Source: Promethearchaeota archaeon
GTDB lineage: Archaea > Asgardarchaeota > Lokiarchaeia > Sigyniarchaeales > SOKP01
Direction of reading: 5' to 3'
Assembly: GCA_019058245.1 (NCBI GenBank)
Contig: JAHPZJ010000028.1
Coordinates: 234,623 to 266,678 of the forward strand
DNA length: 32,056 nt
Part shown: positions 1-32,056 of the stretch, one piece after another
How the letters are laid out: the number at the start of each line of letters is the position of its first letter
How positions within the stretch are numbered: the first letter of the stretch is position 1
Translations under genes and position numbers: made by a program
Notes under the pieces: model-generated
Told to the model about the DNA's origin: nothing
The model's input: the letters and a program-made list of their open reading frames with translations, nothing else
The model's database searches: none

Positions 1-63
1 CCTATTGCTGCAAAAGTCGAACCAGAACCTATTGCTGCAAAAGTCGAACCAGAACCTATTGCT
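1..63 (+). repeat. 27-nt coding tandem repeat (PIAAKVEPE), two full copies plus a partial copy; may continue upstream of the window
   Basis: cctattgctgcaaaagtcgaaccagaa at 1-27 and 28-54, then cctattgct at 55-63. Confidence 0.9.
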
Positions 64-405
64 ACGAAACCTGAAGTTATACCAACACCCGAAGTAGAAG
101 AAATTGACTTAATATTGATGATTAAATCAATAGAATCAAAAAATACAACAGAACAAAATCAGATTCTTGGAAAAATCTTTGAAAATTTGAAAATCCAGAT
201 GAAAAAACTTACTGGTGTTAAGATGAGTAAAATTTTGCTAGAACTCAAGGAAACAATTTTAAATAATATTGGATCATCCCTCGCTCTTTTTGATATTTCT
301 AGAAGCGAAGGAGATTTAAGCAAAATCCATGATGTTTTAACACCTGATTTAGTTAGTAAATATGAAGAAAAAATTGATAACTGGGTAAGTAGAATTGTTA
401 AATAA
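1..405 (+). CDS. 3' end of a hypothetical protein (5'-truncated by the window), with a Pro/Glu/Ala-rich repeat linker followed by a helical C-terminal domain
   Basis: Frame 1 is open from base 1 (PIAAKVEPEPIAAKVEPEPIATKPEVIPTPEVEE...) into the listed 115..405 ORF and ends at TAA 403-405. Confidence 0.8.
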   Translation, partial: PIAAKVEPEPIAAKVEPEPIATKPEVIPTPEVEEIDLILMIKSIESKNTTEQNQILGKIFENLKIQMKKLTGVKMSKILLELKETILNNIGSSLALFDISRSEGDLSKIHDVLTPDLVSKYEEKIDNWVSRIVK

Positions 406-410
406 TAGAG

Positions 411-947
411 GTGAAAAAATTGAGTCTAACATTATTTAAGATTGAGGGGAAAGAAGTAACCCCCACAGATGACGATCAATTGGGACAAGATAAAATATAT
501 ATCATTATCGATAAACATGCTAAAAGACCCAAAATTTGGATATGGAGTGGTGAAGAATCGGATATTATGGATCGATATTTTGCGGGAGTTACTGCTACAA
601 AAATAAAATCACAAATGAAGCTATATGGGGCGAGTATCGAAGTTGTTGAAAGTGGGAATGAACCAGAACATTTTCCCCTGCTATCAAAGGATAGTATAAT
701 TGAGCCTGTTAAAGATGCAGAACCTTTTATATTTGAAGAGGAAGTATCCACAACAACAAAAGAAGAAATTCTACAATCCGAAGAAAAGGTAGCAGTTAAA
801 CCTAAGATTACTGAAGCTCCATCAAAAATTGAAGCTGGTGTACAAGATATGGTGTCAAAGGATAAGGTACGATCCTTTTTTGAAGCTATCAATTCGGATT
901 TAGATAGCTTAAAACAGAAAATAAATGAATTTTTATCAAATTTATAA
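411..947 (+). CDS. Single-domain gelsolin-like protein with an acidic linker and a C-terminal amphipathic/coiled-coil helix
   Basis: IYIIID...IWIWSGEES...RYFAG..A..IK...IEVVESGNEPEHF matches the gelsolin-repeat pattern (W-x-G-x-x-S ... V-x-E/S-G-x-E-P-x-x-F); GTG start. Confidence 0.75.
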   Translation: MKKLSLTLFKIEGKEVTPTDDDQLGQDKIYIIIDKHAKRPKIWIWSGEESDIMDRYFAGVTATKIKSQMKLYGASIEVVESGNEPEHFPLLSKDSIIEPVKDAEPFIFEEEVSTTTKEEILQSEEKVAVKPKITEAPSKIEAGVQDMVSKDKVRSFFEAINSDLDSLKQKINEFLSNL

Positions 948-969
948 AATAAAAAATAAAAAGAGATGG

Positions 970-2295
970 ATGAGCAAAATGATAGATGCTGGAGTAAGTA
1001 TAACTACAGAAAAAGATAGCTATTCAGCAGGTAAAAAAGTTGCTAAAGAAGCTTTAGAGAATATGAGTGTAAAACCAAAATTAGCGATATTGGTTATAGA
1101 CGCCCTTTCACGTACGCGTCATAATTATGCGGAAGTTTTAAAAAGCGTAAGGGAAGAACTTGGAGAAGATGTAACATTAATTGGAAGTACTGTTAATGGA
1201 GTTACTGTAAACAGTCGATATGCTTTAAAAAGTGTTGCTATAATGTTACTCGGAGGGGATATATCCCTCGATTCGACCTTTAATTATCCTAAATCTAGAT
1301 TAAACTACGAGAGTATTGCTGAAGATGTTTATCAAAATATTCGTAATGCAGAACCAAATGATCAGCGTTTTATGTTATTATTTCAAGATGGAATTAAATT
1401 CCCACCTGAAGTTGTAGCTAAACAAAAAGCTTTAAATGGTCGAGCGGCAGTTTTATTTGCTGGGTTAATAGCAAGGATATTTAAAAAACAGTTTGAAGAA
1501 TTTAAAGAAAAAGGTCTGGGTTATTCTTCCACCCAAGAATTTCTCGAGGCTTTATATGCCAAAGGATGGGATAAAACAGTTATAGGAAATCTTGCCACCA
1601 ACACACGTAATTGGGATTCGGTAGAATTTTTTAATGATGAAATAGGTGCTGATAATATTATCGGAGCCATATTATCTCCACTGGGCTCTTCAAAGTTTGG
1701 ATTTGGATATGGTGCAGGAGCAGAACCTACAGGAAAAAGATGCAAACCTACTAAAAATATTGGAAATTTCATCTTAAAAATTGATGGAAAACACGCTCTA
1801 CAAGGCTTCTGTGAAGCTGCTGGGATACAGAAAGAGGCACTAAGGGAAATAAAACCCTACGATTATATAAACAGTCATACAATTTTAGGCACTAAAGAAA
1901 AGGTTGGGGACAAAGATATTATACATCTTGTTGCTACAATTACCAACCCAGAGCTTGAAAACTTTCTTATGACGGGATTTCTTTTTGATAGAGTTCCCGA
2001 AGAATTCGAAATATTTCGAAGTAATATGGAAGTAATGCATAAAACTGCTGAACTGACTGTGAAGCAAGCTCTAGAAAACATAGATAATCCTAGATTTTTT
2101 CTCGGATTTGATTGCGCACTTAGGTCTTTTTCATATGGGGATAATCTTCCAAGGATTATAGACACAATTGATAACGCAATAGGCAAGGATATCCCTCGAA
2201 TGATTATTGGATCTGGCGGTGAAATCTTCGGAACTAAGGATATAGATTATTATTGGAATAATTTAACTTTTCTTTCCTTAGTGGGCGGGGATTAA
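970..2295 (+). CDS. FIST (N + C) sensory-domain protein
   Basis: DSYSAGKKVAKEAL, LIGST..G, GFGYGAG.EP.G, ILKIDGKHAL, FDCALR and GGEI fit FIST_N/FIST_C motifs; the start is more likely ATG 970 or 979 than 925. Confidence 0.75.
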   Translation: MSKMIDAGVSITTEKDSYSAGKKVAKEALENMSVKPKLAILVIDALSRTRHNYAEVLKSVREELGEDVTLIGSTVNGVTVNSRYALKSVAIMLLGGDISLDSTFNYPKSRLNYESIAEDVYQNIRNAEPNDQRFMLLFQDGIKFPPEVVAKQKALNGRAAVLFAGLIARIFKKQFEEFKEKGLGYSSTQEFLEALYAKGWDKTVIGNLATNTRNWDSVEFFNDEIGADNIIGAILSPLGSSKFGFGYGAGAEPTGKRCKPTKNIGNFILKIDGKHALQGFCEAAGIQKEALREIKPYDYINSHTILGTKEKVGDKDIIHLVATITNPELENFLMTGFLFDRVPEEFEIFRSNMEVMHKTAELTVKQALENIDNPRFFLGFDCALRSFSYGDNLPRIIDTIDNAIGKDIPRMIIGSGGEIFGTKDIDYYWNNLTFLSLVGGD

Positions 2296-2304
2296 ATTTA
2301 GTTG

Positions 2305-2321
2305 AAAAAAAAAAAAAAAAA
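2305..2321. repeat. A17 homopolymer between the FIST and luxE-like genes
   Basis: 17 consecutive A at 2305-2321. Confidence 0.85.
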
Positions 2322-2392
2322 TCTTACACTTATGAACGGATGTTTTACATAAACAATAAATTAATAAATAGAATAAATATAAGATATTTAAT

Positions 2393-3577
2393 ATGTTAAT
2401 TGACGATTTCATAGATAAAGGGAAAACATATTTATATAAAGAGGATCAAAAAGAAGTGCAAAAAGAGCATTTCAAAGCGGTAATAGAAACTACAATACAT
2501 CAAATTGAAAAATGTGGTCTCTATCGTCAGCTTTGTAAACAAAAAAATTTTGACCCTCGTAGAGACTTAAAATCAGTAGACGATATAAAGAACATACCGT
2601 ACCTAACTTCAGCAAACTTTAAAGGAAAAACGGGAACACCTAAGAAATTTTTATGCGTACCTGAGAGTGACATTCAAGTCTGGCAGTCTTCAAGTGGGAC
2701 ATCTGGAGACCCATCTTTAATTGGTAAAGATCCAATTAATCTTAAAAGATATGTAAAAGTACTTAATTTTGGTTTTGCGGAGGTTTTGAATTTAGACCAT
2801 TTTGACTGGACCTTATATTTCACCCCTCGACCTCAAAAATTTTATACTATAGAAGATAAAATACCTGACCCTATTCCTAGCATGCTTTATGTGTTGATTC
2901 TTACAAACCAAACCCCTATGGAAAATAGATTTTATGCTCTAAAAAGAGCCGATGAAGAAGCAAGAAAAAAAGGAAAAATCTTTGACATTGATAGCGAAGG
3001 AACACTTAATTTCTTAAACTCAAATCCTTCAGAGAAAGGTAAAGGATGGGTAGGTGGTGCTATTCCTCTATTGTATTCATATTTCTCGGAAATGCATAAA
3101 AAAACGGGCCAAACTTTTGAATGTGGTGAAGATTCAGTTGTAGTAGTTGGTGGAGGATGGAAGTCTTTTGCTGGCGAACAGGTCTCACCAGAAAAATTCC
3201 GAGAAGTTATATCTAGATCATTAGGAATACCGCAGAAGAATATCCGAGATTCTTATAATTTCTCTGAAACTGATTGTATGAATCCAGAATGTGAATATCA
3301 TAACAAACATGTCCTACCATGGGAAGATATTATTATTAGGGATGTTGAAACCTTAGAGCCAGTAGAAATGGGGGAAACTGGATTAGTAAATGTAATAAAT
3401 CCCATAGCTTATAGTTATGCGGGTGTGTCAATACTTCAAGACGATATTGCTAAAATTACAATGGAAGATAATTGTCCATGTGGTAGAAGAGGCAAAGTTA
3501 TTGAAATCATTGGCAGAGCTCAAGGTGCTGAAGGAAAGGGATGCGGAGCCCAATTAACTGGAGAAACTGATACTTAA
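2393..3577 (+). CDS. luxE: LuxE-family acyl-protein synthetase (long-chain fatty acid activating, ANL/PaaK-like)
   Basis: SSSGTSG ATP loop, VVVGGGWK, IRDSYNFSE, YAGVSILQDD, CPCGRRG and a C-terminal GRAQGAEGKGC carrying the LuxE acyl-acceptor Cys. Confidence 0.85.
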   Translation: MLIDDFIDKGKTYLYKEDQKEVQKEHFKAVIETTIHQIEKCGLYRQLCKQKNFDPRRDLKSVDDIKNIPYLTSANFKGKTGTPKKFLCVPESDIQVWQSSSGTSGDPSLIGKDPINLKRYVKVLNFGFAEVLNLDHFDWTLYFTPRPQKFYTIEDKIPDPIPSMLYVLILTNQTPMENRFYALKRADEEARKKGKIFDIDSEGTLNFLNSNPSEKGKGWVGGAIPLLYSYFSEMHKKTGQTFECGEDSVVVVGGGWKSFAGEQVSPEKFREVISRSLGIPQKNIRDSYNFSETDCMNPECEYHNKHVLPWEDIIIRDVETLEPVEMGETGLVNVINPIAYSYAGVSILQDDIAKITMEDNCPCGRRGKVIEIIGRAQGAEGKGCGAQLTGETDT

Positions 3578-3637
3578 TAAGTTTATACAGAATTTTTTAA
3601 TTTTTAAAAATTTTTTTTCTTTTATTAGATAATTTCT

Positions 3638-5359
3638 ATGATGGTTTCAATGAAAAAAAAAATAACAATTCCGGCTTTTATTTTTAAACCTGTATACTCA
3701 GAAGAGACTACTACGCAAGTATATAAACGTCAGGATGATATTATAGAAATCGAATTTCCTGTTTTCGACAAGAAAGAAGTACTAAAAACTGCAGAAAGTC
3801 TCTCATTGAAAAAACGAAGAGCTCACGATAGAAATATAGATGATGTTATAGAGGTTATTAATCAACTGGGTGCTTTATGGAGCAATCCGAATTATGAGTA
3901 TCGCAAAGAAGCTTTAGAAATTCTCCCTATAACTTCAGGACAATCCAAGGTACTGTGTGAGCTAGAAATTTCAAATATGCTTTTCTTATTAAATAAAAAA
4001 ACCATCGAAAATCAATTATTCAGTGAACTTGGAGGGAAACAATATTTAGAAGATTGGATTCCTAAAGGAAATGCCAGAATTCATGCTCAACCTAAAGGTT
4101 TAGTTTTCCATAATCTGGCTGGTAATGCCTTTTTAATTGGTGTATTATCTCTTTGTTATGGGTTAGTTACTAAAAATGTTAATTTACTGAAGCTCCCTCA
4201 TGAAGAACCATATGTCCCGATAAAATTTTGTGAATCCATAGCAGATATAGATAAAAAAATTGCAAAAGAAATAGCTGCGCTTTATTGGCGAGGGAGTAGA
4301 GGAGATATCTTTGATGAGTTGTTCAGTTCTGGAAATGTAAATTGTGTTCTTGCTTGGGGAGGGATTGAATCAATTGAAGTAATAAAAAAGAAAGCATATC
4401 ACTATGGAATAAATGTAATTGATCATGGGCCTAAACTCTCTTTTAGTATTATTTCAGAGGACATTTTTCAAGATTTGAACCAAATGCAAGACACAGCGCA
4501 AAAAATCGCTGTAGATGTAGCTATATGGAACCAAAAGGCATGCTTAAGCCCTAGAGTAATTTATATTGTTGAAAAGCCTCGTAAATCGGCAGTTTTTCAA
4601 GTTTTTAAAAGTAATAATATTCAAATTAATTCTCAATCATCTGAGTTTGAAGCAGAAAATAATTCGATTTTTAATAAATTTAATCAATCTCAAAATATTA
4701 GTGAATTTGATGGTTTTGATGTTGCTACTCTTATGCAGCGTTCCATAAAATCACTTAAAAATGAATATTCTGAATTATCTCCATTAGGATTTGCAAAGAT
4801 GTTAGCAGAAGGTTTGAAAAATACAGATAAAACTCTTCCACGCATGCATCTCACTCAGGCTGATGGTCTGGATATGGCAAAAAAACGTGAGTATTTCTTT
4901 ATGAACTATGGTACTAATTCAAGCGCAACCATTATAAACCCCCCTAAGAATAAATTAGATTGGACTGTTGTTTATTTACGTGATCTTCCAAATATGTTAG
5001 AAATCGATATGTGTCAAGATCGGTTTGTAATAGTAACAAGAATTTCGAGCGTTCAAGATTTAATACATTCTATAAGAAAAGAAAGATTGCAAAAATATCT
5101 TCAAACAATCTCAATTTATGGCTCAGATGATTTTGTCAAAAATGTAGCTGAAGAATTTTCGCTTTTAGGAGCTTATAGATTTCCAAGAATTGGGGAACAT
5201 AATATTCAACATATAGGAATGCCATGGGATGGGCATTATATTCTTCAAGATATGATAAAATGGGTTTATATTGGTTATATTTCTCAAGAACATGATGAAA
5301 GTGATGAAGAACAGATTTCCCTAATTAAGCTTTCAAAAAGTCCAAACAATACATTTTAA
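3638..5359 (+). CDS. luxC: LuxC-family acyl-CoA/acyl-protein reductase (ALDH superfamily) with an internal insert of about 65 aa
   Basis: PKGLVFHNLAGN, VLAWGG, HGPKLSF, WNQKACLSP (catalytic Cys), YLQTI and PWDG; the start could be 3638, 3641 or 3650. Confidence 0.85.
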   Translation: MMVSMKKKITIPAFIFKPVYSEETTTQVYKRQDDIIEIEFPVFDKKEVLKTAESLSLKKRRAHDRNIDDVIEVINQLGALWSNPNYEYRKEALEILPITSGQSKVLCELEISNMLFLLNKKTIENQLFSELGGKQYLEDWIPKGNARIHAQPKGLVFHNLAGNAFLIGVLSLCYGLVTKNVNLLKLPHEEPYVPIKFCESIADIDKKIAKEIAALYWRGSRGDIFDELFSSGNVNCVLAWGGIESIEVIKKKAYHYGINVIDHGPKLSFSIISEDIFQDLNQMQDTAQKIAVDVAIWNQKACLSPRVIYIVEKPRKSAVFQVFKSNNIQINSQSSEFEAENNSIFNKFNQSQNISEFDGFDVATLMQRSIKSLKNEYSELSPLGFAKMLAEGLKNTDKTLPRMHLTQADGLDMAKKREYFFMNYGTNSSATIINPPKNKLDWTVVYLRDLPNMLEIDMCQDRFVIVTRISSVQDLIHSIRKERLQKYLQTISIYGSDDFVKNVAEEFSLLGAYRFPRIGEHNIQHIGMPWDGHYILQDMIKWVYIGYISQEHDESDEEQISLIKLSKSPNNTF

Positions 5360-5702
5360 ATTAAACGTTATTCCTTGAAATATTATTTCTCACTAATTTA
5401 AAATGTAGATTTTTGAAAAGATCCTTTTCTTTTTATTCAGTTTGTAAAAAAAGTTAATGTAAAGTATGCAATAATCTATTTTTAAAGAAATAATATATTA
5501 TTAAGCATAATTAAAGAATTTCTTCAACATTTTTTATATTTTGGTATAAAATCCTTATTTAAAGAATGGAGAAAAAGAGATTTATATTTAAAATGTTGTT
5601 TAAGACATGAAAGACTTTTGTTTTTTATTTTAAAAGCTTTTTAAGAAATTTAAAGATTATTTTTTTTCAACAAAAAAGATAATTCTTCTTTGTTTATACT
5701 TT

Positions 5703-7484
5703 TCATATCAATAATATATCTAATTTTTTCATCATACTAAACGTTTTACCTTGTTTTTCGTAAATTGTTATAAGATTTATATTACTCGATTTAGGATTGA
5801 AAATTTCATCATAACGTTTTTGAAACAGCCAATTTAACAAGAACCGTTGGTCTCGTTCTAAAATTTCAGGAATTTTATTACCTTTTTCTTTATTTTCAAA
5901 CTTAATAAATATATCCTGTGGATAATCCAAAAATATGTCTAGATCTGTGATTTTTTCGGATGAAACGTTTTTAATTTGAACAGAAAGTAATAAATAATTC
6001 TCGAGTTTTTCAGGACTAGGAATAATCTTCCATGATTTTAAGAAAAATAGATCAGGTGTTAATGATGGTGCATGTCTTATCAAATCTAATGTGTTATTGA
6101 AAATTTTTACATTTAGCATTTTTTTTTTTAAAAGAGTTTTTAAAATTTCTAAAACTTGATACGTATGTATATGGAATTTATCACTAATCTCATCGAAAGT
6201 AACTGATCCTTTCTTTAGTCTTGAATCTAGCCAAATTTTTAAATTTTGATAACTTAGCTCTGGTATTAATTCACGTAGAAAAATAACCAATTCGTCTCTT
6301 AATTTTTCTAGTTCAGGATTTTCTAATACTTCTTTTTTATTTAAAGCATTATAACAAATTAAATAGATATTATATTGAGGATTTGGTTTTAATATCATCC
6401 TCAATTTTGTATAATTTGACATATTTAAATTTTTCAATATTTCGTCCATTAATTGTGAGAATAATGATTCTACGAATTTTGGATGATCATCATATAATTT
6501 CCTAATCACATTATTAAAAGTAATAATGATTGACTCATTTAAAGGCGTTATAAACATAAATAAACTATAAAATCTTTTAAAGCCATGCTTAACTATTGAG
6601 AATCTTACGAGTTGTTCAATGGCTTCTAGATTGTCTATCTCATCATTTTTTATAAAAGAAAAAAAAGTATCATCAAACAAATCAACATGGTGTTCCAAAA
6701 TTTCCTCGATGATTTTACTCATTGTTTTATTAATTAAAAAATCATCATGGTCTAATAATAAAACTAAGTCCCTTAAAACGGGTATTATTAATTCCTTTTT
6801 TACACATCCTACCTTTCCAATTAAGAATAATATTTTTTCTTGAGCAATCCAATCCTTTTCGGGGAGAGATTTAATCAAATGTTTTACATCTTCAATTGAA
6901 TAAGTTTCTATAAATAATTTTAATAAGAAATCTAGTGCTTCTTTTATAACATCAATATCTTTATCATCAAATAAAATCTCTAATTCTTTATCAAATTCTC
7001 TGAGCAAAATTGGTCTTTCTGAAACAAGTTTATTTAAAAATATTACTATTTTTTTTCTTATTTTCCATAACTCATCATTTAAACATGAAATTAATCCTCT
7101 TACAATTTGTTTTTCATATTTTGGACATTGAATAAAAATACTTATCAAAAAATCTACAAATTTGTTTCTAACAATTGGCTCAAAATCAATTATTTTTGAA
7201 AGGATAAGATCAATCTCATCATCAATTAAGCTCATATCCTTAATAAGAGTGTTTGTATATATATCAATTGCTAGCTCCAGTACATTATCATCATAGAAAT
7301 CTAAAAGTGGTTTTATTTTTTGGAGTTGATTTTTTTTCAAATTATGACCTATTTTTTGTACTTCTAAAATTCCCTCTAAAACGTCAATTAATGATGAAAA
7401 GTTTTCTTCATGAACTAAAGATATTAAATCTTCCAATGCTTTTGAGAAATTTCCAAATCTCATATTTTCTTTTATTGAATCCAA
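5703..7484 (-). CDS. HEAT/ARM-repeat protein with a winged-helix-like segment and a C-terminal beta-sandwich-like domain
   Basis: Repeated L-L-D-D-x-D/W-x-I/V HEAT motifs (CLNDELWKIR, LFDDKDIDVI, LLDHDDFLIN); VTFDEISDKFHI...VLEILKTLLKKKML; beta-rich C-terminus LSVQIKNVSSEKITDLDIFLDYP. Confidence 0.65.
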   Translation of the reverse strand: MDSIKENMRFGNFSKALEDLISLVHEENFSSLIDVLEGILEVQKIGHNLKKNQLQKIKPLLDFYDDNVLELAIDIYTNTLIKDMSLIDDEIDLILSKIIDFEPIVRNKFVDFLISIFIQCPKYEKQIVRGLISCLNDELWKIRKKIVIFLNKLVSERPILLREFDKELEILFDDKDIDVIKEALDFLLKLFIETYSIEDVKHLIKSLPEKDWIAQEKILFLIGKVGCVKKELIIPVLRDLVLLLDHDDFLINKTMSKIIEEILEHHVDLFDDTFFSFIKNDEIDNLEAIEQLVRFSIVKHGFKRFYSLFMFITPLNESIIITFNNVIRKLYDDHPKFVESLFSQLMDEILKNLNMSNYTKLRMILKPNPQYNIYLICYNALNKKEVLENPELEKLRDELVIFLRELIPELSYQNLKIWLDSRLKKGSVTFDEISDKFHIHTYQVLEILKTLLKKKMLNVKIFNNTLDLIRHAPSLTPDLFFLKSWKIIPSPEKLENYLLLSVQIKNVSSEKITDLDIFLDYPQDIFIKFENKEKGNKIPEILERDQRFLLNWLFQKRYDEIFNPKSSNINLITIYEKQGKTFSMMKKLDILLI

Positions 7485-7820
7485 GTTAATTTCTGATATT
7501 TAGCTACATCTCCCTAATAACTATAATTTTTTTATTTAATAAGTTATAAAAATTCAAAATTAAATAGTTATCCAAATCCAAACTTTTTACATTATAACAT
7601 ATAAAACATATTTTTTATATTATGATTATGTTTATCGATATATAGGAGCTGAAACTTTAAGAATTGAACAATTCTTTTGTTTTAATTCCAGTTTCCAAAT
7701 TCTTTTTGTTTACTTTCCATTAGAATGTAAAACAAAATACATCTAACATTACATTTTTGGAATTATCTAAGAATTGGGTGATAGAATACTGAAATTCTTT
7801 AAATATTTGAATATCAAAAT

Positions 7821-9314
7821 TTAATAATACGGAAATCTCTTATTTTCTTCCACTTTTGATTTAACGTGTTTTTTGCACGTACTTTTCTTAGAACCCGCAA
7901 TTCTTTGTAGAAGTGGTAAGCCAGGTTTCACATCTGCTATTGGTTTGGATTCAATTAACTTATTATTAATTAGTTCATTATAAAGCTCTTTACCTTTTTC
8001 AGTTCTAATAAGTACGGTATTCCATCCTGATGGAGACCCTATAGATCCAATTGAAATGTCTGCGGATTCAGAAGTTAAATCATAACATATTTCACAATCT
8101 TCACGAGCTAAATGAGAGATTTCTTTAATAGGCACACTTAATTCTTCTCCTTTATTAGTATAAACAAAGAATTTACCTTTATTGATATCCATTTTTTTAG
8201 CATTATCAATGTCAACATCCAATTTTTCACAAATTTTTAAAAGTGATTCATAAGAAAATGATTCCATGCAAAAAATTCCAATTCTATATTCGATATTATC
8301 TAAGGATGGAAATCCAATATTGTAAATCTTAGATTTGAGAAGTGCTTGCATTTGACATGGTACTCCTACTACAGCAATTTTTTTGCCTTTAAGCTCGCTT
8401 TGGTTAAGAATTTGTAAATTTGGATTATTTACATATTTAGTTCCAGCAGTAGAAACTATACCTTCTTTATTTTTGAGTAAAATTGGTTCTGGACGCCATA
8501 AAGTATTGCTCATTTTCGCGCCTAATGCAAAATCTATTTTATCATTATCAAAAAGATAATATAAGCAAGTACTTGAAATACCTCCATCTTGGCATACATC
8601 TGAAATGTCTTTGATTTTAGTTCTTGCTGAGTAAGCTTCAAGGAAATGTCCCACTTTCGAATATTCTTTGATTTCTGTAGTGTTTTCTTGAGTCATATTT
8701 AATAATCTTTCTGGGAGATATGTCCTAGGGCACACAAAATAGCATAATCCACAACGTATGCATTTATCTTCATCAATTTTTCCGAAACCATTATAAATAT
8801 GAAGACAATTTACCGGACAGATTCCAGCACATAAACCACAACCTGAGCAGACTTTAGAATCAAAAATTACCTTTACAGGTTCATATATTGGTTTTAATTT
8901 TGATATTTCTATATCATTAGGTATAATTAAAAAGTCTTGAAATATGAGTTTTTCTGGAGTATTCTCATCTCCTTCAATTTTTTCATTGATTTCTTCTACA
9001 ATTACAAGCTTTTCATTTTTGAGCAATTCTAAAAAGCTTAAAGTCTTATTTAAATCAATAGCATTATCTTCAGAATATTTGATAAGAGTATTTAGATTAC
9101 TTTCTGAATTTTTTTTTAAAGAATTATATAGGGAATATTTGGATTTTTCTTCATCTAACATAGTAAGAAGAATAGACTCATATTGAGTTTCATCATAAAC
9201 CCCCGCATCTAAAATATCTTTTTTTGCATCAATTAATGCTCGAATTCGATATGAATCTAACGCATCTGCAATATTCTTAAGAAATTCCCATGAGTAATTT
9301 TCTTCAAGGCTCAT
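7821..9314 (-). CDS. F420-binding FrhB/FdhB/FpoF-family subunit fused to a 2x[4Fe-4S] ferredoxin and an N-terminal helical domain
   Basis: CSGCGLCAGICP and CIRCGLCYFVCP; QDGG..S, AGTKY, AVVGVPCQ, IGIFCMESF, CEICYD.TSE.ADISIGSIGSPSGWNTVLIRTEKG. Confidence 0.9.
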   Translation of the reverse strand: MSLEENYSWEFLKNIADALDSYRIRALIDAKKDILDAGVYDETQYESILLTMLDEEKSKYSLYNSLKKNSESNLNTLIKYSEDNAIDLNKTLSFLELLKNEKLVIVEEINEKIEGDENTPEKLIFQDFLIIPNDIEISKLKPIYEPVKVIFDSKVCSGCGLCAGICPVNCLHIYNGFGKIDEDKCIRCGLCYFVCPRTYLPERLLNMTQENTTEIKEYSKVGHFLEAYSARTKIKDISDVCQDGGISSTCLYYLFDNDKIDFALGAKMSNTLWRPEPILLKNKEGIVSTAGTKYVNNPNLQILNQSELKGKKIAVVGVPCQMQALLKSKIYNIGFPSLDNIEYRIGIFCMESFSYESLLKICEKLDVDIDNAKKMDINKGKFFVYTNKGEELSVPIKEISHLAREDCEICYDLTSESADISIGSIGSPSGWNTVLIRTEKGKELYNELINNKLIESKPIADVKPGLPLLQRIAGSKKSTCKKHVKSKVEENKRFPYY

Positions 9315-9348
9315 ATTTATACATATTATTTAATTAAATTCAATTTAT

Positions 9349-9419
9349 TCCGAAAACCCTTGCAAAGGGTTAGTTCCTTTTCAACCAGAATTTTTTTGAA
9401 AAGATCATTCTATTTCGGA
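9349..9419 (-). ncRNA. Candidate SECIS element (eukaryote-like AUGA core, stem and A-rich apical loop) inside a three-way junction overlapping the vhuD stop codon
   Basis: Minus-strand RNA UCCGAAA-UAG-AAUGA-UCUUUUCAA-AAAAAUUCUGG-UUGAAAAGG-AA-CUA-ACCCUU-UGC-AAGGGU-UUUCGGA has nested complementary arms; it lies directly 3' of two TGA-containing genes. Confidence 0.7.
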
Positions 9420-9838
9420 TTTTTTTTTGGTATAGGAGGGAGGACGTGAATTTTTTTGGATATATCTTCAACAGAATTTATGAATTTTTCAACATCTGCG
9501 GCAGAACAAAAATATTGTTGAATTCGTTCTTCAGAAATACCTTCATGCTTTAATAATTTCTTCAAAGTAAGAATATGTTGATAAGTATTTATATTACCAT
9601 TACCAAATTCACATTCTCCTTCTTTTCAAGAAATTATTGCGACACCATCTGCGCCATTTAATAAAGCCTCCATTAATAAATGAATTCCAATTCTACCGGT
9701 GCATCTTACTCTGATGAGATGAAAATCTGTAGAATATGATTTTCTTGTAGTACCTGTTAAATCTGCTGCAGAATATCCTCATTTATCGCAACCAAAGGCA
9801 ATTATTTTTCTAGTACCATTATCCTTTATTTTATTCAT
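9410..9838 (-). CDS. vhuD: Selenoprotein VhuD/MvhD ([2Fe-2S] hydrogenase delta subunit), 142 aa, Sec20 and Sec71; absent from the ORF track
   Basis: Hand translation MNKIKDNGTRKIIAFGCDK-U-GYSAADLTG...IRVRCTGRIG...NGADGVAIIS-U-KEGECEFGNGN...ERIQQYFCSAADVEKF...PKKNPK*; TGA at 9779-9781 and 9626-9628, the two positions that are Sec in methanococcal VhuD (CxxU; GUKKGEC); GAGGT upstream of ATG 9838. Confidence 0.93.
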
Positions 9839-9859
9839 TATTCATAACCTCTATAGTGT

Positions 9860-11857
9860 TTATTCTTCAATACTCTCAGTAACTTTTTCCGCATTCTCTA
9901 ACTCACTACTGCTAATACCCTTGATTTCTTGAGAAAATTGCTTATCACGATAATATTTCAAGTCAATCGCTCTTGCTGGACAAGATGATACACATACACC
10001 ACACCCTTTGCATTTTAAATCATCAACTTGTGCAATTTCGTTCTCATTAACTTTTATCGCTTGATAAAAGCATAATTTCTCACATCTATGACATCCCATA
10101 CAAAGATCCTCATCTACTTCGGCAATGATTAATTCTTGTTTTATTGTATCATGAGATAAAATAGTAGATACTTTACTTGCAGCTGCTAAAGCGGAAGATA
10201 CTGAATATGGAATATTTTTTGGTCCAGCAGCACACCCAGCAATGTAAATCCCCATATCTTTTGTTTCTTGTGGGCTTAAACAACCATGAATTTCTGAAAG
10301 GAAACCTGAAGGTCCTTTACTTAGTCCCATTACCTCGACGATTTCTTCTGTTCCCTTAGAAGGAATCATTCCTGTTGATAATACCACTAAATCAGCATTA
10401 ATATTTACAATTTCACCAGTTAAGGATGAATATGCTCTTACTTTTAGTTTATTTGTTTCCTTATCTTCTATTATTTCACCTACTTTACCCCTAATCATTC
10501 TTATACCTGATTCTCTAATTTTTCTATAGTATTCCTCATTTCCTTTGTCCGTAGTTCGAATATCAATATAAAACATAATTACATCCATATCGGGATATTC
10601 TTGCCTGAGTAGCTGAGCGTTCTTAAGAGAAACATTGCAACAAACGAAAGAACAATATGGATTAGCATTAACATCTCTAGAACCTACACATTGAATTATT
10701 ACTACAGTTTTTGGAATTTCTCCATTGGAAACACGATATACATGCCCTCCTGTAGGTCCAATAGGACTTAACATTCGCTCTAATTCTATTTGGGTTATTA
10801 CATCAGGATAATATCCATAGTTATATTCATTAGATTCCCAAATTGGATATTCGTCCCACCCAGTAGCGATAATTACCGCACCGACTTTTATATCAATATA
10901 TTCTGCTTCTTGTTCAAAATCAATTGCCTCAGCTGGACATGTTCGTTCACAAGTTTTGCAATCAATACATACATTTCTATCCATAACGGCTAATTTTGGA
11001 ACTGCTTGAGGAAAGGGAATATATATAGCACCTCTTTCACCAATACCTCTGTCAAACTCACTAGGTACTTTTATTGGGCATTTCGTTGTACATAAACCAC
11101 ATCCAGTACACTTGCTTTCATCAACATATCGAGGATTTTTCCTTATTTTAACATGATAATCACCAGGAATACCACTAAATTCAACAATATCACTATACGT
11201 AAATAAGTTGATGTTAGGATGTTTTGATGCATTTACCATTATAGGTGCTAAAACTCATATGCCACAATCATCTGTTGGATAAATTCGATCTAATTGTGCC
11301 ATTTTTCCACCAATTGTCGCTTCTTTTTCCACTAGATAGACCGGTATTCCTTGATTAGCTAAATCTAAAGCAGCATTCATTCCTGCAATTCCTGCACCCA
11401 CAACTAAGACTGCCCTTTCTACTGGAATTTCTTTTCTGGGTATTATTTCTAACTCTCGAGCACGATTAATTCCTGCTTTAACTAGTCTTATAGCTTTCTC
11501 TGTAGCTTTTTGTTTATCATCCCTATGGACAAAAGAGCAATGTTCTCTTAAATTGACCATCTGAAAATAATATGGACTTAAACCTGCTTCAACTAAAACT
11601 GCTCTATAGGTCGGTTCATGAATTTTTGGTGTACAAGCTGCTACAACTACTCTATTTAAATCTTGTTCCAGAATATCATTTCGGATTATATTTTGTCCTG
11701 GATCGGAACACGTAAAGGAATTCACTTTGGCAATTACTACATTTGGAAGATGCTCAATTGCATCTTTAACTGCATCACAATCAACAGAAGCTTTAATATT
11801 GACTCCTCACTCGCATACATAGACTCCTATTCTAACTGTGGTCTGACTTTCAGACAA
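9860..11857 (-). CDS. hdrA: Selenoprotein heterodisulfide reductase subunit A, 665 aa, Sec17 and Sec201; the ORF track splits it into fragments
   Basis: AGGTGA then TTG 11857; MSESQTTVRIGVYVCE-U-GVNI (TGA 11807-11809, the CHCG position) ... VVGAGIAG ... RIYPTDDCGI-U-VLAPIM (TGA 11255-11257) continues in frame into 9860..11239 with ferredoxin motifs and QCVGSRD..YCSFVCC. Confidence 0.93.
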
Positions 11858-12127
11858 TTATGTCACCTTTTTGTAAATCTTCACCATTACTTTTTAGTTA
11901 ATACAAAATATACCATTAATTCTTATTGCGTAAAGAAATTATGGAAATAATTTATTTTTTCTCATTAGTTTTAATAATATTGATTCTGATAATAGAATTA
12001 TCTAAAAATTAGAAATTTGTATATAGCAGATTTAAAGAAGATGATTTTAGTTGATAATTTTTAAACTTTTTTATCGATTTAAGATCTTCTCGTGAATTTT
12101 TTATTGAAAAAATAATTATTTAGTAAT

Positions 12128-12313
12128 ATGACAGAGGCAGAAGAAAAAAAGAAAGAAGATTTTGCTAAGGAATTTATGGCAGAAGAAGGATTAAAAGGGA
12201 AAGCAAGAAGAATAAAAATTATCAAAATTATTGATATGGTAGGATATGATAAAAGGAAGATTAAGACCGCCTTAGCTCGTTCCACTATAGTTGATAGAAT
12301 TCAGCATGAATGA
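12128..12313 (+). CDS. Small charged hypothetical protein (61 aa), divergent from hdrA
   Basis: ATG-started ORF with protein-like composition, flanked by AT-rich intergenic DNA. Confidence 0.65.
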   Translation: MTEAEEKKKEDFAKEFMAEEGLKGKARRIKIIKIIDMVGYDKRKIKTALARSTIVDRIQHE

Positions 12314-12423
12314 TATTAATTTTTTTGAAAAATTTTTAAATCAATTTCGTATTTTGATAAAATTAAGATTTTGTTAATTTAATAAAGAATTATTATATCC
12401 AATGTAACTGAAGACGCAAAATT

Positions 12424-13713
12424 ATGCTTGATATTGAACTATTTAGAAAAAATCTTGATAAAATAATTGAATCTGAAAAAAAAAGATTTAAAGATCCATC
12501 AATCGCAGAAAAGGTTTTAGAATTAGATATAAAATGGAGAACTGCTTTAAAAAATATTGAAGAATTAAGGCAGAAGAGAAATGAAATTTCAATAAAAATT
12601 GGAGAATTTAAGAAATCAAAAAATGATAAAAAAACTGAAGAAGCCATAAAGAAATCAAAAGAAATCAAAAAGAAAATAGAGGATACTGAAAAATTAAGAG
12701 TCGAATATCTTGATCAGAGAGAAAAATATCGTTATATGGTAGGGAATATCCTACATGAATCTGTTCCTGTTGGGGAAACAGAAGAAGATAATCGAGTTGA
12801 AAGAGTAGTAGGAGATTTACCTAAATTCAATTTTAAGCCAATTTCACATGTCGATTTGATCTCAAAGATTGGGGGCGCAGATTTAAAAAAGGCCTCTGAA
12901 ATAGCAGGATCTAGATTCTATTATTTAAAGGGAGATTTAGTTCTATTAAATCTAGCTCTCCTAAAATATGCACTAGAGAAATTAATTAATAAGAATTACA
13001 TTCCAATGTGGACTCCCTTTTTTACAAAACATGAAATTATGAAAGCAGCAGCAGAATTAACAGATTTTGAAGAACAATTATATAAAATCCAAGGAGAAGA
13101 TTTATATTTGATTGCCACTTCTGAACAAACCTTAGCTGCTTATCATTACAACGAAATTATTGATCCAGATGAACTACCATTCAAATATGTGGGGATTTCT
13201 TCATGTTTTAGAAGAGAAGCAGGATCACATGGCAAAGATACTCGAGGAATATTTAGAGTTCATCGATTTGAAAAAGTTGAGCAATTCATTTTCTGTAAAC
13301 CTGAAAATTCATGGAATTATTTTAAAGAATTAATTGCTAATACTGAAGAAATTTATAAAGAATTAAAAATCCCATATAGAATAGTTAATATTGCCTCTGG
13401 CGAACTAAATGATAATGCTGCGAAAAAATATGATTTAGAGGCTTGGTTTCCCGCTTCTGAGACTTATCGTGAATTAGTATCCTGTAGTAATTGCTTAGAC
13501 TATCAAGCAAGGAAATTACTAATTAGAATAGGAAAAGTTGGGTCTCAACAACCAAAAGAGATATTACATACATTAAATTCAACAGCAATAGCCACTGAAC
13601 GGACTATCTGCTGTATACTTGAAAATTATCAAAATGAGGATCATTCAATAACAATTCCAGATATTCTTAGTAAATATATGAATGGGAGAAAGATTATTAA
13701 AGCAATAAAATAA
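12424..13713 (+). CDS. serS: Serine--tRNA ligase (standard type)
   Basis: MLDIELFR N-terminal coiled arm, GSRFYYL, LIATSEQ, FRREAGSHGKDTRGIFRVHRFEKVE, ELVSCSNC.DYQAR, HTLNST. Confidence 0.97.
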   Translation: MLDIELFRKNLDKIIESEKKRFKDPSIAEKVLELDIKWRTALKNIEELRQKRNEISIKIGEFKKSKNDKKTEEAIKKSKEIKKKIEDTEKLRVEYLDQREKYRYMVGNILHESVPVGETEEDNRVERVVGDLPKFNFKPISHVDLISKIGGADLKKASEIAGSRFYYLKGDLVLLNLALLKYALEKLINKNYIPMWTPFFTKHEIMKAAAELTDFEEQLYKIQGEDLYLIATSEQTLAAYHYNEIIDPDELPFKYVGISSCFRREAGSHGKDTRGIFRVHRFEKVEQFIFCKPENSWNYFKELIANTEEIYKELKIPYRIVNIASGELNDNAAKKYDLEAWFPASETYRELVSCSNCLDYQARKLLIRIGKVGSQQPKEILHTLNSTAIATERTICCILENYQNEDHSITIPDILSKYMNGRKIIKAIK

Positions 13714-13731
13714 AACTTAATAGAAAGTAAA

Positions 13732-14964
13732 ATGATTGAAAAAGAACTAGAGGAATTCGAAGATTTTTATAAAAAACAAGTAAATTCTCAATTTTTCAAA
13801 ATCAAAAAATTTACAAATAAATTTCTTCAAGATACACGAGAGAATTTAATTTCGATTAAAGTATGTTTAGATCATTTTTTAGAAACGGGGAAAGAAAAGA
13901 TAGAACAGAAAGCCCAAAAATCCTTAAATTTTTTTTCTGATCGGATTAGAAAAGAAATTGATGAGATTCAAATTCCAGATGAAGAAGTAAATTATGATAC
14001 CATTTCAGAGTTATTAAAATCAATAAAGAAATTATTTAATAGTATTAATGAAATCGCTAAAAAATCCTTACCTAAGTTTCATAAAGAAGTGCAAGCGGAA
14101 ATAAAAGAATTAAATTATCTTACACGTAAACTGGGAAAAAAGCAAGCTCAACTAGACGAATTTATGAGAAAAAAATATACCGAAGTCAGAGAAGCAGAAA
14201 ATTTACTAAAAAAGTTACCTAAACTATTTCAATTAAAAGATAATATTGAACATGCTAAAGCTGATTTAGATGAGTTTGAAGCTGAATTGGAGGAAAGAAA
14301 TACAGTACAAGAAAATTTGAACTCAAAATTAATAAATTTGGAAAAAAATGAACTTTTTAAGAAATTTGAAGCAAAAAAAGAAGAGTTATTCCAATTACAA
14401 ATTTCTATAAATGATGAAATTGGTTTTAAAAAAGCCTTGAAAAAATTTAGGTTTGAGTTAGAAAAAGGAATAATTCATGTTCCAAATGTAGATACAACCT
14501 ATATAAGGGATTTCATTAAAAATCCAATAAAAAAATTAGTTAATGAGAGTAAAGATTTACCAAAGTTTACATCTCTTATGGTACAATTGCGACATTCGTT
14601 AGAAGAAAACAAATTAAGCCTTAAATCTGATACAAAACAAAAAACTATCGAACAAATTAATGCGATTTTTGAGGAGAAATCATTACAAGCTAATATTGAA
14701 AAATACTTACAGATTAAAGAAAGTATAAAAGAAATTGAGAAAAAAATTGAAGAAGAAGGATTAACTCAAAAATTAGAAGATCTTAAAAATCAAATCTCTT
14801 CAAACACAATTAAACTTGAGCATGTGAAAGTGGATTATGATAGAAAAAATAAAGATTATACTAGATATCTCAGTGCTCTTAAAACTGAAAGGGAAGAATT
14901 CCAGAATTTAATAGCAGAAGTCTTAAAGGAAGAATTAAAAATAAATATAACTTTTTCTTTTTAA
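13732..14964 (+). CDS. Hypothetical long coiled-coil protein
   Basis: 410-aa E/K/L-rich ORF with heptad patterns; no catalytic motif recognised. Confidence 0.75.
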   Translation: MIEKELEEFEDFYKKQVNSQFFKIKKFTNKFLQDTRENLISIKVCLDHFLETGKEKIEQKAQKSLNFFSDRIRKEIDEIQIPDEEVNYDTISELLKSIKKLFNSINEIAKKSLPKFHKEVQAEIKELNYLTRKLGKKQAQLDEFMRKKYTEVREAENLLKKLPKLFQLKDNIEHAKADLDEFEAELEERNTVQENLNSKLINLEKNELFKKFEAKKEELFQLQISINDEIGFKKALKKFRFELEKGIIHVPNVDTTYIRDFIKNPIKKLVNESKDLPKFTSLMVQLRHSLEENKLSLKSDTKQKTIEQINAIFEEKSLQANIEKYLQIKESIKEIEKKIEEEGLTQKLEDLKNQISSNTIKLEHVKVDYDRKNKDYTRYLSALKTEREEFQNLIAEVLKEELKINITFSF

Positions 14965-14968
14965 TTTC

Positions 14969-15700
14969 TTATCCTCTTTCTATAATCTCAAATGACCTAT
15001 TATTAAGAGGATTTCTTTTCTTTAATGATAATCTTAGATTTTTTTTCAAAAATTTAAAGACATTAGTATGTTTCAAATCAAACATTTTTAGATATTCATA
15101 AGCCAATACTAAATCCTCTTTAATATCAATATCAAATCCCGCTCTAAAAGAATCATATATAGCGAATTTGTCAATTTTGTATTTTATAGCGTTTTTAAAT
15201 TGAGCTAATAAAGAAGGAATAATTGGATCTGAAAAATAAGAAGCAATTATATCTGGGGGATTCCTACCTAATACAGATATTCCTGCAGAATGAATAGCAG
15301 GGCATATTACTATTTGATTTTGACCGAGAAGATCATTAATTTCATAGAAATTTTTTTTAGTAATTAAAATTAAATCGAGAAATGAGAATACAGTTTGGGA
15401 TGCATTATATTTCTTAATAGCGATATCATTTAGATCTTCTATAACTTTATCAAAAGACTTAGATGGTGTTGTTAAATTCTCTTTTATTCCTACTAAATCG
15501 TAATCATTTGCGAGTTCTAATATTTTTCTAGAATTACAATATATGATTTTTTTATCATAACAATTTACTTCAGTTAATTTATTCCCAAGATCCTTAAACA
15601 TTGCTATGGTTAATTCTTTTAGTTGTTCAGTCGAAAAACAGTCTCTAAGGCGAGATTTTGTTTTTGATAATGGAGCAATTGGAATTAATAAAATACTCAT
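14969..15700 (-). CDS. cofC: CofC/FbiD-like guanylyltransferase (coenzyme F420 biosynthesis)
   Basis: LIPIAPLSKTKSRL...LTIAMFKD, DLILIT, IVICPA...G, FDIDIKEDL. Confidence 0.75.
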   Translation of the reverse strand: MSILLIPIAPLSKTKSRLRDCFSTEQLKELTIAMFKDLGNKLTEVNCYDKKIIYCNSRKILELANDYDLVGIKENLTTPSKSFDKVIEDLNDIAIKKYNASQTVFSFLDLILITKKNFYEINDLLGQNQIVICPAIHSAGISVLGRNPPDIIASYFSDPIIPSLLAQFKNAIKYKIDKFAIYDSFRAGFDIDIKEDLVLAYEYLKMFDLKHTNVFKFLKKNLRLSLKKRNPLNNRSFEIIERG

Positions 15701-15893
15701 CTTTTAACTCTAACAGTGTTTAATCGATCCAATAATATTATAACCTTAATTAATATCTAAGAAGGTAATCACTTTTATTAAAATTATTAAGGATTATTAA
15801 ACCATTATAATGAAATTTGTTTACATTAAGGATAAGACTAAGTTTCTTATTCATGAGGGCTAAAACCAGTATCTGCTATCCAGAAGGTGCTCA

Positions 15894-16451
15894 TTATTTT
15901 AGTTCATTAAGAATTTGAACAGACAAAAACTCGAAAACTTTATCTACATTTTCATCCAATTTTGCAGAAGTCTCAAAATATTCTACTCCTAATTCCATAA
16001 TCTTCTTTTTGATGATATCTTCATTAATCTTTCTAGGCAAGTCGGTTTTATTTCCAACTATTACATATGGTATGTCTCCACTTAGTTCCTTTAATTTTGA
16101 TATCCAAAAATCTAATTCTTCAAAGGAAGAAAGACTATCCAAGCTAAAAATTACCATAGCTCCAACGGCCTGAACAAAATAATATTCATTGCTAAATAGT
16201 TTATCTTGTTGGCCACCTATATCCCAAAAATAAAGCTTAAAGCCTTTTTGTTTAATATCCTTCTTTAAATTTGAATTTTTTAATACTAATTTATCAATAA
16301 CTTTGCTTAAATCAATTTCTTTAATTAAAAAGTTTGCTCCAATAGTCTGATGGTATTCTTCACTAAACAGATTATCAACATATCGAGCTAATAGGCTAGT
16401 TTTACCAACTCCCGCATCTCCGCAAAGGATTACTTTTCCTCGATAAGACAA
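15894..16451 (-). CDS. Rab-like small GTPase (Ras superfamily) with no C-terminal prenylation motif
   Basis: GDAGVGKTS, TIG, WDIGGQ, GNKTD, ETSAK; TTG start after GGGGGT. Confidence 0.92.
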   Translation of the reverse strand: MSYRGKVILCGDAGVGKTSLLARYVDNLFSEEYHQTIGANFLIKEIDLSKVIDKLVLKNSNLKKDIKQKGFKLYFWDIGGQQDKLFSNEYYFVQAVGAMVIFSLDSLSSFEELDFWISKLKELSGDIPYVIVGNKTDLPRKINEDIIKKKIMELGVEYFETSAKLDENVDKVFEFLSVQILNELK

Positions 16452-16577
16452 TTATTTCTAACCCCCGATTTATTTAAATTTATGGTTTATTTATTTAGTT
16501 TTGACTAAAATTTATATTTTTTTTAATAATTTTTATATAATTTAATTTTATTAGTTTTGATGAATTTAGTTGTAATA

Positions 16578-17411
16578 TTATGCTTTTCTAGATGTTAATT
16601 GTATTAACTTACATTCACTAGTAATAAAATGCTTAAATAGATGCTCATATCCAACAATCTGTTTTGGGGTACCATTTTCTAACCATAACCCAGAAGTGTA
16701 TTCTGGTGCCTCTTTTACGCTATCAAGAGTAGTTAGTAAAAAATGATTGTCAGTTATTAATAATCCAAAAGGAATAACACTATCCCCCTCAATAGAATGA
16801 ATTGTTATCGATATTTTCAGTAATTTTTTTATTTCTTCTTTCAAATTCTCATTATATTTTAAGGCCATGATAATTTGGACATCAGAAGAAAATTTCTTAT
16901 TCCACAACTCCTTTAGTACCCAATCATAACCTCCCAATTCTTGCATAAGTAAATCTGGGGTTATGATAAAATATATTTTCTTAGTTGCTGTGATTATTAA
17001 TTCTTTAATTTTTTTCCGGATTTTTCCCCTAGAGTTTATTGCCCAAACTCTCGGTTCTGATTCTTCTTTGCTAATCTCCAATTCACTGAGTACTTTTTCA
17101 AGCTCTAATGTATCTTCGATTTTAGTCTTGTATGACTCGCGAATTACTTTAAAGATTCTTTCTATTGGTATTACTTGGTAATTTGCTCCTCTTTTTATCG
17201 GCTCTTTTTGAATGAATCCTTTCTCGATTAATCTATTTAAAGAATCATATACTCTTGCTCTATCAACACCAGAATTTTTTGCTATATCTGCTGGACTCAG
17301 AATCTTAAATTTGCATAGTGTTAATAAAACTTTAGAATCATTTTTTGTAAAACCCAAAGATTGAAGAGAATCTTCAATTTCAGATACATTTTTTTTTTTT
17401 AAGTCAGACAT
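16578..17411 (-). CDS. TrmB-family transcriptional regulator/chromatin protein
   Basis: LGFTKNDSKVLLTL...PADIAKNSGVDRARVYDSLNRLIEKGFI winged HTH plus a C-terminal effector-like domain. Confidence 0.88.
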   Translation of the reverse strand: MSDLKKKNVSEIEDSLQSLGFTKNDSKVLLTLCKFKILSPADIAKNSGVDRARVYDSLNRLIEKGFIQKEPIKRGANYQVIPIERIFKVIRESYKTKIEDTLELEKVLSELEISKEESEPRVWAINSRGKIRKKIKELIITATKKIYFIITPDLLMQELGGYDWVLKELWNKKFSSDVQIIMALKYNENLKEEIKKLLKISITIHSIEGDSVIPFGLLITDNHFLLTTLDSVKEAPEYTSGLWLENGTPKQIVGYEHLFKHFITSECKLIQLTSRKA

Positions 17412-17949
17412 ATATGCATTAGAACTATTAATTGAATCCTTTATTTTATATTATGCTAATCAAATAACTACTATTTTAATTTTTAGATTTAAAAAAATCC
17501 AAAAATATCTAGATTTTGGGACCTTCAAGTTTTTAGAATTGATATTTTTATTATCAGAACTTCATGAATATAAAAAAATATGAAAAATTGATATAATAGA
17601 TATTTTCAGAAAAAATATTATTGATATTTTAATAACAGTAAAAACACTAAAATTTTAAAATTCAAGGCTTTTGGAGGTTAATAATAATTTTTTTTTAATT
17701 CCCGATTTGTTAAACTTTTAATAAATTTTAATTTATGATTAATAATATATCAATTAAAAAAATTGAAATATGAATAAAAGTAATTTTTCAAAAAATAAAG
17801 AAACCACGCCTTTACCTAATAAAAATTAGAATTTAATTTTAGTCGGAAAAATTAATATTAAATTAATAAAACGATCTCATTTTCGATCCCATATGATCTC
17901 TTCGATATAATTCTCTAAATATTGTCTGTCATTGATTTGAATCATAACA

Positions 17950-18022
17950 TTTATATAATAGAAATGTGTAGTTATACTTAATTAACATCTAAAAAATAAA
18001 TTAAATAAACAATTTGTGGAGG
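17950..18022 (+). promoter_or_regulatory. Candidate TATA box and Shine-Dalgarno of the histone gene
   Basis: TTTATATA at 17950-17957 and GGAGG at 18018-18022 before ATG 18030; the TATA call is weak in such AT-rich DNA. Confidence 0.45.
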
Positions 18023-18029
18023 AATAATA

Positions 18030-18275
18030 ATGGCTAAAAAGAAAGCTCCAGCTAAAGCAGCAAAAAAGAAATCTGAAGGATATATTGCAAAAGCACCTAT
18101 CAGAAGATTAATGAAAAAAGAAGGCGCAGATTTAGTTGCTGCTGAAGCTCTTGATAAATTAATTGATTTCCTTGAAGGTAGTGCTGCTACAGCAACTAAA
18201 GACGCAATTAAGATTTGTAAAGCTGACAAACGTAAAAGAGTTACTGCTGCTGATATTCGAAATGCAACAAGGTAA
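18030..18275 (+). CDS. Archaeal histone with a Lys/Ala-rich N-terminal tail
   Basis: IAKAPIRRLMKKEGA..V...A ... KRKRVTAADI histone fold (R-x-T-x-x-D in L2), preceded by MAKKKAPAKAAKKKS. Confidence 0.92.
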   Translation: MAKKKAPAKAAKKKSEGYIAKAPIRRLMKKEGADLVAAEALDKLIDFLEGSAATATKDAIKICKADKRKRVTAADIRNATR

Positions 18276-18322
18276 ATCCTTTACACTTTTATAATTTAAG
18301 ATTTTTTTTTCTTTTTTATCTT

Positions 18323-18841
18323 TTAGAAGTTATCAAAAAATTCTCTATTTAGATAGTTCTTAATAGACGCCTCTAGTTTTTTCTTTACAGAATCCAGACT
18401 TTCAGGTAAAGGGCGAGTTTCTCCAATAATGTCTATAAATCCAAGTTCAGAGCCATATCGAGGTACTATATGAATATGTAAGTGTTCAATACTTCCCCCT
18501 GCATATTTTCCCTCGTTTAAGCCTATATTGTAGCCTTTTGGATTATATAAATCATTTAATAATAATTGGAGGCCTTGAATTATTCTTGAAATATGAATAA
18601 GTTCTTCTCTTGTAAGTTCAATAAATTTAGTTATATGTCTTTGTGTAACAATTAACAAATGAGCAGGATTAAAAGGATATAAATTTAAGACAATAAAACA
18701 TAAATTATCTTCGTAAATTTTTAGAGATTTAACCCTTTCGTCATTATCCCGTACAGAACAAAAAATACAATCTACATTAGGTTTTGCTTTTCCCTGAACG
18801 TATTCTAATTTTCCTAATGCCTGTAACCACTTTTTAAAAAT
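18323..18841 (-). CDS. HIT-family nucleotide hydrolase (extended 5' relative to the ORF track; probable ATT start)
   Basis: HLHIHIVPR histidine triad; the upstream in-frame region encodes CIFC and LNLYPFNPAHLLIV typical of HIT proteins; no ATG/GTG/TTG upstream of these motifs before the in-frame stop. Confidence 0.88.
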   Translation of the reverse strand: MFKKWLQALGKLEYVQGKAKPNVDCIFCSVRDNDERVKSLKIYEDNLCFIVLNLYPFNPAHLLIVTQRHITKFIELTREELIHISRIIQGLQLLLNDLYNPKGYNIGLNEGKYAGGSIEHLHIHIVPRYGSELGFIDIIGETRPLPESLDSVKKKLEASIKNYLNREFFDNF

Positions 18842-18871
18842 TAAAATTCGCCTCTTATCGTAAGTTCAGAA

Positions 18872-19420
18872 TTATGTGTAGAGAGAAAAATTGGAATCAT
18901 CAGAAAATTCTTTAGATTTCATAAAATCATCTGGATTTAACTTGCCTGCGCAATATTCTCCAAGGAGTATATTACTATATGCTCCACTATTAAATACCTT
19001 ACGAATTCTTTTATAAAACGAATTTTTAGATATATATCCGTCCTTATTTAGAAAAACATGATCTATTATTTCATATCTATGATTTTCCATATCAATTCGA
19101 TAAAAAACATCCTTTAAAAGAAAGAATTTTCTTAAATCCATGAAGAAATTCATTTTTTTAGGATTTTCTAAAGAATTTAAAGCTTTTATATGAGGTTCTG
19201 AAATTTGAACTCCTAAACTTACAACTATTAGACTCTTCTTCTTTGGTTGAAATACCACCATATTACGTCCAATTTGACGTCCTAAAGAATCTTTTCCAGG
19301 AGGAAATACAAATTGAAAACCAAATTCAACTTTAGGATCAGATATCTTTCCTCGTAATAAACCCTCATCTAATAAATAATCTTGAATAAGTTGTTGAATA
19401 TTATTTTTTTCACTCGACAT
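18872..19420 (-). CDS. Conserved archaeal hypothetical protein (DUF2299-like)
   Basis: IQDYLLDEG...EFGFQFVFPPG...VVFQPKKK...ISEPH..AL pattern, recalled from DUF2299 proteins. Confidence 0.6.
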   Translation of the reverse strand: MSSEKNNIQQLIQDYLLDEGLLRGKISDPKVEFGFQFVFPPGKDSLGRQIGRNMVVFQPKKKSLIVVSLGVQISEPHIKALNSLENPKKMNFFMDLRKFFLLKDVFYRIDMENHRYEIIDHVFLNKDGYISKNSFYKRIRKVFNSGAYSNILLGEYCAGKLNPDDFMKSKEFSDDSNFSLYT

Positions 19421-19520
19421 TATATTTCAGTATAGTTAAAAATGAACTGGATTTTAAATTTCTTTTCCAAGTTAAGATATATATTCCAGTTTTTTAATAA
19501 TTAAATGGATGAATTGAAGA

Positions 19521-19874
19521 TTAATATTTACCTTTCGGTCTGGGTTGAGGTTTAATTCCTGCTTCTTTTAATTTAATTATATTTTTTTCTAAGTCTTCTA
19601 TAGGTGTACAATATAAAACTTTTAAAGAATCAAGTTCGATATAGATATTCCCTACAATTCCTAATCCCATTAATTGATTATCTTTATCAATAAAGGTATG
19701 ATCTATATTCATTTTTATTGTTTTCTTGCCACCTTCTATTTCAACGAGTTGAGGTTGACAAGCAGTATATCCAGTGCCTCGATTTTTGAGTAAATAATTC
19801 ATTAAAGCATAATCTAACTCATCGTTTATTTCTCCTCGTTCTTCGAGGATCTTTACCACACTTGGATTCATCAT
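19521..19874 (-). CDS. Hypothetical protein
   Basis: 117-aa ORF co-oriented with its neighbours; no motif recognised. Confidence 0.7.
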   Translation of the reverse strand: MMNPSVVKILEERGEINDELDYALMNYLLKNRGTGYTACQPQLVEIEGGKKTIKMNIDHTFIDKDNQLMGLGIVGNIYIELDSLKVLYCTPIEDLEKNIIKLKEAGIKPQPRPKGKY

Positions 19875-19989
19875 TTTTATGAAAAATAAAATTTTCTTAT
19901 TATAATTAAAAACAGTAGATTTAATTTTTATTTTTTTTTGTTAGCTTAATATAAAAAAAATATAAAGTAAAGAATTAGTTATAATAAAA

Positions 19990-20244
19990 CTAATCTTTTT
20001 CTTCTAAAATAACCTCATCAACACTATGCAAAGCACAATTCATTGAATCCAAAGATTCTGTTATTTCATCAAGCGAAAGATTCGTACCTTCAATATTCAT
20101 ATGTAAAGATGCTGTTTTTTGATCTAATTCATCAACTTTAATTTGAACTTTTATAACTCCATTAATTTTCATTAAAGTGCGAGCAACTAAATCAACTCCT
20201 GGTCTATGAGGTTTTAAAATGTCAAGATAATACTCTACTTTCAT
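19990..20244 (-). CDS. DUF211-family protein
   Basis: LDILKPHRP...IEG..L....I...L....CALHSVDEV. Confidence 0.8.
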   Translation of the reverse strand: MKVEYYLDILKPHRPGVDLVARTLMKINGVIKVQIKVDELDQKTASLHMNIEGTNLSLDEITESLDSMNCALHSVDEVILEEKD

Positions 20245-20330
20245 TATTTTATATTAAACCCTTAAATGTAATTATTTAATAATAGTTATAACGTATATTT
20301 TGTAGATATTTTATTAATTTTTTTTTTAAT

Positions 20331-21020
20331 TTATAAAAGTTTCTTTATTTCATCTATAAATTTTTTCGGTATTTCGTTTTCTTTGATTATTTTATCTGCT
20401 CTTTGAAGATTTTCAACTTTTGCTAGTTTTGTTTGAATAGCTATTGAATATGCTCCTACATTGATAGCAGCTTCAATATCACGGATCGTATCTCCAATAA
20501 CTAATATCTCATCGGTTTTCACATCTATTAGTTTGCAAATATGAGTTAAATGATCTGGATGCGGTTTTAAATTGGAGATATTATCCCTTCCTACAATTAC
20601 ATTAAAATAATCTAATAAATTCACTCTTTTAAGTGATATTTCAGCATTTTTTCTTGTATTAAACGTAAATATTGCTTGTTTTAAATTATTCTTCTTTCCA
20701 AATTCTAGTACTTGATCAATTCCATTTATCATCACCGCATCTAAAGCAGCTTCATATTCAATATTAATGATCTCACTGTCCACTTCTTCAATAATTTTAT
20801 TAACTTTATTCCTATGAAACCCCTCTTTTTCAAAGAATTCTCTGGCATACTTTATATTTTCTAAAATAGAAAATTTAACTGTAAGGAGGCGTTTAGGAAC
20901 TCCATAATTTTTTAAGATTTCTATTGCTGTTTTTCGCGCTCTTAGATAATCAATTTTAAAATGAATTAATGTCCCATCTAAATCCCAAACAATAGCTTTA
21001 ATAGGTTTTTTCTTATACAT
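20331..21020 (-). CDS. HAD-family phosphatase (phosphoglycolate phosphatase-like)
   Basis: WDLDGTL, FTFN, KPHPD, IGDTIRDIEAA. Confidence 0.9.
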   Translation of the reverse strand: MYKKKPIKAIVWDLDGTLIHFKIDYLRARKTAIEILKNYGVPKRLLTVKFSILENIKYAREFFEKEGFHRNKVNKIIEEVDSEIINIEYEAALDAVMINGIDQVLEFGKKNNLKQAIFTFNTRKNAEISLKRVNLLDYFNVIVGRDNISNLKPHPDHLTHICKLIDVKTDEILVIGDTIRDIEAAINVGAYSIAIQTKLAKVENLQRADKIIKENEIPKKFIDEIKKLL

Positions 21021-21599
21021 TTAATATACCAAATCTGTATAGATGGGACCTTTTGGAGTTAGTTTTGATTCTTTTAATTTTACTTGATTAATATTAAAGA
21101 CTCCAAACTCCAAATCCCTGTTCTCATTAATTAAATTCTTAAGTGAATCAAAAGTTTTATAATTTATTTTATTTTTTTTTAATCTCCCAATTGTTAGATG
21201 TGGTTTGAATTTAGTTCTTTTATCACGTTCGATTTTTAATTCTCTAAAGAGGAAATCTTCGGTAGAATCCTTAATTTTTTGTAAAAACTGAATATTACCA
21301 TGAAGTTCTATCCAAATAACAGAAAATCTATTAAATTGTCCAACTCCATTTAATCTGTATTCAAAATTCTTTCTATGAAACAATTTATCATTAATTTCTT
21401 CTTGTATAATTGAATATATTTTAGGAGCTAGTGTTTCAGGGATATTTCCCAAAAATTTCATTGTCATATGGAGATTTACAGGTTCAACAAGTTTAATATT
21501 TGTTTGATTTTGTTTTAATCTTTGAGAGAAGGAGATAATCTTTTCTATTGTAGCTTTATCTTTTAATTCAATAGCTATAAATGATCTAATAGTTTTCAT
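21021..21599 (-). CDS. thpR: RNA 2',3'-cyclic phosphodiesterase (2H family)
   Basis: RSFIAI, NLHMTMKFLG, FKPHLTIGR, SKLTPKGPIY. Confidence 0.92.
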   Translation of the reverse strand: MKTIRSFIAIELKDKATIEKIISFSQRLKQNQTNIKLVEPVNLHMTMKFLGNIPETLAPKIYSIIQEEINDKLFHRKNFEYRLNGVGQFNRFSVIWIELHGNIQFLQKIKDSTEDFLFRELKIERDKRTKFKPHLTIGRLKKNKINYKTFDSLKNLINENRDLEFGVFNINQVKLKESKLTPKGPIYTDLVY

Positions 21600-22728
21600 T
21601 TTTTTCCCAATAACTGAAAATCCTCCATTTTATTTGATCCAATTGTTTTTTTTGTTCAGGAATAATGTGAATTTTTTTTAAATCTTCTAAAGAAGAAGAT
21701 CTTATAATCTTAATTATATCTTTTAAAAATAGAATAGTCATTTTAGCTCTTGTATTTGCATCAGCAGAGGCGTTATGAGGAAGTAGAATCATTCGAATAT
21801 CGGGTTGTCTTTTTTTAATATTTTTTAGCCTTTTAAGAGTATTAGAATCAATAGGTTCCATTGGAAATACATCAATAGCAATATGTATCCTTATTTCTTC
21901 ATTTTCTAGCATGTCTAATAAAGTTTCAAAATCCAAAACGCCTCCTCGAGCTGTATTTATCAACAATGCTCCTTTTTTCATTAAGCTTAATAGATTCCGA
22001 CTTACTAATTTTTCAGTATACTTATTTAAAGGAATATGTAAAGTGATTATATCTGACTCTTTAAATATTTCTCTAATATCTTCTTTAAATTCGACTAAAG
22101 GATAATTGTTCTCAAATGGTTTTTGTTGCTCAATATCATGGTATAGAATTTTAATATCCCAAGGATATAATCTTTTCACTAATTCCTTTCCAATTTCACC
22201 CAATCCAACAATACCGAGAGTTTTATCCGTAATAACTGAGGACAACGATTGATCTAAATCCCATTTATCATCAGAAGTCCATTCTTCATTCCAAACATAA
22301 AAATGTAGATCTATTAAATTCCTCAAAATGGCCATTATTACCGCTATCGTGTAATCTGCCACAGTTGATTGGAGAATTCCAGGAGTATGAGTAATTAAGA
22401 TATCATCTTCTTCAGTTCTTTTAATATGATTATATCCTGCGGTTGATGTAGAAATAGCTAAAATATTTGAATTTTTTAATATTTTTGATGATATTTGATG
22501 ACTTAAGTGACATCCAAGAAAATCAGGATTGAAATTTTTAATTTCTCTTTTAAGTACTTCTTCTGATGGAAATCTTCCATCGAAAATTTTAATTTCTGAG
22601 AGCCTATTTAAATCTTTCCATAATTCTTTGATCTCATTACGATATGGTTCAGAAATCCTCTCATTAGAACCAATCTCCTTAACTGAGAATACATTCGATG
22701 TAAAAAATACTTTAGGTTTAGAGGCCAT
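21586..22728 (-). CDS. D-isomer-specific 2-hydroxyacid dehydrogenase (glyoxylate reductase-like)
   Basis: GIVGLGEIG, LINTARG, DVFPMEP, LLPHNASA. Confidence 0.9.
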   Translation of the reverse strand: MASKPKVFFTSNVFSVKEIGSNERISEPYRNEIKELWKDLNRLSEIKIFDGRFPSEEVLKREIKNFNPDFLGCHLSHQISSKILKNSNILAISTSTAGYNHIKRTEEDDILITHTPGILQSTVADYTIAVIMAILRNLIDLHFYVWNEEWTSDDKWDLDQSLSSVITDKTLGIVGLGEIGKELVKRLYPWDIKILYHDIEQQKPFENNYPLVEFKEDIREIFKESDIITLHIPLNKYTEKLVSRNLLSLMKKGALLINTARGGVLDFETLLDMLENEEIRIHIAIDVFPMEPIDSNTLKRLKNIKKRQPDIRMILLPHNASADANTRAKMTILFLKDIIKIIRSSSLEDLKKIHIIPEQKKQLDQIKWRIFSYWEKNENY

Positions 22729-22856
22729 ATATCTAAATAGATCTTTTAAACATTTGATTTTTACAATGTATTGAATATATTTGTATCTTTATTATAATCA
22801 AGATTTAAAAAAATTAAATCTATTTTAAAATTTAAAAATCTTGATGATGATAAAAA

Positions 22857-23021
22857 ATGGTGAAAATTAAATGTCATTTATGTAAAAAAGAAATTGTTGG
22901 AGGAGCTAGTATAGAAGAGTTCGATCCCATTGAGCCAACAACAATATATGTTTTCTGTTCTGAATCTTGCAGAGATAAATGGATTTCTAAACAGAACAAA
23001 GATGATCTTAGAACAAAATAG
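22857..23021 (+). CDS. Small TRASH/YHS-like metal-binding protein (54 aa); absent from the ORF track
   Basis: Hand translation MVKIKCHLCKKEIVGGASIEEFDPIEPTTIYVFCSESCRDKWISKQNKDDLRTK* contains CxxC...Y-x-FCSxxC. Confidence 0.75.
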   Translation: MVKIKCHLCKKEIVGGASIEEFDPIEPTTIYVFCSESCRDKWISKQNKDDLRTK

Positions 23022-23050
23022 AATGAAGTATTTTAAAAAATAGTGATTCG

Positions 23051-23866
23051 ATAGCTCGTCCATTATGGTTTGTAAAATTGCTTAAAAAGATATTTCCAAA
23101 TATTAGACTCATTGCTAAATTAACAAATATACCTCTTTTGGGTACTATATTCGATCAGCTCCTTTTTAAAGGAGATGATATTATTTATCTTCCCATGGAT
23201 AAAATTATTGAGATAAACAAACCCATAGGAGAATATAATGAATACGTATTACCTTCTCAAGTGCTAGAATATTTCATAAATAAAGCAAAATATCATTGGA
23301 TTATGAATTTCTGTATTTGCAGATCAAGTATGGGATGTAAGAACTATCCAATTAATTTGGGTTGTCTGTTTTTGGGAGATCCTGTATTGGATATCAACCC
23401 TCAATTAGGCAAATTAGTATCTAAAGAAGAAGCTTTAGAGCATCTAAGAAAATGTAGAGAAGCAGGATTAGTTCACATGATTGGTAGAAATAGATTAGAT
23501 TCACAATGGCTAGGCGTTAAACCAGGAGAGAAGTTATTGAGCATATGCAATTGTGATCCATGCTGTTGTTTATGGCGAGTTTCTTCAATATTAAATTCTA
23601 AAATCGGCTCTAAAATTAAAAAAATGCCAGGAATAGAGGTTAGGGTTAATGACAATTGTATTGGATGTGGAACATGTATTAAAGGAGTGTATTTTGTCGA
23701 CGCAATAAAGATTGTAGACAACCACGCTGTTATAAGTAATCAATGTAGAGGATGTGGTCGGTGTGTAGAAATATGTCCTCAAAAGGCAATAGATCTCATA
23801 ATTGAAGATATCCTATACACTAAAAAGTCAATTGAAATAATAAATAAGGCAATAGATTTAGATTAA
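23051..23866 (+). CDS. 4Fe-4S dicluster-domain protein with a Cys-rich N-terminal domain
   Basis: CICR...C....GCL, ICNCDPCCC, CIGCGTC, CRGCGRCVEICP; the start is either ATA 23051 (ARPLWFVKLL...) or TTG 23078. Confidence 0.85.
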   Translation: MARPLWFVKLLKKIFPNIRLIAKLTNIPLLGTIFDQLLFKGDDIIYLPMDKIIEINKPIGEYNEYVLPSQVLEYFINKAKYHWIMNFCICRSSMGCKNYPINLGCLFLGDPVLDINPQLGKLVSKEEALEHLRKCREAGLVHMIGRNRLDSQWLGVKPGEKLLSICNCDPCCCLWRVSSILNSKIGSKIKKMPGIEVRVNDNCIGCGTCIKGVYFVDAIKIVDNHAVISNQCRGCGRCVEICPQKAIDLIIEDILYTKKSIEIINKAIDLD

Positions 23867-23876
23867 TTTCAAAAAA

Positions 23877-25325
23877 TTAAGATTTTTCTTTCCAGAAATA
23901 ATTCCCTATTTTCAAATTGTCCATTTTAGTTCTTATTTTTAATGCGGATACTGCTTGAACAGTTTCTTTAATTGAATGGAAAACAGGTATGTTAGCGAGT
24001 TCTAATGATTCAATTATTAAAGAATACTTCTGTACATACGGAACAAAACATACTACAGGTTTGTTTTTATATGCTATAATATTGGCAATTCTTCGTCCAA
24101 TCTGAAAGGAAATGTTAGGTGGGTAAGGTAATAGCAGTAATATAATACATTCTATCTTTTCTAAATCTGATAAGTAGCGAATCACATTTTCAATGTCCGT
24201 ATCTAATACAGAACCTGTTAAATCAATAGGATTGTTAAATGATGCAATTTCTTTTGCAACAGGATTCATAAGCTCCTTTAAGTCCCTTTTTTCTTGTGGT
24301 AAAAAACGAACAGGATTCAACCCATACATCTTTAACATGTCCGAGGCAAGTACAGCATGTCCTCCAGAAACGGACACAATTGCTATATCTCCATTAGTTA
24401 TTATATTTTCTCCAAAAGGGTTTCTACGTTTTGATAGTACATCATATACCTTCAAACATGTCAGTAACTCTCTTTCAGAATGAGGTTGAATAATGAAGTG
24501 TTGTCTTAATGCATTATAAATTATTTTAAAATCCCCTGCTAAACTTGCTGTATGTGATTGAGTTGCAACTTTTCCTTCTCTAGTTTTGCCTCCAAAGTAC
24601 ACTACTACTGTATCCTTTGTTTTTTTTGCTAATTGTAAAAATTCCCTTGCTCTCCCTTCTTTAAAACCTTCTAAATAAAAAGCGATATTTGATGTTTCAG
24701 GATCTATTTGACTAAAATATTCTAATAGCATAACTTCATCTACAACTGCACGATTTCCTATAGATACTGCGGTTGAAACTCCAATATTTCTCTCGAAGAA
24801 TTTATTAAAGAATTGATCAACAAGCACTCCACCTGATTGACTAATTAGTGCTACAGACCCTTTTGGGGGTTTTGTGATACGTTCTGTAGGCAGAAAAATT
24901 GTATCTACAAGTGGTGGAGCATAAACTCCAAGACAATTAGGACCTAATACAGCAATATCGTTGTCAAATGCAATTTTTATTAATTCATCTTGCCTTTTTT
25001 TACCCTTTCCACCAATTTCAGCAAAACCACTACCAATTATCACGGCTGCGGGAATTTTTAAATCTGCACAATCTTGAATATATCCTAACGTGTCATCAGG
25101 ACCGACTGCAATCACAAGAAGATCAGGTATCTCTGGTAATTTATCTAAACGTTCATATAATTGGATACCCTCAATTTCACCAGCATTAGGATATATTCCA
25201 TAAACTTTTACTTGCATTTCAAATTCATTCTTTAACAGGATTATTCTCCCTGGACTTAAAGGATTTTTCTTTGAAATTCCTACAACTGCCATTGAATTTG
25301 GTTTGAAAAGTTTTTCTAAATCCAT
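23877..25325 (-). CDS. ADP-forming acyl-CoA synthetase alpha subunit (CoA-binding, ACD family)
   Basis: LFKPNSMAVVGIS, GFAEIG, LGPNCLG, ISQSGG, SIGN, SHTASLAG (phospho-His), NNPIDLTG. Confidence 0.88.
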   Translation of the reverse strand: MDLEKLFKPNSMAVVGISKKNPLSPGRIILLKNEFEMQVKVYGIYPNAGEIEGIQLYERLDKLPEIPDLLVIAVGPDDTLGYIQDCADLKIPAAVIIGSGFAEIGGKGKKRQDELIKIAFDNDIAVLGPNCLGVYAPPLVDTIFLPTERITKPPKGSVALISQSGGVLVDQFFNKFFERNIGVSTAVSIGNRAVVDEVMLLEYFSQIDPETSNIAFYLEGFKEGRAREFLQLAKKTKDTVVVYFGGKTREGKVATQSHTASLAGDFKIIYNALRQHFIIQPHSERELLTCLKVYDVLSKRRNPFGENIITNGDIAIVSVSGGHAVLASDMLKMYGLNPVRFLPQEKRDLKELMNPVAKEIASFNNPIDLTGSVLDTDIENVIRYLSDLEKIECIILLLLPYPPNISFQIGRRIANIIAYKNKPVVCFVPYVQKYSLIIESLELANIPVFHSIKETVQAVSALKIRTKMDNLKIGNYFWKEKS

Positions 25326-25533
25326 GTTACATAGATTTTATCATTAGTTAGTATTAATATATACTTTTCGAAGATTTAAATTATTTAATTTTTCCTTTTT
25401 TTCAAAAAGGATTATAGATGTTATTTTATAATTTAAAAAATTAATCAAAATTATTTAATTTAATAGTAGAAAAGAGTAAAGAAAAAAGAAAAATTAAAAA
25501 AATCAATAAATACTCTAATAAATTAACTAGATC

Positions 25534-26424
25534 TTAAAATTCATATCCACATTTTTTACAAACATGTTTTTTAGCATACATAGGGATATGTCCTACATAT
25601 GAGAGAACTTTACCTTTATCTTCGACAGTTTTTATATCGTTCCCTACGGCCCCACACATTGGACATGTAATTCTCTCGTCACTAGCGAATCCTCCTGCTC
25701 CAATGTCGGGCGGTTTCAATTCTTCTAGTTCCGATTCAACTTCATGGAGATGCTCTGATGTTGACTCTAAGACTTGTTCTTTTTGATTAACTTGATCTGT
25801 TAATTCTTGGATTTGAGTATCTCTTTGTAAAAGGGTGTTATTTAACTCACTTAATTGTGAATTTAATTGATTAATTTCACTTTGAGCTTTAGTAAGTTCA
25901 TTTTCAGTATTATTTAATTCTTCAACTTGAGAAGTAAGTTTATTTATTTCTTCTTCATTTGTTGATAATTGAGATTCTAAGGTTGAAGCTTTCTCTTGAG
26001 CAGTATTTAATTCAGATGTTAAGCTGGTTATTTTATCGTCGGATTCAGAAGCTCTACTTTCGCTTAGAGACAAATTATTTTCAAGATCTTCAGATTTACT
26101 TTTAAATTCAGCTAATTCTTGCTTGAGTTCATTATTCTCAGTATTCAAATTTTTTATTACATCTTGATCTTCTGATTTAAGCTTTGCAAGTTCATTTCGA
26201 GTTTCGGTTGATTTTTTTTCAGTATATTCAAGTTTGGATTGAGTTTCATCAAGATTATTCATTGTATCGGCAAGCTTATCCTTTGTTTGAGTTAATTCAT
26301 TCTTAGTTTCACTTAACTGCTTTTCTAAATCATTAACTTTAGCTCTGAGGTCCAGTAAGAGTCTGCCTTCAACTGCTATTTTCTTTTCTGGCTTTTGTTC
26401 TGCTTTTGCCCAGTCAATACTAAT
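25534..26424 (-). CDS. Long coiled-coil protein with a C-terminal zinc ribbon (extended 5'; probable ATT start)
   Basis: Heptad-rich body, CPMCG...CKKCGYEF; the frame is open 54 codons upstream of ATG 26262 (SIDWAKAEQKPEKKIAVEGRLLLDLR...) back to AGGTGA at 26431-26436. Confidence 0.8.
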   Translation of the reverse strand: MSIDWAKAEQKPEKKIAVEGRLLLDLRAKVNDLEKQLSETKNELTQTKDKLADTMNNLDETQSKLEYTEKKSTETRNELAKLKSEDQDVIKNLNTENNELKQELAEFKSKSEDLENNLSLSESRASESDDKITSLTSELNTAQEKASTLESQLSTNEEEINKLTSQVEELNNTENELTKAQSEINQLNSQLSELNNTLLQRDTQIQELTDQVNQKEQVLESTSEHLHEVESELEELKPPDIGAGGFASDERITCPMCGAVGNDIKTVEDKGKVLSYVGHIPMYAKKHVCKKCGYEF

Positions 26425-26627
26425 TATAATTCACCTTGTTCAATTTTTTTGTTTAATGAATTGATTTTATGAAATAAATATGTTAATAATATATAAATTA
26501 TAGTGTATTAAGTTTTTGGATATTTTAAATTTTGAAATTCAATTGCTAGAATTAAATATGATGATTTAATTATTTTTAAAATGATAATATATTATGAAGA
26601 AATCATTATTGAACTATAATTAATACG

Positions 26628-27494
26628 ATGCAAAATAGCGAGAATTCACAATTCAAAATCGAATATATTTCGACTTCTGGGGTGTATAAAACACCATTTA
26701 CTCTAATTATCCTACTACAATTTTTTATAGGATGCTTGGTGGTTATTTCAATTAATTTATGGTTTTACAATGATCTATTTTTCCTTCTCACAGGAAAGAG
26801 ATTTCTATCATTTCTATTAATTGGTCAATGGTGGGAATGGTTACTGCTTCCATTGAATATTTATGGGAATCTTTTATTATTTGCGTTTTCGGTTATTTTA
26901 TTTTCAGCATTTCTTTTTAAAGTTCTAAATAAAATATATCCTCCAAGGGAAGGCGTATTTGAAAAGGGTAGTAAAGAATGGAAATACACTCATCGAAGAT
27001 TTTGGATGGCATATTTTCCAATTTGGTTAGCAAGATCATTACCACTCCCCTGGTCCGATATTTTCGTTTATCGTTTTTTAGGAGTACATATAGGTAAAAA
27101 TGTTGTTGCTTATGAAGGATATATTGATCCTGAATTTGTAGAGATTGAGGATTACACGATGACTTCACTTAATATTTGCATTTTTTCTCATCTAATCTAT
27201 CATGACAAAATTTTAATTAAAAGGGTAAAAATAGGGAAGACTTGTATTGTTGGACCTCAAACTATTATTAGTCCTGGGACTATACTCCAAGATGGAGCTA
27301 TTTTAGGAGTTAATAGTTATACATGGGTAAATCAAATACTCGATGGAGATTTTATCCATGTTGGAACCCCAGTGAATAAAAAACTTCAAATTCAATCAGT
27401 AGAAGAATCCATAAAAAAAGCAGAGAGAATTAAGGAAGAATCTCAAAAAAAAATAAATAATACAGATAAAAAAATTATTGGAGCTAATAGATAA
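26628..27494 (+). CDS. Membrane protein with a hexapeptide-repeat (left-handed beta-helix) acyltransferase-like domain
   Basis: Two hydrophobic segments, YPPREGVF, GVHIGKNV, VKIGKTCIVGPQTIISPGTILQDGAILG. Confidence 0.8.
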   Translation: MQNSENSQFKIEYISTSGVYKTPFTLIILLQFFIGCLVVISINLWFYNDLFFLLTGKRFLSFLLIGQWWEWLLLPLNIYGNLLLFAFSVILFSAFLFKVLNKIYPPREGVFEKGSKEWKYTHRRFWMAYFPIWLARSLPLPWSDIFVYRFLGVHIGKNVVAYEGYIDPEFVEIEDYTMTSLNICIFSHLIYHDKILIKRVKIGKTCIVGPQTIISPGTILQDGAILGVNSYTWVNQILDGDFIHVGTPVNKKLQIQSVEESIKKAERIKEESQKKINNTDKKIIGANR

Positions 27495-27496
27495 AA

Positions 27497-28234
27497 ATGT
27501 TTCAACCAGCAAGTTTAAAAGGAGATTCTCCAACTCCCATAGATGAGGAATTCAGGAATAAATATCTAATCTTATATTTCATCAATATCATTTTAAGTAT
27601 TATTCCATGTGTTTTGTTTGAACTTGGGTATTTAGGTATATTCTGGAAAAAAGGAATTTACCTATTATATTTCTTTCTATTACCTCTAAACATCATACTA
27701 TTAATCTATTTACTACAGTTTAGTGCAATAATAATTTCCATTTTATTTTTAACTGTTCTAAAGTTAATTTATCCTCCAAAAGAGGGTACTTTTAAGAGAA
27801 ATTCGAAAGATAAGGATTATATTTATTGGAATATAAGAAATATTATTAAAAAATGGCCACTTTTTATTACTGCATCAAATCCTTTCCCTTGGTTCAAAAA
27901 CCGTTTTACACTCCGGTTTTTTGGAGTGAAAATTGGAAAAAATGGAATGCATGATAATAGCTGGATCTCTTCTGAATTTGTATCTATTGGTAAAAATGTA
28001 ATTATTGGAATGAATAGTACTTTATTGAGTTTTGGAATTGAACAAGATACGTTTATTTTAAGAAAAATTATTGTAGAGGATAATGTAATCATAGGAGCAA
28101 AATGTGTATTGTTACCAGGAACCCATATTAAATACAACACAAAACTATCTGCTCATTCATATACTAATTTTAATGCAATTTTACATGAGAATTCAATATA
28201 TATGGGTCATCCCGCAAAATTAAAAGAAAAATGA
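27497..28234 (+). CDS. Paralogous membrane hexapeptide-repeat acyltransferase-like protein
   Basis: Two hydrophobic segments, YPPKEGTF, GVKIGKN, IIVEDNVIIGAKCVLLPGT, GHPAK. Confidence 0.8.
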   Translation: MFQPASLKGDSPTPIDEEFRNKYLILYFINIILSIIPCVLFELGYLGIFWKKGIYLLYFFLLPLNIILLIYLLQFSAIIISILFLTVLKLIYPPKEGTFKRNSKDKDYIYWNIRNIIKKWPLFITASNPFPWFKNRFTLRFFGVKIGKNGMHDNSWISSEFVSIGKNVIIGMNSTLLSFGIEQDTFILRKIIVEDNVIIGAKCVLLPGTHIKYNTKLSAHSYTNFNAILHENSIYMGHPAKLKEK

Positions 28235-28240
28235 AAGATA

Positions 28241-29836
28241 ATGATATTTGAAAAGAGCGTTAAAATTAATTCAGAAGAGAAAAAGAAAACAAAAAAAAGA
28301 TTAGTAATTATATCAGATACTCATATCAGTAGAGGAAGGGGTTCCTTTAATCTCCATGCGTATAATTTAGGAATAGAACAAATAAACAAGATAAAAAATG
28401 TTGATCTTTATCTTCATCTTGGTGATATCACACAATCAGGTACTCTTTTAGAATACGAGTATGCTATAGAGCAATTTAAAAAATTTAAACCTAAATCTAA
28501 ATGTCCATTGATGATTTTAATAGGAAATCATGACGCTATGAATGTAGGATATTTACTTTTTGAAGAGATGATTGGTAAGAGGCATTATGAATATGAAGAT
28601 GATGAAATCTATGTAATTGGAATAGATAGTACTAAGCCAGATTTACCTGGTGGAATAATACATCATAATGTAATTGACGCAGTAAAAAAAAGATTAGAAA
28701 AACCAGAAAGAGAAAATAAGCTTAAAGTAGTATGTTTTCATCATCAATTAATTCCAATTCCAAATACTGGAAAGGAAAGATCTGCTATAGATGATTCAGG
28801 AGATATGCTAAAAATGCTTTTAGACACTAAAGTAGATTTAGTATTAAATGGACATAGACATATTTCAAATCTTTATACTGTTAGTAGTAGTGATAAAGAT
28901 TTATATATCTTTAATGCAGGAACGTTCTGTTGTAATAAAACTAGGTATCGAGAATTATTTACATACTCAATTATTGATATTTTTCAAAATGATCTCACAT
29001 TTAAAATAATTCCAATATTAGATTCAAATTCTAAACGCAGAATTCAACGCCAAATAAATTATTATCTTCCATCAATTATTGAAAAAGACCAGAAACCTAT
29101 TTGTAGATTTATGCAAATGTCAGATTCGTTAATCAGAGAAGATTTTGAAAAGGAAATAACTAATTTAGATAGGGCTATAAAGAAAATTAATGAAATACCT
29201 AATGTAGATTTGGTAGTACACACGGGAAATTTAACTCAAAATAGCTATAAGGATGAATTTAGAATAGCAAGAGAGAAAATAAGTGAATTAAATTATCCCT
29301 ATTTAATTGTACCTGGATATACAGATTCAAAACCACCTGCTTGGGATTATTGGAATTATTATTTTGGTGAATCTAATCCTTTATTTGAAAATGATCTGTT
29401 ATATTTTCAAGGATTAAATTCTACCACTCGTGATTCTAAAGATGGATTTATTGGACGAAAAAAGTTGAATAGATTTATTGAAAAGGTTTTATCCCTTAGT
29501 CATGAAAAGATCTTTGGAGTTTGTTGCTTTCATAGTCTAATTCCTACTCCTTTAAGTGTATGGAGGACGGAGCTAATAGATTCAGGTGATGTTCTTTCTC
29601 AATTTGCCCGCTCTCAAATAGATCTATGCTTGAATAGTTCCCCCAGTATATCATTTAATGTTAAAATTGATCATACCGTCTTTTCTACTGGTGGAAATCT
29701 TAACCCTAAACGCTTTGATGAGACTTTTATTGAAATTGAAATTTATGAAAAAGGTAATGTAGTTATAAAAGAATATAATATAAGAACTGGTGAAATGCAT
29801 TTTATTGGTAATTATAATATTAATATCTTTATTTAA
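28241..29836 (+). CDS. Tandem calcineurin-like metallophosphoesterase (intact N-domain, degenerate C-domain)
   Basis: Domain 1 has SDTH, GDIT, GNHD, HH and GHRH; domain 2 has SDSL, GNLT, GYTD, FHS and NSSP. Confidence 0.88.
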   Translation: MIFEKSVKINSEEKKKTKKRLVIISDTHISRGRGSFNLHAYNLGIEQINKIKNVDLYLHLGDITQSGTLLEYEYAIEQFKKFKPKSKCPLMILIGNHDAMNVGYLLFEEMIGKRHYEYEDDEIYVIGIDSTKPDLPGGIIHHNVIDAVKKRLEKPERENKLKVVCFHHQLIPIPNTGKERSAIDDSGDMLKMLLDTKVDLVLNGHRHISNLYTVSSSDKDLYIFNAGTFCCNKTRYRELFTYSIIDIFQNDLTFKIIPILDSNSKRRIQRQINYYLPSIIEKDQKPICRFMQMSDSLIREDFEKEITNLDRAIKKINEIPNVDLVVHTGNLTQNSYKDEFRIAREKISELNYPYLIVPGYTDSKPPAWDYWNYYFGESNPLFENDLLYFQGLNSTTRDSKDGFIGRKKLNRFIEKVLSLSHEKIFGVCCFHSLIPTPLSVWRTELIDSGDVLSQFARSQIDLCLNSSPSISFNVKIDHTVFSTGGNLNPKRFDETFIEIEIYEKGNVVIKEYNIRTGEMHFIGNYNINIFI

Positions 29837-29995
29837 CCAGAAATTGAGGGCATTTTTAAAAAATATTCTGAATGTAATTATTTATATGTTTTAGAGAAAA
29901 ATTAAACTTATTTGCCTATTTTGTTTTATTAAAATAAAGAATTAGTTTAAAATGAATAATTTATCTAAGCGATTTAGTTTAATAGGGATTTTTAT

Positions 29996-30277
29996 ATGGC
30001 TAAAGTGAAATTAAACTTATTGAATATTTTCCATCTAAGAATTAACAAAAGAACTTTAGAATATGATGGTAATACTGTTGGCAATATAATTTATCAATTC
30101 TTAAAAGAATATAGAGAAAAACTTGAAGATGAATTATTAGACAAGAAAAAACAGAAATTAAATAGCCACATTCTAATATTATTGAACGGTCGTAATATTA
30201 AGTACCTAAAAAATTACAAAACACGCCTTAAAGATGGAGATGAACTTTATTTTTCTTATCCCTTATCAGGAGGATGA
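29996..30277 (+). CDS. MoaD/ThiS/SAMP-family ubiquitin-like protein
   Basis: ILLNGRNI...TRLKDGDEL...PLSGG with a C-terminal di-glycine. Confidence 0.9.
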   Translation: MAKVKLNLLNIFHLRINKRTLEYDGNTVGNIIYQFLKEYREKLEDELLDKKKQKLNSHILILLNGRNIKYLKNYKTRLKDGDELYFSYPLSGG

Positions 30278-30425
30278 AAAGATTGTTTTTTTTAACATTA
30301 AGCTTAAATATTAATATCATCATTTTTTTTTTATAAAAGCGATTATTTATTAATAGTTTTTAATATTGAATAATTTAGAGAAAGCTTCAAAAAAACAGTA
30401 TAAATTCGAAATTAGGTGATTAAAT

Positions 30426-31361
30426 ATAACAAAAAAAATTGGAGTAATGGGCTTGGATAATGCGGGAAAAACAAGTATCATAACTGTAATAACGCAGCGT
30501 TTTGGTTTTGAAGAAGAAGTAGCTAGATTGACACCTACAAGAAGAATTGCTCGTGATTCTTTTAAATTTTTAGGGATTGAATTTGCTAGGATGGATTTTG
30601 GAGGTCAGAAGCAATATAGGGAAGAATATTTAAAACATCCGGAAAAATATCTAATGGGAACAGATCTGCTTTTCTATGTTATTGATGCTCAGGATTTTAA
30701 TCGTTATATTGAATCTATCGATTATTTAGAGGAGATTCTACTCTTTTTCAAAGAAGAACAAGAATATATCCCAATCTGTATTCTTTTTCATAAATTTGAT
30801 CCTCAACTTGTTGATGATAAAGACATTAATAAGCGGATTCTTACATTGAAGCAGGCTTTAACAAGATATTCGCATGCATTTGATATATTTTTCTTTGAAA
30901 CAACAATTTTCGATATAAAATCTGTTATGGATGCATTTTCAAGTGGATTATCAATGTTATTTGAAAAAATGGAAATGGTGTCTCAATTATTTTCAGAATT
31001 AAGTAAGAACTATAACTCCATTTTGATAGCATTATTTGATGCTAAGGGCATAACTTTAGGGGAATATTATAGACCCCATCTTCATTTGTCGGAGAAATTA
31101 AAGATATATGAAATGTATATTGAATTGCATAAACGGATTGTAAATGAAAATAGGAATCTTTTAGAATTTTCAGATAAATTTGAGAATGGAGAGCGATTTT
31201 CAGGTATAATTGAAGTTCTTAATTTTGGTAATTTGGATTTCTATTTATTATTCATTGTAGAGGAAGATAAGTCAGATTTAGAAAAAACAATCAATATTCT
31301 AGATAAAATCGAAGCTGCGAAACCTCAAATGGAGAATTTAATACTTCAAATTATTCAATAA
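30426..31361 (+). CDS. Rag/Arf-like small GTPase with a C-terminal roadblock/longin-like domain (probable ATA start)
   Basis: KKIGVMGLDNAGKTS, PT, DFGGQ..YR, HKFD, FETTI; C-terminal ILIALFDAKGITLGEY alpha/beta domain. Confidence 0.85.
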   Translation: MTKKIGVMGLDNAGKTSIITVITQRFGFEEEVARLTPTRRIARDSFKFLGIEFARMDFGGQKQYREEYLKHPEKYLMGTDLLFYVIDAQDFNRYIESIDYLEEILLFFKEEQEYIPICILFHKFDPQLVDDKDINKRILTLKQALTRYSHAFDIFFFETTIFDIKSVMDAFSSGLSMLFEKMEMVSQLFSELSKNYNSILIALFDAKGITLGEYYRPHLHLSEKLKIYEMYIELHKRIVNENRNLLEFSDKFENGERFSGIIEVLNFGNLDFYLLFIVEEDKSDLEKTINILDKIEAAKPQMENLILQIIQ

Positions 31362-31373
31362 ATTTAAAAAATA

Positions 31374-31478
31374 CGCAGATGGAGGGAATCGAACCCCCGA
31401 GCGCTTACGCGCACCGGCTTTCTTGATCATTATTTATAATGCTCGAGGCCGGCGTCTTACCAGCTAGGCTACATCTGC
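31374..31478 (-). tRNA. tRNA-Ser(CGA) with a 22-nt intron at position 37/38 (31420-31441)
   Basis: Acceptor stem GCAGATG/CATCTGC + G73; anticodon stem CCGGC/GCCGG; CT-CGA-G; long variable arm GCGC-GTAA-GCGC; GGTTCGATTCC T-arm; bulge-helix-bulge geometry; CCA not encoded. Confidence 0.92.
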
Positions 31479-31632
31479 ACTAAAAAAAAGAAAATATTAC
31501 GTTTCATTTTAATAAAACACATTAATGATCTTAAAACCTTAGATATATAAATCTATTTCCTTTCTAAATCTGGAAAAGAAAGTTCATTAAATTCTTCTCT
31601 AATATAGGATAAGAAGTAATAAATTATTATTT

Positions 31633-31932
31633 TTAAGACGATGGAACATATATTTTTAATTTTAAAGATGGATCAAGTAATTTGATTAATCCTTCTTCTT
31701 CATATTGTTTTAAAAGTAATTTTACTGTTGATACTCTAATATCATATCTCATTGCGATATCTGTTGCAAGAATGGTCTTTTTTTTTAAAATCGCTTCCTT
31801 TATTTCGTTTTCAAGATTTTTTGGTATAAACGCGTCTCTTTCAACTATATTTATCTGCTTTGTTCTTCCATATTTTCTTCTGAGATTTAGAGTAGTTTTT
31901 CTGACTATTTGCTTTTCTTCTCTTTCCGACAC
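31633..31932 (-). CDS. rps25e: Ribosomal protein eS25-like
   Basis: Basic N-terminus plus a winged helix KTILATDIAMRYDIRVSTVKLLLKQYEEEGLIKL...KIY. Confidence 0.65.
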   Translation of the reverse strand: MSEREEKQIVRKTTLNLRRKYGRTKQINIVERDAFIPKNLENEIKEAILKKKTILATDIAMRYDIRVSTVKLLLKQYEEEGLIKLLDPSLKLKIYVPSS

Positions 31933-32056
31933 TATTAATCATTTTACTTTTTATGAATTTTTAAAAGTATTAGCTGAATGAAATTATAAATATTTAAAAT
32001 TTAATAAAATTTTTGATTTATTATTGAAAATTTAATTTCAGCGTTGAATGGCTGAA

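Follow-up and report, generated by a model that had tools for sequence, protein, structure and literature searches.

A seven-gene Asgard block links LuxE- and LuxC-type enzymes to a stand-alone FIST protein and Roadblock-like proteins

We found that three genes in a 32,056-nt stretch of a Promethearchaeota contig (hereafter the window), encoding FIST, LuxE and LuxC proteins, are best explained as the enzymatic and sensing core of a larger Asgard gene block. An earlier note on this DNA had treated them as a unit of three; the unit in fact consists of seven genes and also includes two Roadblock/LC7 proteins (Rbl1 and Rbl2), a gelsolin-domain protein and an ARM/HEAT protein (Table 1). From the sequences, LuxE and LuxC may make an aldehyde that is bound by FIST, with the Roadblock pair acting downstream, a reading to which we give about even chances. 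Because FIST is always adjacent, carries an FBXO22-type cysteine and is accompanied by roadblock- and gelsolin-type partners, a chemical-signalling unit is likelier than a lipid pathway. If this reading is true, the unit lacks an earlier description, and we found none of the FIST-LuxE-LuxC block in the literature searched.

Table 1 Features of the block, its predicted active-site residues and its boundaries (window positions unless prefixed L040).
Feature	Position	Strand	Basis or remark
frhB 3'-end remnant (176 aa), left boundary	L040:2701-3231		88.6% protein and 87% DNA identity to frhB
Rbl1, first Roadblock gene	L040:3559-3978		Upstream of window; L041 orthologue passes Pfam Robl_LC7
Rbl2, second Roadblock-like gene, 3' part	1..405	+	ORF runs off window start
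Gelsolin-domain protein (178 aa)	411..947	+	Pfam Gelsolin 23.4 bits, cut-off 21
FIST, stand-alone (438 aa)	979..2295	+	Pfam FIST_N and FIST_C
FIST Cys379	2113-2115	+	Invariant in clade; aligned with FBXO22 C326
FIST Glu415	2221-2223	+	Invariant in clade; aligned with FBXO22 E362
LuxE-type acyl-protein synthetase (394 aa)	2393..3577	+	Pfam LuxE; 7XC6 chain E alignment
LuxE ATP loop SSGTSG, residues 100-105	2690-2707	+	Motif in translation
LuxE Lys257	3161	+	Aligned with 7XC6 Lys238 (phmmer)
LuxE Arg375	3515	+	Aligned with 7XC6 Arg355 (phmmer)
LuxE tail Cys384 (in GKGCG)	3542-3544	+	Aligned with acyl-carrying Cys364 of 7XC6 (phmmer)
LuxC-type acyl-thioester reductase (573 aa)	3638..5359	+	Pfam LuxC; 7XC6 chain A alignment
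LuxC Cys302 (in QKACLSP)	4541-4543	+	Aligned with catalytic Cys of 7XC6 (phmmer)
ARM/HEAT alpha-solenoid, winged-helix, beta-sandwich protein (593 aa), seventh member	5703..7484	-	Adjoins LuxC
frhB, full-length, right insertion boundary, outside the system	7821..9314	-	Same-genus synteny

The open reading frames and Pfam matches confirmed three co-oriented genes on one strand, and the scores exceed the family cut-offs by far (FIST_N 50.6, FIST_C 37.2, LuxE 145.8 and LuxC 254.6 bits). Of the span given earlier, 970-5359, the end holds while the start is 9 nt early: the longest FIST frame begins at 925, but the orthologues and the database protein P0004 begin at 979. The motifs quoted for LuxE and LuxC were all present, and the catalytic residues match those of the solved LuxC-LuxE complex of Photobacterium phosphoreum (7XC6; E 9e-24 for LuxE against chain E and 6.6e-29 for LuxC against chain A, by phmmer), from which their roles are taken (PMC9157457). 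The LuxE tail cysteine is conserved in 17 of 17 orthologues and the LuxC catalytic cysteine in 15 of 15. Like the luminous-bacterial pair, the Asgard pair combines an adenylating enzyme (SSGTSG, Lys/Arg and a KGC tail cysteine) with an ALDH-fold, single-cysteine reductase; its intact catalytic residues bear out the predicted luciferase-independent module for carboxylate-to-aldehyde conversion.

The two pairs also differ. The Asgard locus lacks luxA/B, luxD and luxG, its proteins have low identity to 7XC6, its LuxC is ~90 aa longer, and its pair is always encoded with FIST. Both enzymes miss the NCBIfam equivalog cut-offs widely (113 versus 550 bits for LuxE, 142.5 versus 750 for LuxC). LuxC carries a ~60-aa low-complexity insertion after Cys302 that is peculiar to the clade, where the region spans 81-93 residues compared with 24 in a paralogue. 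Since the C-terminal half of LuxC also aligns poorly to 7XC6, the substrate, and even the activity, could differ.

The absence of luxA, luxB and luxD from the window, as noted earlier, was upheld by Pfam: the window ORFs that were run (most of those of at least 100 aa) had no match to the Bac_luciferase or LuxD families. It also extends to the whole 3.09-Mb assembly (76% complete), in which none of these genes was found and the sole LuxD-family match is marginal (19.7 bits). Three Bac_luciferase-family genes on other contigs were considered as luxA/B and rejected, as they score best as F420-dependent Mer/LLM oxidoreductases. LuxE-LuxC pairs lacking luciferase are, however, common in metagenomes, so this absence alone is not notable.

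What distinguishes this pair is its neighbourhood. The organism is borne out as an Asgard archaeon, homologues being labelled Promethearchaeota or Lokiarchaeota, and the LuxE/LuxC pair falls in an Asgard-only clade. The nearest relatives outside this clade do not exceed 32% identity, many of them being LuxE-LuxC fusion proteins, of which the named ones are from Bacteroidota. In the orthologous genome loci, FIST is followed by LuxE wherever the contig continues and then by LuxC where the sequence reaches, with one exception (L047), and FIST precedes LuxE in 7 of the 7 metagenome loci of the clade that have upstream sequence. A gene-neighbourhood survey, one of the checks on which the earlier note had made its reading depend, thus found the FIST linkage conserved at every orthologous locus with enough sequence. 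Among 400 Asgard genomes, a FIST orthologue occurs in 21, and 20 of these 21 also have the LuxC orthologue; in the remaining genomes neither was detected, save two with LuxC only (G123, decayed; G026, a paralogue). Most of these loci belong to a single archaeal class and do not count as independent cases; independent support comes from two rearrangements and one transfer event.

The first rearrangement is in a locus of another family (L041; 35-37% identity), where FIST-LuxE-LuxC is kept and the Roadblock pair is shifted downstream. The second is the exceptional locus L047, where the order is permuted to LuxC, ARM/HEAT, Rbl1, Rbl2, gelsolin and FIST. The transfer is seen in the present genome, where the block is a 9.2-kb insertion that is missing from five same-genus genomes compared at the locus. 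Two copies of the frhB 3' end flank exactly the seven block genes, while in the same-genus genomes the ribosomal-protein genes lead straight into frhB, hdrA and serS, uninterrupted. Sampling of 53 other same-genus genomes turned up neither a LuxC nor a FIST orthologue. At SerRS, 7 kb away, identity to the same-genus counterparts is 75-84%, one 39% outlier aside; FIST and LuxE are 91% and 88% identical to those of a genome of a different genus. The seven genes were transferred as one unit.

These events bear on whether the linkage is inherited synteny without function, with LuxE/LuxC and FIST/Roadblock merely neighbours. Almost all loci are within one Asgard class, and shared ancestry could hold neighbours together. 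We nevertheless disfavour this explanation and consider it very unlikely: the order was shuffled at least twice with the same genes still together, the seven entered this genome in one piece, and the presence and absence of FIST and LuxC agree in 20 of 21 genomes over a patchy distribution. Moreover, the more distant LuxE-LuxC pairs outside the clade were never accompanied by FIST in the metagenome survey.

The FIST protein offers a plausible chemical connection to the enzymes. Its AlphaFold model (pLDDT 93.6) has human FBXO22 as the best PDB match (Z 20.3, rmsd 3.4 Å, 277 residues aligned). Cys379, Arg382 and Glu415 are invariant within the clade and at least 90% conserved in 60 diverse FIST proteins, and a profile of these 60 aligned to FBXO22 (E 6e-5) equates the FxCxxR cysteine with C326 and the GGE glutamate with E362; Arg382 aligns with R329. 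In FBXO22, C326 reacts reversibly with alkyl and aryl aldehydes to give a hemithioacetal, with support from E362; this reactivity was discovered using synthetic degraders, and the available text of these reports does not name a natural ligand (10.1101/2025.08.29.673087, 10.1101/2023.11.01.564830). The two proteins share the three-subdomain FIST fold, represented for FBXO22 by PDB 8UA6 and 8S7D, and the homologous motifs, but the Asgard protein is only 15-17% identical and has no F-box or ubiquitin-ligase context. The homology of its invariant Cys/Glu pair to this aldehyde-capturing site makes it likelier that FIST receives the aldehyde product than that it serves as a partner binding the substrate, the role proposed earlier. 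The pair is also kept in FIST proteins that are not linked to LuxE/LuxC, which points to a chemistry common to FIST proteins and does not single out binding of the LuxE/LuxC product.

The next structural relatives of the model, which have the same three-fold repeated fold, are enzymes (chorismatase, Z 13.5; cyanuric acid hydrolase/barbiturase, Z 11). FIST could instead be a pathway enzyme or acyl carrier with Cys379 and Glu415 as nucleophile and base: a thioesterase or acyltransferase feeding LuxE in place of LuxD, a recipient of the acyl group carried by the LuxE tail, or an enzyme that converts the aldehyde. The gene position immediately before LuxE, the absence of LuxD and the use of a Cys and Glu pair by aldehyde dehydrogenases (PMC12041015) would suit such a role, which we still regard as unlikely. 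The literature found describes no FIST protein as an enzyme, and the dyad is kept in FIST proteins encoded beside KaiC, a small Roadblock-like protein and a transporter, where no neighbouring gene encodes an acyl enzyme. As the LuxE tail cysteine and the LuxC cysteine are both retained, the known direct relay requires no third carrier. The protein resembles the Pfam FIST sensory domain (PF08495/PF10442) in that both domains score above their cut-offs and enzymatic annotation is absent, as usual in the family. The original description reportedly proposed amino-acid-like ligands for FIST domains from gene neighbourhoods; here, the neighbours are two enzymes predicted to form an aldehyde, and no output domain is fused to the protein.

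Enzyme activity, the identity of the acid, product binding by FIST and the output are the parts of the mechanism that we infer. LuxE would activate a carboxylic acid with ATP and load it as a thioester onto the cysteine of its flexible C-terminal tail, which would hand the acyl group to Cys302 of LuxC; NAD(P)H-dependent reduction by LuxC would then yield a free aldehyde. The stand-alone FIST would capture this aldehyde reversibly on Cys379 as a hemithioacetal, with Glu415 activating, as modelled on the FBXO22 site. Liganded FIST would act through the two Roadblock proteins inherited with it, joined in most lineages by the gelsolin-domain and ARM/HEAT proteins, and the aldehyde would be a self-made signal or cofactor rather than a bulk lipid precursor.

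The block partners resemble proteins that eukaryotes anchor to membranes by lipids, as in the Ragulator complex. The acyl group from LuxE might accordingly become a lipid anchor on the FIST cysteine or on a Roadblock or gelsolin-domain protein, to be removed or edited by LuxC. The LuxE product is indeed an acyl-Cys protein thioester (PMC9157457). We hold such protein acylation to be highly improbable, because a LuxC with an intact catalytic cysteine is always adjacent and reduction is thus the indicated fate of the acyl group.

The earlier note had also suggested lipid, ether-lipid or electron-sink roles. The fatty aldehydes or alcohols made by LuxE/LuxC would then go into ether lipids or waxes or serve as an electron sink, and the part of FIST would be limited to regulation or substrate binding. 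The luminous-bacterial enzymes use C14 fatty acids (PMC9157457), and a paralogous LuxE-LuxC pair from Asgards (L043; 30-35% identity) is encoded beside a short-chain dehydrogenase, two B12 radical-SAM enzymes, a CDP-alcohol phosphatidyltransferase and a glycosyltransferase, which makes a lipid role plausible for some Asgard pairs. That cluster, however, has no FIST gene, and no FIST family match was found in its genome (66% complete). At the FIST-linked loci, the partners are the Roadblock, gelsolin-domain and ARM/HEAT proteins, and no aldehyde- or alcohol-processing or lipid-assembly gene occurs in the block at any of them; the conserved block has no alcohol dehydrogenase, acyltransferase or lipid gene, which leaves the lipid reading without support there. 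The patchy distribution (21 of 400 Asgard genomes, 0 of 53 other same-genus genomes) is also easier to reconcile with an accessory role than with membrane synthesis. Bulk lipid synthesis is therefore less likely than an aldehyde signal read by FIST, and we judge it improbable here.

The remaining members of the block have folds known from Roadblock/LC7 (MglB-type) regulators and Asgard mini-gelsolins. In contrast to those systems, the block has no gene for a GTPase or other obvious output, and the published Asgard Roadblock and gelsolin work found by literature search does not mention FIST or LuxE/LuxC. The Rbl1 orthologue of L041 scores 26.9 bits for Robl_LC7 against a cut-off of 23. Rbl2 starts at L040:3950, upstream of the window, and a stretch of N breaks it immediately ahead of window base 1; its orthologues are ~320 aa, the window segment being the C-terminal part, and their N-terminal domain is paralogous to Rbl1 (hhalign probability 90.5%, E 1.3e-6). 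At most loci the gelsolin-domain gene (24.4 bits in the L020 orthologue) separates Rbl2 from FIST; no copy was found in L029/L014 and L041, so it is a frequent yet dispensable member. Wherever a Loki locus offers enough sequence, the ARM/HEAT gene adjoins LuxC, and in L047 it is inverted but still linked; a search of 25 same-genus genomes, which also lack the block, did not find it. Its protein model (pLDDT 87) matches generic ARM/HEAT repeats (Z 14-16).

Two loci of other Asgard families (L099 and L100) encode KaiC, a small protein, FIST and an MFS transporter in a row. The small protein of L099 is Roadblock-like by a weak match to the Rbl2 profile (E 2.6e-5), while its L100 counterpart has no assignment. 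These KaiC/FIST/MFS loci suggest that FIST and Roadblock may be an older pairing. In both, the transporter occupies the position that LuxE/LuxC hold in the block.

FIST, LuxE and LuxC lie on one strand of an AT-rich window (GC content ~24-35%), and each carries its expected Pfam domain. The FIST protein starts at an ATG at 979 and has 438 aa, as in its orthologues and the database copy. It is separated by 31 nt from the upstream gene and by 97 nt from LuxE, and LuxE is followed after 60 nt by LuxC. The present database labels of the genes in this block are only "acyl-CoA reductase", "hypothetical protein" and "FIST N-terminal domain-containing protein".

The gene order is conserved well beyond this genome. 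In the species-representative loci, LuxE always comes next past FIST where the contig continues, and LuxC follows where the sequence reaches it. Among metagenome contigs found by the LuxE tail motif, ten belong to the same clade, and all seven with upstream sequence have FIST there. In flanks of up to 6 kb around ~38 LuxE-LuxC pairs that share the KGCG tail but are more distantly related, no FIST was found. We therefore rejected the idea that LuxE/LuxC are generally linked to FIST; LuxE-LuxC pairs without luciferase are in themselves common in metagenomes. Because FIST is present at all clade loci with enough sequence and absent from the distant ones, the linkage is specific to the Asgard LuxE/LuxC clade and strict within it, most of the loci compared being related to one another. 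The gene-neighbourhood conservation that the earlier note had proposed to check thus holds in both the genome and the metagenome loci of the clade.

Both enzymes match their families strongly, LuxE to PF04443 at 145.8 bits (gathering cut-off 24.9) and LuxC to PF05893 at 254.6 bits (cut-off 21). LuxE has the adenylation loop SSGTSG at residues 100-105. In the alignment with 7XC6, the cryo-EM structure of a LuxC-LuxE complex from Photobacterium phosphoreum (PMC9157457), its Lys257 (in GGGWK) and Arg375 pair up with K238 and R355 of chain E, and the tail Cys384 (in GKGCG) is aligned to the acyl-carrying C364. The roles of the Lys238/Arg355 pair, of the tail Cys364 in TRxxKGCxLS and of the LuxC catalytic cysteine are described for that complex (PMC9157457). 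Cys302 of LuxC, in the QxAC motif QKACLSP, is aligned to this catalytic cysteine. The LuxE tail cysteine is conserved in 17 of 17 collected orthologues and LuxC Cys302 in 15 of 15. Since the catalytic residues align with 7XC6 and all collected orthologues keep the cysteines, the earlier note's description of three co-oriented genes, with the ATP loop and GKGCG in LuxE and QKACLSP in LuxC, was right in all particulars.

The pair departs from the known enzymes in several respects. The C-terminal half of LuxC is divergent; for the C-terminal oligomerisation element, which closes the long hydrophobic acyl cleft, the alignment gave a weak second stretch (query 505-543, 0.8 bits). All FIST-linked LuxC proteins contain an insert after the catalytic strand that is absent from 7XC6 and from the LuxC of L043, a paralogous pair in another Asgard genome. 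The equivalog models of the lux operon were not reached, with LuxE scoring only 113 bits where 550 are required (NCBIfam NF052244) and LuxC only 142.5 bits where 750 are (NF052251). Because both fall far below these cut-offs, LuxE and LuxC here are, judged by their profile scores, family members and not lux orthologues of the bioluminescence enzymes. The pair is a LuxE/LuxC reductase variant that is new and specific to Asgards, with a predicted reduction of carboxylate to aldehyde.

A conventional lux system would require luciferase genes as well. None of the submitted window ORFs, which comprise most ORFs of at least 100 aa, has a Pfam match to the luciferase or LuxD families, in agreement with the earlier note, which had seen no luxA, luxB or luxD in the window. 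The assembly (3.09 Mb, 31 contigs, 76% complete) has one LuxC, one FIST and this LuxE, besides weaker LuxE-family matches on other contigs, C27 (an ORF of 436 aa) and C8 (a fragment interrupted by a stop). Its three Bac_luciferase-family genes, none of them on the contig of the block, have their best scores with F420-dependent Mer/LLM oxidoreductases, and the sole LuxD-family match is marginal (19.7 bits). We therefore rejected a conventional lux system, as luxAB and luxD are lacking from this 76%-complete assembly.

The earlier note had proposed a unit of three genes, but the same loci carry seven. Upstream lie two small paralogous Roadblock/LC7-like proteins (Rbl1 and Rbl2) and a gelsolin-domain protein. 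The opposite strand downstream encodes a protein of ~600 aa whose model combines an ARM/HEAT solenoid, a winged helix and a beta-sandwich. The Rbl1 orthologue of L041, a locus in another family, matches PF03259 (Robl_LC7) at 26.9 bits versus a cut-off of 23, and that of locus L020 stays below it at 16.4 bits. Rbl2 is tied to Rbl1 solely by profile comparison (probability 90.5%, E 1.3e-6). The remainder of Rbl2 and the whole of the first Roadblock gene lie a short way upstream of the window, on the far side of a run of N. This run falls within a repeated PIAAKVEPE-type linker of Rbl2, and the assembly leaves the length of the gene inexact. The gelsolin-domain protein matches PF00626 marginally (23.4 versus 21 bits; 24.4 bits for the L020 orthologue), and because no gelsolin homologue was found in L041 or in loci L029 and L014, it is dispensable to the block. 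For the ARM/HEAT protein no specific family (adaptin, PCI or karyopherin) can be claimed, as the model matches generic repeat proteins only. There is no GTPase gene within the block.

Coordinates of the genes and loci discussed (L040, extended home locus; other L-numbers, loci of other genomes)
Feature	Location	Strand	Remarks
frhB 3'-end remnant	L040:2701-3231		176 aa; left edge of insert, beside ribosomal-protein genes
Second Roadblock gene (Rbl2), 3' end	window 1-405		first window ORF
Rbl2, with run of N	window 1-405 and L040:3950-4720
FIST, LuxE, LuxC ORFs	window 925-5359	same strand	ORF calling
LuxC insert	window ~4571-4750		residues ~312-370; ~60 aa, hypervariable, Asn/Ser/Glu-rich, low-complexity
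Full-length frhB	window 7821-9314		right edge of insert
HdrA-like gene	window 9860-11725	minus	two adjoining ORFs, 459 aa and 156 aa
Ras/Roc-family small GTPase	window 15894-16451
RagA/Gtr1-like GTPase	window 30447-31361
Paralogous LuxE-LuxC pair and neighbours (L043)	G026:C133:76000-92000
KaiC-like ATPase, small protein, FIST, MFS transporter	L099:7241-11210
KaiC-like ATPase, small protein, FIST, MFS transporter	L100:6544-10897

The association of these genes survives rearrangement. In L041, where FIST and LuxC are 37% and 35% identical to those of the window, the genes run FIST-LuxE-LuxC-Rbl1-Rbl2, preceded by a short HEAT-like gene. In L047, LuxC, ARM/HEAT, Rbl1, Rbl2, gelsolin and FIST follow one another on a single strand.

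In five same-genus genomes, the ribosomal-protein genes are followed directly by frhB, hdrA and serS. In this genome, two frhB segments, the remnant and the full-length gene (88.6% protein and 87% DNA identity), are separated by ~9.2 kb containing exactly the seven block genes. Because the remnant is at the left edge and the full frhB at the right, the insertion duplicated frhB or recombined within it. A search of 25 same-genus genomes did not find the ARM/HEAT gene, and the block was found in none of the 53 other species of this genome's genus and in none of 42 species of a neighbouring genus. SerRS, encoded 7 kb away, is 75-84% identical to its same-genus counterparts (a 39% outlier aside) and 69-74% identical to those of genus g15. 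With a g15 genome (L016), the identity is 91% for FIST and 88% for LuxE but only 73% for LuxC, which is 82-83% identical to that of other MAGs (P0052-P0056), whose FIST is 63% identical. The cassette is therefore mosaic, which suggests recombination within the FIST-LuxE-LuxC operon. Comparison of the loci shows that this genome took up the block as one piece, with transfer and recombination among Loki lineages. Such a single-piece insertion marks the seven genes as a putative functional unit.

The distribution is patchy, the block being present in several genera of the same family. A FIST orthologue was found in 21 of 400 genomes of the phylum, 20 of which also have the LuxC orthologue; the remaining one is 68% complete and has FIST at a contig edge. 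Two of the 400 have LuxC only, G026 with the paralogue and G123, which looks decayed. At the G123 locus (L042, contig C79, from another Asgard family), LuxC has 50% identity and is broken up over two ORFs, LuxE is truncated at its N terminus and no FIST is adjacent; this is a decayed copy or possibly an assembly error. Homologues of FIST (48-73% identity) and, within the clade, of LuxC (41-83%) come from MAGs labelled Promethearchaeota or Lokiarchaeota, with a few Thor- or Heimdallarchaeota. Outside the clade, LuxC identity does not exceed 32%, and many of the matches are fusions of LuxE and LuxC of ~820 aa, of which those with a named source belong to Bacteroidota. A recent bacterial origin was thus rejected, since all LuxC clade members down to ~36-41% identity are from Asgards and the nearest others are at or below 32%.

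The FIST protein contains both domains of its family, PF08495 (FIST_N, 50.6 bits) and PF10442 (FIST_C, 37.2 bits). Its AlphaFold model (pLDDT 93.6) has the three-fold pseudo-symmetric FIST fold, and in the PDB it is matched best by the four structures of human FBXO22 (Foldseek E ~1e-7). The model overlaps with the FBXO22 FIST domain over 277 residues (VIA Z 20.3, rmsd 3.4 Å), and the next structural matches are chorismatase (Z 13.5) and cyanuric acid hydrolase (Z 11). FBXO22 was out of reach of direct PDB sequence searches with the FIST protein or with a narrow 18-sequence profile.

Cys379, Arg382 and Glu415 are invariant within the clade and are among just eight positions at least 90% conserved in 60 wider-family FIST representatives (17-47% identity). 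The profile of these 60 sequences matches FBXO22 (E 6e-5), placing the FxCxxR cysteine at C326 and the GGE glutamate at E362; the FBXO22 numbering was verified with the residues Q307, R308, A312, I314, D366 and R367 that the FBXO22-BACH1 paper gives. The Cys/Glu dyad is a feature of the FIST family at large and not of this clade alone. According to two reports (10.1101/2025.08.29.673087, 10.1101/2023.11.01.564830), alkyl and aryl aldehydes are bound by FBXO22 C326 as a reversible hemithioacetal, and E362 is proposed to maintain the reactivity of C326. Such covalent, reversible aldehyde capture is known only for human FBXO22, and the archaeal FIST is likened to it by the homologous Cys and Glu residues. 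One protein of the representative library, P0169 (3138 aa), has an unusual repeat architecture in which 22 separate stretches match the FIST profile.

A FIST protein with the FBXO22-homologous dyad is thus encoded directly upstream of a predicted aldehyde-forming pair and, in this clade, never away from it. This arrangement leads us to a tentative proposal, which we regard as rather unlikely to hold in full: an endogenous aldehyde made by LuxE/LuxC would serve as a dedicated signal, captured covalently by the FIST cysteine and relayed to the Roadblock-type regulators and the Asgard actin system. Two other Asgard families (L099 and L100) have a row of four genes, encoding a KaiC-like ATPase, a small protein, FIST and an MFS transporter, and the small protein of L099 matches the Rbl2 profile weakly (E 2.6e-5; none assigned for L100). 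These two loci fit an older FIST/Roadblock signalling pair whose neighbouring slot holds a transporter or, in this clade, predicted ligand-making enzymes.

The alternative of a lipid-precursor role, which the earlier note had listed among the fates of the aldehyde, has a counterpart in L043. There, a paralogous LuxE-LuxC pair (30-35% identity) without FIST neighbours a short-chain dehydrogenase, two B12-binding radical-SAM enzymes, a CDP-alcohol phosphatidyltransferase, a family-2 glycosyltransferase and a U32 peptidase. This cluster is a candidate lipid or head-group pathway, and shows a lipid-type context unlike that of the FIST-linked block, which contains no alcohol dehydrogenase, acyltransferase or lipid-assembly gene and argues against the lipid role. 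The earlier interpretation as a whole is therefore supported in part: the FIST linkage of a luciferase-less pair stood, the three-gene unit had to be widened to seven, and the lipid role is unlikely.

In the literature searched on FIST, LuxE/LuxC and Roadblock proteins in archaea and Asgards, we found no description of the block. The fixed association of a FIST carrying the FBXO22-type dyad with LuxE/LuxC, Roadblock and gelsolin-type proteins is undescribed and lends itself to experiments. To our knowledge, no ligand of FIST domains has been known since the family was defined, and FBXO22 is the sole human FIST protein. The aldehyde reactivity of its C326 is reportedly known so far mainly through synthetic degraders. 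If the aldehyde-signal proposal is true, FIST domains would gain a concrete ligand class, with the ligand-making enzymes encoded next door, and, in the prokaryotes most closely related to eukaryotes, a self-made small molecule would be tied to Roadblock and gelsolin-type proteins. It would also bear on why FBXO22 has an aldehyde-reactive cysteine, now exploited by drug designers: the reactivity would be an ancestral FIST-sensor property rather than a pharmacological accident, and a natural aldehyde ligand for FBXO22 would be indicated. For annotation, even a conservative reading points to a distinct Asgard-specific LuxE/LuxC clade, mobile between lineages within a fixed seven-gene unit.

Elsewhere in the window, the genes for two GTPases, a Ras/Roc-family small GTPase and a RagA/Gtr1-like one, are both outside the conserved block. 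The HdrA-like gene consists of two ORFs with an in-frame stop between them, and the same split is also seen in same-genus genomes.

Follow-up and report, generated by a model that had tools for sequence, protein, structure and literature searches.

A predicted hdrA-vhuD selenoprotein operon in a Lokiarchaeia genome

Analysis of a 32,056-nt stretch of genomic DNA (hereafter the window) indicates with high confidence that the hdrA and vhuD genes of this Lokiarchaeia (Promethearchaeota) archaeon form an intact two-gene selenoprotein operon in which in-frame UGA codons are read as selenocysteine (Sec). Selenoprotein pairs of this kind, in which a multi-Sec HdrA and a two-Sec VhuD share one SECIS element, are already known from Lokiarchaeota, as described in the accessible portions of the original report (Mariotti 2016, PMC4989117) and of a later Asgard-wide catalogue (Huang 2024, PMC11227280). 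To these we add comparative support from approximately 100 loci, covariation for a three-helix SECIS, instances of Sec-containing hdrA followed by the SECIS without vhuD, and a structural hypothesis concerning the two Sec residues of HdrA. The coding features are as follows.

11863-11867, minus strand: Shine-Dalgarno-like ribosome-binding site of hdrA (GGTGA), conserved in every orthologue aligned
9860-11857, minus strand: hdrA, 665 codons, TTG start at 11857-11855 and TAA stop at 9862-9860
11807-11809, minus strand: predicted Sec codon U17 of hdrA (VYVCE-U-GVN), where the N-terminal CxC motif has its second Cys
11255-11257, minus strand: predicted Sec codon U201 of hdrA (TDDCGI-U-VLAP), at the canonical HdrA Sec/Cys197 position
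9410-9838, minus strand: vhuD/mvhD (FlpD family), 142 codons, ATG start at 9838-9836 and TAG stop at 9412-9410
9779-9781, minus strand: predicted Sec codon U20 of vhuD (GCDK-U-GYS)
9626-9628, minus strand: predicted Sec codon U71 of vhuD (IIS-U-KEGEC), 51 codons past U20
7821-9314, minus strand: gene for an FrhB/FdhB-like Fe-S flavoprotein (PF04432, 149 bits; PF04422; Fer4)

The initial annotation had claimed four in-frame TGA codons in these genes, with the protein undamaged on both sides of each. All four lie exactly where it had placed them, both frames are open only when TGA is read through, and translation with TGA as Sec yields uninterrupted products of 665 aa (9860-11857) and 142 aa (9410-9838). 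Read with translation table 11, the locus falls apart into three ORFs (156, 459 and 51 aa). As had been anticipated of standard gene callers, the public gene calls list precisely these pieces of hdrA and lack the 51-aa piece of vhuD. The TTG start of hdrA corresponds to ATG or TTG in the aligned orthologues, and a conserved AAAGGTGA precedes it.

The hdrA product matches solved structures over its full length (732 bits against 9sfi_A, 698 bits against 5odc_A). Pfam families (Fer4 families and Pyr_redox_2), an end-to-end structure alignment and a cysteine map delineate an N-terminal Fe-S domain, an FAD/thioredoxin-reductase domain with a CC-motif cluster, an inserted ferredoxin and a C-terminal ferredoxin. 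Judged by sequence, the product is a flavoprotein of the heterodisulfide-reductase subunit A type, with FAD and Fe-S clusters and of the electron-bifurcating kind, a membership that holds at the level of the protein family and not at that of methanogenic function (HdrBC, CoM-S-S-CoB), because no hdrB or hdrC adjoins the hdrA-vhuD pair and the next same-strand gene is, by Pfam, the FrhB/FdhB-like one. The protein encoded by that downstream gene may be a partner of HdrA-VhuD. On the same strand directly downstream of hdrA, vhuD follows after a 21-nt spacer containing AGAGGT. Its product matches FlpD (PF02662, 124.9 bits, residues 12-132) with the conserved Cys pattern, aligns to 5odc_D and 9sfi_K, scores 88 bits against M. 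maripaludis VhuD, and is, by its sequence, the [2Fe-2S] adaptor of HdrA.

A SECIS element lies immediately 3' of vhuD

In keeping with the published Loki model, the four in-frame UGAs would be decoded by Sec-tRNA(Sec) delivered by an EFsec of the archaeal/eukaryotic type, with recoding directed by a single eukaryote-like lokiSECIS of the AUGA_AA type past the vhuD stop. Such an element would need to reach UGAs that lie 0.2 to 2.4 kb to its 5' side, in both cistrons of a shared mRNA. We identified a lokiSECIS at the following positions.

9374-9408, minus strand: lokiSECIS core hairpin, with AUGA at 9408-9405, a stem of 9404-9396 with 9384-9376, and AA at 9375-9374
9349-9419, minus strand: whole three-helix SECIS, in which an outer helix encloses the core hairpin together with a side hairpin at 9370-9356

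The hairpin begins 1 nt past the vhuD stop, and its 9-nt stem comprises eight Watson-Crick pairs and one non-standard closing position, with an A-rich apical loop of 11 nt (AAAAAUUCUGG at 9395-9385). In the outer helix, UCCGAAA (9419-9413), within the final vhuD codons, pairs with UUUCGGA (9355-9349). Minimum free energy folding reproduces both the hairpin and the three-helix structure, although the single-sequence fold is only modestly more stable than its shuffles (z = -1.76). Across the lokiSECIS alignment no variation occurs in the AUGA, in the loop A's, in the G that ends the loop or in the second A of the AA, whose first A is nearly invariant. Helix 2 is 98.6% paired with compensatory changes at four pairs. 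The three-helix arrangement as a whole has 94.5% of cells paired as compared to 29-62% in slid controls, and covariation is observed at two pairs, CG being replaced by UA at 8-75 in 12 sequences and at 58-68 in seven. Taken by itself, this sequence would also accommodate a GA-core register (AUGA-U, 8 bp, GA), but orthologues show GCAA or GAAA there, leaving AUGA-N9...N9-AA as the consistent register.

A genome-wide pattern scan recovered a lokiSECIS behind each of the genome's three Sec-type pairs, with differing stem sequences and equal geometry, and found no second such element within the window. Only this absence of any other element leads us to infer that hdrA and vhuD share the one SECIS. 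An Rfam search of the locus at a permissive E-value returned no SECIS family and only chance snoRNA-like matches, indicating that the lokiSECIS is not detectable with Rfam.

Sec-decoding machinery and the identity of the inserted residue

The initial annotation had proposed a search of the genome for the Sec machinery, and this recovered every component sought with the exception of selD. SepSecS scores 473 bits, over its cut-off, EFsec reaches 236 bits against an NCBIfam cut-off of 242, and a PSTK-like kinase scores 143 bits, under the methanococcal NCBIfam cut-off, the cut-offs for the latter two being derived from other lineages. A Sel_Asgard gene (NF045535, 217 bits) adjoins the SepSecS gene, and beside SepSecS lies a tRNA-Sec (tca) at G000:C14 (L014:14524-14682) that carries introns of 34 nt in the D arm and 30 nt in the T loop. 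Upon removal of both introns, ARAGORN calls tRNA-SeC(tca), and intron-free congeners show exactly the predicted junctions. The tRNA possesses a UCA anticodon, a 9/4 acceptor/T fold, a 7-bp D stem and a long variable arm. With the introns in, its raw Rfam score is only 27.9 bits, and ARAGORN run over the whole genome returned only six tRNAs and no tRNA-Sec; the genome-wide Rfam matches to tRNA-Sec are a tRNA-Gly and a tRNA-Ser.

We considered whether read-through of these UGAs might not, or not always, insert Sec, as with near-cognate Cys or Trp at low selenium, or whether the SECIS might serve vhuD only, with hdrA recoded via another, unrecognised signal. The first possibility draws on selD (SPS), which was not found in the organism's own 76%-complete assembly even with stops read through (matches of at most 56 bits), but all 15 congeners searched encode a Sec-containing selD (one in-frame TGA), mostly as two tandem copies. 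The second draws on the pattern scan and Rfam search of the interval between hdrA and vhuD, neither of which found a SECIS, and on the cross-cistron action of a 3' SECIS, which according to the accessible text of PMC4989117 has never been demonstrated experimentally. Approximately 28 public loci, however, hold a stand-alone Sec-hdrA with the same SECIS directly 3' and no vhuD, showing that this type of SECIS does serve hdrA UGAs. Furthermore, the hdrA stop is TAA in 15 and TAG in seven of the 22 aligned loci and never TGA, which is what recoding of all UGAs 5' of the SECIS would predict. We therefore regard non-Sec read-through or a vhuD-restricted SECIS as improbable, and favor Sec insertion at all four codons.

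The TGA codons are conserved at cysteine positions

Among 21 same-genus orthologous loci (78-93% nucleotide identity), all four TGAs are kept in every one, without other stops or frameshifts. In a wider set of 80 public Promethearchaeota (Lokiarchaeota) loci, U201 is TGA in 80/80, U17 in 78 of 79 (the remaining one being GGA), U20 in 50 of 50, and U71 in 49, with a single TGC. The expectation that orthologues would carry only TGA or TGY at these sites thus held but for the one GGA at codon 17, and neither TAA, TAG nor a frameshift was encountered. Divergence among the 21 orthologues at the first, second and third codon positions is 0.095/0.047/0.374 for hdrA and 0.117/0.066/0.364 for vhuD, and this third-position bias points to purifying selection both 5' and 3' of every TGA.

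Each TGA also falls on a conserved cysteine column, as had been claimed from the sequence. Cys-type paralogues in the same genome have Cys at all four columns (for U17, in L018-L022), and two further Sec-type hdrA-vhuD pairs share the same Sec sites (for U17, in L016 and L017). In the solved structures, the U17 column is Cys in both 9sfi_A and 5odc_A, the U201 column is X in 9sfi_A and Cys in 5odc_A, and U20 and U71 align with X in 9sfi_K. We read the X residues of 9sfi_A and 9sfi_K, from Methanococcus maripaludis, as Sec, which bears out the proposed match of the DC-x-x-U and both VhuD sites to methanococcal Sec positions. The N-terminal CxU had been described as an additional Sec; this is true relative to Methanococcales, which have Cys there, but not within the Loki orthogroup, where it is near-universal.

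These conservation data effectively refute a reading of hdrA and vhuD as pseudogenes whose four TGAs are inactivating nonsense mutations. Frames that are broken under table 11 and public annotations that hold only fragments would suit such decay, yet the same four TGAs recur on Cys columns across the public loci and across the 21 species-level, same-genus orthologues, whose divergence is concentrated at third positions, and the 7-22% divergence among these orthologues shows that they are not assembly duplicates of one sequence; we accord this reading almost no weight and concur with the initial annotation that these are Sec codons. A genome-wide reassignment of TGA to a standard amino acid such as Trp, Gly or Cys, without Sec, is of a type that exists in some uncultured lineages and would likewise open the frames, but is scarcely credible here given that TGA ends 180 of the 1268 long frames (14%) and is thus an ordinary stop elsewhere in the genome, that at this locus it is confined to Cys columns, that it interchanges with TGC among vhuD orthologues, and that a dedicated tRNA(UCA) with the 9/4 Sec fold adjoins SepSecS.

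Relation to known selenoprotein systems

Relative to the published Loki pairs, as presented in the accessible portions of PMC4989117 and PMC11227280, nothing essential differs. In both cases vhuD follows immediately 3' of hdrA, in the same orientation and after a very short gap. HdrA contains several Sec residues, always with the canonical one around residue 200 among them, for which PMC4989117 speaks of five possible positions; VhuD contains two, some 50 codons from each other, and UGA never serves as the stop of hdrA. The single SECIS, likewise, sits just past vhuD, with AUGA before a 9-nt stem, an A-rich loop of 11 nt whose last base is G, and then GA or AA, the AUGA_AA variant having been noted for Lokiarchaeia hdrA/frhD in the same portions of these papers. 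Those portions make no mention that we found of the outer helix and side hairpin, and they describe the two genes as always paired, whereas some congeners have the stand-alone Sec-hdrA and SECIS without vhuD.

The HdrA and VhuD of Methanococcales and Methanopyrus (9sfi being the M. maripaludis Hdr-Vhu-Fwd complex, PMC13518236) are orthologous to those described here and share Sec at HdrA position ~197/201 and at both VhuD positions; 5ODC holds the Cys versions of HdrA and MvhD. The methanococcal proteins differ in having Cys at the N-terminal CxC position where Loki HdrA has U17, and their genes carry an archaeal SECIS of the GAA_A type rather than the lokiSECIS. Moreover, the Loki host is not a methanogen, and an FrhB-like gene follows vhuD as opposed to hdrBC or a hydrogenase.

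The lokiSECIS resembles eukaryotic type I elements, built on an AUGA/GA kink-turn core, in its AUGA 5' of the stem, its A-rich start of the apical loop, its 3'-UTR location and its predicted action at a distance on upstream UGAs. It departs from them in its shorter upper stem, in AA in place of GA on the 3' side, in a lower helix that encloses an extra hairpin, and in residing on a presumably polycistronic mRNA. No SBP2 is known in Asgard archaea according to the accessible text of PMC4989117.

Predicted function and implications

The Sec residues of HdrA and VhuD replace conserved cysteines, and we predict that HdrA-VhuD would constitute a more reactive, selenium-tuned electron-transfer module. 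U17 falls in the CxC motif of the N-terminal Fe-S domain of HdrA. For the Cys197 position, which corresponds to U201, one literature account has the residue ligating the partner protomer's N-terminal [4Fe-4S] cluster, and another has it forming a selenylsulfide relay to FAD. We tentatively speculate, while regarding it as rather doubtful, that U17 and the U201 of the partner protomer may converge on one site, the N-terminal [4Fe-4S] cluster. Were the two residues to converge, selenium in the Loki enzyme would ligate an Fe-S cluster beside the bifurcating flavin, or would form a relay there through a diselenide or a selenylsulfide, and a four-Sec HdrA paralogue that the genome also encodes (C13:36168-38105, with Sec at 17, 50, 75 and 201) would have nearly all such positions as Sec. 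Separately, a single 3' SECIS would be recoding UGAs up to 2.4 kb away and beyond a cistron boundary.

Automatic annotation splits hdrA and misses vhuD although both genes are intact, which matters for metabolic reconstructions of Asgard archaea, as electron-bifurcating Hdr/Mvh modules are central to the hydrogen and syntrophy models proposed for these organisms.

Reading frames of hdrA and vhuD

We translated the minus strand of the window with TGA read as selenocysteine (Sec, U), which gave two reading frames whose four TGA positions agree exactly with the initial annotation:

11857-9860 (-), hdrA, 665 residues with U17 and U201
9838-9410 (-), vhuD, 142 residues with U20 and U71

Under the standard code the locus splits into ORFs of 156, 459 and 51 aa. 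The 459-aa and 156-aa pieces of hdrA exist as separate public protein entries, named 'heterodisulfide reductase subunit A' or '4Fe-4S binding protein', and the 51-aa vhuD remnant has no entry in public protein collections; the prediction that gene callers would fragment hdrA and miss vhuD was therefore borne out. HdrA carries ferredoxin-type 4Fe-4S and FAD/pyridine-nucleotide-disulfide domains and matches solved chains end to end, both in the Methanococcus maripaludis selenoprotein structure 9sfi (9sfi_A, 732 bits) and in the Cys-type structure 5odc (5odc_A, 698 bits). VhuD is a full-length FlpD/MvhD domain (PF02662, 124.9 bits) that also matches 5odc_D and 9sfi_K. The hdrA start is TTG (ATG or TTG in aligned orthologues), 3' of a conserved AAAGGTGA, and its stop is TAA or TAG in 22/22 aligned loci and TGA in none. 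An FrhB/FdhB-like gene follows the operon, and neither hdrBC nor hydrogenase genes lie beside the pair. Its divergent neighbour is a seryl-tRNA synthetase gene (window 12424-13713, +); this enzyme also charges tRNA-Sec, and the adjacency is probably coincidental.

The UGA codons occupy Cys/Sec columns

HdrA U201, VhuD U20 and VhuD U71 each align with an X residue in 9sfi, which we read as Sec, and HdrA U17 is the second Cys of an N-terminal CxC motif, with Cys in both 9sfi_A and 5odc_A. Three sites are thus methanococcal Sec sites and the fourth a conserved Cys position, confirming the original assignment. The organism's own assembly (3.09 Mb, 31 contigs, 76% complete, 29% G+C) holds three Sec-type pairs, which have TGA at these four columns in common, as well as many Cys-type paralogues with Cys at HdrA 17 and 201 and VhuD 20 and 71.

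Sec-type hdrA-vhuD pairs in the genome (TGA codons in hdrA + vhuD)
Window pair: 2+2
Contig C13:36168-38498 (L016/L026): 4+2
Contig C17:88708-91069: 2+2

The four Sec of the C13 HdrA lie at columns 17, 50, 75 and 201, with the extra TGAs at the Cys50 and Cys75 positions, and therefore occupy three Cys positions of the N-terminal domain plus the canonical 201; its VhuD has two. In this pair the vhuD stop codon is itself the UGA of the AUGA that opens the lokiSECIS, the eukaryote-like recoding element 3' of vhuD. Separately, VhuD column 77 (window 9608-9610), which lies two residues past the second Cys of U-x4-C, is E, Q or D in Sec-type copies and His in 7/7 Cys-type paralogues checked (L028-L034; C-x4-C-H); the change from His correlates with Sec use.

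Conservation across orthologues

Searching 40 relatives at the DNA level yielded 21 orthologous loci of the same genus, 78-93% identical over the full 2.5 kb. Wherever sequence was covered, TGA stands at each of the four sites, with no other stops in the frames and no frameshifts within hdrA. Divergence at codon positions one, two and three was 0.095/0.047/0.374 for hdrA and 0.117/0.066/0.364 for vhuD, a pattern that indicates purifying selection both before and after each TGA. We then tabulated 80 further loci from public MAGs.

Codons at the four sites in 80 further public MAG loci
hdrA codon 17: TGA 78/79, GGA 1
hdrA codon 201: TGA 80/80
vhuD codon 20: TGA 50/50
vhuD codon 71: TGA 49, TGC 1

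The expectation that orthologues would carry only TGA or TGY held nearly throughout, with one TGC, and failed at the single GGA at codon 17. No TAA, TAG or frameshift was found at the four sites in either set, so the changes named beforehand as arguing against Sec recoding did not appear. In a few public orthologues (L112, L136, L107, L111, L138) we observed extra in-frame TGAs at columns 75, 260, 297 and 406/407, all Cys in the window HdrA; of these, 260 and 297 belong to CxxCxxCxxxCP ferredoxin motifs, and 406/407 to the CC motif of the thioredoxin-reductase-domain cluster. Unless they are assembly errors, these would place Sec at Fe-S ligand positions.

A covarying lokiSECIS follows vhuD

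One nucleotide after the vhuD stop lies an AUGA, a 9-nt stem, an 11-nt loop (AAAAAUUCUGG), the complementary strand and AA. A genome-wide pattern scan gave 18 matches versus 5-11 in shuffled genomes, with clean matches 3' of all three Sec-type pairs and of other TGA-containing ORFs; the three paralogous elements are identical in geometry and unrelated in stem sequence. Among 64 distinct aligned elements no variation is seen in the AUGA, in the adenines and final G of the loop, or in the second A of the AA, and the first A is nearly invariant. The orthologues indicate AUGA...AA as the consistent core register, a variant reported for Lokiarchaeia hdrA/frhD genes in PMC11227280. A three-helix model yields 94.5% standard pairs versus 29-62% with slid partners, and changes on both sides occur at ten pairs.

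Helices of the three-helix model
Outer helix: last vhuD codons with 9355-9349 (-); C-G to U-A in 12 sequences
SECIS stem: 98.6% paired; four covarying pairs
Side hairpin: 9370-9356 (-); C-G to U-A in 7 sequences

The minimum-free-energy fold of the single sequence is the same structure, with stability modestly above shuffles (z = -1.76), and no Rfam family recognises the locus. The pattern scan found no second SECIS-like element elsewhere in the window; we therefore infer that a single element serves the UGAs of both cistrons, 0.2, 0.4, 1.8 and 2.4 kb upstream of it, which is also the published model.

The genome encodes most of the Sec pathway

We identified SepSecS (473 bits, over the curated cut-off), the Asgard 'putative selenocysteine system protein' NF045535 directly 3' of it (217 bits), an EFsec/SelB-type factor on the opposite strand 4 kb from SepSecS (236 bits) and a PSTK-like kinase on a separate contig (143 bits). 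Standard tRNA finders missed tRNA-Sec, which lies directly upstream of SepSecS:

C14:82523-82681 (L014:14524-14682, +), tRNA-Sec gene, 159 nt

It combines a 9-bp acceptor stem with a discriminator G, an encoded CCA and an anticodon loop reading CUUCAAA. With its two introns in place, the gene escapes ARAGORN and scores under the Rfam threshold; once the 34-nt D-arm and 30-nt T-loop inserts are taken out, ARAGORN calls the remaining 93 nt tRNA-SeC(tca), with an archaeal 9/4 fold, a D stem of 7 bp and a D loop of 4 nt. Congener tRNA-Sec genes carry no insert, the D-arm insert alone or both, with identical junctions, and those lacking inserts agree exactly with the junctions predicted here. Of the two introns, PMC4989117 and PMC5330540 mention the T-loop one alone, and PMC4989117 places EFsec ~6 kb from the Lokiarchaeota tRNA-Sec; no mention of a D-arm intron was found in the searched passages of PMC4989117 and PMC11227280. 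ARAGORN reports just 6 tRNA genes in the 3.09-Mb genome, which suggests that most carry non-canonical introns or otherwise escape standard finders.

The anticipated machinery was thus recovered as tRNA-Sec, EFsec, SepSecS and a PSTK-like kinase; SPS (selD) was not found in the 76%-complete assembly. It is present in 15/15 congeners searched, with one in-frame TGA per copy, and 14/15 (G001-G015, e.g. L145-L148) have two tandem genes, in line with the report of multiple selD copies in PMC11227280. Of the long frames in the genome 14% terminate with TGA, so it is an ordinary stop codon elsewhere.

Other lokiSECIS-linked ORFs

Several further ORFs in the genome have in-frame TGAs and a lokiSECIS:

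C10:58224-58781 and 60103-60567 (L179:725-1282 and 2604-3068, -), two ~155-aa ORFs with adjacent UGA-UGA (...CUU..., ...DUU...), a clean lokiSECIS after each and no Pfam match
C27:41629-42333 (L181:1130-1834, +) and C13:146181-146441 (L180:682-942, -), tiny membrane-protein ORFs (71-86 aa), each with a single in-frame TGA before a Gly codon and with a lokiSECIS
C30 upstream of 36811 (-), peroxiredoxin-like ORF, redox box W-U-S-Y-U, with a lokiSECIS; the known Loki PrxL type

A further ORF beside the C10 pair (L179:244-675) is low-molecular-weight phosphatase/ArsC-like and contains one in-frame TGA. The tiny membrane proteins are absent from published Asgard selenoprotein families.

Relation to known Lokiarchaeota selenoproteins

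According to Mariotti et al. 2016 (PMC4989117), hdrA of Lokiarchaeota (now Promethearchaeota) invariably precedes vhuD, separated by a very short spacer. HdrA has several Sec and VhuD two, and a single lokiSECIS lies only after vhuD (AUGA, 9-bp stem, 11-nt A-rich loop ending in G), which the authors propose acts on as many as six UGAs over ~2 kb; hdrA never ends in UGA, which is explained there as avoidance of recoding. In Huang et al. 2024 (PMC11227280), HdrA and FrhD/VhuD are the commonest of 1439 catalogued Asgard selenoproteins. The window locus shares every defining feature tested and is a correct rediscovery of a known system, not a new one.

We also found a second Sec-hdrA orthogroup without downstream vhuD (~28 public Promethearchaeota loci, 73-77% aa identity to the window HdrA; L106-L138, e.g. 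L107:1501-3622, also G006 and G023), with TGA at codons 17 and 201 and the same three-helix SECIS ~40-100 nt past the hdrA stop; no copy was found in the 76%-complete genome of this organism. These loci contradict the published claim that hdrA and vhuD/frhD always lie side by side in Asgard archaea. No mention of this arrangement or of the three-helix SECIS form was found in the searched passages of PMC4989117 and PMC11227280.

Probable decoding and possible function of the HdrA Sec residues

Intact, selected frames require UGA read-through at Cys columns, a covarying eukaryote-like SECIS follows them, and the genome encodes most of the Sec pathway. These observations support the proposal that the UGAs are Sec codons rather than pseudogene lesions, and we regard this reading of all four as very probable. 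EFsec and Sec-tRNA(Sec) would decode them on a polycistronic mRNA, directed by the single 3' element. The literature gives two roles for the Cys197 position, equivalent to U201: in one account it ligates the N-terminal [4Fe-4S] cluster of the other HdrA protomer (PMC9012536, in a summary of the M. wolfeii structure), in the other it is part of a Cys-Sec selenylsulfide relay between the N-terminal cluster and FAD (PMC13518236). U17 lies in a Cys motif of the same N-terminal domain that holds this [4Fe-4S] cluster, and the two Sec residues of HdrA may therefore work at a common site.

Follow-up and report, generated by a model that had tools for sequence, protein, structure and literature searches.

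SECIS elements of Lokiarchaeota have been described as a class of their own, the lokiSECIS, which is defined by a 9-bp stem that is preceded by AUGA and closed by an 11-nt loop (Mariotti et al. 2016, PMC4989117). The first five bases of this loop are mostly A and the last one is G, and the stem is followed by GA, or by AA in VhuU (PMC4989117). In the same work, every Loki hdrA-vhuD pair was found to carry a single lokiSECIS behind vhuD, with none nearby, RNAz and Infernal searches recovered no other element near these pairs, and the authors concluded that hdrA and vhuD share the lokiSECIS on a polycistronic mRNA, with up to six UGAs and over ~2 kb. The overlap between stop codon and SECIS was already remarked there as a form of compaction (PMC4989117). 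A later survey covering hundreds of Asgard genomes reported hdrA and frhD sharing one element and an AUGA_AA core in a number of Lokiarchaeia hdrA/frhD genes (Huang, Xiao & Zhang 2024, PMC11227280). Only one functional test of a Loki element has been published, carried out in Methanococcus maripaludis, and its outcome was negative (PMC11881835); it has also been remarked in print that standard SECIS tools miss Loki elements.

The element under study spans 71 nt at positions 9349-9419 of the minus strand, at the 3' end of vhuD, in a window of 32,056 nt, which is the whole stretch of DNA analyzed here. It is very probably a lokiSECIS, that is, an Asgard type I eukaryote-like SECIS, located at the 3' end of a bicistronic mRNA shared by hdrA and vhuD. 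All of the published lokiSECIS features were found in it, namely AUGA, the 9-bp stem, the 11-nt AAAAA...G loop, AA, and the position at the end of a gene. The element overlaps the vhuD stop codon, behind a gene with in-frame UGAs at Cys positions, and the canonical archaeal signature, an asymmetric GAA_A internal loop flanked by two G+C-rich stems, is absent from 9349-9419, where the main stem forms an uninterrupted 9-bp helix. The first-pass annotation had placed one eukaryote-like SECIS here, possibly for four UGAs in two cistrons, noting that Lokiarchaeota SECIS elements are known to resemble eukaryotic ones. The placement is supported but published, since the shared SECIS appears in PMC4989117 and the AUGA_AA core in PMC11227280, so that the main inference of the annotation is not new. 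The element adds a further well-conserved case of one SECIS for two cistrons.

Translation with TGA read as U located hdrA (665 aa) at 9860..11857 on the minus strand, with a TTG start preceded by a GGUGA ribosome-binding site, FAD/NAD and 4Fe-4S domains detected by Pfam, and in-frame UGAs at codons 17 (11809-11807) and 201 (11257-11255). The hdrA leader, at 11858-11900(-), harbors two GGUGA motifs 16 nt apart (GGUGAagauuuacaaaaaGGUGA), both kept in orthologues, the second of them being the Shine-Dalgarno; the start codon, TTG here, is ATG in some orthologues. The same translation located vhuD/mvhD (142 aa) at 9410..9838 on the minus strand, with a GAGGU Shine-Dalgarno, the stop codon UAG at 9412-9410, and in-frame UGAs at codons 20 (9781-9779) and 71 (9628-9626), and its product is a FlpD protein (Pfam: PF02662; E 2.4e-36). 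Upstream of the AUGA, these UGAs are found at distances of 2399 and 1847 nt in hdrA and of 371 and 218 nt in vhuD. When compared by tblastn with the paralogues of the same genome, the hdrA UGA positions corresponded to Cys in 14 matches and to TGA in three, including the gene itself, and those of vhuD to Cys in 10 matches and to TGA in three, again including self. The presence of Cys opposite all four UGAs in the paralogues indicates that the four UGAs are Sec codons in intact genes; as judged from their sequences, hdrA and vhuD are intact selenoprotein genes here and not broken ones. This vhuD has its relatives in MAGs that bear the label Promethearchaeota or Promethearchaeia, that is, in Loki-type Asgard archaea.

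Read along the minus strand, the element begins with UCCGAAA (9419-9413), the 5' arm of an outer helix, which encodes the last vhuD residues NPK and pairs with 9349-9355. The following UAG (9412-9410), the vhuD stop codon, constitutes the 5' strand of a 3-bp helix below the kink (C stem) and pairs with 9371-9373. A single A (9409) and the AUGA (9408-9405), a defining lokiSECIS feature, make up the 5' side of the SECIS core, in which a three-base bulge, AAU, precedes the G and the A of the non-Watson-Crick pairs (together 9409-9405). The 9-bp main stem has UCUUUUCAA (9404-9396) as its 5' arm and UUGAAAAGG (9384-9376) as its 3' arm, enclosing the 11-nt apical loop AAAAAUUCUGG (9395-9385), with AAAAA at the start and G at the end. 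The 3' side of the core is AA (9375-9374), which replaces the usual GA, and is followed by CUA (9373-9371), the 3' strand of the C stem pairing with UAG; by the side hairpin ACCCUU-UGC-AAGGGU (9370-9356), which is the third arm of the junction; and by UUUCGGA (9355-9349), the 3' arm of the outer helix, pairing with UCCGAAA. Every part of the layout proposed in the first-pass annotation was located at these coordinates on the minus strand, and RNAfold returned the three-way junction as the minimum-energy fold (-17.8 kcal/mol). The signal of the single-sequence fold is weak, being only modestly better than that of shuffles (z = -1.9), and the above-chance evidence for the element comes from conservation. 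In this family, the three helices of the junction meet without unpaired linker bases.

The AUGA was invariant in all of the orthologue and paralogue alignments. Across 21 same-genus orthologues the whole element was almost identical (mean column identity of 86%), the core AA was invariant, and, with little variation, 92.8% of the cells were paired and three pairs had changed on both sides. Among 37 orthologues, the 3' dinucleotide of the core was AA in 33 and GA in four, the paralogues having GA at this place, while the 3' strand of the C stem read CUA in 25 and CUG in nine. The fifth pair of the side hairpin was found as U-A, G-C, and A-U among orthologues. The two-Sec vhuD paralogue families exhibited the same layout with different helix sequences, the paralogue outer helices being ACCCCU/AGGGGU, AUGUGUU/AACACAU, ACCGAA/UUCGGU, UCGAUGG/CCAUCGA, and AAUCGAU/AUCGAUU. 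These comparative data also fit the kink-turn-variant core, with G.A and then A.A, that had been proposed from the single sequence.

In an alignment of 55 distinct elements fitted to the covariance model R1, a procedure that inflates pairing, 88.7% of the cells were paired against 70.7% in shuffled data; the main stem was 93.5% paired with nine of nine pairs covarying, the C stem UAG/CUA was paired in 85.7% of the cells, and the outer helix had double-sided changes in seven of seven pairs. The first pair of the main stem was non-standard in 17 of the 55 elements, which is expected beside a kink-turn core. Double-sided changes were observed in 21 of the 23 pairs overall, and the covariation score of 0.523 compares with 0.208 for shuffled alignments and with values of at most 0.176 when the partners were slid. 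The joint MAFFT alignment of all paralogue families misaligned the AUGUGUU/AACACAU family, which was therefore inspected by eye only and does not enter these covariation counts. RNAalifold, applied to an unguided MAFFT alignment, predicted the main stem, the side hairpin, and the core of the outer helix, with compensatory changes in 12 of the 14 predicted pairs. The covariation across vhuD 3' regions that the first-pass annotation had suggested looking for is present, as the junction covaries across the vhuD paralogues.

Searches with covariance models led to the same region. The Rfam SECIS families, including RF00031, gave no match at the gathering score in the whole window and none in 9200-12400 even at E <= 10, in agreement with the published remark that standard tools overlook Loki elements, but a model from which the orthologues of this vhuD had been excluded (R2) detected the element clearly. 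R2 comprises 23 elements, some belonging to vhuD paralogues in related genomes and the others to selenoprotein genes of the genome under study (VhuU, PrxL, and the small membrane ones), and when run on the window with filters off it matched 9343-9423(-) with 75.8 bits (E about 5e-19), covering 79 of 79 positions with every modelled pair standard. R2 matches were also obtained in all 15 sampled genomes of the same family (two to nine in each) and in three of five genomes of one other Asgard family.

The junction recurs within this genome: it is found behind VhuU, whose stop codon is the UGA contained in AUGA, behind a UxxU PrxL gene, and behind three small membrane selenoprotein genes, and the side hairpin is present in all vhuD paralogue families as well as behind other selenoprotein genes. 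The occurrence of the junction behind other selenoprotein genes makes it a property of this SECIS class and not a speciality of hdrA-vhuD. The three-way junction put forward in the first-pass annotation is supported by covariation across the vhuD paralogues and by recurrence behind other genes, and in these alignments compensatory changes preserve it from gene to gene and from genus to genus. Its three-armed base goes beyond the published descriptions and seemingly has not been described in print, as neither junction nor side hairpin appears in the main texts of PMC4989117 and PMC11227280 (a supplementary figure in PMC4989117 may depict them), and a full-text literature search combining SECIS, three-way junction, and archaea returned nothing relevant.

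Some of the genes bearing these elements have features of their own. The UxxU PrxL at C30:36748-36827(-) ends in ...NPK-stop, with NPK encoded by the outer-helix 5' arm AUCCCAAA, and vhuD likewise ends in ...NPK-stop, with NPK encoded by AAUCCGAAA (window 9410-9419). This common end suggests that SECIS modules may pass from one gene to another along with the final codons, or that the C-terminus may be constrained by the helix. The three small membrane proteins (C27:41913-41991(+), C27:42381-42458(+), and C13:146105-146183(-)) each have one in-frame UGA, in the contexts VVSUGE, LMAUGT, and GGUGC, and each is then followed by a three-way-junction SECIS; the copy at C13:146105-146183(-) keeps UAG in the 3-bp helix though the stop codon is an upstream UAA. 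In C10:57900-61400 (391-882 and 2207-2668, minus strand), we also observed two paralogous proteins of ~155 aa with adjacent Sec-Sec in the motifs HADUUAD and GCUUEK, each followed by a 9/11 lokiSECIS and with no Pfam match.

A first alternative concerns the base of the element, since the outer helix and the side hairpin might not belong to the SECIS and might instead form a structure of the mRNA 3' end, either a terminator or a protection against exonucleases, which merely abuts it. Every selenoprotein gene examined has these helices at its 3' end, which would be in keeping with such a structure, as would the U-run that directly follows the outer helix in one paralogue family and the published SECIS models, which do without both helices. 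We regard this as unlikely, given that the outer helix, having its 5' arm upstream of the AUGA, encloses the SECIS, and that the three helices of this vhuD family leave no linker bases between them. The U-run, moreover, is conserved neither among orthologues nor in the AUGUGUU/AACACAU family, the side hairpin has a central loop G that varies neither in two alignments nor across genes, and every match of R1 or R2 at E <= 0.001 within this genome adjoins a UGA-containing gene. An intrinsic terminator composed of the side hairpin and a U-run was considered separately and rejected, both because the U-run is not conserved among orthologues (GGGUAUUCGG, GGGUCUUCGG, and others) and because the 3' arm of the outer helix, which covaries, is located farther downstream.

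Downstream of the element, a spacer of 34 nt (9315..9348, minus strand), rich in A/T and containing a TATA-like block, leads to an frhB-like gene of 497 aa (7821..9314, minus strand; Pfam: PF04422 and PF04432), which encodes an N-terminal extension, two 4Fe-4S motifs, and the FrhB N and C domains. The first ~140 residues of its product (8895-9314) have no Pfam domain and precede the 4Fe-4S motifs and FrhB domains. The first-pass annotation had proposed that sequestering of the stop codon couples Sec decoding to this gene, with terminating ribosomes remodelling the UAG-bearing fold in an hdrA-vhuD-frhB transcript and thereby linking Sec decoding to frhB-like translation. The three genes do share one strand, with synteny kept in orthologues, the UAG stop does lie inside the 3-bp helix here, and, judging from the general ribosome footprint, a ribosome terminating at this codon would have to melt the outer helix and the core. 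The comparative evidence nevertheless points away from coupling: only 20 of 37 distinct orthologous elements have the UAG of the C stem as the stop actually used, 14 others stop at a TAA located 10-18 nt upstream, and two stop at UGA. The triplet itself is kept in 28 of the 37, including some where it is not the stop, and this excess indicates that it is conserved as structure more than as stop. One paralogue family has its stop in the 5' arm of the main stem and another one upstream of the whole fold, and the same junction stands behind VhuU, PrxL, and small membrane selenoprotein genes that are monocistronic.

The start of the frhB-like gene also argues against coupling, as its ATG has no Shine-Dalgarno, unlike hdrA and vhuD, each of which has one. 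In 20 of 21 orthologues the fold is separated from this ATG by 28-34 nt, a constraint on spacer length, and a TATA-like A/T block with the consensus ATTTAAAAA is found in the orthologues at about -25 to -16 from it, that is, ~20 nt before the ATG. As far as sequence can tell in a genome of 29% G+C, the spacer is probably the promoter of the frhB-like gene itself, which would give a leaderless or nearly leaderless mRNA. With UAG serving as the real stop in little more than half of the orthologous elements and with these signs of an own promoter, the proposed coupling did not hold up, and we deem it quite unlikely.

The window was also searched for a second SECIS, in or 5' of hdrA in particular. 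With filters off, R1 and R2 revealed no second element in the window above 17 bits (none above 16 in the case of R2); the match of both SECIS models at window 26684-26747(-), with 16-17 bits, is devoid of AUGA and most likely reflects chance. A relaxed pattern scan of 9839-12300 yielded one GUGA...GA hairpin at 11884(-), around the Shine-Dalgarno and start of hdrA (0.11 expected by shuffling), which was rejected as an hdrA SECIS because its arms are unpaired in four of seven orthologues. The searches with R1, R2, Rfam, and the pattern scan thus gave no second SECIS for hdrA, and the gap between hdrA and vhuD, which the first-pass annotation had considered too short for one, was confirmed to be 21 nt (from TAA 9862-9860 to ATG 9838). 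That hdrA has its own recoding signal, of the canonical archaeal GAA_A kind or as a structure in the coding region, and that the vhuD element serves vhuD only, is highly improbable, for although canonical archaeal and type II elements would escape R1 and R2 and the hairpin at 11884 does lie near the hdrA ribosome-binding site, the pairing of this hairpin is not kept in orthologues, no Rfam SECIS family matches 9200-12400 at E <= 10, the published RNAz/Infernal searches found nothing else near Loki pairs (PMC4989117), and a gap of 21 nt cannot hold an element.

Components of the Sec machinery were detected elsewhere in the genome, which encodes SepSecS (472.7 bits, over the cut-off) and, on contig 14, an EFSec-like GTPase whose score of 235.7 bits falls slightly short of the bacterial selB cut-off. 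The assembly, which is 76% complete, yielded no tRNA-Sec: the best RF01852 score reached 40.9 bits against a cut-off of 47 (Rfam) and the only SeC call by ARAGORN requires a 2.9-kb intron. Within the window, a 105-nt Rfam tRNA match at 31374-31478(-), with 43.4 bits and no ARAGORN call, is probably an intron-containing archaeal tRNA.

Taking the element as a lokiSECIS shared by hdrA and vhuD, the AUGA...AA core would form a kink-turn-like motif, with G.A and A.A below the 9-bp stem and a loop that starts with five adenines, which may be recognized by a SECIS-binding factor and/or by the archaeal Sec elongation factor. This factor would then deliver Sec-tRNASec to ribosomes paused at the UGAs, two in hdrA and two in vhuD, located 0.2 to 2.4 kb upstream. 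Below the core, the 3-bp helix, the side hairpin, and the 7-bp outer helix would join as a three-way junction without linker bases, which is a conserved part of the SECIS class and probably fixes the geometry of the kink. What we infer from sequence in this scheme is that Sec is actually inserted, that hdrA and vhuD are transcribed together, which factor binds the element, and what the junction does.

Search models for Asgard SECIS elements, as well as binding and recoding assays aimed at the archaeal SECIS-binding factor, should be built on all 71 nt of the junction instead of the 35-nt hairpin. A bolder possibility, which we put forward tentatively and hold to be less probable than its negation, is that the working unit of the Asgard SECIS is the entire three-way junction and not the published stem-loop with a small lower stem. 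If so, the side hairpin and its invariant loop G could provide a second contact for the SECIS-binding factor or for the ribosome, this second contact could let one element serve several UGAs over 2.4 kb and two cistrons, and helix I and the internal loop of the eukaryotic SECIS could descend from the junction.

Several known systems can be set beside this element. As in kink-turns with A.A at 2b.2n, there is a three-base bulge followed by G.A and then A.A, and as in k-junctions the kink-turn is set in a three-way junction, a likeness that is a lead only, resting here on secondary structure; in the k-junctions the third helix branches at the kink, whereas here it branches after the 3-bp C stem (A.A kink-turns and k-junctions: Schroeder et al. 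2012; Wang et al. 2014, both as cited in PMC11227280). The vhuD SECIS elements of Methanococcales and Methanopyrus share the gene context but keep the GAA_A internal loop, which the present element does without. The eukaryotic type I SECIS (RF00031) has in common with it the AUGA, the unpaired adenines of the apical loop, the 3' position, and the distant UGAs, and is distinguished by the shorter upper stem, the A.A in place of A.G, and the branched base found here, no SBP2 being known in archaea (PMC4989117, PMC11881835).

The lokiSECIS of Mariotti et al. (PMC4989117) agrees in its AUGA, 9-bp stem, 11-nt AAAAA...G loop, and single copy at the end of vhuD, as well as in the very short hdrA-vhuD gap and in the possible overlap with coding sequence or stop codon. 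It differs in the core, which is AA here, whereas the paper gives GA for hdrA-vhuD and AA only for VhuU, and its main text is without an outer helix or a side hairpin. Finally, the Asgard type I eSECIS-like elements (PMC11227280) have the same AUGA_AA core, and the 3-bp UAG/CUA helix is the counterpart of their short lower stem; these elements were drawn as two stems with an internal loop, whereas the element behind this vhuD is a three-way junction with a conserved side hairpin.
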